From the NCBI RefSeq assembly GCF_963676685.1, contig NC_092347.1:19282001-19346000 (forward strand): a stretch of DNA of 64,000 bases, in the 5' to 3' direction. The notes under the pieces were generated by a model. The model worked only from the letters and a program-made list of their open reading frames with translations. It made no database searches and was not told the DNA's origin. This document shows, piece by piece, positions 1-64,000 of the stretch. The translations under genes and the position numbers were made by a program. Every line of letters begins with the position of its first letter. Position 1 is the first letter of the stretch. Source of the stretch: Mytilus edulis (Eukaryota).

Positions 1-127
1 TCTACTTTTAAACGAATAATATGTTGACAATTTTGATTTTAATATCTAAAAATTAAAGTTGACAATGGATATGGGGAATGTGTCAAAGAGACAACAACCC
101 GACCAAAGGGCAGAAACAGCCTTTTAA

Positions 128-671
128 GGGGGCTCGCGGGTCTAAATCGATTTTTTTTCTAAATAAAGGATTTTGCTATATTTTTCTATAAATGAACTTT
201 ATTTTATACTTAATAGAAAAAATAAAATTACGCTCACAATCTGCCTTCAAAAGAAGCATACATTTTTGAAAAGGTACTTTTTTTTCTGTTAAACTAATAG
301 GAGAAATAGAGGTAATATCGAAATAAAAAAAGAATTAAATTACAGAAATCGCTTAAATTTTACGATAGTTTAGTTTTAAAGTACAGCTTATTTGAAAATA
401 ATAATAATAAAAAAAAATAGGTCACCGATGAGTTAAAAAAGATTTTTCAATTTTGATGCCAAGAATTGCATTTTTGCACCTAAGGGAGATAATTTGGAGC
501 CTTTTCAATTATATATACATTTTAAAAGTCATCTGGGGCCAAAACAAATTGATTTTTTGAATGATTTTTGTACCATATGATAATGTAACAACTAATAAAG
601 TAATAAATAAAATATGTAATGAAAAAAAAATGTTTAATTTTTTCTGAAATTTTCAAAAACCGCGAGCCTCC
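128..671. mobile_element. Non-autonomous TIR element (MITE) with TTAA target duplication, Kolobok/piggyBac-type target
   Basis: TTAA (124-127) GGGGGCTCGCGG ... CCGCGAGCCTCC TTAA (672-675); 11/12 terminal inverted match; no ORF. GG...CC ends fit Kolobok better than piggyBac (CC...GG). Confidence 0.85.
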
Positions 672-1489
672 TTAAATGGAAAAATGCTCGTCGGACCATT
701 GTACGTCTTTGATAACTCTCAGTCAATTTTGATACAGAGGTGAACCATGCTGACGTCCCATATCTGATAATAAGGCGGAATTTTCTAGAAGATCAAAATG
801 ATAAGATCTATTGTGTTATAATAACACCATTATGAATACAGTACAACACACTTCGTACTCGTTGCATACAATAATATACACTGATTGTACACACGAATGC
901 AACACGTTTTTTTCTTGTAATTCACTTTTCCCCTAATCCAAATATAATTTGAAATTCATAAAATTATCACAACGAATAAACATATAATTTTCCTTTGTGC
1001 AACATTCAAAAATGATTTTTAGGGATCATTTGATAAATTACTTTGTTAAGAAATTCAACAAATGCGGTCAATCGCCTTAGCAAAATCATTATAGATCTAG
1101 CTTTAATATATTTATTAATTACTCATGACTGTATTCTGATTGCATAATAATATTAAACCCAATTACAGCTGCCTGCAGGCCAATATGACATAGTGATAAT
1201 AACAAAACCGCCGCTAACAAGGGAAAAAGGGGAAAATCAGACCTTTTTTATTTAGTTTTCCAATTCTTCCGACCAATTCAATTTACTATATATGTGACGC
1301 ATCTAATTCTATACAACTGCAATAGTTTTATAGTAATCGAATTTGAATATAAGTTCGTCCAGTGGATATAACTTAACTACGTGTTAAAGCAATCTTATTA
1401 TCGTACTGATTACGTGAGATAATATGACATCAAGTATGTACTTATAACTTGTCATTGAGTATTTGTGTATCTAAACAATGTTGGTTTTC

Positions 1490-1640
1490 AAAAGAGATGC
1501 GAAAGATACCAAAGATTCAAACTCATCAGTCGAAAACTACCTGACAATGCCAGGACAACAAAAAACCCGAAAAACAACGAAAAGACAAACAACAGTATAC
1601 CTTGTACTGAGCATAACATAGAAAGACCGAGTAACACGAA
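1490..1640 (+). repeat. Fragment of unclassified dispersed repeat (family D)
   Basis: AAAGAGATGCGAAAGATACC...TTCAAACTCAT...CTGACAATGCC similar to 11230-11427, 60140-60400 and, in reverse, 31575-31706. Confidence 0.6.
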
Positions 1641-1973
1641 TGTTGAAGCATTCTTGATTAAGGTATTTCAAACACGCTTCGGGTTCGTTATTCTTTTAAA
1701 AATTGGAATTTTTTCATTCAATTTTTAATGATTTTGAATAGGTTTTGTTTTATTGGCAAATCGGCTTAATAACAACATACTTACATTGAATAGGTTTACC
1801 GTCTAGAATATAATAGGTACGTCTAAAAAAAGTGACAACTCTACGACAGAATCAAGCATTGGATAACCATTGAAGGCGAAACACGACTGAAACACATATT
1901 ATATGCATAATTACTTTAAATATCAGCACATCAATGTTAAATAGGTACATTTGCGGAAGCAATATTTGTTCTT

Positions 1974-2060
1974 CCCTCGACGAGATTTGAACTCATGCTA
2001 ATGGGATATCTAAATAACACCGCCTGCACTTTGTCCTGCGCTCTAGACCACTCGGTCAGC
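1974..2060 (-). mobile_element. Decayed tRNA-derived (Pol III A/B box) SINE-like head
   Basis: Minus strand reads GCTGACCGAGTGGTCTAGAGCG (A-box like) ... GAGTTCAAATCTC (B-box like); no complete cloverleaf evident. Confidence 0.6.
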
Positions 2061-2287
2061 TAAACTGTACTCAAAATTCAGCTTTCGGTGGCCGACTTTT
2101 TACCTTAGTAGAGTATAGAATTCTTACACAGTACATGATGTATAATCCATGAAGATTGATTGGAGATTATCTAAATTATCTATCGAAAAGAATGGTAAGA
2201 TACAGTGTTAATGATAAGTATACGTCTAAACAAGTGGCAACTCTATAACAAACTCATCATAGATACCAGGATTAAAATTTTATATTT

Positions 2288-2331
2288 ACGCCAGACGCGC
2301 GTTTCGTCTACATAAGACTCATCAGTGACGC
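2288..2331 (-). ncRNA. Type I minimal hammerhead ribozyme, intact core
   Basis: Minus strand GCGUCA CUGAUGA GUCU-UAUGU-AGAC GAAA CGCGCG UC^UGGCGU: 6-bp stem I, CUGAUGA, 4-bp stem II, GAAA, short palindromic stem III, GUC cleavage triplet (cut between 2294 and 2293). Confidence 0.9.
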
Positions 2332-2644
2332 TCGAAAAAAAAATGTTTAAAAGGCCAAATAAAGTACGAAGTTGAAGAGCATTGAGGACCAAAATTTGTT
2401 TACCAAATACAGCTAAGGTAATCTATTCCTGAGGAAGAAAAGCCTTAGTTTTTCAAAAATTCAAAGTTTTGTTTACAGTTGATTTATAATTATGAACGTA
2501 TCGATGATAACTCAAGGTTAACACAGAAGTGCTGACTACTAGGCTGGTGATACACTCGGGGAAATAAATCTCCACCAGCAGTGGCATCGACCCAGTTGTT
2601 GCAAATGAACTCACCATAGAAACCAGGATTAAAATTTTATATTT

Positions 2645-2688
2645 ACGCTAGACGCGCGTTTCGTCTACATAAGACACATCGGTTACAC
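2645..2688 (-). ncRNA. Hammerhead ribozyme copy with mutated core (probably inactive)
   Basis: GUGUAA CCGAUGU GUCU-UAUGU-AGAC GAAA CGCGCG UC UAGCGU; CUGAUGA changed to CCGAUGU and stem I weakened. Confidence 0.75.
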
Positions 2689-3009
2689 TCAAATTAAAAA
2701 ATGTTTAAAAGGCCAAATAAAGTACGAAGTTGAAGAGCATTGAGGACCAAAAATTCCTAAAAGTTTTACCAAGTACAGCTAAGGTTATATATTCCTGAGG
2801 AGGAAAAGCCTTAGATTTTCAAAAATTCAAAGTTTTGTTAACAGTTAATTTATAATTATGAACATATCGTTGATAACTCAAGTCAACGCAGAAGTGCTGA
2901 CTACTGGGCTGGTGATACCCTCGGGGAAATAAATCTCCACCAGCAGTGGCATCGACCCAGTTGTTGCAAATAAACTCAATATAGATACCAGGATTCAAAT
3001 TTCATATTT

Positions 3010-3053
3010 ATGCCAGACGCGCGTTTCGTCTACATAAGACTCATCAGTGACGA
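3010..3053 (-). ncRNA. Type I minimal hammerhead ribozyme, intact core, shorter stem I
   Basis: UCGUCA CUGAUGA GUCU-UAUGU-AGAC GAAA CGCGCG UC^UGGCAU; 4-bp stem I; cut between 3016 and 3015. Confidence 0.85.
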
Positions 3054-4741
3054 TTAAATCAAAAAATGTTTAAACATATCCAATTGTATAAACGAAAGCG
3101 ACTAGCAATATACAACATTATGATCTGGTTGACATTTATGAATATTATAGATTTTAATACATTTTGGCTTCAAACACCTTTGGTCACAAGCTTGGACCAG
3201 AGGCACATGTTGTGGGTACAGAATTCCTAAGATTTATAGGTGTTTTTTTCACTTGTCGTCCTCTTTTCTTGTTATGGTATCTGCGAATGTGATTAGTCAT
3301 CAGGCATTTTACTTACCAAGGACAACAAGAGGGGTACCACCTGTAGAGAAAGAACTATGCACCTGAGTTTACTCGATTGGTGTTAGTCCGTTTGTCTTAT
3401 TGTTTCTGTAGCTATGCTGTTTCTTTTTATTTTCATTTTTAAATCAATTATCAAACAAGGGACAAATTTTAACTAAAAAACAGACAAAAAACAATACAAT
3501 TACTGAAAAAAAAATTCCTTAGACAATATATTAAACTAGTTTCAAAACAGGTTATGTTAACTCTGTCGTTGCCATTCATCTTATGCGTATATCTTTGTGT
3601 TATCTTATCAAAGGTTTGAATTAAACAATTAATAAATGATAAAATAGTAAATGAACATCAGACTGTTTTATTCAATTTATTTCTGATGGTTTTTTTTTAT
3701 TTTGTGTTTTGTTTTATTACTTCAGACCATGTTACATTTGTCTTCCTTGAATTAATTATATACATTTACATCTAAAGTGTGCTTAACTCATTTCTTATTG
3801 AAGGTGTTATGCAAATAAAAATGTTTTCACTGTTTTTTCGCTAACTTCTTGTGATGATCAGTTAAGCTTGCAAGTTTATGACATAAAAATTATTATATTA
3901 TACTTTGTTTATATTAATTATTGAATTATATGCAGATAGGTGTCAGACAAGTCGGAAACACTGTGTGAGGACTGTAAATTATTACAATGTTGTGAATACA
4001 TGAAAATAGCCTGTCTAGACGAAACAAATAACAAACTTATCTTTTCAAAGATATTCTCATTTCGGTTTGAAACAAAAAAATTACTTGTGATCGGTATTTT
4101 ATTGTTGTTGTCATTTTTATTGTTTTTTTTTATAGATTATATCGAAAGTAGCATTGATATAATCTGTAAAAAAAAACACCTTATTTGTTGATTGTTTCAG
4201 TTTTATTACATTTTTAACTGTAACACCATTATTTCACCAAAGAGGAAACGTTTTTAGTTCCACCAAATTCTTGATGTGTTTGTTCTATTTCACTGTTAAA
4301 ATGCACTATCTGACTTGATCAGGACATGTAATGCTCATTCAATTTTTTTTTCACTTTTTCTATCATTAGACCTTTTTACATATTTAACTATATGGTATGA
4401 ATGAGTTCAGCACATTGACGAGGGCAACACAGTCTCATGTAGCTGCTAGCATTCTTGTCTATTCGTCTTCGGTGAAGAGTTGTCTCACTAGATTTTCTTA
4501 TGTTTATTGTCTGCGGTCAATGTTATTGGGCTTAACTATGGTTTTTTTTAGGATTGATGTAAACATGTATTAGAGAAACTTTTTTTAAGCAGGAGATTTT
4601 ATTTCATAATGCTGTTTTCCTTTTTGTTATATCTGTATATATTTGGTACCAATAAATGAGTTTTCTGGTTTTTCTATCAGTTCATGTTTTATTGTACATT
4701 TTTCATGGATTTATATTTTGTTTGTTTCTACATATCGTCTT

Positions 4742-4875
4742 AAAAAGTAAAATCACAAAAATACTGAACTCAGAAGAAAATCCAATCGGAAAGTACATAA
4801 TCACATGGCAAAATCAAATGACAAAACACATAAAAAACAAATGGACAAGAACTGTCATATTCCTGACTTGGTACA
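4742..4875 (+). repeat. Unclassified dispersed repeat (family B)
   Basis: AAAAGTAAAATCACAAAAATACTGAACTC...AACTGTCATATTCCTGACTTGGTACA recurs at 51453-51675 (+), 17379-17505 (-), 42380-42582 (-). Confidence 0.8.
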
Positions 4876-6597
4876 TTAGAGAAACAGATTCAACGACCAA
4901 ATTTCGTGCAATACGATATGTTTTAGTTTTAGTTTGTAACTCGGATTTTTTTTTCTCTATACATTTATGAGTTTCGAACAGCGTTATACTACTGTTGCCT
5001 TTTATGTATCTCCTCTCGACAGTTAAATCCTTAATATTTGCATTTGAAAATTTAACTTTGTCGAGTGGATAAATTTTGTATCACGTTGGAAGCATTGGTA
5101 AAATCTATATGTATTGGTATTGTACTGTAATCTTTAGGTGTCAATTAAAGATCAAACATCACGAATTACATGACGTTTAGTAACTATATGTATTTCCTGT
5201 TCCCAATATCTCTTGAAAGGGTTTTCAGGTATTGGTTTTATTTTTTTTTTATTTTTTTAATATATATTTTGTTCCGTTCAGAAGCAGATAACTTACCAGT
5301 CCTTTGGATATTTCAACTATATCGCATGTAAATATTGTGAAGACGTAATCGTAATGTAGATCTTTAAAGTTAAAACATTTGATCCAATTTCCTCATTTTT
5401 GTTTCAGAGTCTCAACGGACACGTAAAATGTTGAGTTTACATATAACATAGATCGAATATATAAGCTTTTATCTATATATGTCTTATGATTCTTTGTTTA
5501 ACATATGTTTTGTGGAATTAGGTTTCACCATCTTTCAATTTGCTGTTTTAAGTATTTAAAAGTACTTTTAAGTACTACAATACTAACACGTGATTAGTTA
5601 CATGTAATTAACTATTCTCTATCTTTTTAGTGGAACTTATAACAAGCAAAAATATAGATTTTAAAAGAATAAAGAAGACTAATGAACTTTTTTATGACAC
5701 AATATATTGTACGTGAAACATTATGTCGTCCCACTCAATAAAACAGTATTATGACCTATCAATTTGTTTATTGATTTATTGATTACCGAAGCCTATTTCA
5801 TTCAACTGTTTCCGTTTTCAAATGTTTTAATGACGCCATTATGAAAATGAGAATAGGCAAAATTCGACGTAGAATAATAATTATAGCAAAAAAAAAAAAA
5901 TATAACGAAATTCTGATTTGTCATATTATGCTTATTTAGTACCCATGAAACAGTTCCAACACGTTTATTATTACAAATGTCACATATGTTTTCTGTTGTC
6001 TATTGTCGTGGTTTCTTTCTGATCTTTATCCATTTGTTAAAGGGCTATACGATACAGTTACAGGGGAGGTAATGACGTTCCTACCATAAAATGAAGGTTG
6101 CAGTGTTGTAATTGACTGCTCCATAGGCTCACATGCACAATAGCTGATCTTTGAAAATAAACAACTTAAAAATGCTACATAGAAAAAAAATCATGTTCAT
6201 ATCATGTATGTAGTAATGTGAAATTGTGATTTAATCGAGAAAAAAAGTGGGTCATGCCACGAAGAAGTCAAAATTTCTTTATTCTACTTTCTGTTTGCTG
6301 TTTTACTAGGCCACAACACTTCCTATAAACATGATATCTTTCCACTTTCCTGGATTGATATCCCAAAATGATGCAAGATTTTTTTCAAATCAGTATATAT
6401 GTTTTAATTCAGCATAAACGTTTAGCACCACAAAAAAAATCAAAACATTAAAAAAAAAAATGAAATATATTCACCCCACGTTTTTATATGCACCAGAAGG
6501 AAACAAGCACCGGAAACTGGAATTGTAAAACAAGACTGGTACCTTAAATTATTTTTCGCAATGTCAAATTACGACGATATATATAGATTAAAGATAA

Positions 6598-7177
6598 AGG
6601 AGTAGGTCCGGTAAGGACCGATTTTGGCCTCAAATTTCAGGTTCATCTGACGAAAGATTTTGACCACTTTTTAAACACTTAAGTGTCTATTTCATTAGAT
6701 TCAATTAGTGTAGGTGAAAGATTTTAACTCATTTAGTCATTCAAAACGATTCGATTCAAGCTCAAATATGAAAAATCTACCAAATATGCCAAAAAAAATC
6801 GTTTTTCAGATGGTTTTTGTCAAAAATGAAAGTGGCCGCATCCGTGTTCATCCTCAACCTTTATATATGTTATGCATTATCAATAAATACAACCTACATT
6901 TCAATATTAAGGATGAACACGAATGCGGCCACTTTCGTTTTACACGGAAATCATCTAAAATTTAACTAAAATGCTAGAATTGTGAAGATTTTAGTAATTT
7001 AGCATGACTTAATGGCGCTAGTACCCGATATATGTGCATTGTATTGTCAAAAACAGCCCACATTTGTGTAGCAGAAGCATTTAACTAGCCAATAAATAAC
7101 TAAAAGTTTACATTTTAACAATTTTGTAAAACTGCTATATTTTGGGGCCAAAAAGGGGTCTTACTGGACCTAATCCT
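6598..7177. mobile_element. MITE with ~37-bp imperfect TIRs and an internal 32-bp inverted repeat
   Basis: AGGAGTAGGTCCGGTAAGGACCGATTTTGGCCTCAAA ... TTTGGGGCCAAAAAGGGGTCTTACTGGACCTAATCCT; flanks ATAA/TTTA (imperfect TTAA-like); internal IR 6823-6854 vs 6910-6941 (30/32). Confidence 0.82.
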
Positions 7178-8255
7178 TTTAGAAAGATTTAAATTTAAAT
7201 CATTATCTTCAAAACGAGGGGAGGGAGTATCGTTTTTTCCCCAAAACAAACATAATTGGACCCTTAATTTGATGGAAAAAAACAATATTGTGTTCAAGAA
7301 GATGACAAAAAAGAATCTGAATCCAGATTTTCCCCATACATTATACTACTGTTGCCTTTATTTAAAGTATTAAATTTCGAAAGAAAATTAATTCGATTGA
7401 TAACTTCGAAAAAACTATATTAAAAAAACCCAACATTTCTACGAATAGAGAAGTGTTCTTTCATCATATATATGCATATTCACCCATGTTAAACCATTCA
7501 AAACTCAATAACCGCATAGCAATTAGTCCTCTAGAGATGAAATTCAATTTTTGTTCATAAAAACAAAACACCTGCGTTCATTGCTTTGTGTGTGACATTG
7601 CTTAACACATTGATTGTTGTTGTTAAATTTCAAATTACGTATGCTTTTTTACGATAGTGTGTGGGGATTTTATGATGTAATTCGTTCGAAATCGCATTTT
7701 CATACAGATTTCAGACTTAATGCATGTATCTTTCTGTAAAATCTTTAACAAATTTAGCTAATGCAATATTTGTGTATTTATTATAAGTTTGCATATATGC
7801 AATTAACTGTCTCTTAAACTGAGATAACCCACAGCTACATATGCCCATATTCTTAATATTTTTGTCGATATATCAGTGCTATTTAAGCGTTTCTTAATCA
7901 TATCGAATGGTAATGAGAAAAGGTTGATCGTGATTATTTCAGTAAATCTTTATCAAATTCATTATATGCTGCATGCGATCAAAACGCGATTTTATCAGGA
8001 GGTTAATATCAAACGTAGATAAAAATTTAAGACGATATAATAGCTTATAACAAGGTATTTTGTAATAAAAGGTGTATGTAACTTCAGTTGCATGCACGTG
8101 CTCAACAGATTCATACACATCACTAAATGAATATGATTAAGCGCCGGACAGCTATATTCTAAATGAACCGTAGTAACTTATGGCATAATGATCTTCTGAA
8201 TAATGACGTATACTCTAATACTACGTTAAAGGATTAATTTATGAAATTGTTTCAG

Positions 8256-8384
8256 ATAGTGGAATTGATTGTTGGAGTTCTGTGGTTATTATCACCTTTG
8301 TCCAATAATATGGCATATTTAGATTGAGGAAGCTTAGTTAGTCAATCACTATCTCACCAAAGAAGTGATTATATTGGTTTTGTA
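8256..8384 (+). other. Candidate 5' UTR part of first coding exon, containing uORF MAYLD* (8310-8327)
   Basis: Preceded by TTGTTTCAG acceptor (ends 8255); uORF stop TGA is in frame with and upstream of ATG 8385. Confidence 0.5.
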
Positions 8385-8427
8385 ATGGGAACCAACTTTC
8401 TTATCTTCCTGTTATATATATCATCCG
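8385..8427 (+). CDS. First coding exon (signal peptide MGTNFLIFLLYISS) of LDLa-repeat protein
   Basis: ATG, hydrophobic stretch, consensus donor CCG|GTAAGT in phase 1; joining to 51186 yields MGTNFLIFLLYISSVLS-QYLNEE, a plausible signal peptide with cleavage site. Confidence 0.65.
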
Positions 8428-9151
8428 GTAAGTTTTTAAAAACATTTCAATTTTTTTGTTCTCATTTTATCTTTCTTTTTCTTTTTCGCAATATTAGGTT
8501 TATTTTTGGTACGTTCCAAATTTAGTTATACATGTTTCAGCTTGAAAATGATAAGCACAATACATTTTGAAAAGAAATTAAATTTGTGAAAATTGCATGT
8601 GTTTAAAGGTTGTAGTTCGGTACCAGGATAACGACACAGAGGTAATCATGGTAATGAAATGATAAAAAAGTTATTCAATTCAAACATACAAACTTGCTGT
8701 AATTTAGATACTCAACAAGTCGTTTGATGCAAATTACCTTAATTTAAAATATATGTTTTTATACGGAAATTATCAGGAAAGATATGCAAAACGTTTTGAT
8801 AGTGATACAAAATAATATGAAATTGGTCTTGGTATTGCAATTATAAGAAAGGGAACATAATGGAATTTTTAAACTTATCAATATAAGAGATACACGTAGA
8901 TGGGCGATTGTTTTATCTATATTTAGAGAATTTTGTCTTGATGATTGATTTAATTCGATCACAACTTTTCTAGACTCAGGGCGATTTTAGAAGTTTTATA
9001 TATATTATCCATATTAAGTCCATTACTAGAGCTCTGCTATTATATATAGACACTTGTGCATTTTTAACGACCATGTGTTTATCGCATTTGGAAGTGTGTG
9101 TACCCCCTATCTTTTTTTTTTTTTTAAACCAAATAAGTTGAAATTATGTGA

Positions 9152-9300
9152 AATAAGTTAATAGTTATCAAAGGTACCAGGCTTATAATTTTAAAAACCA
9201 CACGCGCGTTTCGTCTACATAAGATTCATCAATTACGCTTAGATCGAATAATAAGTTTGAAAGCCAAAACAAGTACAAAGTTGAAGAGCATTGAGGATCA
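9152..9300 (-). mobile_element. Solo decayed retrozyme fragment with mutated hammerhead (~9195-9238)
   Basis: TACCAGG...ACGCGCGTTTCGTCTACATAAGATTCATCAATTACGC...AAGTTGAAGAGCATTGAGGA matches the 2250 unit; core UUGAUGA, GUG triplet. Confidence 0.8.
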
Positions 9301-9372
9301 TTACGATTCATGTATAATCGGGAAAGCTTACAGATTCCGGAGCAGGTATCAAATTATATATAATCGTAAAAG

Positions 9373-9420
9373 AATAATAATAATAATAATAATATAATAA
9401 TAATTATAATAATAATAATA
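9373..9420. repeat. Imperfect (AAT)n microsatellite
   Basis: Directly visible. Confidence 0.9.
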
Positions 9421-10369
9421 CAAAAGTATATAAAGACAGCTGCCCAGAGCCTTCAGTTAGATATGGTTAAGAACAAATATGGGGGATCACAATATCATCT
9501 AACTTGATCAAAGGTTAGTTGGAAACAATTAATGGAGTCAGACAATAAAACCAAATATGCCGACAGTAGAATGAAGGTTTATAGAAAAGTATGAAGGGAG
9601 TGGGTTTATAACATTATTACAATGTGTAAATAAATGAGACGTTTAATAAAACAATTTTTCACAAGTTAATATCTCAGTCGGCTTGACACGAAAAAAAGAA
9701 AATATGTGCGACAGATTGGTTCAGATCAAAAGATCAATTCAATTTCCATCAAACATGATAATACTAATAAATTTGGTTCAATTTAGTATTACTTATTAAT
9801 CTCCTTTCAGAAATCCATTTATTAACGTCAAAATATTAATGAAAAAATATAAGATGTTTCATATGAGTCTACCCTTTATCTATGTAAATTTTGTCCCCAC
9901 AGTATATTTTATCATACGTAGGGTCTCATTTCTGTTGCATTCCTGATAACACTCGTCTATAAGATGAGTTAAGCATACAATCTCATACCTCATTACCTCT
10001 TCGGTAAAAGTAACTAATAAATTAGTTGCTTCAACCACCTTAACGTCCAACAAAACTTGATTCACTTTGTGAACAGATAAGATTATAAGAAACTATTCAA
10101 TCATATCAAAAAAGTAAATTATTTATATATATACAATGTATCATTTATTATACTTGACAAAAGAAAGGATGATTTTGTCTGAAAAATTGATAGCAACTTA
10201 ATTAGGTGTATCTTTATTTGTTGTATCTGCGGTACTTTTCTATCATTGTGTTATAAACCAAAAAATATGAATACTTAACTGGTGTAAAACTCAAATTGAA
10301 TACGTGTATTTTCCTAAAAATCAAAAATATGTGTTTTGATTGCCAATAAAACAACTTTCCACCAAAGTG

Positions 10370-11187
10370 TTACAATTAGAGGTCGGTCATTTAAAAACGT
10401 ATCAACCGTATCGTATAAGTTGACGTATCCGCATCTGCAGATATATCAAAAAATATTATGTAATCCCGAGTTTAAGGCGATTGTTTCTTGTAAAAAAAGA
10501 AAACTAATTGAAATATCTTCGAAACAATCAAAAATTCACTTTCAATATTTGCGGTAGTGGTGTTTTGTAAAAAAGAATTAAGGGGATATTTCAACTAGTT
10601 TTACATGCCATTATAGGGCAGGTACACGAATATCGTACACAATCCTATAATAATCTAGTCAACAAATATTTTAAGATCTTACATGAATAAACACAACAAA
10701 AAAAGTACTACTTATATACATGTAAGGAACTTTGAATATTGTTCATGTGCGATTTTATTATAAAAGGTAATAGAAACACGAGTTGTCTTCAGATGTCATA
10801 TACATCCATTTGAATAAAAACAGTACTGAGTATCAATCTATTTGTCTAATAACAATTTGGTTCTACGTGAGTACAAGTCAGCACACACACTGAAATGATT
10901 TTAACGTATTCACTCCTACCATGCCTGTAAACTGTTCCAACTATCCGGAATATCTTTAAAAGTAGGGTTACATATTCCACATAAACTCGATATTTCTTTA
11001 TTGTTACAGGTGAAAGTGTATGTTGGATTGTTTCGAAGAGATTCCAGTTAGTTTTTTTTTAAATGAAGTATGGTCTTATTAATGAGCTCGAGATCACATA
11101 ATAGTTTTTGATATATCTGCAGATGCGGATACGTCAACGTATACGATACGGTTGATACGTTTGTAAATGTTTGACCTCTAATGGTCA
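10370..11187. mobile_element. ~0.8 kb non-autonomous DNA transposon with ~100-bp TIRs
   Basis: ATTAGAGGTC...AAACGTATCAACCGTATCGTATAAGTTGACGTATCCGCATCTGCAGATATATCAAAAA (10375-10470) is inverted at 11085-11182; exact ends/TSD ambiguous (possibly TA|GAGG...CCTC|TA, 10379-11178). Confidence 0.85.
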
Positions 11188-11229
11188 TATTATGAGCAAA
11201 ACTCATGTTGCATACGACGTATATTAAAC

Positions 11230-11427
11230 AAAAGGAACATTCCAACTCGTAAGTCAAAAAAAAAAGAGACTGCGTAACGGCTAAAAAAGAAAAAAGACAA
11301 ATAGACAAATAAGAGTACACAAAACACAACTTAGAAAACTAAAGACTGAGCAACACAAACCGAAACTAAAAATGGGGATGATCGCAAGTGCTTTGGAATG
11401 ATTAGCATATATGCTCCACATGTGGCA
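11230..11427 (+). repeat. Dispersed repeat family D copy
   Basis: GGCTAAAAAAGAAAAAAGACAAATAGACAAATAAGAGTACAC...TGCTCCACATGTGGCA similar to 60140-60300. Confidence 0.7.
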
Positions 11428-12142
11428 TTTAACATTTATGTACAAACACAGTCAATATAAATGAACATACGAGTAAAATGATAATTTTAGACATCAAGTT
11501 GTACATGTAAACCTAATTGCTGGTTAACAGCCTAGAAATGTAAAATTGTATATTGACAACAATGAAGTACTGACAGGATGATTTGTCGTACAGAGGGTAA
11601 CATTTGCGTAGCAAAAATACTTATCTCCAAATAATTTTGCATTATATATTTACATATTTCAAACTAAGGTATGCATTTAAGATGCTGTTGTTTATTGTGT
11701 GTTCTTTTTATAAATCTCCTTTCAGAAGAAGTTTGATTCACCACCGAATGTTGTATTAAAAAACAAAATATATTCATAGAAAATTTCATGTTAGAGGAAT
11801 TTATAGATATTGGACATTGAATGTTAGTAATTTCTTTAACCAAACATTCCTCCGTATGATTAAATAAAGACGAAAGTAGTAATAAGTCAAAAGTATCAGA
11901 GACGAGGATATTGTGTTATGATAAATATTGTGTTATGATAAATATTGTGGCTTATCTGAAATCCACTGCTCCTTTATGTGCACCTTAATTTTTTCAATAA
12001 TTGGAACAAAGTGATTAAAGTTTACCAGATACCCTCCGAAGTGAACTTGGTTTACCTCTATCTTTATTTATCACATACACAGTGAACTCGATCTACCTGT
12101 ATGTGTTTATCAGATACACGTCGAGGTGAGCTCAATCTACTT

Positions 12143-14276
12143 CACGGCCGACACTCGGCTAACCGAGACATTGGTCGGTTAATCTGTATTGAGGATGCTG
12201 CTATATGGGCGGTTGGTCTGTTAATCGTGTTGGTTATACGTCTGTTAAGAGTAAAACGCAAAATTTAATGTAAAATTCTGTTAAATATACAGAATTTTAG
12301 CATATTATAAGAACCAAATCAAAAAAGAAAAATGTCTGACAAAAAGATATTTTCCACCTGTAAAAACTTTTATAGTCTATGCAGTTTTCAGAAAAAACAA
12401 AAAGGCGTCGCGCAGGTATGTAGTATTTATGCTTATACGCATAGAAACTTTTTTAATAAAAGGCGAAACAAACAATTTTTAGATATCATTTAAAGAACAC
12501 AAAATAGTACTTTGGTTCTAACAAATACATTTATATTAGTAAATATTTCATAATTGTAATATAACGTGAATAATACCACGTTATGTTGAAAATTATGGGA
12601 ATAAAGTCTGTAAATGGGTTGGACAATAAAAATTATGTCAGTTAAGAGTTATTCAGCCACGATAATTGTTTTACTACCTTTATACTTTCCCATTGAAAAG
12701 TTAAGAATGAGATGTTCTTGAGTTAAAAAAAAAATGACAATACGGTGCAACAGAATCCTTCTAGTATGAGCATTTTAATTTTGACTTTCTTTGCATTTTA
12801 TTGAAGGGTGTGTCACTTCAATATAGCGTGATATGGATTGGCAGCTGGAATATGCATGAATTTATTATTAACGTTTTCAATCAGCCTTAATTTTTGTGTC
12901 TGTTCAAAGTAGCACGTTCTAAATTCCAACTGAAAGTGTATTTCTAATACAACACAGGGTACATATAACGTGTTGTCGTTCTCATATGCACATGATATTT
13001 GTTACTGTACGTTAAACCCTAGTTCGTCAGCATCATCCAATTGGTTCTTTTCTTCTATTACTTAATCATATGTTGTTTACAAGGCTCCGTGTTGAAGGCC
13101 GTACTTTAACCTATAATGGTTTACTTTTTAAATTGTTATTTGTATGGAGAGTTGTCTCATTGGCACTCACACCACATCTTCCTATATCTATTTACAAATC
13201 ATTCTAAAAAAGTAAATGGAAAGGAGCGAATGCAGCTACATTTGGTTCTCTAAAGTTTTAATTTATTTTATTCCGTTTAGTTCCTTTCTACATAAGTGCA
13301 GAGGAGAACTGCAGTTGTCCGCATGTAAACTTCTAGCATTTATCACCAATTTGAGTACATCGCAATCCGTTACTGTTTCAACACTATGCAGGGGTGTTTC
13401 ATGTCTGTATTCTTGAATAATTATTATTTTTTCTCTCTTTTTTAGCAATGCATCATTCTCTACTATCCTTATCTATTATTCTATACTCTGCGTCTCCATC
13501 CAGATTATCGTGTAAACCATGAGGGTTCGGTTTGGGGGTGATGTGTATTTCTGTATTCTTTAAGTGATGCCAATTTTCTCTACATTTTATTTATCTTACT
13601 CATTATTCTTTCACTATTCTTTATATTCTAGCATCCCAATATATTTTACTTACTGATGTTTAGTTACATTACGACGTTTATCTCTGATTTATATACTGGT
13701 TACTAATGTAGATGACAAATTGGTGTCATTCATGACAACTAAACAGAATCCACATGATAGATGCGACCATTCTTCGACATATTTTAAACAGACCAGGCTT
13801 TAAATAAAAATTGATTAAAATCACCACAATACAGATTTTCGTGTAGATTTTCCACACAATGATAAAAATATGGTTAGCAAACATAATGCCTGTCTTTTTT
13901 CGATGTTCGAAATATTGCATGCAAGTAAATTCAACCAATGTGTAATTTGTTGTACATTTTGTGTGTGTAAAATGTGTAAAAAATTATTGATGAGTAACCC
14001 GCCTTTTCATTTTATAGATCGTTTATCGAAGCTAGAAAAAAAATTACACCACTGGATTCAGTACATCAAATAGTTCTGTCAGACATGAATAGTTTTTATG
14101 ATAAAAATATATTTAAAAAGTTATACAATGAAACATACTGAACTTGCAATGATTATCTCGATAACACCTGATTAACAGACTTAAGCCAACCCGATTAACA
14201 GACCAACCGCCGATATAGCCGCATACTCAATACATATTAACCGACCAATCTCTCGGTTAGCCGAGTTCCGGCCGTG
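12143..14276. mobile_element. Non-autonomous DNA transposon, CAC...GTG termini, ~100-bp TIRs, 5-bp TSD TACTT (Transib/RAG-like signature)
   Basis: TACTT|CACGGCCGACACTCGGCTAACCGAGA ... TCTCGGTTAGCCGAGTTCCGGCCGTG|TACTT; TIR similarity spans ~12143-12248 vs 14172-14276; no transposase ORF seen. Confidence 0.88.
13070..13190 (-). repeat. Dispersed repeat family A fragment nested in the CAC...GTG element
   Basis: GTTGAAGGCCGTAC...GAGAGTTGTCTCATTGGCACTCACACCACATCTT is the reverse complement of the 61601 head. Confidence 0.75.
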
Positions 14277-16194
14277 TACTTGCATTCGTTTATCATGCTG
14301 ATACTTTCTGCGGAAAATTTTATCTACATGTATGTGTTCTATAGTTAAACATATCGATTTGTTCTCGATTATATCAGTATGAATTTGGTCTTGCATGACG
14401 CTGTGTACTCAATACCGGTATGTGTGAAAACGTAATTCTCCTTAATGTCATGGTTTACCTCAAGTTATTTCATAAATCCACCCCTATTAATTTCAATATG
14501 TTTGTGAAATTTTGGAAAATTACGTTAAACTAAGCAAAACTTAAAACTATATTTAACAATGGAATTCTAAATAATGTTCCAATGAATGTTTTTCATTTTA
14601 ATATTTTTTGCATGTTCCATAGCCTGAAAAAATATTTATAAAGAAAAAACAGTTTCTATTGAATAACAAGCTTATTAAGTTAATAGAAGGATTGGCAAGC
14701 AAATCTTAATATGTTTTATGCTGCAGAGTAAATGTGTTTACCTATTGATACTTTGTATAAAGTTCTTGCTTTGTGATGATATTCGCTATTGACTTTACTG
14801 ATAGGAATTATAATCACTGATTGAATCACATGATCTTTTTTTATATATTTTTTAATGATCACACTATTCAGGAATGTACAGCCGAATAACATTTTATGTA
14901 AGATACATCATTGAAAACTCATTCAAAAAGTTGTTGTAGAACCAAGAAAATACGATTTAACTTATCGACCAAACAAAAAATATTTTTTGAAATATTTACT
15001 TTGAAACTAACTGTGAAAATATAAACTTCAAAAATATGCATTTGTTTTTTTTCTAATCAACACTCTTCTTCTTATCAGTCCATTAGAAGATGCATTTTCA
15101 TATTAAATATTTTCTTTTCTTTTTTGCCAAAGAATTTGTTGGGACTTTGACTTTGCAAAAAAACATTATTGTTAAGTAAAATTTTATTTGTAGCTTTCCT
15201 ATCATTAATGTGAATAAAGATAAACCTTCAATGATTTGTAAATATTGAATGAACGAAGGAATGTCTACAACGTACAAACTTGTTTTTAACTCAGTCGTTA
15301 TATAGAGTATTGGTGTTTGTTGTTGTTTCATCGTCAGGATGTGAACTTTGGGTTCATTTTTTATGACTTTCCTTACATAACGCGTTCATTATTCATTCAA
15401 ATAAAGAATAATCTTATTGCAATCCTTCGGTTATAAAAATTCTTATCCATGAAGTACAATTTCTTGAGAATGTCATTGATTACATTTTATGTAACCATTA
15501 AAAGGAAGCCCGTATTAAACGAGAAATACCATTTCACTTAGAAAGAGTTTCTTCTTCTACCATGAAAGGTTGTTAACAACTTATGACGCTAATTTAATGG
15601 CCAATTTGAATTTTTGACGCGTTCTGCAGCAAACTATTGGTAAACATTGCATTTATGCGTCAAAGTGAGAAAAGGAATTATGAATCTTCAATTTACGAGC
15701 TGTCCTGGTTATTCTCATTTTATTCAGATTGTATATTTACAACTTCAAAACAGTAACTTGATTTAAGCTATTCTAATAATGATTGAATGAAATGTATGCT
15801 CTATCCTCAATGCATAAGAACGGCCAATGTTAAACATTCTTCAGTTTGTTTATATTCGTTACACTAGTGTAATGTGTCCATATAATAAATATATTCAAGC
15901 AATTTCATGATAAATTAAAGATGATTATACTTAGGTGAAATTTAAAGAATGTAGATTTTAAAATTGATACCACAAACCGAAAGAGCATAATTTAAGGAAC
16001 AAAATAAGCTAATAATATTGATAGGTAATGGAGCTCCCTTTCGGGATATTTGAAATTTAAAAAAAAAAACCTTGATTTAATTTTCATAAGAAGCCGACAC
16101 CGGAATAAGAAATAGTCGCCAACCCGTCGACTAAAGCTATCGAGTACCGGATTATGTGCATTGTGTTGGATTCTTTTATGGTTTTCTCTGTCCT

Positions 16195-16555
16195 GAATGT
16201 TCTTGTATCTATTTGTACTGTAGTCCTGTCCTGTAATGTTGTCATTTTAGTATTATATTTAACATTGCCATACAAGCGCGAGGTTTGGCTAGATGCAAAA
16301 CCAGGTTCAACCCACTATTTTTTCTTTAAATGTCCTGTACCAAGTTAGGAAAGTAGCAGTTGTTATCTTATAGTTCGTTTCTGTGTGTGTTGCATTGTCG
16401 TTTGGTTTTTTGTTGAACTTCCGTGTTTCTGTTGTTTCGTTGTGTACATCTTGTAGCTGATGTGTTTATCCAAATTTTAGTTTGTAACCCGGATTTGTTT
16501 TCTCTCAATCGTTTTATGACTTTCGAACAGCTGTATACTACTGTTGCCTTTATTT
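16195..16555 (-). repeat. Dispersed repeat family C copy
   Basis: Reverse-complement similarity to 59362-59900 (TATACTACTGTTGCCTTTATTT end; AATGTCCTGTACCAAGT core). Confidence 0.75.
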
Positions 16556-18400
16556 AACATACGGGAACAAGCGAAATGACGCAAGTACTGAAGTATACTA
16601 AAATACGTTGTTGTTGGCAGTGTTTTGGGGTGAAGTTTTAAAATAATCAAAAATGTTTTCTTGGTAATGTGTCACAGAATGAATTTTCAAGTAAATTATT
16701 TGAAACTTGATCAATCTTGGATGTAATTGAACGAGGAACATGACACATTTTGATTCGAAAATTATTTAGGGTGATGTGTTTTGAGTGAAAATAAAACAAA
16801 TATCCATCAGAGACCAAAATAAGTCAATGAGTCGCAACCAAACGGCATACAAAACAAAACAGCATCCTGAGGTCAACCACTGTCTTCATCAATATACAAT
16901 GTCTATACTATACTTCAATGCTAATTTTGTTCATTTACTTTGCAGAACTTAATTTAATGTTAGTACGAATTTAGTTTAAATACAATATCTTCCTTATTAT
17001 ACATGCGTTATTTGACATTAAAAGTGAGACAAACAACTTTCAATCAATCGACCAAAAGATGTTTCAAAATAAACTAACAATAAACCTACGCCAATGGCAA
17101 GTCAACCACGTGGAAATCCGGTACGTTTCCCCCCTAAATGTCATTACATATTGTGATTGATACGTATAAACATTAATGTTGCAGTAATCTTCTATCTGTT
17201 AAAAACACCACACTTCATTAAACAGGGATATTGGATGTGGCTTCGATGAAATGTCTGTTTGAATGAATAAAGATCCTTTCTGTTTTTTGCTTTATGTGAG
17301 ATAGTCTAATGCTGTCTAAGTATTTGTATATTTTTGGCCAAATCCTATGCTTGCTGTATATGCATTATTTTTTTTTTACCTGTACCAAGTCAGGAATATG
17401 ACAGTTGTTATCAAATCATTTGATGTGTTTGAGCTTTTGATTTTGCCATTTGATTAGACGCTTTCCGTTTTGATTTTGCTCGGAGTTCAGAATTTTTTTT
17501 TACTTCTTAGCTACAAATCTATTGAATAATTAACGAACTTGATTTTGTCCGCCATTACAAGAGGGAAAACATGCATCTTTAAAATAGTTTGACTTGTTTC
17601 CAAACGTCATTGGATCGACCATCGTAAGATTAAGGTCACTAACGATTTGTAAACAGTCGATACATTTATTCTTTCTGTTTGTTCATCCTTTGATTTGAAA
17701 TAGTATAATGATCTTAAACAAATTCTTTATCATACTTTGATGTAGGTAATATACATACCAGTATGTATTGTTGTTTTCGCAACTAATTGGTGGTTATCAA
17801 AACGGTTTTCTTTTTAAGTTGAAGATGTAAGTAGTTTTCAATATTATCTGTTAACTCTGCATGTCTCTACCGCATAGTAATCTATGTTATCATAAAATTC
17901 CAGCATTTGTATAAAAGGTGTAAGTGCAAGGTGGTAAAATAAACCAAGCCAACTATCTATTTGTAAGAGAAAGCTTTAAATGTTATACTAGGATATAACG
18001 TTGAAGTAAAAACAAAAATCAATTATAAAGTCTAACTTTTACTCTGATCGAGAGAAAAAAATAGATGTTTTAAGTTTAATGTAAATAAACACAACCAATG
18101 CATGTCCAAAAACCTAAATCATATTAACACATTGCTGACATTTACAGATATATCTGTTTGACATGGTATACGTAACTTTGAAGTTAGCTGCCTCTCTTTG
18201 TACACTGAGGTTTTTCTAGTATAAGGTTAAAGGCACCATTCCTCTTGTGATCATACAAGTAATCACTATGGTTATTTTGTTTAGAATGTTGCATCCACAA
18301 CTGTTGTTACTCATGAAGCTCCTGAGATATTGCAATAAATTCTAAAATGAATCCTAAATATTAAAATTTGAATTACAAAAACAGGAATGTTGTGTTGACC

Positions 18401-18789
18401 AATGTTTGCTTGTCATGTTTTGAAATTTTTGTCAGATTTTCGAAATCCTCTGGTTTTATCCATTTGAATGCCTTAAAAAAAATTTGCCCATGAACCCCCA
18501 TTTTTCTTTTTATAAATCTTTTAGATGTATAATGATAAGCCATCTGTTAAAGTCTTATAAAATCTTGTTTATCTTTTAATAGTTTTTGAGAACTTTAACT
18601 GGTCAATGATAAAGCTCTGAAAAGTCAAGAGAGAACATTTGTCCGCCAAAATTTCAATGGATAATATCTCGTAAATAAGCACATTGACCCCTATATTTTT
18701 TTGGCTTTTTTTATTCCTCAATAATCCCCTATCAATATATACTAGTGTAATGGAAAGCTATTTATTTTGAAACTGAGCAGCGAACTTCC
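18401..18789. mobile_element. Probable TTAA-target MITE with degenerate left end
   Basis: Right end GCGAACTTCC|TTAA; left end AATGTTTGCT only weakly matches and lacks TTAA. Confidence 0.45.
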
Positions 18790-19287
18790 TTAATGAAAAT
18801 GGTTCCATGAATACCAAATACCCTACTGTTAACATAAACTTTAATCAGCAATCGTCTTTGTTAAGAAGACATTTCTTTTCATGTTTTTTTTATGGAGTGT
18901 AAAATAAATTCTCAATTTTACTTAATTTTGTACCGCTGATATAACAACAGTATAAACACACGAAGTTGCTCATGTTAGTATGGATTGAAAAGTTCTTAGA
19001 AATTGCCTCTCGTGTGAAATACATTGAGTGGAAATTGTTCCTACATATTTTTATATAATAGTCTTCCAAGTCAGATCTTTTGTTTGCTTTTGATGCAATT
19101 TTTATGATTGAGTTGACTTATAGCCCTATTTATGTTGATTATCAAAGGACTATCATTCAAAATTATGCTTATATTTATAACCGGTAATCACATAGTTAAT
19201 ACAACATTGACATCTTTTAAATCGTTTTATCAAATATATGTGGGCAATGTTTTAGTACTGACCTTAACAAAAATCATCGTCGCTTAC

Positions 19288-20530
19288 ATTCGGACTTGGT
19301 TCTTTGTTGTGTCATCATGCGCGGTTCCTCTTTGTTTCAACGAACTAAGTCGTCAATTGTATCATCGAGCTTGGTACTTTATTGTGTCATCCAATGTGGT
19401 TCCCCGTTGTTTCAACGGACTTAGTTGTTGATTGTATCATCGGGCTTGGTACTTTGTTGTCTACAATCGGGCTTGGTACTTTGTTGTGTCATCCAATGTG
19501 GTTCATCGGTGTTTCAACGGACTAAGTTGTTAATTGTATCATCATGCTTAGTACTTTGTTGTCTACAGTCGGGCTTGGTACTTTGTTGTCTACAATCGGG
19601 CTTGGTACTTTGTTGTCTACAATCGGACTTGCTTCTTTGTTGTGTCATCCAATGTGGTTCCTCGTTGTTTCAACGGACTAAGTTGTTGATTGTATCATCG
19701 GACTTGGTTCTTCGTTGTCTCGTCCAACTTGGTTCTTCGTTGTCTCATCGTAATTAGTTCTTCGTTGTTTCATCGGACTTGGTTCTTCGTTGTATCATCG
19801 GACTTGGTTCTTCGTTGTCTCATCGAAATTAGTTCTTCGTTGTATCATCGGACTTAGTTCTTCAGTGTATCATCGGACTTAGTTCTTCGTTGTTTCATCG
19901 GACTTGGTTCTTCGTTGCATCATCGGACTTGGTTCTTCGTTGTCTCATCGAAATTAGTTCTTCGTTATATCATCGAACTTGGTTCTTCGTTGTCTCGTCC
20001 AACTTGGTTCTTCGTTGTCTATCGAATTCGGTTTTTCGTTGATTAATCGAACTTGGTTCTTCGTTGTCTCATCGAACTTGGTTCTTCGTTGTCTCATCGG
20101 ACTTGGTTCTTCGTTGTATCATCGAACTTGGTTCTTCATTGTCTCATCGTAATTAGTTCTTCGTTGTTTCATCGGACTTGGTTCTTCGTTGTATCATCGG
20201 ACTTGGTTCTTCGTTGTCTCATCGAAATTAGTTCTTCGTTTTATCATCGGACTTAGTTCTTCAGTGTATCATCGAACTTGGTTATTCGTTGTATCATCGA
20301 ACTTGGTTCTTCGTTGTATCATCAAACTTGGTTCTTCGTTGTATCATCGAACTTGGTTCTTCGTTGTATCATCAAACTTGTTTCTGCGTTGTATCATCGG
20401 CTTTTGTTCTTCTTGTCTTATCGGACTTTGTTCTTCGTTGTATCTCATAGATCTTTGTTCTGGTTGAATTATAGGACTCCGTTATTCGTTGTACGTGTCG
20501 TATATAGCGCACTTGCTTCTTCGTTGTTTC
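19288..20530. repeat. 25-bp minisatellite (TCGGACTTGGTTCTTCGTTGTATCA)n, roughly 50 units
   Basis: CATCG recurs at 19746, 19771, 19796; 27-bp variant units in the 5' part; degenerate edges. Confidence 0.95.
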
Positions 20531-21509
20531 GTTACCAAGTGTAGAGTCCTTATACACAGGAAATGGCATTAGCAACAAGAAATAAATTTTTAGAAAGGAA
20601 AATATTCTTTTGTTCACGTTTAATGCATATTTCTGAACATTGCTAATTTTCTTCTATTCAAATTTCATTATCATATGCTCTTTATATTTAGTGATTGTCA
20701 TTGTGTTACTTTATGACATGAAATAATTAACCAAGTCTGTATTCTGTTTCGTAGCTGAACTTTCGGCACGAAATTCCATGGAAGCCAATAATAGAAACCT
20801 GTTAATAAAATAAATGGCACTAAATATCGAGTTACAAACCGTGGTAATGCAACAACAATGTCTAATGAAACTATTCATGATTAAAAAAGATGTTTTGTTG
20901 TGTGACATAGAAAAGAAAACATGCTGTGATGAATGCTAAACAGAATATATAACGAGCTATATTCAGCATTACATGGCAGATGTGTGTTTAGAGGTACAAG
21001 TCTCAGAGATGGCGAAACAAACAATTATATTGTTATATTCAAACACAAATACCAAAGGAGGTTTGCTACGTAGATACAAGATAACTTGAACTTTAATCTT
21101 TCAGTCAAAGCAATTTTACTTTGAAAGACAAAAAAATATTCGGGTGAGGATTATTTTGTAAAGAAAAACATATTATTGTAAAATAAGATATCAATAATGG
21201 TACCAGGGTCTAAAAAAAAAAAAAAAAAAAAGATGAACGATATGTTGATGAATGTTGACATTTCATATCTACACTCACAGGAAACGTATTGTCACAATTT
21301 TAAAGACGGATAAATAAAACGCCATCCGTAGTTTCGTCCGTTGGTTCAATTTTAATATACTGTATGTTAATTATCAGTTTTGACACAATCATCACAAATT
21401 TTATAACATTCCATAACTTCATTAATTTGTTTATAAGACGAACCAGTACAATTTCTCTCCTGTAGTTCAAAATGACAAAAAATGTGCATGTAACCTCGTG
21501 ATGGCCGTC

Positions 21510-21799
21510 TTTATGTATGTGCCTGTCCCAAGTCAGGAGCCTGTAATTCAGTGGTTGTCTTTTATTGCTGTGTTACATATTTGTTTTTCGTTCTTTTCTA
21601 TTACATTAATTAGGCTATAAGTTTTTCTCGTTTAAATTGCTTTACATTTTCTCATTTTGAGGCCTTTTTTATCTGACTATGCGGAATGGGCTTTGCTCAT
21701 TGTTGAAGGCAACTATGTTGACCCAAAGTGTTAATGTCTATGTCGTTAATGGTCTCTTTTGAAAAGTTGTCTCATTGGCAATCATATCACATCTCCTTT
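21510..21799 (-). repeat. Dispersed repeat family A copy
   Basis: GTGCCTGTCCCAAGTCAGGAGCCTGTAATTCAGTGGTTGTC...TTGTCTCATTGGCAATCATATCACATC, reverse complement of 61601-61890. Confidence 0.85.
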
Positions 21800-23677
21800 T
21801 TAGCTCACCTGGCCTAAAAGGCCATGTGAGCTTTTCTCATCACTTGGCGTCGTCGTCGTCGTCGTCTGTCGTCGTTAACAATTTTTCAAACATCTTCTCC
21901 TCTGAAACTACTGAATGGATTTGAATGAAACTTAGCATGATTGTTCCTTAGATTATCCTGCACAAAGTGTGTGCTTCGATTTTTGATCCGTCAAAAAACA
22001 TGGCCGCCGTTACTTAAAATAGAACATAGGGGTCAAATGCAGTTTTTGGATTATATCTCAAAAACAAAAGCATTTAGAGAAAATCTGACGGAGTTTAAAT
22101 GTTCATTAGGTCAAGATCTATCAGCCCTGACATTTTCAGATGAATCAAACAAACTATTGTTGGGTTGCTGCCACTTAATTGGTAATTTTAAGGAAATTTT
22201 GCAGTTTTTGGTCATTATCTTGAATATTATTATAGATAAAGATAAACTGTAAACAGCAAAAATGATCAGCAAAGTAAGATCTACAAATAAGTTAATATGA
22301 CCAAAATTGTCAATTGACCCCTTAAGGGGTTATTGTCCTTTAATGACAATTTTTCACAATTTGTTCATCACATTTGCTAACTTTAAAAAATCTTCTCCTC
22401 TGAAACTACTGAATGGATTTGGATGAAACTTAGCATGATTGTTTCTTAGATTATCCTGCACAAAGTGTGTGCTTCGATTTTTGATCCGTCAAAAAACATG
22501 GCCGCCGTTACTTAAAATAGAACATAGGGGTCAAATGCAGTTTTTGGCTTATATCTTAAAAACGAAAGCATTTAGAGCAAATCTGACAGGGGTAAAAATG
22601 TTCATTAGGTCAAGATCTATCAGCCCTGACATTTTCAGATGAATCAAACAAACCATTGTTGGGTTGCTGCCACTTAATTGGTAATTTTAAGGAAATTTTG
22701 CAGTTTTTGGTCATTATCTTGAATATTATTATAGATAAAGATAAACTGTAAACAGCAAAAATGATCAGCAAAGTAAGATCTACAAATAAGTTATTATGAC
22801 CAAAATTGTCAATTGACCCCTTAAGGGATTATTGTCCTTTAATGACAATTTTTCACAATTTGTTCATCATATTTGCTAACTTTAAAAAATCTTCCCCTCT
22901 AAAACTACTAAACCAAATTTAACCAAACTTCAACTGAATAATCAGTAGGGTGTATAAAATAAAGTTTGTGCTTTATTTTTTATTTCGTCAAAAAACATGG
23001 CCGTCATGGCTAAAAATAGAACACAGGGTAAAATGCAGTTTTTGGCTTATATCTCAAAAACTCCAGCATTTAGAGCAAATAAGACAAGAAGTTAAAGTAT
23101 TTATTAGGTCAAGGTCTACCTGTCCTGAAATTTTCAGCCGAATTGGGTAACTGGTTTTTCAGGTATAATGCCCCTGAATTGATGATTTTAAAGAAATTTT
23201 GCAGTTTTTGGTTATTATCTTGAATATTATTATAGATACAGATAAACTGTTAATAGCAAAAATGTTAAGCAAAGTAAGATCTACAAATAAGTCAATTTGA
23301 CCAAAATTGTCAATTGACCCCTTAATGAGTTATTGCCCTTTAAAGACTTTTTTCACAATTTGTTCATCATGTTGACTTACATGTACTTTTAAAAATCTTC
23401 TCCTTTGAAACTGCTGTATCAATTTCAGCCAAACTTAGGCTAAATGAGTTTCAGAGTATCTAGTATAAATTTTATATTTCATTTCCTTGTATGTAAGAAA
23501 CATAGCTCCTATGGCTAAAATAGAACATAGGAGAAAATGATTTTTTTTTTTGCTTTTGAAGAAAATAGGACGATTCAAAGAACATTTAAATAAATTGAAA
23601 AGCCAAAATAATCATTGATGAGAGATTTAACCAAAAAAATTAAGGTGAGCGATTCAGGCTCTTGAGAGCCTCTTGTT
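21800..23677 (+). mobile_element. Helentron-associated non-autonomous element (HINE/DINE-1-like) with ~500-bp internal tandem repeats
   Basis: 5' subterminal AGCTCACCTG within hairpin 21802-21832, (GTC)n 21849-21874, units starting 21893/22391/22890/23396, 3' AGGTGAGC 23643-23650, 3' hairpin AGGCTCTTGAGAGCCT 23656-23671, inserted in a T tract. Confidence 0.88.
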
Positions 23678-23777
23678 ATATTTAATTGAGATTGGTTACT
23701 TGTATTTGACAACAAATGTATATGAAAATGAACATACTGTCACAGTGTATTTAAGTACGCACAATCTTCAGCGGAGG

Positions 23778-24012
23778 AACAGGCCTCGGTGGCCGAGTGG
23801 ACTAGGTAAAAAAAAGTACTACTGTAATCACTAGCCAATCAACACTGAGGTTGTCAGTTCGAACCCCGCTCGTGCGGGTGCACTCGATTCCAATCTTAAT
23901 TGACTAGAATTGTCAGTTTTCCTATCGAAGGTCGGTGGTTGTCTCCGGGCACTCCGGCTTCCTCCGACTACAAAAACTGACCGCCGCAAAATAACCAAAA
24001 ATTAAAAAGTCA
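23778..24012 (+). mobile_element. tRNA-derived SINE with V-domain-like core and 15-bp TSD
   Basis: A box TGGCCGAGTGG, B box AGTTCGAACCC, core GGTTGTCTCCGGGCACTCCGGCTTCCTCC, A-rich tail; flanked by AATCTTCAGCGGAGG (23763-23777) / AATCTACAGCGGAGG (24013-24027). Confidence 0.85.
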
Positions 24013-27000
24013 AATCTACAGCGGAGGCATGACGTAAATACAAATAAAAAACTATTTACTAGCCTATCACTAATAAGTTTCAATTAATAACAGTAATTCA
24101 CGTTAATTCACCTGGTTGTAATATATTCTCTATCACGAAAAATCTATTTTATATACCATTAGATGAATGTCTCTGTTAAAGGCTATTGTTTTCTTTTACC
24201 CAACACTTATTGAAAATAATTTTGCTACCAGGATATGTAGTTCTTTTTGAAAGTATATTCTTAGAAGATTTTAAGGCTTACTTGTGTTCATTTTGTGTCT
24301 GTATTTTCTCATAAATATAGTTATAAAATGATTTACGAAGGACGCAAAAAAATAATCACAGACTTGGAATTAATGACCATAGTTGACACAGGCAATGTTA
24401 CACTCAAATGACACACAAACCAAAAGAAATCAGACAATACTGCATCATGGGTAAAAACTTAAGACAAATGAATAACGTACTTAGGCTAAAAGAAGGCAAA
24501 TGCCGTGTCACGGCCATACAAACAGAGATCTACAATGCTGTGACATGACCAAACAAATAAAGACAACTCAATGTAATGGCCAAAGAAATAAAACACATCC
24601 ACAAAATACTTTCTTAACTACGCGTTTGAATGCTAGATCATTGAGATTTATCTCATGGATACTCCTTGTGTATCTACTCCGAAAACTAAGCATTGAGCAA
24701 CACAAACTCTATCAACAACCGGGGTTGAACTCAGATGTTCATTAGGGACTTTCAACCGAATAAATCTTAATTATGCTTTATGTCTGGTTATCAAATAAAA
24801 TCTTTTAGGGAAAGATGAAAAATACTGCCAAATTTCAAAGAGAGTGTTTTGTTGGAAGCAATACTGGAGATGTCATATTTGACAGCATCTTCTGTATTAT
24901 GTAAATCCGATTTAATTGATTTACCACCATCCAGTGCTACAAGGGAAATATCGGACGGAAACTTTGCAACAAATGTTCATTAACATTTATCGGATTTCCC
25001 ATGACTACTGCAAGAGTTGTAATTCTATTACAAACTGATCCTCTTGTCAAACAGTAAAAATGTCGATGCTTAAAATTATCAGGTTTGATAAAGCTAAGAG
25101 TAAAAGTCGTTTAACTTATTGATACCAACTCTTAAGTGTTGACAAAAATTAAAGCTACAAGATCCAAATAATATTTGCCGAATTCATAAAACTATTAAAA
25201 TGTCATTTATAATGGAACTAAATGTCATTGGCCTTTCCCGATTTTTATAATCAAAATGAAACGATAATGAAATACACTTAAATCATTTGCAGTCGAAAAA
25301 TTTGTATGTTGGCGCTCAAATTAAACTTGAAGCGGATTTGATTGCTTTTAATTATTCCTAAAAGCAGAAAATAAATCAAATCTTTAAAAATTAATAAGAA
25401 ATATTTTATTTTTTATTTTAACCTTTTAAACACTTTGAAAACCCAAGATTACGCAACGTTATTTTTGTAGGCTGTTCTTATCTGGAGTTGAGGCAGGTAA
25501 TTACAAACACAAAGTATTGAAAAATAACGGACACATGTATATGGACAATTCAAAACATGTTTGACTTCCCCCCTAAAAAATTAAAATGCGCATTCACACA
25601 CATTTGCTGATTTTCATTCAAGTACTATTTTCTCCACTATAGATTACACATAAAAGATTAGTAGATATGAGAAGGTGTGGTATGAGTGTCAATGAGACAA
25701 CTCTCCGTCCAAGTCCCAATTTGTAAATGTTAACCATGATAGGTCAAAGTACGGCCTTCATCATGGAGCCTTTAAGACGGCTCACACCGAACATATTATC
25801 TTTTAATAACAGCATCCCCATCTTGGAAGTGAGAAATATTGACGATACCAAGATAGATGATATGAATAAGGACAGCCAGCATAAAAATGACTTAAAGATA
25901 AACAATGTTTTACAAAATGAACGGTTGTGAATTTAGCCGATCCTTAAAGCTTGCTATCTAAATATGATAACAAAATGCACGAGTATTTGTTTTTCTTCTG
26001 GAAACGTTGATCCTGAAATATTATATATTAATAGATATATATATATATGTATAATATCTTTAATTATAGTTTCCAAAAATTTTCTCAAACTAGAAACCAA
26101 CTAGTACTATCTATACTAGAGAACCAGAATAACCATTCCTATGTAACATTAAATGTATACACTGATTAATCGGTTTCCATGAATCTGTTTATATCAAAGA
26201 ACCAATAACTCCGAGGTCATCGAAATGCTGAAAACGATAACATTTTGAAAAGTAAAACTTGACAGATGATTCTTGTACCCAAAATACACTTGTGTATAAT
26301 TTCATTGTGTTTTTACAATTGCTGTTTCTTTGACCCACCCTCATCTCCATCATAGTGACGTATACCAATTTCTCTTTTTATTCGTACTTCTTATTTTCCA
26401 AATGGTCTACTTAACCGCTTTGAAAATTCCAATCAACTAACTTTACAACTGTTAAAGACAGACATCTGAAATACGTTTGTAAAATGTACTCTTGTGAGAG
26501 ATCAGTCTACATAATCTTTATATTAATGATCTTTAACTGTGTCGTTTGGTCTCTGGTGAAGAGTTTTCTCAACTAAACCACATCTTCTAATGTGTATATC
26601 TTCTCGTCGTTTGAAGTACAAAAAGGCTTTTAAATACAATGCCGTACTTGCGTACCATTTTATTTGAAAACGTTTTATTTCATTTGTTTGAGCATTTTGA
26701 ACTTCTAAGAATTGTTATTAACATTGAGTTATGTGCTAACATCATATATATATGAAACATTAAGCATTTACAGACCTACTGCTGTGCAATTTGTCAGTTC
26801 CCTCTTATCATTTTGGCTCATTTAAGTTTATGTTATCGAAAAATTACGAAACAATTAACATGTTACAGATTTTTGTTGTAAAACTGCAACAGAGAAATTG
26901 TTAACGTTTACTCAGTAACATATTGACAACTAATCCGTCTGTGTTGTCTGATGGAGGTGATAGCTAAAGAAAACTAATGAGGCATACTGTTCGGGTAATT

Positions 27001-30000
27001 CTTTGAAAGATTACTATATGTAATTACATGTGAACGTTGTAAAGTGGTAATAAATCATACATAAATTTATTACATCGCTTTATCAGACAAGTTTGATGTC
27101 TATCAATTTGTAGAAGTGGTATAATTTATATTTTTGTACGATAAAGAAAGAATTTTAATTGATTTTTGTTCTTTGTAAGTCTTGATTTTTGACGAAAGGA
27201 GACGTACGGAGTTGATATCATCTTCAATTGGACATCAATATGTCGACAAAACATATCTAAAAGACATCTGGAGAGCAAACTATGTCAAGGTAAAAAACGT
27301 TGACAAAAATCTTGAAGGTTTCAATGAATTAAAAAAACACAGTCAAGAAAAAAATCACCAGAAACTATAAATCAAATATTTGTAATGCACAAAACAACCA
27401 CTGACGAGTGATATGCTGTTTGTCTATTATAGTACGGTTGAACACGCAGTCGTAATTGCATGGAGAGTGGCTTTGTCTGTATTTCAGCATATCTTTTTTC
27501 CAAACTGTCTATTGAAAATAATGAAAATGGCGTTTGAAGCAAACTCCAATTTCTATATCTTAAACGTTCTTTAACTTTTACAAATTGTGACATGGATGGA
27601 TAGTAGTCTCATTGGCACTCTTCTTATATCTATTTTAGTTCTGATATTGTAACGACATATAAACAAGAGTATCCTCTGATTTATTCTGGTTTAATAAGAA
27701 GTAAGCTTTGTTGTACAATGTTACATTTTCTAGGACAACTAAACTCCCTTTCATCCTTTCGTCGCTAGTTAATTAACTTTACTTGTTGACATAACTTATC
27801 ATTTAAACATTTATCTATTGTCCTACACTGAAGTCACCTTTCTTGATAAATCTTTATCAAATGGAGTATTTTAGAGCCAAGCGGGTTGTACTGCATAAAC
27901 AATAAACTATTGTTCGGCACGAAAATATACTTGTTCTGGAACACGACCGACTAAAGTTATCTTTTTCTTAGGAAGAAAGCAATTTTAGTTTTAACCTAAA
28001 GAGATTACATAATTGACTGGAAATGGATTGTTTTACTTAGGAATCATACTGCAATCAAGTACGATGAAGGATGATAAGAAAAAATGTCATATTAGAAGCA
28101 TTAAAACAATCTGGAACGGAGACACACGATAGACATGCCCTGGACATTTTGTATCTTGACTTTCTTTTCCCCTGTATATTTAGAGTTTGTGACTTATTTA
28201 AATCCGTCATTTATAGTTTTGTAAAAATGATCAAAGACTTTATTAGTAAAAAAAACAGGCTCATTTATTCACTACAAGCTGAACAAAGACCTTCTGGGAA
28301 ATTCCTGTTTTATGTCTGTTTTTTAAGGCGATTAAAATAAGCATGCACATTTTAACACAATCAAAAGGAATTGTTTACTTTTTCAAATAAAAAAGAAAGA
28401 AAATGAGAAAATAATTACAAAAATTATTGTCCTTGCGGGTTTTTAACACAATTAGATGTAAAATTACTAAATTTAAGTGGAATTTCTCGGTCAACAAGCG
28501 ATGTTCTGACAAAGGGTGTGCCATAACAAAGATATTTTTTTTTCATTCTCTTTGTTTCAGCATCACAATATTGAAAGCCGAGCTAAAACACATTGCAGTT
28601 TTTTTCAGGTATATTTCCTTGCATATCATAATTGATAGTCAAATACTTAGAAGTCTTTAATAGAATATTTAAATGAAGTGTTCATTCTTGCTGTTTTAAG
28701 AGCATGCATATAAACCCCATAAGTGCGAACTTTAAAAGAATAAGGATTTTTTTTTAATAAAATAACGGACTAAACACACAGACAATGAGTAAAAAAAAAT
28801 GTTCATCTGGCCACTTTTCGGGGTTTAACTTCGTCAACATCTCAAAATAAAACAGTTAGAGCCAAGGATGTTTGAAGTCTTGTGAAATTTTGTGTATGCA
28901 CAAATTAAGTTTATGAATCACGTCATACTAAGCCAATCAATGAAAGAACATGGAATAAACCTTACTGTTATTTACGTGTCTAGTTTACATATATTAGTCC
29001 ATATTTTGCTAATTTCCTTTCTAAACGATCTTCATTGGAACAACTGACATTCATTGTCCATACATTGTACGGTTATTTTGGAATGAAAGTGGCACATTGG
29101 ACCTTTCAGGGCACACCTTTTGCTTGTGGGGCAGTTATTTCGATTTCAAAATCTTCGTCTATATATAACTACCATACTGGACATACCTGTGTATGTATAA
29201 ATCCACACGTAAACGGATGACCTTCAGCAAACATTTCTGTAGGTATTGCCAGCGTTGAACTGCAAATGTTTGTTTCGTTTGTTTTTTTTAAATATCTGTG
29301 ATATGAAAAATATTAAAACTTTGAGTCTTACCAGTTATATATCTGAACCAGTATTAAAGTGTAGTATTCTAGAAAGACTGGCAGTTTTGGATTGCTAATG
29401 TCTACGATAATACGCCAGTTATTAATGTCTTTGGTTTCTTTGAAAACTTTGACTGCGGGCTTTAACTTAACGACAATTGATATTGTTGAGTTGTCAGATT
29501 TATGTTACAAGGATTAATATGAATAAAATGGTTAATTATACATCAATAAATATGAATAAAAAGGTTATTTATATATATCAATGAATTTGAATAGAGAGGT
29601 TACTTATACATCAATCAAACAACAGAAAAAAGCTAAGAAAGACATATCACGTCAACACAACATGTCCCCATACTCTATATGTCAAACTCTTTATCGTATC
29701 TAGATTTTAAACCAAGTTGTGAATAAATTTGTTACAGAATAATGTACTTGATATTACCTCGGGTTTCGTGTTGTTAACTGGAGTTTGACTGTCCTAACGT
29801 TGCTAACTTACCGTTTTTCAGCTATGAAAATGTCAATTTGTTTTCTACTTGGCATGCGATTTTGAATGTTTCTTTTAAATTTGTATCTCTTTTACCAAAC
29901 CTATTTCAAGATTTGCTTTCAACACCTTTATTAAGATACATAAGAAAAAATACAGATATTTAAACCAATACAACCGTCACTATAACTAATTGTATGGAAC

Positions 30001-31545
30001 GTTCATACTAACATGCTTGGATTTAAATGTTTTCTAAATGGTTCTCGATCTCCACCATTTAGTATTGGATCATTGCAATACATGTAATAGAGACAAACGT
30101 ATATATAACAAGAATACAAAAATCAGTTTAGATTAACAGTTATCAAGTACAGTATGTCTTAAAATATTAATTCAACTTTAAATCGATGACAAAAGTGATA
30201 CATACAAAATCACAGAAAGCCATCTGACATTTTATTTACTGATATGATTAATCTTTCTCTTAATCAATCATCATAGGGTGGTTTTAATATGCCGATAAAG
30301 CAAAATGAATTTTTCAACCTTTCACTCTCTTTTGTCCTCACTTCCGTTGCAAATATGATAAAAACTAAGAAAATTGATTTTAGGCAAAAACTGACTGAAA
30401 ATATTGGCAGTGATTGTACAACATTGAGTGAATTGAACAGCTCTACAAATTTGCTTTTATAAAACTCAGGAAGCCATACACCAAAAGGTGAAAGGTTTTC
30501 TTTCTGGCTTACACGAAAAGTCTTATTAGTAATGATTAAATAAGTCCAGCGAAGGCGACCCACCAGGGAGTTATAGTAATCTTGTTGCTGTAATCTTATT
30601 TATAATTTCCAGTTAATTGGAAATAACTAAATATAATTACAATCTGATATTTATACAATTATTTCTATGGTTAAATTATTGGACTTTAACACTTTAGATT
30701 ACGTATAAAGCCACAACATGCGTAAATATATTACGTGAAAACACATTGCTTTCAAATCAGTTAATTACTCTTAGTTTTAATCAAAAACAGTGTTAGTACA
30801 ATAGAATTTAACTGGTAAATGTGAAAGTCACGTGGTTACGGACATAATACATTACACCACATATCAGTTACATACATATTCGTTCAGGCATCTTTTGAAT
30901 TTGTAAGATTGTCAGGCATTTGATTCTTTGGACTTTTATTTCTCATGCATACCATGGCTGATGTGCCCATTTTTATGCATCCTGTCATTGTTTTAACTTG
31001 CCAACCCACAGTATAATATTGCATGTGACCTTGTTGCTCATTCATTTCGAAGATACAGTAGTTTCACTAGGTTTTTTTTTGTTTAATATATTTTTGACTA
31101 TAAATATTTTCTGGGTCTCCGTCTTCATATAACATGTAGATTTCATATAGTATAAATAAACATGTCAACATGCCATTGTCCTTGTCTTGTATTAACTATG
31201 TTTTAGTATAAAAAAAAATTATGCTAGAGTACGCGTGTTATAATTCTGTTTGACCACAAACTGCAATCGGTCAATGAAGATTTTCTAAGTTTAAATATTT
31301 TATTCCAAATAGATGTGTATCACAACGGTCAATGTAGAACGATATGTACTTTAATGAAGTCAGTTTGGATTTGCACAACACATGTGTTCGGCTGCTGTTT
31401 TCGAACTACTCAATTAAAGCACACCGAGTTGCATAAAACATGTTTTAACAAGTTTGCATTGGCTGTAATCCATTATTTTAGCAAGACTTAATGAACAAAA
31501 CCCAGAGGTACGAACAGATAAAAATAATGATCAATAAATAATTCC

Positions 31546-32010
31546 CTGCCAAAAATCAGTAGTTAGAATAGGTTTGATTAGTATTTAGTTTTCTATGTTG
31601 TGTCGTTGTACTATTGTTTGTCTTTTTTTCTTCTTAGTCATGGCGTTGTCAGATAATTTTCGATCTATGAGTTTGAATGTCCATCTGGTATCTTTCGCCC
31701 CTCTTTATTGAACTACATATATAACGAAATTCATTTATCAGATACTGTCTTTACTGCCAAAAATCAGGTATTAGAATAGTTTGAATAGTCAAACTTAAGA
31801 ACAATTTATAGAAAAGGTCTGAGCTGCTAAACAAAAGTTATTAGAATAGGTCCGAACTACCAATGGTCCTAAACGTTAAATATCTGTAACTTGAATTGGT
31901 CTGACTGCTAAACATCGGTAATTTGTATAATAGGTCTGAACTGCTAGAAACATCTAATTTAAATAGGTCTGAACTTAAAAAATCACTAAAGAGATTAGTT
32001 TGCACTGACG
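31546..32010. repeat. Degenerate ~35-40-bp tandem repeat interrupted by a family D fragment (31575-31706)
   Basis: Recurrent AATAGGTCTGAACTGCTA-like and CTGCCAAAAATCAG motifs. Confidence 0.55.
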
Positions 32011-34054
32011 AAAGTCACTCGGTTAAATATGTATTACGTCAAGAGAACGATTTGTGTGATAGCAATTCAAGAGTTTATATTAGCAGTATAATCTGTTAAA
32101 TTAATATAATATTGCTGTTAAGTTTTATTTTCATTTGCTTCTCATAAATATTCCTATCAAAACGCTGAGGTAAGCATTATTCCTTTAGAAATGCAGTCTC
32201 AACTATATCTATTTATATTAAAGAATCATCCATATTTTTATTTTGTGGCCGAAAGGAAGTTAACTCTTCAATCTTATGATTTAAATATGGCAAATTATTG
32301 TCTTCAAGTGTTTTGATACTAAACCGGTCATTTGCCTTGAAATAAAACATGCAGATGTTTATATTTGACAAATAAAACTGTATGAATGGATTACATTTTA
32401 AGTATGAGTGATCGTGACACAAGATTTAAGTTGCCTCATGATTATAGGTCTGTCAAAAATAAGAACTGGTATTGGTCTATTAAAAGAAATGTTTTGTAAG
32501 TTTTATAGCTAAAAAAGATTGAGTAAAGATCATCAATGTACACGACAGAAGTGATCTCTGTGTGGTTTACTAGATTCCTAACACTTAATCGGTTGTATTG
32601 AATCCTGGTAGTTCTGGAACTGCATTTACATTGTAATAGTTTGTCATCTTTATGTTCCGGGAAGTCATCTATCTTTGTCTGAAATCACATTATCTTTCAT
32701 TATCTGAAGCAGTATAACATTAATACCTTGCAGTCATAGTTCTAATGTCGGAAGTGGTTTTTTGTCTAAATAACATTATTAGATTTCTTTTCTGATACAT
32801 CTGATAGTTTCATTAAATATATAAATATCGACGTTCTCAATTGGTATTTAATGCTCATATATTGTTTACTTCATACACTGAATGAAAATAAAAAAGCAAA
32901 CACACATCATATTCTTAAATACGTATGTAACTAGTTATGGGTGTATGGTATTGAAACAACAACCCAACAGATGAAAAAACAGACAACAAACAAAATCAAA
33001 AACAGTAATAGCTATTATATTTTTATAGATCTGACGAAATCTATTAACGTTATAAATATTCAGATAGTTTTATAATTCATCGATTTATTAGTTATAATTA
33101 TTATAAATTTATGATCAATCCTTCATCCTGTGGGATTATGATTTTTATGAACATTTAATAAAGCAAATAGGAAATATGTATTTTTATTCTCTTCCGGTTT
33201 TTGGGTGGAGTTCATATTGAATTCATCTTTAATTTTCTGTGCATTGCACAGTTTGCTGATTTTTGTTCGTGGTTTCGTCGTTTGTCTTCTAATAATAGTG
33301 ACTGTTATCTTTTCTCTTTAACTAGTGGGTTTTGCGCAAAGCCTTGTCACAAAGTAATTTGAATTTCTGATATTGCTGATCTTAGGGTTAAGAAAAGATT
33401 TGTACAATGAAGATGATGTATTCCACGAAAAGATTTAACTCAAATGTACCTTTTATTCTTTTATGATGTAACAATGACATGAATTGGCTGTCAGGCAGTT
33501 CCTAAGGTAATTTCTTTGAGTAAAACCAGTTTTATGTTAGCTGCAAATCAGAGGAACACGAGATAATTTTGATGTCATAGATAAGAAAGAAATAAAACTT
33601 GCTGCTTTATACTTTCGTAACATTATGCCGATAAGAAATCAGTTTTCATAAATCAACGAAAATTCCGCACAAAATTTGTATTGTTGTGCCAAAAAGTTCA
33701 AGTATCATATGTATTACTAGAACAATAAACCATTCAGACTTACATAAAAGTATTCAACTAGGTGTACTTTTTATCTATATTTTTTTTAATTTATTTTGGA
33801 TTAGTCTATAAATTCATTAATTCATTTATTTCTGGCATTTATTAGCTGCTACATCTACCAGATAAGTATGTCATGAGTTCAAAAACTAATTAGAAAGATT
33901 ACTTGGTACACGTTTGAAAACCAGGTGTGGCATTATTAACAGAGCGAGTATTACACTCGATAAAACCAGGTTTTGATAGTATGCGACATGTGTTGCTGAC
34001 CCTTCCGGAATACGTGGTTAACCCTGTCAGCTAAACTGTGTTTCTCACATACGG

Positions 34055-34174
34055 AATGTGTAGAGTGCTGTGTACATAATGTGTAGAGTGCTGTGTACAT
34101 AATGTGTAGAGTGCTGTGTACATAATGTGTAGAGTGCTGTGTACATAATGTGTAGAGTGCTGTGTACATAATGT
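34055..34174. repeat. 23-bp minisatellite x5.2 (AATGTGTAGAGTGCTGTGTACAT)
   Basis: Identical units at 34055, 34078, 34101, 34124, 34147. Confidence 0.95.
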
Positions 34175-34294
34175 TCTTGTGTTTTATGCCAGCTTTGTCT
34201 TCAATAGTATCTTTATAATACAATATACAAATGCACCACGCACTTAGACTGGAGTCTTTAAAATATTTGAAGATGCATAACAAAGCATATGTTC

Positions 34295-34532
34295 AGAAGT
34301 TGTCGTTTGTTGATGTGGTTCATAAGTGTTATCTCGTTTTTTATTGACCGTTGGTTTTTCCCGTTTAAATGGTTTTACACTAGTAATTTTTGGGGATCTT
34401 TGTAGCTTGCTGTTCGGTGTGATCCAATGCTCCGTGTTGAAGACCGTACTTTTACCTATAATGGTTTACTTTTGCAAATTGTGACTTAAAAGGAGAGTTG
34501 TCTCATTGGCACACATACCAAATTTCCTTTAT
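34295..34532 (-). repeat. Dispersed repeat family A variant copy
   Basis: GTTGTCGTTTG...GTTGAAGACCGTAC...GAGAGTTGTCTCATTGGCAC. Confidence 0.7.
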
Positions 34533-36050
34533 CTGCTAACAAAGATCTACAATAATGCCAGAAATGAATGCAAACATGTCAAGGTTCCCGACTTGAGACA
34601 CCCCATGATCATAATACAAGGAGGGTTTAAACATTTCGTATAGACTATTTTAGCACGCAGCCATTGGTCTTGTTATCAACAAAATTTACAAAGAATGACA
34701 TGCAACAGTTCTTAATACAAGTAATAGCTTTTCTAAAAAGCTTGCCGTATTTTAGCTGATTATATTGAGATCAGTGGTTTGTGAGTAGTTTATTTTTATT
34801 GGAATATTGCACTTCAAGCAATATGAAAACATAGCGCTTTTTTTCTACTAATTTGTCATTTTTGTTGTATTATTGGTGGACCCGTGTTATAATGGAAGGA
34901 GACTTAATAAAATTGAGAATGGAAATGGGGAATGATATTATAATAAAATGTATTCTGTGTCTATAATCAACTTGATAAAAATAGCATATAACCTACACAT
35001 ACTTTTGAGGGTTACTACTTGACAAAATGGACAACAACAGAAGGCAGTGGCGGATCCAGAGGGGGACGTAAAGTGTGTACGCCCCATCCCCCCCTTTTTT
35101 GCTCGTTTTTTTTTAAATGATTAATCATACGCGACTATGTGAACTTTGCCATTTCCTGTGTACTCTATTATTTAATTTTTATCTGACAATTCTTTCCTTA
35201 TAGAGGTATTTTTCGCTGGAATTTACTGATTGTGTTCAGTACTGTCTTTTTGTATGTTATTTGTTATTACCTCTCTGTCATGTCCAGTTTGGTCCTCCAT
35301 ATTTCCGTCCTATTTCGAATTCACAGAAAGTTCTCAAAGTACAAATTTCAGTAATTTTTTATCCCTCAGTGTAAATGTTTATCTCTAGAAATACTATAGA
35401 ATTCACTATATAGTTCAGTAATACACTCCACAAATCACTATTTAACTGATAAAAACTGATTTTTTGGGGAGCTCAATCGTCGAAATGTAAACAATCATAG
35501 GTGCGTTCGAAATAACACTCTCATGAAAAAAGTTCCATGGCAATATTATTTACCTACGAAAACATGTTTAACCCCAAACGCCATTGTCATGATTGATATG
35601 GACTATATAAAATTGCTGTTTGGTGTGAACCAAGCTTTGCGTTGAAGACCAAACTACAACCTTTAATAGTTTACTTTTATAAATTGTGACTTGGATAGAC
35701 AGTTGTCTTTGGTACTTACATGTATATGAGATCCAGTAATATCTATCTACAAGATTGAGAACACATTTTTTTGTAATAAATTTAAAACATATTTAATTCT
35801 GTAATATCTGATAATATGTATCAGTTATTTGTGATTTTTCATTTGATGTGTTCTCTCTGGTAATGGGAGTATCAGCATGATCAGTTGATTGGTTGTGATA
35901 AGAAAAATGGGGCAGTTTGCAATTGTCATGTGCAGGTACACCACATGTGGATCTTCTTTCCCCTCTCATTTATAAAATTGTGCATGCTATTTATCACAGA
36001 AACGCACCAGTATTTTGGTGAATGAAACACTTGTCATATTAAATTAAAGT

Positions 36051-36210
36051 CAGAGGTGGAGTTAGAGGGTTTTTCGGGGGGCCTGGGCCACCCCTTTTTT
36101 AGGAAAAATTTTGTTGTTTTTATAGGGAATCACTGAAGCATGACTGGAGTTGGCCCCTTCTTAGGCAGTCAGTGGGCTCCCGCTTATGAAAATTTCTGGA
36201 TCCACCACTG
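36051..36210. mobile_element. 160-bp MITE, CAG...CTG ends, 5-bp TSD AAAGT
   Basis: AAAGT|CAGAGGTGGA ... TCCACCACTG|AAAGT; 9/10 TIR. Confidence 0.82.
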
Positions 36211-37667
36211 AAAGTTTGAGTAAAGTTAGATAAGGATTTATGACAAATTATGTTGAAATTTGCACAGATAATGAATGAAAAATCTAGTAAATTAAAAAAT
36301 AGGCACTATTATTAAAAGCTTTCCTTGCTTATTCACAAGGACATATCATATCCTTCATGCTATTCCGATCTGAGTTTTTATTCATACATGTACATACATG
36401 TAGTCTGGTGCTGTTCCAAGTAGTCTTCTTTTTTCTGTTTCTTGAGAAGTATTTGTTTTACCTGTTCAGTCACTGTAAAGTGTTACAATTCATATTTAAA
36501 CGCAACACATAAATAGTGACCAAAAAGGTATGGCTATCACATGAGAGAAGCTAGAAAAAAGTCAAATGTATACATTTTAAACATTTTTGTGGGACCATGA
36601 AAATGTGGTATATAGATAGATATGCATAGATAGACCATAGAACAAATAAGCAAACAATTCAAAGGAGATGTACATGTAAGATGAATTATGAAAAAAAAGA
36701 GCCATGGCCAGGGGCCCCAAACTTGACAGCATTTGGTGTTGAACAGGTAAAATGTTTGCAGTGACAATAAATATAGCCTTTGTTAGAGGTGACCCAGGTC
36801 GCCTTTCTCTAAATCAGCTACTAGTATATTAAACATATTTCTGGGCCGGGTTGAAAAATAAATGAAAATGACTTTAAAAAAAGCTAATAGAAATACACCA
36901 AATTTGGGAGACATCTATTTAAATGTTTGAAATAATAAGAAAGTTGACAAGAACTAAGCTTTTTCAGATAATATACTATTGCAGTCAGCCTATAATACTC
37001 TTTGCCTCCTGAAATGTTTGCTTATACACTGTGCTTTCCTATAATGATTTAAAATCAGTGTGATAGTTTTCATGAAGAACACTGAGCGTACAGGTATTAT
37101 GACAAGATAAATGTTGTGTTAACTTACATGTACATGTATCTACCGGTACCAAATAAGTAAAATATAAAAATTCTTGACTTCTAAAACCACTCCAGTGATT
37201 GATCTCCTGATTTATATCTCATCACTCTATGCAGATGCTGTGTGAAAAAAAAATTGACTTACCAGTATGCTTCTATCCATTGAGTTGATTTATTATTAAT
37301 TATTTTGCTTTAGCTTATTGCTACAATATGTATATCTGCCATTACAAACTGTACATGCATGTACATCACATATATTCCATGTAAAATTTTGATGTTAATA
37401 CAAAATATATGATGCCACAATGGAAAAGTAATTGTTGTATGACGTTAATGGTTAAAATGGGACAGATTCTCAGGTCAGCTGGGACAATAAGGGGGGGAGG
37501 GGGAGGGGGCGACTTCTCCAGTCGTGCTTCAGTGATTTCGTACATAATCAACCAAATAGTAATATTGTTCATCACGAAAAAATATACTAAGTGTAAGACC
37601 TGATGATGTGAATAAATTGAAATCAGACATATCAAATGAAGTTTTCAGTGCTTTTGATATATCAATG

Positions 37668-38092
37668 GGCAATCTGATGAGTTAAGCCTTTTTTGACTGA
37701 TTTTTATAGTTTGTTCTTATGTTGTACTGTTATACATGTACCACTGTTAGGGGGAGGATGGGAATCCCGCTAACATGTTTTACCCCGCCACATTATTTAT
37801 GTATGTTTCTGTCCCAAGTCAGGAGCCTGTAATTCAGTGGTTGTCGTTTGTTTATGTGTTACATATTTGTTTTTCCTTCATTTTTGTATATAAATAAGGC
37901 CTTGGTTTTCTGGTTTGAATTGTTATACATGTCATATCAGGGCCTTTTATAGCTGACTGTGTTGTATAGGCTTTGATCATTGTTGAAGGCTGTACGCGTA
38001 CGCGGTGACCTATAGTTGTTAATGTCCGTGTCATTTTGGTCTCTTGTAGACAGTTGTCTCATTGGCAATCATACCACATCTTCTTTTTTATA
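37668..38092 (-). repeat. Dispersed repeat family A, long copy
   Basis: Reverse complement of 61601-61960 with extra extension. Confidence 0.88.
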
Positions 38093-38144
38093 ATGACTGC
38101 TGATCACCACTGTGTCCATACTGGGACTATTATGGTCCAACAAC

Positions 38145-38240
38145 CAGTGGCAGATCCAGAAATTTTCATAAGTGCAGGCCCACAAAATTTCCCAGAAAAG
38201 GATGACAAGCCCCCTGGCCCCCTTCTAAATCAGCCTCCTG
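38145..38240. mobile_element. 96-bp shorter relative of the 36051 MITE, opposite orientation, 5-bp TSD ACAAC
   Basis: ACAAC|CAGTGGCAGATCCAGAAATTTTCATAAG ... TAAATCAGCCTCCTG|ACAAC; left part is the reverse complement of 36183-36210. Confidence 0.8.
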
Positions 38241-40749
38241 ACAACTCCAAAGAATAAATCATCATGTACGAGTACATCAAAGATCATCAAACTGTCTACC
38301 CCACATGCAAACATCTTTTTGGGAGTTCACTGTGTTGCAAGTTTTCTGGGTTCGAAGGATCGTATAAAATGATTGCCTTGGGGGTCATTGTCAAAATATA
38401 GAGCTGTGCATTGTAAAAAGCTAAATTATATAATTTGCAACAGCTGACACTATAGTATCCTATAGTGCACTGAAACCCTTGCCAATAACAATACCGTGAT
38501 GCTTGGTGTAGGCTTCTTTGCACATAAGAAACCATATTGCTCACCTTGTACTTTTTGTATTCTTCTAATCAGTATCGTCGGGTTTGTTTATTTACACCAG
38601 AAATCAATGAAGCGATGAAAGTGCTGGAAACGAAATTACATCTTCGGTAAATTCCGTGATTTTAATATTTTCTAATCAATATGTCCAAGCAATGAAAAAT
38701 AAATGGTTATTATTTTTATACATAGAGCATACGTTTTGTGTATTAACTATTTAAAATCTAAGCTTTATACGAAGAAATCTAACACAAAAGTATCTCAATC
38801 ATTTAACCGTTTTAATACGCAGTTTAAAGTGTAAATTATACATATTACTGTTCTATTTTTAGAGAATAGCAATAATACATAAATGTACAGTTTCTTACCA
38901 AAATAGCAACATAATTTCAAGATTAAATCATCAAATTGTCACATGATTATATAATCTGTACCAAATTGACAGTTTGTGGTGAGTTATCATCATAACTAAT
39001 CACTATAGCAAATGAACACGTTATCATAATATGTACCTATAACCTAGTATCATGATTTCAATCCGACCCCACTTACGGAAGCGTTGAACATATAATGCAT
39101 GCCACTCATTAATAGCCAATCAGACGTTAAAATGACCTTCATTTCCCCCATAATCATTCCGGAAACAGCCACGAAGCAGCCATTAGATAGTATTTATAAC
39201 CAATGAAATAACAGAAATACCGTTAACATATTTACCCGAACCTGACGTTTAGCCTCTGACTAATCAGACCGTATCACCATGGTGATACGGTAATAACAAT
39301 TATTAAAATCGTAAAACAGACAACATAAATACCTCGTAAAATATAATACCGCATCAAACATTTATAAAATTGCCTAGTTCTTTAAATATTGTCTGTACAG
39401 TTTTGTCATATGTATTTTCCATTTAACAGGCGCTGCAGTACTTTTACAGTCCTTTCCCTTTGTATTATCTAATTTGTTCTAATTACCTTAGAACATTGAA
39501 TACCTTCAAGCCTAGCATATGGACCTTTTCTATCCTTTCATTGTCTCATGGCATCAATATCATTGCACATCCAATTAACCGATCTTACTACATATAGTTA
39601 TACGTATCACCATATTAACAAAACCAGATGCGAGGGCTGTATAGCCAGTCAAGGTCATTAAAAGCTCCTATCATCATATCGACAAATGATAATTTCTTAC
39701 TTAAGAGTCAGTATTGTCGTAATGAGCATCTGGCGCAGAAACATGTATATCTTTAAAAGTTTAAGTACAAAATAGAAAGCTCAATTTGGACGATATTTGT
39801 CCTTTTTGAACAATAGAATATGTTTTAACTAATCTAAACGTTATTTGATACTAAAGTTGTCGTCTCACCACCGGAGTAAAAATATTATTATCCGTAAGGA
39901 GCCTTCTCTAATGAGATATATTGATACGAAATATGAAAACACAATTTAAAGTGCATTATTTTGACTTTAAAAAATCACGAATGACGATCTGATACACCAG
40001 CATGAGCAATTCTTGAATAGATCGTAAGCAGCAGACAAAAAAACGATACTAAATGTTTTTTCCCCATAATTACAGATGATAAAATTTCTGAAATTAAACG
40101 ATTAACAAAAGTTTTTTTTGACGGAACATGGATGATAGCAAATTAGTTATACTTAAATTTATTCACAGCCTGTTTAGACTATTGAAGATTCGAAGCTTGA
40201 GATATTTTTATAAAACTTGCCTGTTGTTAAAGATTGTATCATGCACCCTACCCTCTCTAGGTCTTTTTGGTTATTTTAATGACAGTGTCGTTGTCTTGCA
40301 GTCTCATTAACGAATATTTAACATCTGCATTCATTGTACTGAAATAGATTTCGTTTATAATACGCAATAACAACGGTGTTAGAGTGAAATATTCCTTTGA
40401 AAAAAATTCTGTTCATTTAATGAAAATACATATAATACTTTAACTGCTAAACATCAAACAGCTTCTCGAGGTTATGTAACGAAGGTATTATAAGTTTCTA
40501 TATTGAAAATAACCAGAACAATAGCAGGTCAAAACTTAAATAAAACATAATTACTGAAAAGAAATAGAACAGATGGTGATACGTTAAGGTCAACTGAATA
40601 TGTGGTTTTTGGTCCTTTTGAAGAGTTTGTTAAGTATGAAGTTTACTGTTGTGTCGAGAATGTGTGTTAACATGGTTTCAACCAGACAGTGTATAACATG
40701 CAATAACAGCCGAGCTTTAAAACTTCTCCTGTTTCGTTTCGAGTACATA

Positions 40750-40870
40750 CAATTCAATTCAATTCAATATTTTATTTACGTCTCACCTTATGTTTAAAAT
40801 TACACAATACATTTATAAAAGATACATTTTGTATACATAAGCCAATCTGTACAGATTTTTGAGAGACGAT
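40750..40870 (-). mobile_element. Possible 3' tail of a non-LTR retrotransposon
   Basis: Minus strand AATAAAATA(TTGAA)3 short tandem tail; no RT ORF recognised. Confidence 0.35.
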
Positions 40871-41124
40871 GATCAACTAAAACAATATGTATATGTACAT
40901 AATAAATATTAAACATGAATGGTAAAATTATACAACAAGTATTCAATTATTATTTACAATATAAAACTTCTCGACGTCTTTTGAGAATAAAATTACAGGT
41001 TTAAAAAATACAAATTGTGTATTTTTCAACATTGTACGTATTTTGTTTTCCTCGTGTAAATCGATGTTCAAGTTGAAATAAAGTTTTATAGTATTGCTTA
41101 AACGCAGTTTTTAGTACGACCTTT

Positions 41125-41274
41125 ATCGTATTGCTTAAACTCAGTTTAAATCGTATTGCTTAAACTCAGTTTAAATCGTATTGCTTAAACTCAGATTAAA
41201 TCGTATTGCTTAAACTCAGTTTAAATCGTATTGCTTAAACTCAGTTTAAATCGTATTGCTTAAACTCAGTTTAA
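41125..41274. repeat. 25-bp minisatellite x6 (ATCGTATTGCTTAAACTCAGTTTAA)
   Basis: Units at 41125, 41150, ... 41250 with degenerate flanking copies. Confidence 0.95.
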
Positions 41275-42113
41275 TTGTACGGCTTTTACATACTATTGCT
41301 TAAAGTCATCGGTTTTTTTTCTTCTTTTAAATATTCTGTAAATTGGACGATAACAGAATGCCAGTATGTGGTCTACATGTGTAAATGAATGAATCACTTC
41401 ACATGAATATAACATCTAGATGATAGACAATGCTTTTTCTAGCTAAAGCACGAAATGTGCTAATTGTGTAGCAAACAAATTGAAATACTGCTTGAAAATA
41501 TTGGGATTTCATATGACACCAGATTACGTAAAAAAAAATATGAAATGAACTCGGAATTGCAAAAGACATTTATTCACATTTGTATTTGTCTTGTATATAT
41601 AGAAAAATCGCAATAGTATGTTATGTAATTTACTGGTTTTTCTACTTCAAAGGAAATGTCTTATTTATTTTTACCATTTTATTTATTTCTTTTATGCATT
41701 GGAATGAAGGCTTTATTTAATCTCTTTGATAAATGAAAGAATTTTGTCGAGTTTATGATGTATGATAAATTTATGCATATTCCAATGTTATATGTTACAT
41801 TCAGTTTCAAGGCTCATATCATTAAACCGAAAAAAAAACACTTTGATAAATTCGAGATGTTGCGAGTATAAATTCCATTGCAAACAAAATATTTCTGGAA
41901 ACATCAATTTATTTAGATATGAAAATATCTTTAAGAATGTCTTTTAGAATTGTTAATACTTTAAGAATACTTTAAATATTAGAATCGTAAGTACTTTAAA
42001 CATACTTTATTAGAATTGTGAGTAATAAAAATTATTTTATGGAAATTAATGATGATGTGACAAATTATGATATTTTTCGCTTAAATACTTAATATTAAGT
42101 CCAACCGATTAGA

Positions 42114-42322
42114 TTGTGAGTCAGTCAACCCAGTACTATTATACAATACCTTACATATCCTTTAGTTTGTGAGTCAGTCAACCCAGTACTATTATACAAT
42201 ACCTTACATATCCTTTAGTTTGTGAGTCATTCAACCCAGTACTATTATACAATACCTTACATATCCTTTAGTTTGTGAGTCGGTCAACGGAGTACTATTA
42301 TACAATACCTTACATATCCTTT
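42114..42322. repeat. 53-bp tandem repeat x~4
   Basis: TTGTGAGTCAGTCAACCCAGTACTATTATACAATACCTTACATATCCTTTAGT at 42114, 42167, 42220, 42273. Confidence 0.95.
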
Positions 42323-45300
42323 TTGTTATTTGCAAGGAAAACTAAATGAAAACATTTCTCTATAGTAAGTTTTCACACACTGTCATACAAATAAGAGGTT
42401 TACCTAAATATAAAAGTAAATTAAATCCACCATTTTCTACATATGAAATGCCTATACCAAGTCAGGAATATAACAGTTGTTATCCATTTGTTTGGTGTGT
42501 TTCAGCTTTTGCTTTTGCCATTTGAATAGGGACTTTCCTTTTTGAATTTTCCTCAAAGTGCAGTATTTTTGTGATTTTACTTCGTGACACTCAAAACAAG
42601 ATAGCACAGTTAACATGGAGGTGTTTATCGACAGAAACTACCTTTGAGGGTATCGTAAGGTCGGGATGTCAATGAAGTCTTTTGCTGTATTGAATTGTAA
42701 AGTAGCAGAACATAAAAGATCTTATTTTCTATTAAGTCAGCAAAATTTAATGCGGATATGCCATTAAAAAATGTGAATTGTCATTACATTTAACAAATTT
42801 GTCTTATTGTGACTTATCAATAACTAATTTGTTTTTAGAAACATGAAAGAACTCATATAATAATAGTTTAATTTCTTAAGGAATCTACATGATTTTTTTC
42901 TACGTTATGTTATAGCAAAAAAACCGACGATGACCCCACTTTTGCTTTCGATGTTCTAAAAACATTTTCTAAGAGCTATATTACCTACTATTCATATAAA
43001 TGATGCTTTTCACTTTAAAACCAATATACAAAATTCATTTTATTCACAACCTGTGGCTTATAAGAAAAAATCAACGACCTATCGTTTTAATTATATTTTT
43101 TAACATACCACAATATATACTACAAAGTATGAAAACATTCTATCATTTTACGTTTATACTACAATACCACTTCAATTTGGACACATACTTGATACTCAGT
43201 AATTTATTGATCTTATATTAACACCTACGCACGCTTTATCGTTTTGCTGCTAATAAATCTCTCTTTCTTAAGATTTACAATAACTTAGACCATTCGAGTT
43301 AACCTTAAATACAAATGTCCCTTTAGAGTACAACAACAATAAAATCACCATTCATGATTCGTTATTGTATTCATTAGGAACTTTCTAGCCAAAGCATTAT
43401 TCTTATCGTTCATATTACCCGACTTAGGAACCTTCTATCCAAAGCCTGTATTCTTATTTGGAAACTCGTTTCCCGTAAATTATGTGAATGATTTGTAGAA
43501 GATTTGTTCGTTTCAATAAAAGACAGGTTTATGAAAGCATTGTTACTGATATAATCGAATATGGTATATATGATAAAACTCCGAGACAAACACATTTGGA
43601 TCTGGATGTATTTCATTCCGCTACTTCTAACTATAGAATAGTCTCATCTTGACAAATAATAGATCTTGATTATACCTTTAGACAGACTTTATGTGCGGCA
43701 AAAATATATCTATTGTTGTAGGATTTCCCCTTAAACCACATTTTGATATGACAAATGGCTTTCCATACACACAAACGTCTCAAACAGTTTTCGGTAATGA
43801 ATGATTAAGATTACGCAGAAAACTTTTTATAATGGACTATCTATTCTGGTTAAAATATATCGTTGTAAAATAAAAAGCGTCATGAACGTCAGGTCGAAAC
43901 AATAAATATAACTATGTCTATAGCAAGATGTCTTAGACTACAGAAAAGTAAAAGAAAGATTTATATATTCATTTGTCTCAGATCTTTATGATTTATTTAC
44001 GAAAATATATCCACCTTCTAAATTTTAAATGAAACAAAACGAATACTGATTTAACAAACTTTATTTTAAATAATGACAGCCACAACTCTGAATAAGTTCA
44101 TGCATCTGAAAGCATCGGATTATAACCGATTGCATATGACATACTTTTGCTTCTTTTAAAGTTGGAACCCTAAACTTATCAAAGACAAAAAAGAGCCATA
44201 ACACATTAACGTATTCGTAAGCTTTTCGGCGGATGCTGCTGTTTACACACAATTACACGTGCATTTCTTTTTCTATTTAGGTTCGTGTTGTTAAAAAGAA
44301 CTCTTTTATTGTCTCTTTTAAATTCATTTATCAGAACGGTCTAAATTTTTGATTAAAATATTATTGTAAATCGTACGTTGACGTCGAGATGTCGGGATGT
44401 CTCTATCCGTCTTACAGTGTAATTGTGTTATCTTACTATAATTGTTTAATTCATTTTGCAAAATAAAAGGCAGGAATTTTCAAATGTTTCCCAAGCGAAC
44501 ATAAATATTATTAAGCAAATTATGACAGGCTTTAATCAGTTCTTTGCATGTCGAAATGGAAAATTGTTTTGTAAGTTTGATTACTGAAAAAATGAATTGT
44601 TATGCTATCAGCAGATAATGTGACACCAATATCTATTGAAAAACGATTTTAATATGGTGGAAAACTTTCTCTGATAAGATTGCATATAGTAGTGTAGTAC
44701 ATAGGGTACACAAATCATAACCTATATTGGTGGTAAACTGACTTTACAAGTTTTGTAACTCATTCAACACTCTCAGAGAGTTTTTCTCACTCAAGAACAA
44801 TAGTAACGCTAATAACATAATCTTTGTCACATTATGATCCCACAAACAGCTCTTCTTTTCGAACTTTCGCTAGCTGGTATGATACATAATGTACAGTTTC
44901 CTTGTTTAACTCATGGTTACAAACACTCATTTGGAACCTTGTGCTGTTCAGCTGAGCAATTTTCAATTCAATTGTAGTTGAATACTGTTCACTTACAATC
45001 TTATCTACAGTAAGGAAAATATTCAAGGCTGTCATCTAACTTCTGTGTATTTTAGTAAAACACTTTCAGGTAAATAAATCTTAGAAAGTAGACGATATTT
45101 CGATTGTTTCTGCAAAACCGTCATCTTTGACTATGTGAAGGTCTTTTGAAAAAACAAGATCAAAATATATCTAATCTGTACATATAATTATAACCGTCTA
45201 AAATGACTTATAGCGGTGTGGTAATCAATATCGGCGTCGAAAAATTGCACGTGATTATCACCGCAAAAGAGCTCACACACGAAACTCAGTAGCAAATTTT

Positions 45301-48300
45301 CATTTGAATTTCACATGTATGAATTGAGATTTGAATTAATCTCACATGAACTTTACAAAAACAACAAAATGTTTTTTTTAAATTAAGTTGTTAATATTTG
45401 ATAAACTTTATTGTGAAATTAACGCGAGTCTTACGTATGATAGTAAAAACAAAGTCTATGGGATATTAGCTCGTTTGATTTGAAATTCATGTGAATTGCA
45501 CTTGAATCTTAATTCACATGATATTCACACTAAGGAAATTATCTTTATTCGGATGTTTAGTAAAAGTCTCGTGTATTTGTTTAGATTGAAACCAGATTAA
45601 CATGGGGCTGTGACAATTATAGTAACGCAGTGACATCGAATGGTTGTAAGACCTTAGTCGACAGTGTACATGTAAGCCTATCAAGGTCAAATAGGTTATA
45701 TCTGTACATCGAATTATTTCATTCTAGAATTACTTGTAGCGGTGTTGATTTTAACATCGCCTTATTTTAAAGTCACTTTCAGAGAAAATCTTAAATATAA
45801 AAAAACGGAAATAATTTCATACTTTGGAACTGGGGAATTTTTGACAAAGATACCTCCCGAACGATCAATCAACTTATGACAACTAAGGCGTATGACGGGG
45901 TACTATACAGACAGTGCAAAGTTGTATGCAACAACCTGTTTAATAATTAGAATTGTCACAAACTGTACATTTCCCCCTAGAGTATCTTAAAAATTTATAT
46001 GTTAACAATGGAATAATTGAAATATGAACCGCTTAGTATAAGACGGATTAAGCAATTTAGTAATATTGCTAACTAATATAGTTATGCAATATAATAATGA
46101 TCTTTTGCACAGTATCGATAAAAATATTTGAAAGGGTCTGATAAGTCACTGAAATGGGATTTCACAAATTATCTTTCTACATGTCTGATAATGAAGAACA
46201 TTTTTGTTTGATCTTTCAGTAAAAACAACGCTTGGTCTTTATTTACAAACTGAACTTAGCTTAAATTAAAAATTGAAACATGCAAATATACAGGTCAGCC
46301 AGAAATTGAAAAGTATTTTTAAATTATCAGAAGGTTAACCGGAGAAAGACAAACAATTTTATATAGACATTCTAAATTTCTTATCAAATACAAGAAAAGC
46401 AGTTGTAAATCATAAACAATATCAAGAGAGCAAACCTATGAAAAACAGAAAATATAACAAAGAAAAATGTCCAAAAACCACTACACAAAATTGAAGATTG
46501 GGTAAACCGAACCACGGCATAACAAGGGAAGACTGCACGTGTTACGAAGATTCACGTTACATATCTCTGTTATATCTATATCTTGTTTAGATTTTGATTT
46601 AAAAGTAAAGTTAACAATATTTATTATTCGTTAGGTATTTACAGTTTTTTCTTCTTTTTTGCTCGTCATGTAAAGAGGTTTCTGACATAAAAATAAGTTT
46701 ACAAAGGTATAATTATGTCTAATTTAATACTATCAAGATACTTTTTAAAGATATGTAGACTTGAAATAATTGATTACAGTTTGTTTATTCGAATATTGCA
46801 TTGCCTATAAAACCCTACCTTGCATATTTCATTATTCATGTTGTAACAAACCGATGGAAGTAATACAACTTGATCTATCAAATCAAATAAGTAAACAATA
46901 AAGAATACTGAGGCTGAGTTGCAAAAACACAAGGGTATTACTTAGTCCCGACACATTATCGCGGGAAAATAAAACCATTATATCTTGAAGGATTGGTAAA
47001 TGATGACGTAGATACTCAGTTTTATAACGCTTCTTCTCTTTCTATATATATTATGCAAACAGCTTAATTTTTCCGAAGTTCGCTGGACCGAAATGTAATG
47101 TCTCTTAATATTGTGTTATGTAGACATATTACGTAATGCTATTTTAAATAATTAGGTTTGCCAGCTTAATTGACGCATCACTTAGCATGAATAAATATGA
47201 AAGCGTATGTTAGTCGCCAATTTGTCAAATAGAACTATACTTTCGTTCGTCACACAAGTCATGTTTGTTAAAAATCGTTTTGTAAGATAATTCCAACTTC
47301 TTCACTTTGTACAGCGTAATTGGTCTGTTTATTTGATTATTGTAATCTGAATGAAATGACATGTGCAAAGTGTGCATTGATCTGATCATCAGTTTAATCA
47401 AACTCGTTTGGTTTAATGTTCGTATCCTGGTTTTCTTAACCATATGAAGACTGTCACAGCAAACGGACGAAAGAAGAATATCAAATCGAGTACTAGTAGT
47501 CCTTTAATAGAGTTTTCTGTATAAGAATGTGGAAAATTACTTTTCGTTTATTGACATATTACAAGTGTAATGAGAACGAAATAAGTAATTTAGATTTAAA
47601 TGATGATTCTGCAATGATAACACAGCAAGTGTACAAACCCAATTAACCACATTTTCGGGATTCGAGAGATTCATAATTCCGGATATATACAAAAAAACTG
47701 TCGGTTATATCTCTCATATTTGTCGTTTTAAATGAGTTTGGATGTCCCTTTGGTATATGTCGCTTTATTTTAAATATCATATACACAGTAAATATTTAGG
47801 TGCAGATACAACGCACCTCTAGAAATGCCTTTATCAACAATAATATTTTATTATGCAATATTACTCTGGACGAGGGAAAATGCAAATCTGGTTTTGGGAA
47901 AGAGTTTTCGGGCTCTCTCTCTCTGAAATTGAAACAACAGTGTCTGATTATATTTCACCTTACGAGTTTCTTATCATAATCATAATAATGAAAGTAAAAC
48001 TATTGAACCAATGCATGCATATATACTAAGCTAAGTACTCTATTATCTATATACACATTGTTTCTTTATGCTTTTATTACGATGCATAACGTATAAACAA
48101 CAAACATTATTACCTAATAAAGAGTATTTTACTGTTTTATTAATATTTCTATATCATTTGCTATTGTTCTGCAATTTTTTTGTTCCATGGTCTATTCCAC
48201 TGGAAATTATCGTTCTATTGCACTTGTGTGCAGCCTATTGCACTGACCTGTTATGACCTCTTATTCTGAAATCTGATTAGTTGAAAGGTATTCATGTTGT

Positions 48301-48526
48301 CCAATCAAATTGGAACTGACTCAGTATTTATTAAGTAATATAACAGTTATTGAATGTGTAACAGTGAAATAGATCAAAATGTATTTCCCTCGGTATGAAG
48401 ATCAGCCGTTGGCTTTGGGCAATAGAACAATGAGCTGATCTTCATACCTCGGGAAATATATTTTGATCTATTGCATAGTTAGATATCAAATAACTGTATA
48501 ATATTTCATTCAGTGAACGCTGATCA

Positions 48527-48909
48527 AATAAAATTGAGAATTGAAATGGGGAATGTGTCAAAGGGACAACAACCCGACCATAGAGCAGACAACAGCAGAA
48601 GGTCACCAACAGGTCTTCAATGCAGCGAGAAATTCCCGCACCCGGAAGCGTCCTTCTCAGCTGGTCCCTAAACAAAATATATATATACTAGTTCAGTGAT
48701 AATGAACGCCATACTAAACTCCAAATTGTACACAAAAAACTAAAATTAAAAATAACACAAAACTAACAAAGGCCAGGCTCCTGACTTGGGACAGGCGCAA
48801 AAATTCAGCGGGGTTTAACATTGTTATGAGATCTCCCCCTCCCCCTATACCTCTAGCAAATTCAGAAAAGTAAACATATAACAATACGCACATTAAAATT
48901 CAGTTCAAG
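48527..48909 (+). repeat. Dispersed repeat family E, long copy
   Basis: AATAAAATTGAGAAT..AAATGGGGAATGTGTCAAAG.GACAACAACCCGACC head also at ~53-120 and ~34906-34934; contains the GGCTCCTGACTTGGGACAGGC core shared with family A. Confidence 0.8.
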
Positions 48910-49266
48910 TACAAGATTTTGAACTTGATAAATAATCAAACATAGAATCAATCATACAGCACATAACATATGAGCGAGTTGATAGAGCGATGTCAATCCC
49001 ATGTTTTCCATGAGTTTTTATGTTGATTTAAACTTTGTAATAATAAATTATTTTGCGAATTAATTCTTCTTTCAGAAACGTTTCTTTATTTTTTTCCCCT
49101 CACAGTTTCCCTCACTCTTGCGCTGAGCGGCTTCCGCAGTTCTTACGAGAGGTTATGTGGTTAAAGTCACTGCATGTGGAAAATCATTCTGCGAATAGGA
49201 ATATGGCGGGAAGACAATGATTCAATAATAGTACATTTCACAAGATATTTTTTTTACAATTTTTAA

Positions 49267-49538
49267 GGTGGTACCAAACACTTTCACTAAAATTAATTTG
49301 GCTCGTTTAATTTTCATAAAATTTTGTCAAAGTATTAACTTTGAGACTTTAATAAAAATATAAAAATTTAAAATTTTTTGAATCAACCGTTTTGTCAGAA
49401 AAAATACACTGGTTATATAGCAATTTGACAAACACCAATTTTGATCATTGAGAAGCTTCCTTTCCTTTTACAACACAACGTAATTAAAACGTTTACCTGA
49501 TTTTACAGGGTTACCTCCCTGTAGTGTTAGGTACCATC
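49267..49538. mobile_element. 272-bp MITE with TTAA TSD
   Basis: TTAA|GGTGGTACCAAACACT ... AGTGTTAGGTACCATC|TTAA; 14/16 TIR. Confidence 0.85.
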
Positions 49539-50913
49539 TTAAGTTCATTTACACTTGATTTATAGTAACACTTAGCCTTTCAGGTAAATAAACATATTGA
49601 ACTTTTTTTTTTAAATTGAACTTTCATATGACTTTATCTAGTTCATTAACTTCAGATAATATTTGATTGATATCTAAATGACATTCTACATGAGGGGGGT
49701 AATGAATGGATAACGTTAACAGTTTATCAAAATGTGGATAGTCTTCTTAGAAAAAACTGTATGTAGGGTGATGTATCATGTACAAAAGGACATATACGAA
49801 AAATATACTTATTAAAGAAGATGGTGGGAAAACAGACAGTGTAAATACAATGGAATAATGTTTCCCACAGGAAGGTGTTTGGGAACGTCCAATACAACAT
49901 TACACAATTCTACTTCCGTTGTATCATAGTAGTTCATGAAATAAATCAAAAACGTTTACACAGATTTTATTTCATATCATCATATTTAACTAATAGTTTG
50001 CATTCGAAACTGCCATTATAGAATCAGCAATACTTTTTCAATTCTTTTTAATGGCTTATCTATCATATTGTCATACATTAACAAGTGGAATTTATCATAT
50101 AAATGGTTTTATGAGAGGAACATTCCTACTTTGTTAGATATACAATGCTCTATAAATACAATCAAATCACTTTAGCAGTAGAAATATAAGTTGTTAACAG
50201 CGTTATAGTTTCCGAGTTTTAAGATCAGTTCTAACATGTCTAATAGGTATCTTATCTGATGCTGATATTTAGTTCTGTAGTTTTATAAATTTATTTACGA
50301 TTTATTGAACTTTATTGGTATAGGAAGATGTGGCGTGAGTGCCAATGTTTACATTTGAATATATAGTATGAAATACGTGAAGCCTCTAATTGAAATAAAA
50401 CGTACATATGTTTTCATTGTGTATCTTTGCTTGTTGACCATGTACATTTATTTGTATTTGTTTTTTTTATCTTAGTCTTATGAAATATGAATTAGATCTT
50501 CTGTTCTTCGAGTATTTTTTTTTTATAACATTGAGTGATTTATTAATGCAAATACCATTACTATTTGTCTAAAATGTCCAGTGTTTCACATAAAATGCTT
50601 GTCTTATTTATATAATATAAATCAAATCCTTTTCCAGAAATAACAGTGCTATTTTGTTTAATATATCATGGTATGGTTTAAAAACATATTCTCATTTTAT
50701 ATTTTTTTATAAACGAAAACGAGGATTAATTAGTTAAATAAGATAAAGGGAATATTTGAGATAAACACAAATGTTGCAACAACATAACAAAAAAAAACAA
50801 AAACACCCCATCTTGAAATATAAACAAATGGAGATGTGAGGAATATAACAATGATAAGATAGCAACAACAGACAAATATAACCAAAAGACATTGAGAGGG
50901 CAACGTATTGTTT

Positions 50914-51089
50914 TTATTAATAAATATATGTCTGTAATAGATATCAACCTTATCAATAGATATATGTCTGTAATAGATATCAACTTTATCAATAGATATA
51001 TGTCTGTAATAGATATCAACCTTATCAATAGATATCTGTAATAGATATCAACCTTATCAATAGATATCTGTAATAGATATCAACGTTAT
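50914..51089. repeat. 36/32-bp minisatellite x~5
   Basis: TCTGTAATAGATATCAAC at 50931, 50967, 51003, 51035, 51067. Confidence 0.92.
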
Positions 51090-51185
51090 ACTTTCCTAAT
51101 CATCGATACTATGTTTTATCATTGTCAATAAACTGATAATTGTATTTTTCATTCTAGGCTTAATTTGAGTATGTTTGTTTTTCAG

Positions 51186-51356
51186 TTTTAAGTCAATACC
51201 TTAACGAAGAACTAGTAGTCACTGATTTTGTCAAATGTGAAGGAAAAGACGTTTTTCATTGTGACGATACACAAGCAGAGTGTATATCTAAAGATAAAAT
51301 ATGTAATGGTGTAAATGAATGTAGTACAGGGCGAGACGAAAGTGTGGAGGAATGTG
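51186..51356 (+). CDS. Exon encoding LDL-receptor class A module 1
   Basis: TTTTTCAG acceptor, phase 1-1, 171 nt: LSQYLNEELVVTDFVKCEGKDVFHCDDTQAECISKDKICNGVNECSTGRDESVEEC, G|GTAAGT donor; six cysteines and acidic motif. Missed by the ORF track. Confidence 0.88.
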
Positions 51357-51444
51357 GTAAGTGTAAAGGGCGAGACGAAAGTGTGAAGGAATGTGGTAAG
51401 TATAAAGGGCGAGACGAAAGTGTGGAGGAATGTGGTTAGTGTAA
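51328..51444 (+). repeat. 39-bp x3 tandem duplication spanning exon end and splice donor
   Basis: AGGGCGAGACGAAAGTGTGRAGGAATGTGGTWAGTRTAA at 51328, 51367, 51406. Confidence 0.95.
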
Positions 51445-51452
51445 ACAATATG

Positions 51453-51675
51453 GAAGTACAATCACAAAAATACTGAACTCCGAGGAAAATTCAAAACGGA
51501 TATTCCCTAATCAAATGGCAAAATCAATAGCTCAAACACATGACACACATGAAACGAATGGATAATGACTGTCATATTCCTGACTTGGTACAGGCATTTT
51601 CTTATGTAGAAAATGGTGGATAAAACCTGGTTTTATAGCTAGCTAAACCTCTCACTTGTATGACAGTAGCATCAA
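51453..51675 (+). repeat. Dispersed repeat family B copy
   Basis: Matches 4742-4875 and, in reverse, 42380-42582. Confidence 0.85.
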
Positions 51676-52654
51676 AAACAAAGTTACATCAATAATATGA
51701 TAGTATGTCCAATGAACAGAACCATTATATTGATTGACAACAATCAATGTATTAACAAAACAAACAAACATGTAATCTTTTTACAGCAAATATGTTATGA
51801 GTATTTAGTTACTAGTTTACCACATTATTTGACAGTCAGCAATCAATGTTAGATTTTATTACCATATATGCAAAAGCGTCATCTGAAAATAGGCGTTAGG
51901 TAGGATTAAAGTCAACTGGTATATCATTTATTAAAAATGAGAGCAGAATTGAGATCAGAACAGAACATTGAGGAAATCGTAGGAAACTAATTGAGTACGA
52001 CATGATGAAAAGCCATATCCATGCATTTATTTTGCACTGTATCCCACTGTGATTAAGTATTTGACATGAAATAATGATTCTATAGATAAAGTCAAGTATG
52101 ATTAAAATCGAGCGTTTGAAGTTTTGAGATGAATTATTCTAAGAATATTTAAATTTCTAATAGAAAAGTATCCATTGCCTTTTCATAATGGTGCATATAA
52201 TTCATCTTTTCAAAATGTAAGTTTGATAAGATGTTCGAAATGCTAGACAGGTTAAAAGGATTTTTAGATATGATTTGAAGTTCATTGATATTCTTTTACA
52301 ATTTATTGTTATTGAAACAAGTGTGGACACAGATGAGTGTGGATAGTATGTTTGACAGTGTTTTATGATAAATGTAGTTCTATGATTTTCCTATATGTGT
52401 TACTAACTGTGTTGCACGATGACAACCAACCGGAGCATTAGGAGTATTGTTTATTTATATTTAGTTTAGTTTTTATGTTCAAGACAGGCATGGAAGAGAC
52501 ACTAATTGCATTAGTTACCAAATGATTATGATAGAATATGTTCCACATCTTTGATTTTGGATACAATTTATAGCTAGGAGAGCAACACATAATAGGTTCA
52601 ATTTTTCGTGATTTTTTTTAAATTGGGAGATGATATCTGAGAACATGATATAAG

Positions 52655-52916
52655 GAGCATGTAATTCAGTGGTTGTCGTTTGTTTATGCGTTACATATTC
52701 GTTTTTTCTTTATTTTTTGTACATAAATAAGCCTGTTATTTTTCTCCTTTGAATTGTTTCACATTGTCATTTTGAGACCTTTTATAGCCGACTATGGTGC
52801 ATTAGCTTTGCTCATTGTTGAAGGTTGTGTGGCGACCGGTAATTGTTAATTTCTATGTCATTTTGGTCTGTTGTGGAGAATTGTCTCATTGGCAATCATA
52901 TCACATCTTTTTTTAT
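52655..52916 (-). repeat. Dispersed repeat family A copy
   Basis: TGTAATTCAGTGGTTGTCGTTTG...TTGTCTCATTGGCAATCATATCACATCTTTTTTTATAT. Confidence 0.85.
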
Positions 52917-54139
52917 ATGTATTTGCTAACTATTTGTATGGTTCTATTTATATATACTGAGCGCAAATGAAAACGCAACACTTGGTTTTTCAAAAATAAA
53001 ATTTATATTAGAAATTATGATCTTTCAAAATGAATTGTTCTTGAAAATTAACAATTCTAACAATAGATCGATATCAAACAAAAATGTTTCATTGTCATCT
53101 TTCGGGCGCAATAGATAAACGAAACATCCAATGTCGAATCATCAAATCACAGTCCTAACAAAAAATGTTACAACCCTGTTGTGCAGTGCAATCTCGACAG
53201 CGCCGTGGAATTGATCATCCCGGACGTTTAATGTGATCTCGAGGAATGTTATTCCACTTGTCCCGCAAAGCAAACTCAAGCTGACTTTTTGATATTGGTG
53301 GTGGTTTTCATCGTCTAAACCATGTCATTATTGAAACTAATAAAGTTAACATCTTAGTTTTGATATAATTGAAAGTTGTATTAACAGTTTTTAAACCGGA
53401 TTTTTCTTCCCTTTTTATTACTTGTAAGATTAACAAATTATTCTTTGTACAGAAAAAGCACTGGATTTGATTTCTTTATTATCATTAATTGTTCACAGCC
53501 ACTGTAAGATGAAATTCTATAAGTAGATTTGCAAATAATACAGTATCACAATTTACGTAATGATGCTATTCAACAAATAGGTAGTGTTATAGGATTGACA
53601 GTATTTATTCGATACATCTTGAATTGAAACTAAACAAACATGCCAAATGTTATTTTATATTGAAAGCAAAAGTTACTTGCAGATACTTGATTTCTTGCCC
53701 AGAACAAATTCTCGAGTGAAAAAGATAATTGTTATTTTTTATGCCAGCTATTCCAAAGCTAAGATTGTTTGACTATCAGTATGCAATTTCTTTTTATTAT
53801 GATATCATATATATAATTACAAATGAAAAAGGAGTAATTTCTGATATCCAAAATATAAACATTGAAAATATTAAATTCAAATAAAAAAGGACGTGCTCCA
53901 ATCATTATGTAAGCTGTGATTGTCTCGAAAAGAACTAGTTTTGCAGTAATTCGACTAAATCATAAACGTTTAGTTTTCGTAGATTTTGTCAAAACTCTCC
54001 CCTTTTCATCAAATGCCACTCATATTTCTTAAAATTTAATATGCTTTGGCAACTGCACATATTGATTTTACCGATTGAACATTATAACCTGTTAATCAAC
54101 GTCAAATTGAAACTTCAAATCATCAATAATATAAAACTT

Positions 54140-54419
54140 AAACTGTATACATGGTATACGTATACAATATCTATAAACTGTATACATGGTATACGTATAC
54201 AATATCTATAAACTGTATACATGGTATACGTATACAATATCTATAAACTGTATACATGGTATACGTATACAATATCTATAAACTGTATACATGGTATACG
54301 TATACAATATCTATAAACTGTATACATGTTATACGTATACAATATCTATAAACTGTATACATGGTATACGTATACAATATCTATAAACTGAATACATGGT
54401 ATACGTATACAATATCTAT
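54140..54419. repeat. 35-bp minisatellite x8 (AAACTGTATACATGGTATACGTATACAATATCTAT)
   Basis: Units at 54140 + 35n up to 54385; near identical. Confidence 0.95.
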
Positions 54420-57400
54420 AATCGAAGTTACTTATTTCATATATTGATATATCAGATTTTCCCCCAATTTCTGATTCAAAAGGAGAGAGAAGCTATACGA
54501 AAACTATACATCGAAGATATAAACGATAAATAGATAAAATTTCTAAAAAACAATAATCAGAAAAAACACAAACAATAGGTAGTCAACTCGTATGGTTCCA
54601 AATGGTACACAGTTCCGATTTCCCTAGTTTAAGTGTAATGTGTTTCATGGCAAATACAATGTCGGTGATTTCACTTTCAAAGGAATAGAGGAAGACATTG
54701 TTGTTACGACAAAATGGTTATTGTGACACAGATATTTCATAACTGACAAAGATAATACCTTAATTGTTTCCCCTATTTGTTTTTGTTAAATTTGCATTTG
54801 TCAAAACATTCTGCAGAATTCATCTTTGTAAAAATAAAGGGATATTTGGTATAAATAACGTTTCACCCTTCAACATTTAAAGTACTACAGTCAAACTTTC
54901 ACACATTATTTCATTGCATATAAGAAAATAACGATCACCGAAAGTAAACCAAGCACATTTTCACCTTTATTTCTCTGTTTATAAGCTTGAGTAAGCAGTC
55001 ACCGTTTCCAATTTGTTTGATTAGAACACCCTAATAAAAACAATGGTGCTTTGAAATACCCAAGATAAATGTTTATGAGTAGAAAAATATCTGCAATCAA
55101 CTAATTTCCTGAACCTGTTAAATTCAAGGGAATGTCCTTTTTTGAAACTTTTTAACATGAAACATTATGTGATGTACTATGTTTTAGTAGTATTACACTT
55201 GTAATCAGCTCCCAACTATCTAGGAAAGCATGATCGGAAACGTAAACTATCAACCAACAAACGAGTGTTAAACAACTGTCATACCCCTTGTTTTTATGGC
55301 GTTTTCTGAAGAAAATGTTCGATTAAAACTGGTTTTATAACTAGTTAAATCCTCTTTTGTATATGACAGCTGTATATAATTCCATCGTTTTGACAAAACT
55401 TGGTCAGCAACCCAAACAGGTATGATAGGTTTCGGTGACAATCATCATGATTCAGCAACCAAAACTGTGTAATCATACAACACAGACATACAACACAGGC
55501 ATACAACACAGACACACGACACAGACATACACCGCAACTGATAAAAATTGAAAAGCATACAACGAAAATCTTACAGTGACATCAACAACAAAAATTGTTG
55601 TAGTTAATGGTATATGTAAAAAAAAAAAGACATCAATAAAAAAGTTTTTGTAGTTGAACATAGTATTGACGGGAAATTTTTCTCCATAGACTGGTGTTGC
55701 CAAAGAATAGATTATAAAGTTATTTAATTACCCGTTGTCTATCTTTTTATGCGGCTTCACTAAATACTAGTAATTAACTGAAAAGAGTTTTGTGTTTAAA
55801 CATTTTGTTTAATCAAATACATGACTGTATGGTTGTATCATGACCTTCTTCAGCAAACAGAGTATCATCTTTAAATTATGATCACATGGATATTTTACAT
55901 ACTAAACAAAAATATAAAAAATAAAAAGACCATGTGTATACCATATTTAGTGATTGCTACTTTAGAATTAATACTATTGCAATGGAATTTCCAATACGTT
56001 AGCTAATTACAAAATTAGAAGAATTGTTAACTTGTTTAAGGATTTCAATTTGAAATGACATTTTGCAAATATTACTTCATTCCTTTATAACACATTATGC
56101 TCCAGCAAGTAATAGATTTTATTCTAAATTCTGTTTTCATTGAAGTCTAATGAATTGCAAGAACCAGATGGCTTTCATTTAAACAGTTACATGACCTTTT
56201 ATAATTCATTTAATTCTGAATCTTGTCAATGTAATTTCCTAGGTTTGATGAAAATGGAATATTTGAAAGTTAAAAAAAACTGTAAAATTGATGCCATGTC
56301 ATGTGTGAAGGTATTAAAACAGACAAAGTTACATGGAAAACTTGTTAACAGAACAACTTTAAATTCGTGCATATGTTCTGTAAATGCAACAAAATTACAT
56401 CATACATGCAATCAACCATCGCTTCCAGTATGTGCACACAAAAGACGGTTTAGTTAAACATGATTTGATCGTCGATATCATCCGTTCTTGAGAAATAAAC
56501 GAACACCATAATTTGTTCCTTAATACTGATATCAAATGAATTTTAAAAAAAAAGGGACTCATTTTGTTCCTGTTTAAGCTTTGAAAAATGAATTTTTAAC
56601 TTCTATGGAAGCTAATCGTTATCCTAATACACCAGCTTTCTTCATGTAGGATGACTTTATATGTGATAGTATACCATAGAAGTCTTTTTTAATATTCATC
56701 TCCGTTTAAACATTATGGAAACACCTTGCAAAGCTTTAGGTTCAGATCATTTAAATATTTTACTGTGACTTTACTGTAATTGTTACTTTCCAAGTATTGC
56801 AGTTAAAAATTATGACCAAATTGCAATTTGTTTTATCAAACCAGTTAAACTGTCAGACATTTTAATGAACTGCTGTAGTTTACCACAGTCAAGTCGTGGA
56901 AGTGCCAGGTGTTGATATAAAGCATACTTACAATCCTATAAGACTTTAACCCCACTTCATTGATATTATGAAAAAGAATTGCATAATTTCTTTACATACA
57001 TTCTTATTGAACTGCTTTTTTAAAAGGTGAAAGGTAATAGTTTATAAATTGCAAAAAAAAAAAATGTTAAAAAAAAATATTTCTTTTAGAATGGAATTTT
57101 CTATGCATGCTACAAAACTTTCTTTAAACCAGTCTCTTGAATTTTTGGAAAAATATTTTAAAAACTTGAATATACACATTTAAAATTTTAAACGGGAGTT
57201 TAGATCAATATTTAAACGATCTATGCTATAAGATGATCTCTTATTTAAACTTATTAACAATGTATTGTAATTTCACATATATTTTAGTCACTTTTTGAAT
57301 TATGTGTTAAACGATTTCTGTTTGTTTTACCTTTGACACATTTACACTTCAAATAAACAGAAGACTCTAAATGGAAAAGCAAAAAGTAAAACAGCAAAAA

Positions 57401-59361
57401 CCGCAAAGATATACTTTGACAGGGGATTATTACAGCCTTGTTTTTACTTCATTAATTATAAGTTTAAAAATATGTGTCTCATTTATACAATGGTAGTATC
57501 TAGACGTATACTGTGAAGACTACATTTCCTGTGGCTATTAGTCGAACACCCTGGCTAGTGGCAAAGTAAACAAAAACAAAAATCATTTTAGAAATTACTT
57601 TCATCATGCATGGCCGACTAAAAAAATAAAATATAAAAATATAAAAATATTTAGATCATACATACAAAATTCATAACAAACAAAATTTATTGGAAAACAT
57701 ACAACATAAATAACATTACACTAATGGAAGCCAAAAGAAAGGAAAATTAAGGAAACCCTGAAAGATGAGAGTGATAGGAAATCTTCTTTGGTACATCTAA
57801 CAAAAATGTACATCAACAATACTTAGCCTTTCACAAAGGAGTCCTTGTAAATATTTCATCAATATAGGACACTAAATGAAGTAGTATCTAGTAACTATAG
57901 ATAACCGAACGACCTTCAACAATAATCAAAACCAATACATGTACGTTTAAGCATGCTATGAAAGAACCCGACATGAAAAATGTACAACAATACAAAAGGG
58001 AAAACTAGCGGTCTGATTTATGTACAAAACAACATTGTGATATAAATAGAAGGCATTTACGCAAAACCTCCAAAAGTGACGGTCGTCACAAGAAACCCTC
58101 TCATTCAAAACCTTTGTGGCGAATTGCGACAACTATGCGTATGATAGTACAATGAACTACATCAAAACAACGGAAGTATAAAATGATATTTTATAATCTG
58201 CAGATCTCCAACCTTTCAATGAAATTGAAAAGTTGCCATGCTTCATAACAATCAGAATGTTAGATATCAAAAGGTGAAAAACACTTTGATAAGCATTTTC
58301 AGTGAAACGGAAATTATAGGATTTCACCTGCATTAGCATTAATATATACTGACAAAAATAAGCACGTAAAACATATTTAATTAAACATAAACAATAAAAC
58401 TTTAAAATAAAGACCATAAAATTCATTTTGTTATCCTATTACTGTCTTTCATTGACAATATGTTGTCTGATTGTCTTTTAAATTATTGTTTACTGGCTAA
58501 ATTGTCTATTAGTTAGAATCGTCTATTGTAGTTATTTTCATTTAGAGTTAAAGCGATGTCGATCAAAATGCTCATCTGAGTAGATCTAAGATTAATATTT
58601 AAGTGTGCATAAGTAATGAATGTTGACTCATTTCTGCAGCCCGATATAAAAGGTTCAGCCGTACTTCTAGGTAACCAAACTAAATAGGTTTAGGTTTATA
58701 CTGAAACATCACTGATCATTTAGGTGAAACAGTAAATTGGATATCAGGGTAGACTGAATATTTCGATTATAAACGGGAAGAGATATATGGTTTTCAGCAT
58801 AACAAATAAATAAAAGCAGCGAAGAACGGTCGAGATATAATTGTCAATGACAAGCAATCATTCGTACCTTATATCTCACTCTGACTAACATGGGATCTAT
58901 ACAAAATTTGAATGAATGCAACAAAACGATTACACACTTGTTTCGACCTGATTTTTTTAATGGGCAAAAAAATAATGACACTCACTAGATCCTTGATTTA
59001 GTTAAAGCACATCAGAAATCGAAGGCTTCAACTATATATTCTAGTGCGTACATAAACAAAGCGTAGAAGGTAATGTAAAGAAAAAAATCCGCTGAAAACA
59101 CTTTCTTAAATATTTTTGGAAATCTAAAGAACAACAAAACATATGCAAATAATCAGTAAAAAATCAAACCTACCTAATAGCTTTAATATTTTAATCTCTT
59201 GATATACACATATTATGATTGGTCATGAACAATATATGATATCAACCACTATAGCTCTAAATAGATCTTGGGTTTAAACAGAGAAGAGCGAAACGACCTT
59301 GTGTATTGCAATTGAAAATTCAAATAGTAATTATACGGATAGTGAAGCATTATTAGGTTGT

Positions 59362-60050
59362 AAATAAAGGCAACAGTAGTATACCGCTGTTCAAAACTCA
59401 TAAATCCGTGGACAAAAAACAAAATCGGGGTAACAAACTAAAATTGAGGGAAACGCATTAAATATAAGATGAGAATAACGACACAACATTAAAATGTAAC
59501 ACACACACACAGAAACGGACTAAACATTAGACAAAATCCTATGAGAATAACAAATAAAACATCAAAACCAAATACATGAATTTTGGGATAGATAAGTACC
59601 GTTACACGTATTATAGTAATGTGAATTCACACTCAAAAATAAGAGGAAACAAACGACACAACGGAAACACAACGTTAAAATGTAACACATACAGAAACGA
59701 ACTATAATATAACAATGGCCATATTACTGACTTGGTACAGGACATTTTTAAAGGGAAAAAATGGTGGGTTGAACCTAGTTTTGTGGCATGCCAAACCTCC
59801 CTCTTTTATGGCCATGTAAAATATTACATTAAAAGGACAACACAACATTACAGGACTACAATTTAAATAAATAGGAGAACCCAATTGACAAAGAAACACA
59901 CGAATAATAGCTAACTAAAGGCAACAAGTTTAAAATTTTAATACGCCAGAAGTGCATTTTGTCCACACAAGACTTACTAGTGACGCCCAAATACAAAAGT
60001 TGGAAAGCTGAAACAAGTACAAAGTTGAACAGCATCGAGGATCAAATTTG
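59362..60050 (+). mobile_element. Composite repeat: family C body joined to a retrozyme-derived segment with dead hammerhead (59943-59986, - strand)
   Basis: AAATAAAGGCAACAGTAGTATACCGCTGTTC head; CTGACTTGGTACAGG core; tail ACGCCAGA...AAGACTTACTAGTGACGC...AAAGTTGAACAGCATCGAGGA homologous to the 2250 and 9152 units. Confidence 0.75.
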
Positions 60051-60139
60051 TTTTTTTCTTACATTACAACTGAAAACAAACGGACAATATCATTTTAATA
60101 AAACTATATATGTATATATACAATACTAAATTGTGGCAG

Positions 60140-60400
60140 CCTGACAACGCCATAGCTATAAAATAAAAAGACAAACAGACAAATAATAGTACACAAGACA
60201 CAACAAAGAACAAAAAGACTGAGCCACAAGAACCCAAACAAAAACTGAGGTAAGGTAAGCAGCTCTTGCTCAGCATGTGGCACCCGTCGTGTTGCCCATA
60301 TTATTACTAACCCGATAAATAGTATAATTCACACTCGTGAAAAGGGAACGGGACTGTAGTTACGACATAAGGCATATATCCGATATCATCCGATATCATC
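60140..60400 (+). repeat. Dispersed repeat family D copy
   Basis: CTGACAACGCCATAGCTA...GGTAAGCAGCTCTTGCTCAGCATGTGGCACCCGTCGTGTTG. Confidence 0.7.
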
Positions 60401-61600
60401 ATAGACAGTCTTTGATAACTAAAAAAAACTATTTCAAAAATATGTGAAATATAATACCTAGAGCAGATAATTTTTTTAACACTAGCTAAATAACCAAATC
60501 ACCACGGTATATGGTTATCCATAGATTAACTGATTTCCCATCATTGCCAATCATAAAGTAAATATTGTATTCTAATAAATAAAGTGAATCTGTTTTAAAT
60601 AGTGCCGTGGCAAATAGACAAATGTTTAAATTTACTAAGAAATCGGTCAATACAACGACGAAATCCAAACTAATATTACTCAACAAAATGGACAAATTGG
60701 CAATTCTGTTCACAAATTTACGAAGATGTAATTTCACTATACTTTCGTGATGTAATAGAAGTCAATGTAATATCAATAATATAAAGTTAAGTGGTTTGTA
60801 CTATTTTGATAATCGAGACACAAAGAGGAAGAATGAAGGAATCAAAAGTCGGTTGTTTTGAATGTCTGTAATGTATGTTTACACAGTTTTAGCTACTAGA
60901 TTCCAATGCCTGTGACCTTAACCTTTTATAACGGTTTGCGTTGCTCACCAAGTGTTTTTTAATTTAACGCAACAAATTCCGGACAAGTGGGAGGAGCTAT
61001 CAAACTAGGTTTAACCCACCATTTTCGTTGGGAAATACATATAGCAAGTCATAAATAAGACATATGTTTTCCACTGATTGATACAAAAATTAATTAGTCA
61101 GTTATTAATGATTTCATCTGTTTAAATTTACATAGGAGTTCGGTTACCTGGTATGTAGAAATCTGTAACAATGCAAATATCAAAAGTAGTATTAATTCTA
61201 TAAACCTTTGAAGTTGATGATGTTGGAAGTTTTTAACGACCTTAACAACCTTGCCTTGCTATGCAGCCTTTGCACGGTTGAAGTTAAAAAAAGTATAATT
61301 TCATCAAGATTAAAACGTTGATATAAAAGTGCAACCCAATGCCACTAATAAATCTTCAGTTTGCATATCTAAATATATGATATTTAATATGATCGTTCAA
61401 TTGAAAACTAATTGACATAGAATCGGTTCGACTGGTCTTCGGAAGATTTCGAGGGTAACGAGAAAAAAGGACTAGTATTTCAATTTGTCAAAAATATCAA
61501 AACTGTCAAAGAACATTAGCACCGTCATGCAATATTGTACACAAGTTTAAAAATAAAAAGATCTCAAAGATTTGCATTGTCAATCAATTGTGTGTATAAT

Positions 61601-61960
61601 ATAAAAAAGAAGATGTGGTATGATTGCCAATGAGACAACTATCCACAAAAGACCAAAATGACACAGACATTAACAACTATAGGTCACAGTACGGCTTTCA
61701 ACAATGAGCAAAGCCCATACCGCATAGTCAGCTATAAAGGGCCCCGATAAGACACTGTAACACAATTCAAACGAGAAAACTTACGGCCTTATTTATGTAA
61801 AAAAAATGAACGAAAAACAAATATGTAACACATAAACAAACGACAACCACTAAATTACAGGCTCCTGACTTGGGACAGGCACATACATAAATAATGTGGC
61901 GGGGTTAAACATGTTATCGGGATTCCAACCCTCCCCATAACCTGGGATAGTGGTATATAA
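61601..61960 (+). repeat. Dispersed repeat family A, well-preserved copy
   Basis: ATAAAAAAGAAGATGTGGTATGATTGCCAATGAGACAAC...ACAGGCTCCTGACTTGGGACAGGC; related copies at 13070, 21510, 25667, 34295, 37668, 52655, 63245. Confidence 0.9.
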
Positions 61961-62081
61961 ACATGTTACACTATTTGATACAGGTATTTACAATATAAGT
62001 TGTATAAACTCTCTAAAGTTCAGTGACATACCATGTATGTATTAACATGATACACTATGTGGTACAAATTTTTCATCCAAG

Positions 62082-62192
62082 GTTGTCTAAAAGACATAGA
62101 ATTCCAGTGTAATGCCAGTGTGTGTATAGATATGATTAGACGTTGTGATACAAAACAGGACTGTGTGGACGGAAAGGATGAGGAGGGTTGTG
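62082..62192 (+). CDS. Exon encoding LDL-receptor class A module 2
   Basis: TTTTCATCCAAG acceptor, phase 1-1, 111 nt: CLKDIEFQCNASVCIDMIRRCDTKQDCVDGKDEEGC, G|GTAAGT donor. Confidence 0.92.
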
Positions 62193-63576
62193 GTAAGTAT
62201 AATACTCAAAGTCCAAAAATGTTTCATACCCAAAAATCAATGAAAATTTGCCTATTCTCAGTGAATTTTCGAGAAAAAAATCAAAATAAGAGCTATTTCT
62301 GACGTAATGCATGGATTGCAAGAATATACATTTTCCACAAAAAGAAGATTTTTTTAATTTAGTCATTGCATTAGCTACGATTTGTTGTGATTTTGGTGAA
62401 TTAATCCAAATTTGAAATTGTAACTCAAAACAAGATTCATTTCGAACATACTCTTTTTGGTGTATTCTTATTTGTGCCAAAACCAAAACTCTACTGATTC
62501 ATGATTTAACGGAAACGGGAAGTCTATCATTAGTAGTAGTATCGACAAAGAGAAAATAATTTGAACGTTTGATTAACGAAACATATTTCAGCAGAAATAA
62601 CCTGATACTCGCGAGAACCATAGCAAGTTCAAAAGTAACAAAATCAAAAAATGTCATATTTTAGTATTGGTTCACTATTAGTATTCTATTACTCATCTTA
62701 TGAATCGACACTATTTAATAATAGAACATGTATGTTATGATTATACTTATGGATGTAACAGTTGTTTTGTACTTAACATTGAAATATTTATACCAATTTC
62801 AATTGTTCGTGTAAATATTCTAAGTTTTAATCATTTTCTATAATATGATTTATTTCAGCCGTGAAAGCAATATCAAAAAACATCTTTATCCTTATTACTC
62901 ATGGCAATTAAGGCATTTTATTAAGCAGGAACATTATTCAATAAAGTCATACGATCTTATTTCAATCAACCTTATCTTCGAAGATCTTTTTTGAAAAGCT
63001 TTTCCATTTGTTTTGCAATTGACATACTTTTAAGAATAACAGCTTCATATATGCTTCATTAACAGTTGCATAATAGTTTGAGTTTACTGCATATATGGAT
63101 TGAAGTTTGTCTAATCATCCGCTCAAGTTCTTATTGATTTCTTAAATATAAAATGAAAATTTCAAAGTTGAACGGATATATGAAATCAATGCATTGTTAT
63201 TACATTAATGAAGTAGGATATCAGAACACATTAAGATCTTTATAAAAATAAGAAGATATGGTATGATTGCCAATGAAACAACTCTCCACCAGAGACCACA
63301 TGGCGTTGAAGTAAGCCACTATAGGTCACTTTTAGGCCTTGGACAATCCACAAAACCCATTTGACCATATTTTTTTTTAATGTCTTGTCTTATTTCTGTG
63401 TAATTTTATTATAATAACAAGGACATTTGGTATGAATTCTAAAATTAAGATAATTTGTTGCAACGCATTAGTAATGTTAGGTAATTTTGATACATGAGTA
63501 CTTGCAGATTCATAAATATGCATACGTCACTAACATGATAACGTGCTTACTATTGTCAATTTTTCATTTTTTTTAG

Positions 63577-63693
63577 CGGTATACGAATGTCCACCAACTC
63601 ACAGTAAATGTAAAAACCACTTTTGTGTACCACGTGATGCAGCATGTAATTTTGAAAATGACTGCGGTGATTGGTCTGATGAGCAACACTGTG
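63577..63693 (+). CDS. Exon encoding LDL-receptor class A module 3
   Basis: Polypyrimidine TTTTTTTTAG acceptor, phase 1-1, 117 nt: VYECPPTHSKCKNHFCVPRDAACNFENDCGDWSDEQHC, G|GTAGGT donor. Confidence 0.92.
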
Positions 63694-63864
63694 GTAGGTA
63701 TTTATTGTTTCGAATAAGGTCGAAAAATATATAAAGCGTGGTTAAATATAATGATCAGCTTTGTCAAAACAGGATTATTTCTGACTGATTGAATTAACAA
63801 TGTTTGGTGTTGTGTTGTTATTTGTTGTTGATCACAATAAACAAGACGAAGGTAAACACTAACC

Positions 63865-63980
63865 AAAGATACAAGGCGTATAATTTGGTAGATCAGATGC
63901 ATGTTTCTTGAGGTATAACTTTGGAAAGCCAACTGTTTTACGAAGTTGAAGAGTATTACAAACCGAAAATTCAGAAATGT
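63865..63980 (-). mobile_element. Highly decayed retrozyme remnant, hammerhead largely deleted
   Basis: AAAGATACAAGGCGTATAATTTGGTAGATCAGATGCATGTTTC...GAAAGCCAA...ACGAAGTTGAAGAG aligns by eye to 9170-9290. Confidence 0.55.
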
Positions 63981-64000
63981 TCAAAATTCGACTTTTGCAA

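What the first reader, a model, noticed from the sequence alone, without database searches (positions are those of the whole stretch)
2250..3075. Tandem hammerhead-ribozyme array (retrozyme-like, potential self-processing circular RNA) on the minus strand
Seen: ~360-bp tandem units, each with a minus-strand motif having every element of a type I hammerhead (stem I, CUGAUGA, stem II, GAAA, stem III, GUC). Established: tandem genomic repeats of a few hundred bp with one type I hammerhead per unit define metazoan non-LTR retrozymes, whose transcripts self-cleave to monomers and circularise, and similar minimal hammerheads occur in Penelope-like elements; I recall such elements being reported from Mytilus, so the class is not new although this locus may be unannotated. 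Inference: a protein-free mobile RNA mobilised in trans by a reverse transcriptase.
Basis: partly seen in the sequence, partly recalled or inferred. Interest (0 to 1): 0.9.

Follow-up and report, generated by a model that had tools for sequence, protein, structure and literature searches.

The report
Known mussel hammerhead retrozyme copy
This is an ordinary, partly decayed genomic copy of the hammerhead-ribozyme "retrozyme" repeat already described and tested in Mytilus mussels, one of more than 12,000 such ribozyme copies in this genome.

Summary
Window 2251-3081 is a 2.3-unit tandem array (period 357-365 bp) with three minus-strand type I hammerheads. Two are intact (3053-3010 and 2331-2288; Rfam RF00163 31.7 and 33.0 bits, E about 1e-5). 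The middle one (2688-2645) has core and stem I mutations.

It is the Mytilus non-LTR retrozyme of Cervera and de la Pena (NAR 2020, PMC7229834). Their primers match the window with 0-1 mismatch. Their clone, with the same ribozyme apart from one loop base, self-cleaves and forms circular RNA.

In this 1.37-Gb genome the 32-nt ribozyme core occurs 12,280 times. The scan already holds 217 notes with the words hammerhead and retrozyme, all eight shown from this genome.

Three results go beyond the papers I read:
- Insertions share a fixed 3' end 43-55 nt (mostly 47-49) past the cleavage site. Their 5' ends vary, and no target duplication was detectable. This fits 3'-anchored, Penelope-like reverse transcription of an uncut or re-ligated RNA.
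- Two copies of the ribozyme are predicted to fold best as a double hammerhead.
- No Penelope-like element with a matching tail was found.

Interest is low.

The parts
2251..3081 (-). Whole retrozyme insertion. In RNA sense it starts at unit position about 300 and contains two full units plus a 3' tail of about 43-48 nt.
3010..3053 (-). Hammerhead 1: intact core CUGAUGA / GAAA / GUC. Predicted cut between 3016 and 3015.
   Evidence: (31.7 bits, E 1.8e-5)
2645..2688 (-). Hammerhead 2: defective, with core CCGAUGU and stem I mismatches. The GUC site at 2653-2651 is kept.
   Evidence: 21.6 bits, E 0.038; 2 mismatches
2288..2331 (-). Hammerhead 3: intact core. Predicted cut between 2294 and 2293.
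   Evidence: (33.0 bits, E 6.6e-6)
2651..3015 (-). Unit A, 365 nt, from cleavage site 1 to site 2. GC 36%.
2294..2650 (-). Unit B, 357 nt, from site 2 to site 3. GC 37%. It is 91.9% identical to unit A.
2251..2293 (-). 3' tail after the last cleavage site. It ends at the family's usual insertion terminus (...GAUGAGUUU...).
9176..9300 (-). Second, degenerate solo copy of the same family: unit positions 260 to 29, 78% identity, hammerhead core mutated.

Best explanation
The array is an old genomic insertion of the Mytilus non-LTR retrozyme, a protein-free retroelement of about 365 nt per unit.

How the family works, with the basis for each step:
1. The repeat is transcribed (published for the family; not shown for this locus).
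2. The type I hammerheads cut after GUC. Because helix III is only a 2-bp stem around a palindromic GCGC, two copies most likely pair as a double hammerhead in which each core cuts the other copy's site (predicted here).
3. The 5'-OH and cyclic-phosphate ends are joined by a host RtcB-type ligase to give a circle (published in vitro).
4. A reverse transcriptase supplied in trans, most likely from a Penelope-like element, copies an RNA that is continuous across the cleavage site. That RNA is either a circle or an uncut multimer. Copying starts at a fixed point 43-55 nt (mostly 47-49) 3' of the site and stops at variable points. This gives arrays of more or less than one unit with a common 3' end (DNA pattern shown here; enzyme inferred).

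At this locus two of the three ribozymes are intact. A transcript would therefore be cut at 3016/3015 and 2294/2293, giving a 722-nt piece. In the double-hammerhead mode an intact neighbouring core might also cut site 2651/2650.
For: - Array and three hammerheads.
- Family identity: published primers match with 0-1 mismatch; published clone Mg353 and circRNA sequences.
- Published behaviour of the family: 350-390 bp repeats, about 5000 hammerheads, kobs about 0.1 per min, circRNA seen on northern blots.
- Copy number: the unit has 5955 first-look candidates across 13 numbered contigs (C1-C14, none on C8 or C13). The exact 32-nt core occurs 12,280 times against 0 for the control.
- 3' ends: 43 of 60 arrays (those clear of a locus edge; 63 found in 51 non-redundant loci) end at unit positions 41-60, mostly 47-49, while 5' ends are scattered. 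In a sample taken in genome order, 18 of 30 occurrences of the terminal motif are insertion ends.
- Units within an array are more alike (93.4%) than units between arrays (89.8%).
- Ribozyme folding: the homodimer minimum-energy structure is the double hammerhead at -31.5 kcal/mol, against -20.4 for two monomers. The single hammerhead fold is -4.8 against an alternative fold at -10.2.
- Penelope-like elements with long open frames, some 99.3-99.7% identical, are present in the genome. One carries a minimal hammerhead about 64 nt from its 3' end.
Against:
- The hammerheads fall 1-2 bits under Rfam's cut-off.
- The window's monomers fold no better as circles than shuffled sequences (z 0.0 and +0.9).
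- No target-site duplication was detectable.
- No Penelope-like element with a tail homologous to the retrozyme tail was found.
- The two units differ by 8% and the middle ribozyme is dead, so this copy may be silent.
Confidence: 0.93

Rival explanations
1. It is an ordinary satellite that grew by local duplication and unequal crossing-over. The hammerhead is a passive relic, and no RNA intermediate was involved in placing this copy.
For: The array is tandem, AT-rich and non-coding. Units within arrays are more alike than units between arrays, which local duplication would also produce. No target duplication was found.
Against: The family lies in thousands of short arrays across 13 numbered contigs. 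The arrays share one precise 3' end and have variable 5' ends, including pieces shorter than one unit. Unequal crossing-over does not produce that pattern. Circular RNAs of the family are published.
Confidence: 0.04
2. It is a terminal repeat (pLTR) fragment of an autonomous Penelope-like element rather than a separate non-autonomous element.
For: Penelope-like elements carry hammerheads near their 3' ends and often sit in partial tandems (PMC8557442). A 2026 preprint derives vertebrate retrozymes from such terminal repeats. Such elements abound in this genome.
Against: The 64-kb window has no open frame of 150 aa or more. Flanks upstream of truncated copies are unrelated to one another. The 30 GIY-YIG loci show no homology to the unit apart from two unrelated short insertions. 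The tail of the one hammerhead-bearing element examined does not align with the retrozyme tail.
Confidence: 0.02
3. This particular locus is still a live source of circular RNA and not only a fossil copy. This rival concerns the locus status, not the kind of element.
For: Two of the three ribozymes are intact and 722 nt apart. Half of the sampled genomic hammerheads are intact, so intactness is common.
Against: The units are 8% diverged from each other, and the best other copy is only 91% identical. The middle ribozyme is dead. No promoter or RNA evidence is available.
Confidence: 0.15

Closest known systems
Mytilus galloprovincialis non-LTR retrozyme (Cervera and de la Pena 2020, PMC7229834; clone Mg353)
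   Same: Unit length of 357-365 bp falls within the published 350-390 bp. It has the same ribozyme apart from one loop-2 base and the same long sequence blocks. The published primers match with 0-1 mismatch. It is low in GC, tandem and dispersed.
   Different: Nothing at the level of the family. This copy has a dead middle ribozyme and is about 9-10% from other copies. This assembly holds 12,280 exact core copies, against about 5000 reported from a draft genome.
Newt satellite 2, schistosome and cave-cricket type I hammerhead repeats; Rfam Hammerhead_1 (RF00163)
   Same: Type I topology. The GACGAAACGCGCGUC segment is identical to the Rfam consensus. Helix III is weak and palindromic, which implies cleavage as a dimer.
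   Different: The repeat body is unrelated. Scores are 31.7-33.0 bits, just under the 34-bit cut-off.
Penelope-like elements with 3' hammerheads
   Same: The hammerhead lies a few tens of nt from the insertion's 3' end. 5' truncation is variable, partial tandems occur, and target duplications are weak or absent.
   Different: No reverse transcriptase or endonuclease gene. No preference for (TA)n targets is seen at the 3' junctions. No sequence homology to the two element families examined.
Plant LTR retrozymes
   Same: Non-coding, hammerhead-processed, circular RNA intermediates.
   Different: The plant elements have type III ribozymes in long terminal repeats, with a tRNA primer site, a polypurine tract and 4-bp target duplications. 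None of these is present here.

Membership tests
Metazoan non-LTR retrozyme | Short tandem repeats (about 170-400 bp) with one type I hammerhead per unit | tested here: met
   Period 357-365 bp, 2.3 units, three hammerhead positions
Metazoan non-LTR retrozyme | Conserved catalytic core CUGANGA / GAAA / RUH with helices I-III | tested here: met
   Met in copies 1 and 3. Copy 2 fails (CCGAUGU).
Metazoan non-LTR retrozyme | Low GC (below 45-50%) and no coding capacity | tested here: met
   GC 36-37%; no open frame of 150 aa or more in the window
Metazoan non-LTR retrozyme | No LTR, tRNA primer-binding site or polypurine tract | not tested
   No long terminal repeats were seen in the repeat search. 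Primer site and polypurine tract were not searched for.
Metazoan non-LTR retrozyme | Many dispersed genomic copies | tested here: met
   5955 candidates across 13 numbered contigs; 12,280 exact ribozyme cores
Metazoan non-LTR retrozyme | Self-cleavage of the transcript | not testable with these tools
   Published for clone Mg353, which has the same ribozyme apart from one loop base
Metazoan non-LTR retrozyme | Expression as circular RNA | not testable with these tools
Published for the family by northern blot and RT-PCR.
Mytilus galloprovincialis retrozyme family | Sequence homology along the unit, not only in the ribozyme | tested here: met
   Primer 110R, which lies outside the ribozyme, matches at 2896-2924 (0 mismatches) and 2531-2559 (1 mismatch). 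Primer 109R matches three times with 1 mismatch. Primer 109D does not match within 3 mismatches.
Rfam Hammerhead_1 (RF00163) | Score at or above the 34-bit gathering cut-off | tested here: not met
   33.0, 31.7 and 21.6 bits. Other hammerhead matches in this genome (not checked to belong to this family) reach 34-42 bits.
Penelope-like element (autonomous) | Open frame with reverse transcriptase and GIY-YIG endonuclease | tested here: not met
   No open frame of 150 aa or more in the window. The unit has no homology to the 30 GIY-YIG loci.

The most novel reading that the evidence does not exclude
The mussel retrozyme has a defined 3' start point for reverse transcription, 43-55 nt (mostly 47-49) downstream of the ribozyme cut, at ...GAUGAGUUUAUUU. 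It also has preferred 5' ends, for example near unit position 254-257, which give solo copies of about 150 nt. This would mean that a cis-acting 3' signal next to the hammerhead recruits a Penelope-type enzyme, as in SINE/LINE pairs. It would also mean the template is continuous across the cleavage site. The review of the field states that no conserved motif pointing to the mobilising element was known. I found no paper describing this end structure.
Probability: 0.45. Interest if true: 0.4.

Novelty: already known. Interest (0 to 1): 0.15.

Why it matters
The locus itself adds nothing new. It is one decayed copy of a published, experimentally tested family. It does confirm that the first-stage reader can recognise hammerhead retrozymes from raw sequence. 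The family-level by-product, a fixed 3' terminus with variable 5' ends and no target duplication, could help identify which retrotransposon mobilises animal retrozymes. That question is still open for invertebrates.

Tried and rejected
- Rfam at gathering thresholds found nothing in the window. The permissive search was needed.
- Folding each isolated hammerhead alone did not return the catalytic fold and gave no significant z-score.
- Circular folding of the two window monomers was no better than dinucleotide shuffles. A first script timed out.
No RNA or circle-junction evidence was obtained, read laying was not used, and I did not try another route.
- The target-site duplication search in 28 insertions was negative: mean local score 5.57 against 5.85 for mismatched flank pairs.
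- Pfam found nothing credible in open frames flanking other copies.
- Search for an autonomous partner:
  - Of 30 GIY-YIG loci, two hold short retrozyme pieces, on the opposite strand to the endonuclease.
  - A young element family ends in (TA)n with only a degenerate hammerhead look-alike.
  - A second family has a minimal hammerhead plus a 64-nt tail, but that tail does not align with the retrozyme tail. Rfam sees that hammerhead only weakly.
- Flanks upstream of the 254-257 boundary are not homologous to one another, so that boundary is not a junction with a longer element.
- ARAGORN and Rfam found no tRNA or RNA family in the 3' flank.
- A per-column conservation profile of 48 units was computed and used only for conservation values.

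Full report
**Observation**

Tandem Repeats Finder reports a single array at 2250-3074 with period 365, 2.3 copies and 89% matches. The repeat finder aligns three copies between 2251 and 3081.

The 32-nt hammerhead segment (CUGAUGA, stem II, GAAAC, GCGC, GUC) hits the minus strand three times. It occurs without mismatch at 3047-3016 and 2325-2294, and with two mismatches at 2682-2651. No hit is expected by chance.

Rfam's type I hammerhead model (RF00163) aligns end to end to all three:
- 33.0 bits, E 6.6e-6, at 2331-2288
- 31.7 bits, E 1.8e-5, at 3053-3010
- 21.6 bits, E 0.038, at 2688-2645

All three fall under the 34-bit gathering score, which is why the default search was blank. The middle copy reads CCGAUGU in place of CUGAUGA and has non-standard pairs in stem I, so it should be inactive.

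**What it is**

The unit is a high-copy dispersed repeat of this 1.37-Gb genome. A search with one unit gave 5955 first-look candidates. The scored matches were 83-91% identical and lay across 13 numbered contigs (C1-C14, none on C8 or C13). The exact 32-nt ribozyme core, with one free base in loop 2, occurs 12,280 times against 0 for the reversed control.

The literature search led to Cervera and de la Pena 2020 (PMC7229834). That paper describes M. galloprovincialis repeats of 350-390 bp with about 5000 type I hammerheads. It reports self-cleavage of a genomic clone at about 0.1 per min and abundant circular RNAs in gonad and mantle.

Their primers 109R and 110R match the window with 0-1 mismatch, and 110R lies well outside the ribozyme. 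Primer 109D does not match within three mismatches. Their clone Mg353 and their circRNA sequences share the ribozyme, apart from one loop-2 base, and long blocks of the unit with the window (read by eye).

The window units are 36-37% GC, and the window has no open frame of 150 aa or more. The array is therefore a member of that published family. The scan holds 217 notes with the words hammerhead and retrozyme, and all eight shown come from this genome.

**State of this copy**

The insertion starts, in RNA sense, at unit position about 300. It contains two full units of 365 and 357 nt and ends 43-48 nt after the third cleavage site.

The two units are 91.9% identical. Neighbouring units in some other arrays reach 97-99%, so this is an older copy.

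In 51 non-redundant loci, 41 of 82 hammerheads keep an intact core and stem II. Two intact out of three is therefore typical. A 48-unit alignment shows 90-96% column conservation along the whole unit and 96-98% in the ribozyme.

A second, degenerate solo copy lies at 9300-9176 on the minus strand: unit positions 260 to 29, 78% identity, core mutated.

**How the ribozyme probably acts**

Helix III is only A-U and C-G around a palindromic GCGC.
- For a 48-nt hammerhead alone, the catalytic fold is worth -4.8 kcal/mol, against -10.2 for a competing hairpin.
- For two copies together, the minimum-energy structure is exactly the double hammerhead: an 8-bp intermolecular helix III, intermolecular stems I and intramolecular stems II.
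- That dimer is worth -31.5 kcal/mol, against -20.4 for two separate monomers.

This agrees with the published remark that weak helix III lets many type I hammerheads cleave as dimers but not as monomers.

In a double hammerhead, each core cuts the other copy's site. The 722-nt product (3015 to 2294) is therefore the safe prediction for this locus. A cut at 2651/2650 by a neighbouring intact core is not excluded. It would have to tolerate one C-A mismatch in stem I. This is inference.

**How copies are made**

I mapped array ends in 51 non-redundant loci using a trimer of the unit as query. That gave 63 arrays, and 60 of them lay clear of a locus edge.
- 43 of those 60 arrays end at unit positions 41-60, mostly 47-49, at ...GAUGAGUUUAUUU.
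- The 5' ends are spread over the unit. About ten fall at 254-257 and few fall at 41-140.
- In a sample taken in genome order, 18 of 30 occurrences of the terminal motif are true insertion ends and 12 continue into the next unit.
- Insertions range from under 100 nt to more than 2 kb.
- No target duplication of about 7 bp or more is detectable.
- Units within an array are more alike than units between arrays: 93.4% against 89.8%.

Every insertion crosses at least one cleavage site. The template was therefore continuous there, either an uncut multimer or a re-ligated circle.

A fixed 3' end with variable 5' ends is the signature of 3'-anchored, target-primed reverse transcription. The circle model of the 2020 paper fits if copying starts at a defined internal point. 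I did not find this end structure described in the papers I read.

**The mobilising enzyme**

Penelope-like elements are the published candidates. A 2026 preprint shows that vertebrate retrozymes are related to the terminal repeats of these elements, but it did not test invertebrates.

This genome has many GIY-YIG matches, with open frames up to 1053 aa.
- One family has copies 99.3-99.7% identical, with variable 5' truncation, head-to-head partners and (TA)n targets.
- Another carries a minimal hammerhead about 64 nt from its 3' end. This resembles the retrozyme's layout, but the tails do not align.

The link to Penelope-like elements stays an inference.

**Limits**

The window monomers do not fold better as circles than shuffles.

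**Verdict**

The element is already known and this copy is ordinary and partly decayed. Interest is low. The family-level end structure is the only part that may be new.

Noticed in passing
window 1808-2258 (-): The DNA directly 3' of the array is a copy of another repeat family with 1533 first-look candidates at 72-80% identity, tandem at some loci. By eye it holds a tRNA-like stretch near 2100-1985, though ARAGORN and Rfam report nothing there. A direct repeat of about 30 nt lies at about 2247-2215 and 1850-1815. It may be the tRNA-bearing 440-nt element noted elsewhere in this genome. It shares short motifs (GAUGAGUUU, CAC...UAGACG) with the retrozyme, so the exact junction is uncertain by about 10 nt.
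   Followed up: partly
window 9176-9300 (-): A degenerate, 5'-truncated solo copy of the same retrozyme family with a mutated hammerhead core. It starts near the family's 5'-end hot spot.
   Followed up: partly
L027:1129-1278, L046:1500-1651, L048:119-268, L049:1375-1523 and others: A discrete class of solo copies about 150 nt long (unit 254-257 through the hammerhead to +48). Their upstream flanks are unrelated, so this is a preferred 5' end. It could be a transcription start or a reverse-transcription stop. It remains unexplained.
   Followed up: partly
L072-L090 (for example L079:1277-3258): A very young Penelope-like family (99.3-99.7% identity) with a C-terminal GIY-YIG domain and a 3' UTR of about 200 nt ending in (TA)n. 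It shows variable 5' truncation and head-to-head inverted partners. Its 3' UTR has only a degenerate hammerhead look-alike (UUGAAAA...GAAAGCGCUA).
   Followed up: partly
L087:2040-2125 (-) and 2400-2512 (+): A second Penelope-like family with a minimal hammerhead (CUGAUGA, 5-bp stem II, GAAAGCGCUA) followed by a tail of about 64 nt that ends in (TA)n. It is present as a head-to-head pair. Copies elsewhere in the genome are 96-99% identical.
   Followed up: partly
L046:1411-1651; L069:816-912; L090:155-271: Retrozyme tails lie tail-to-tail with another retrozyme copy, or on the strand opposite to and downstream of a Penelope-like endonuclease region. This could be chance or a shared target preference.
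   Followed up: no
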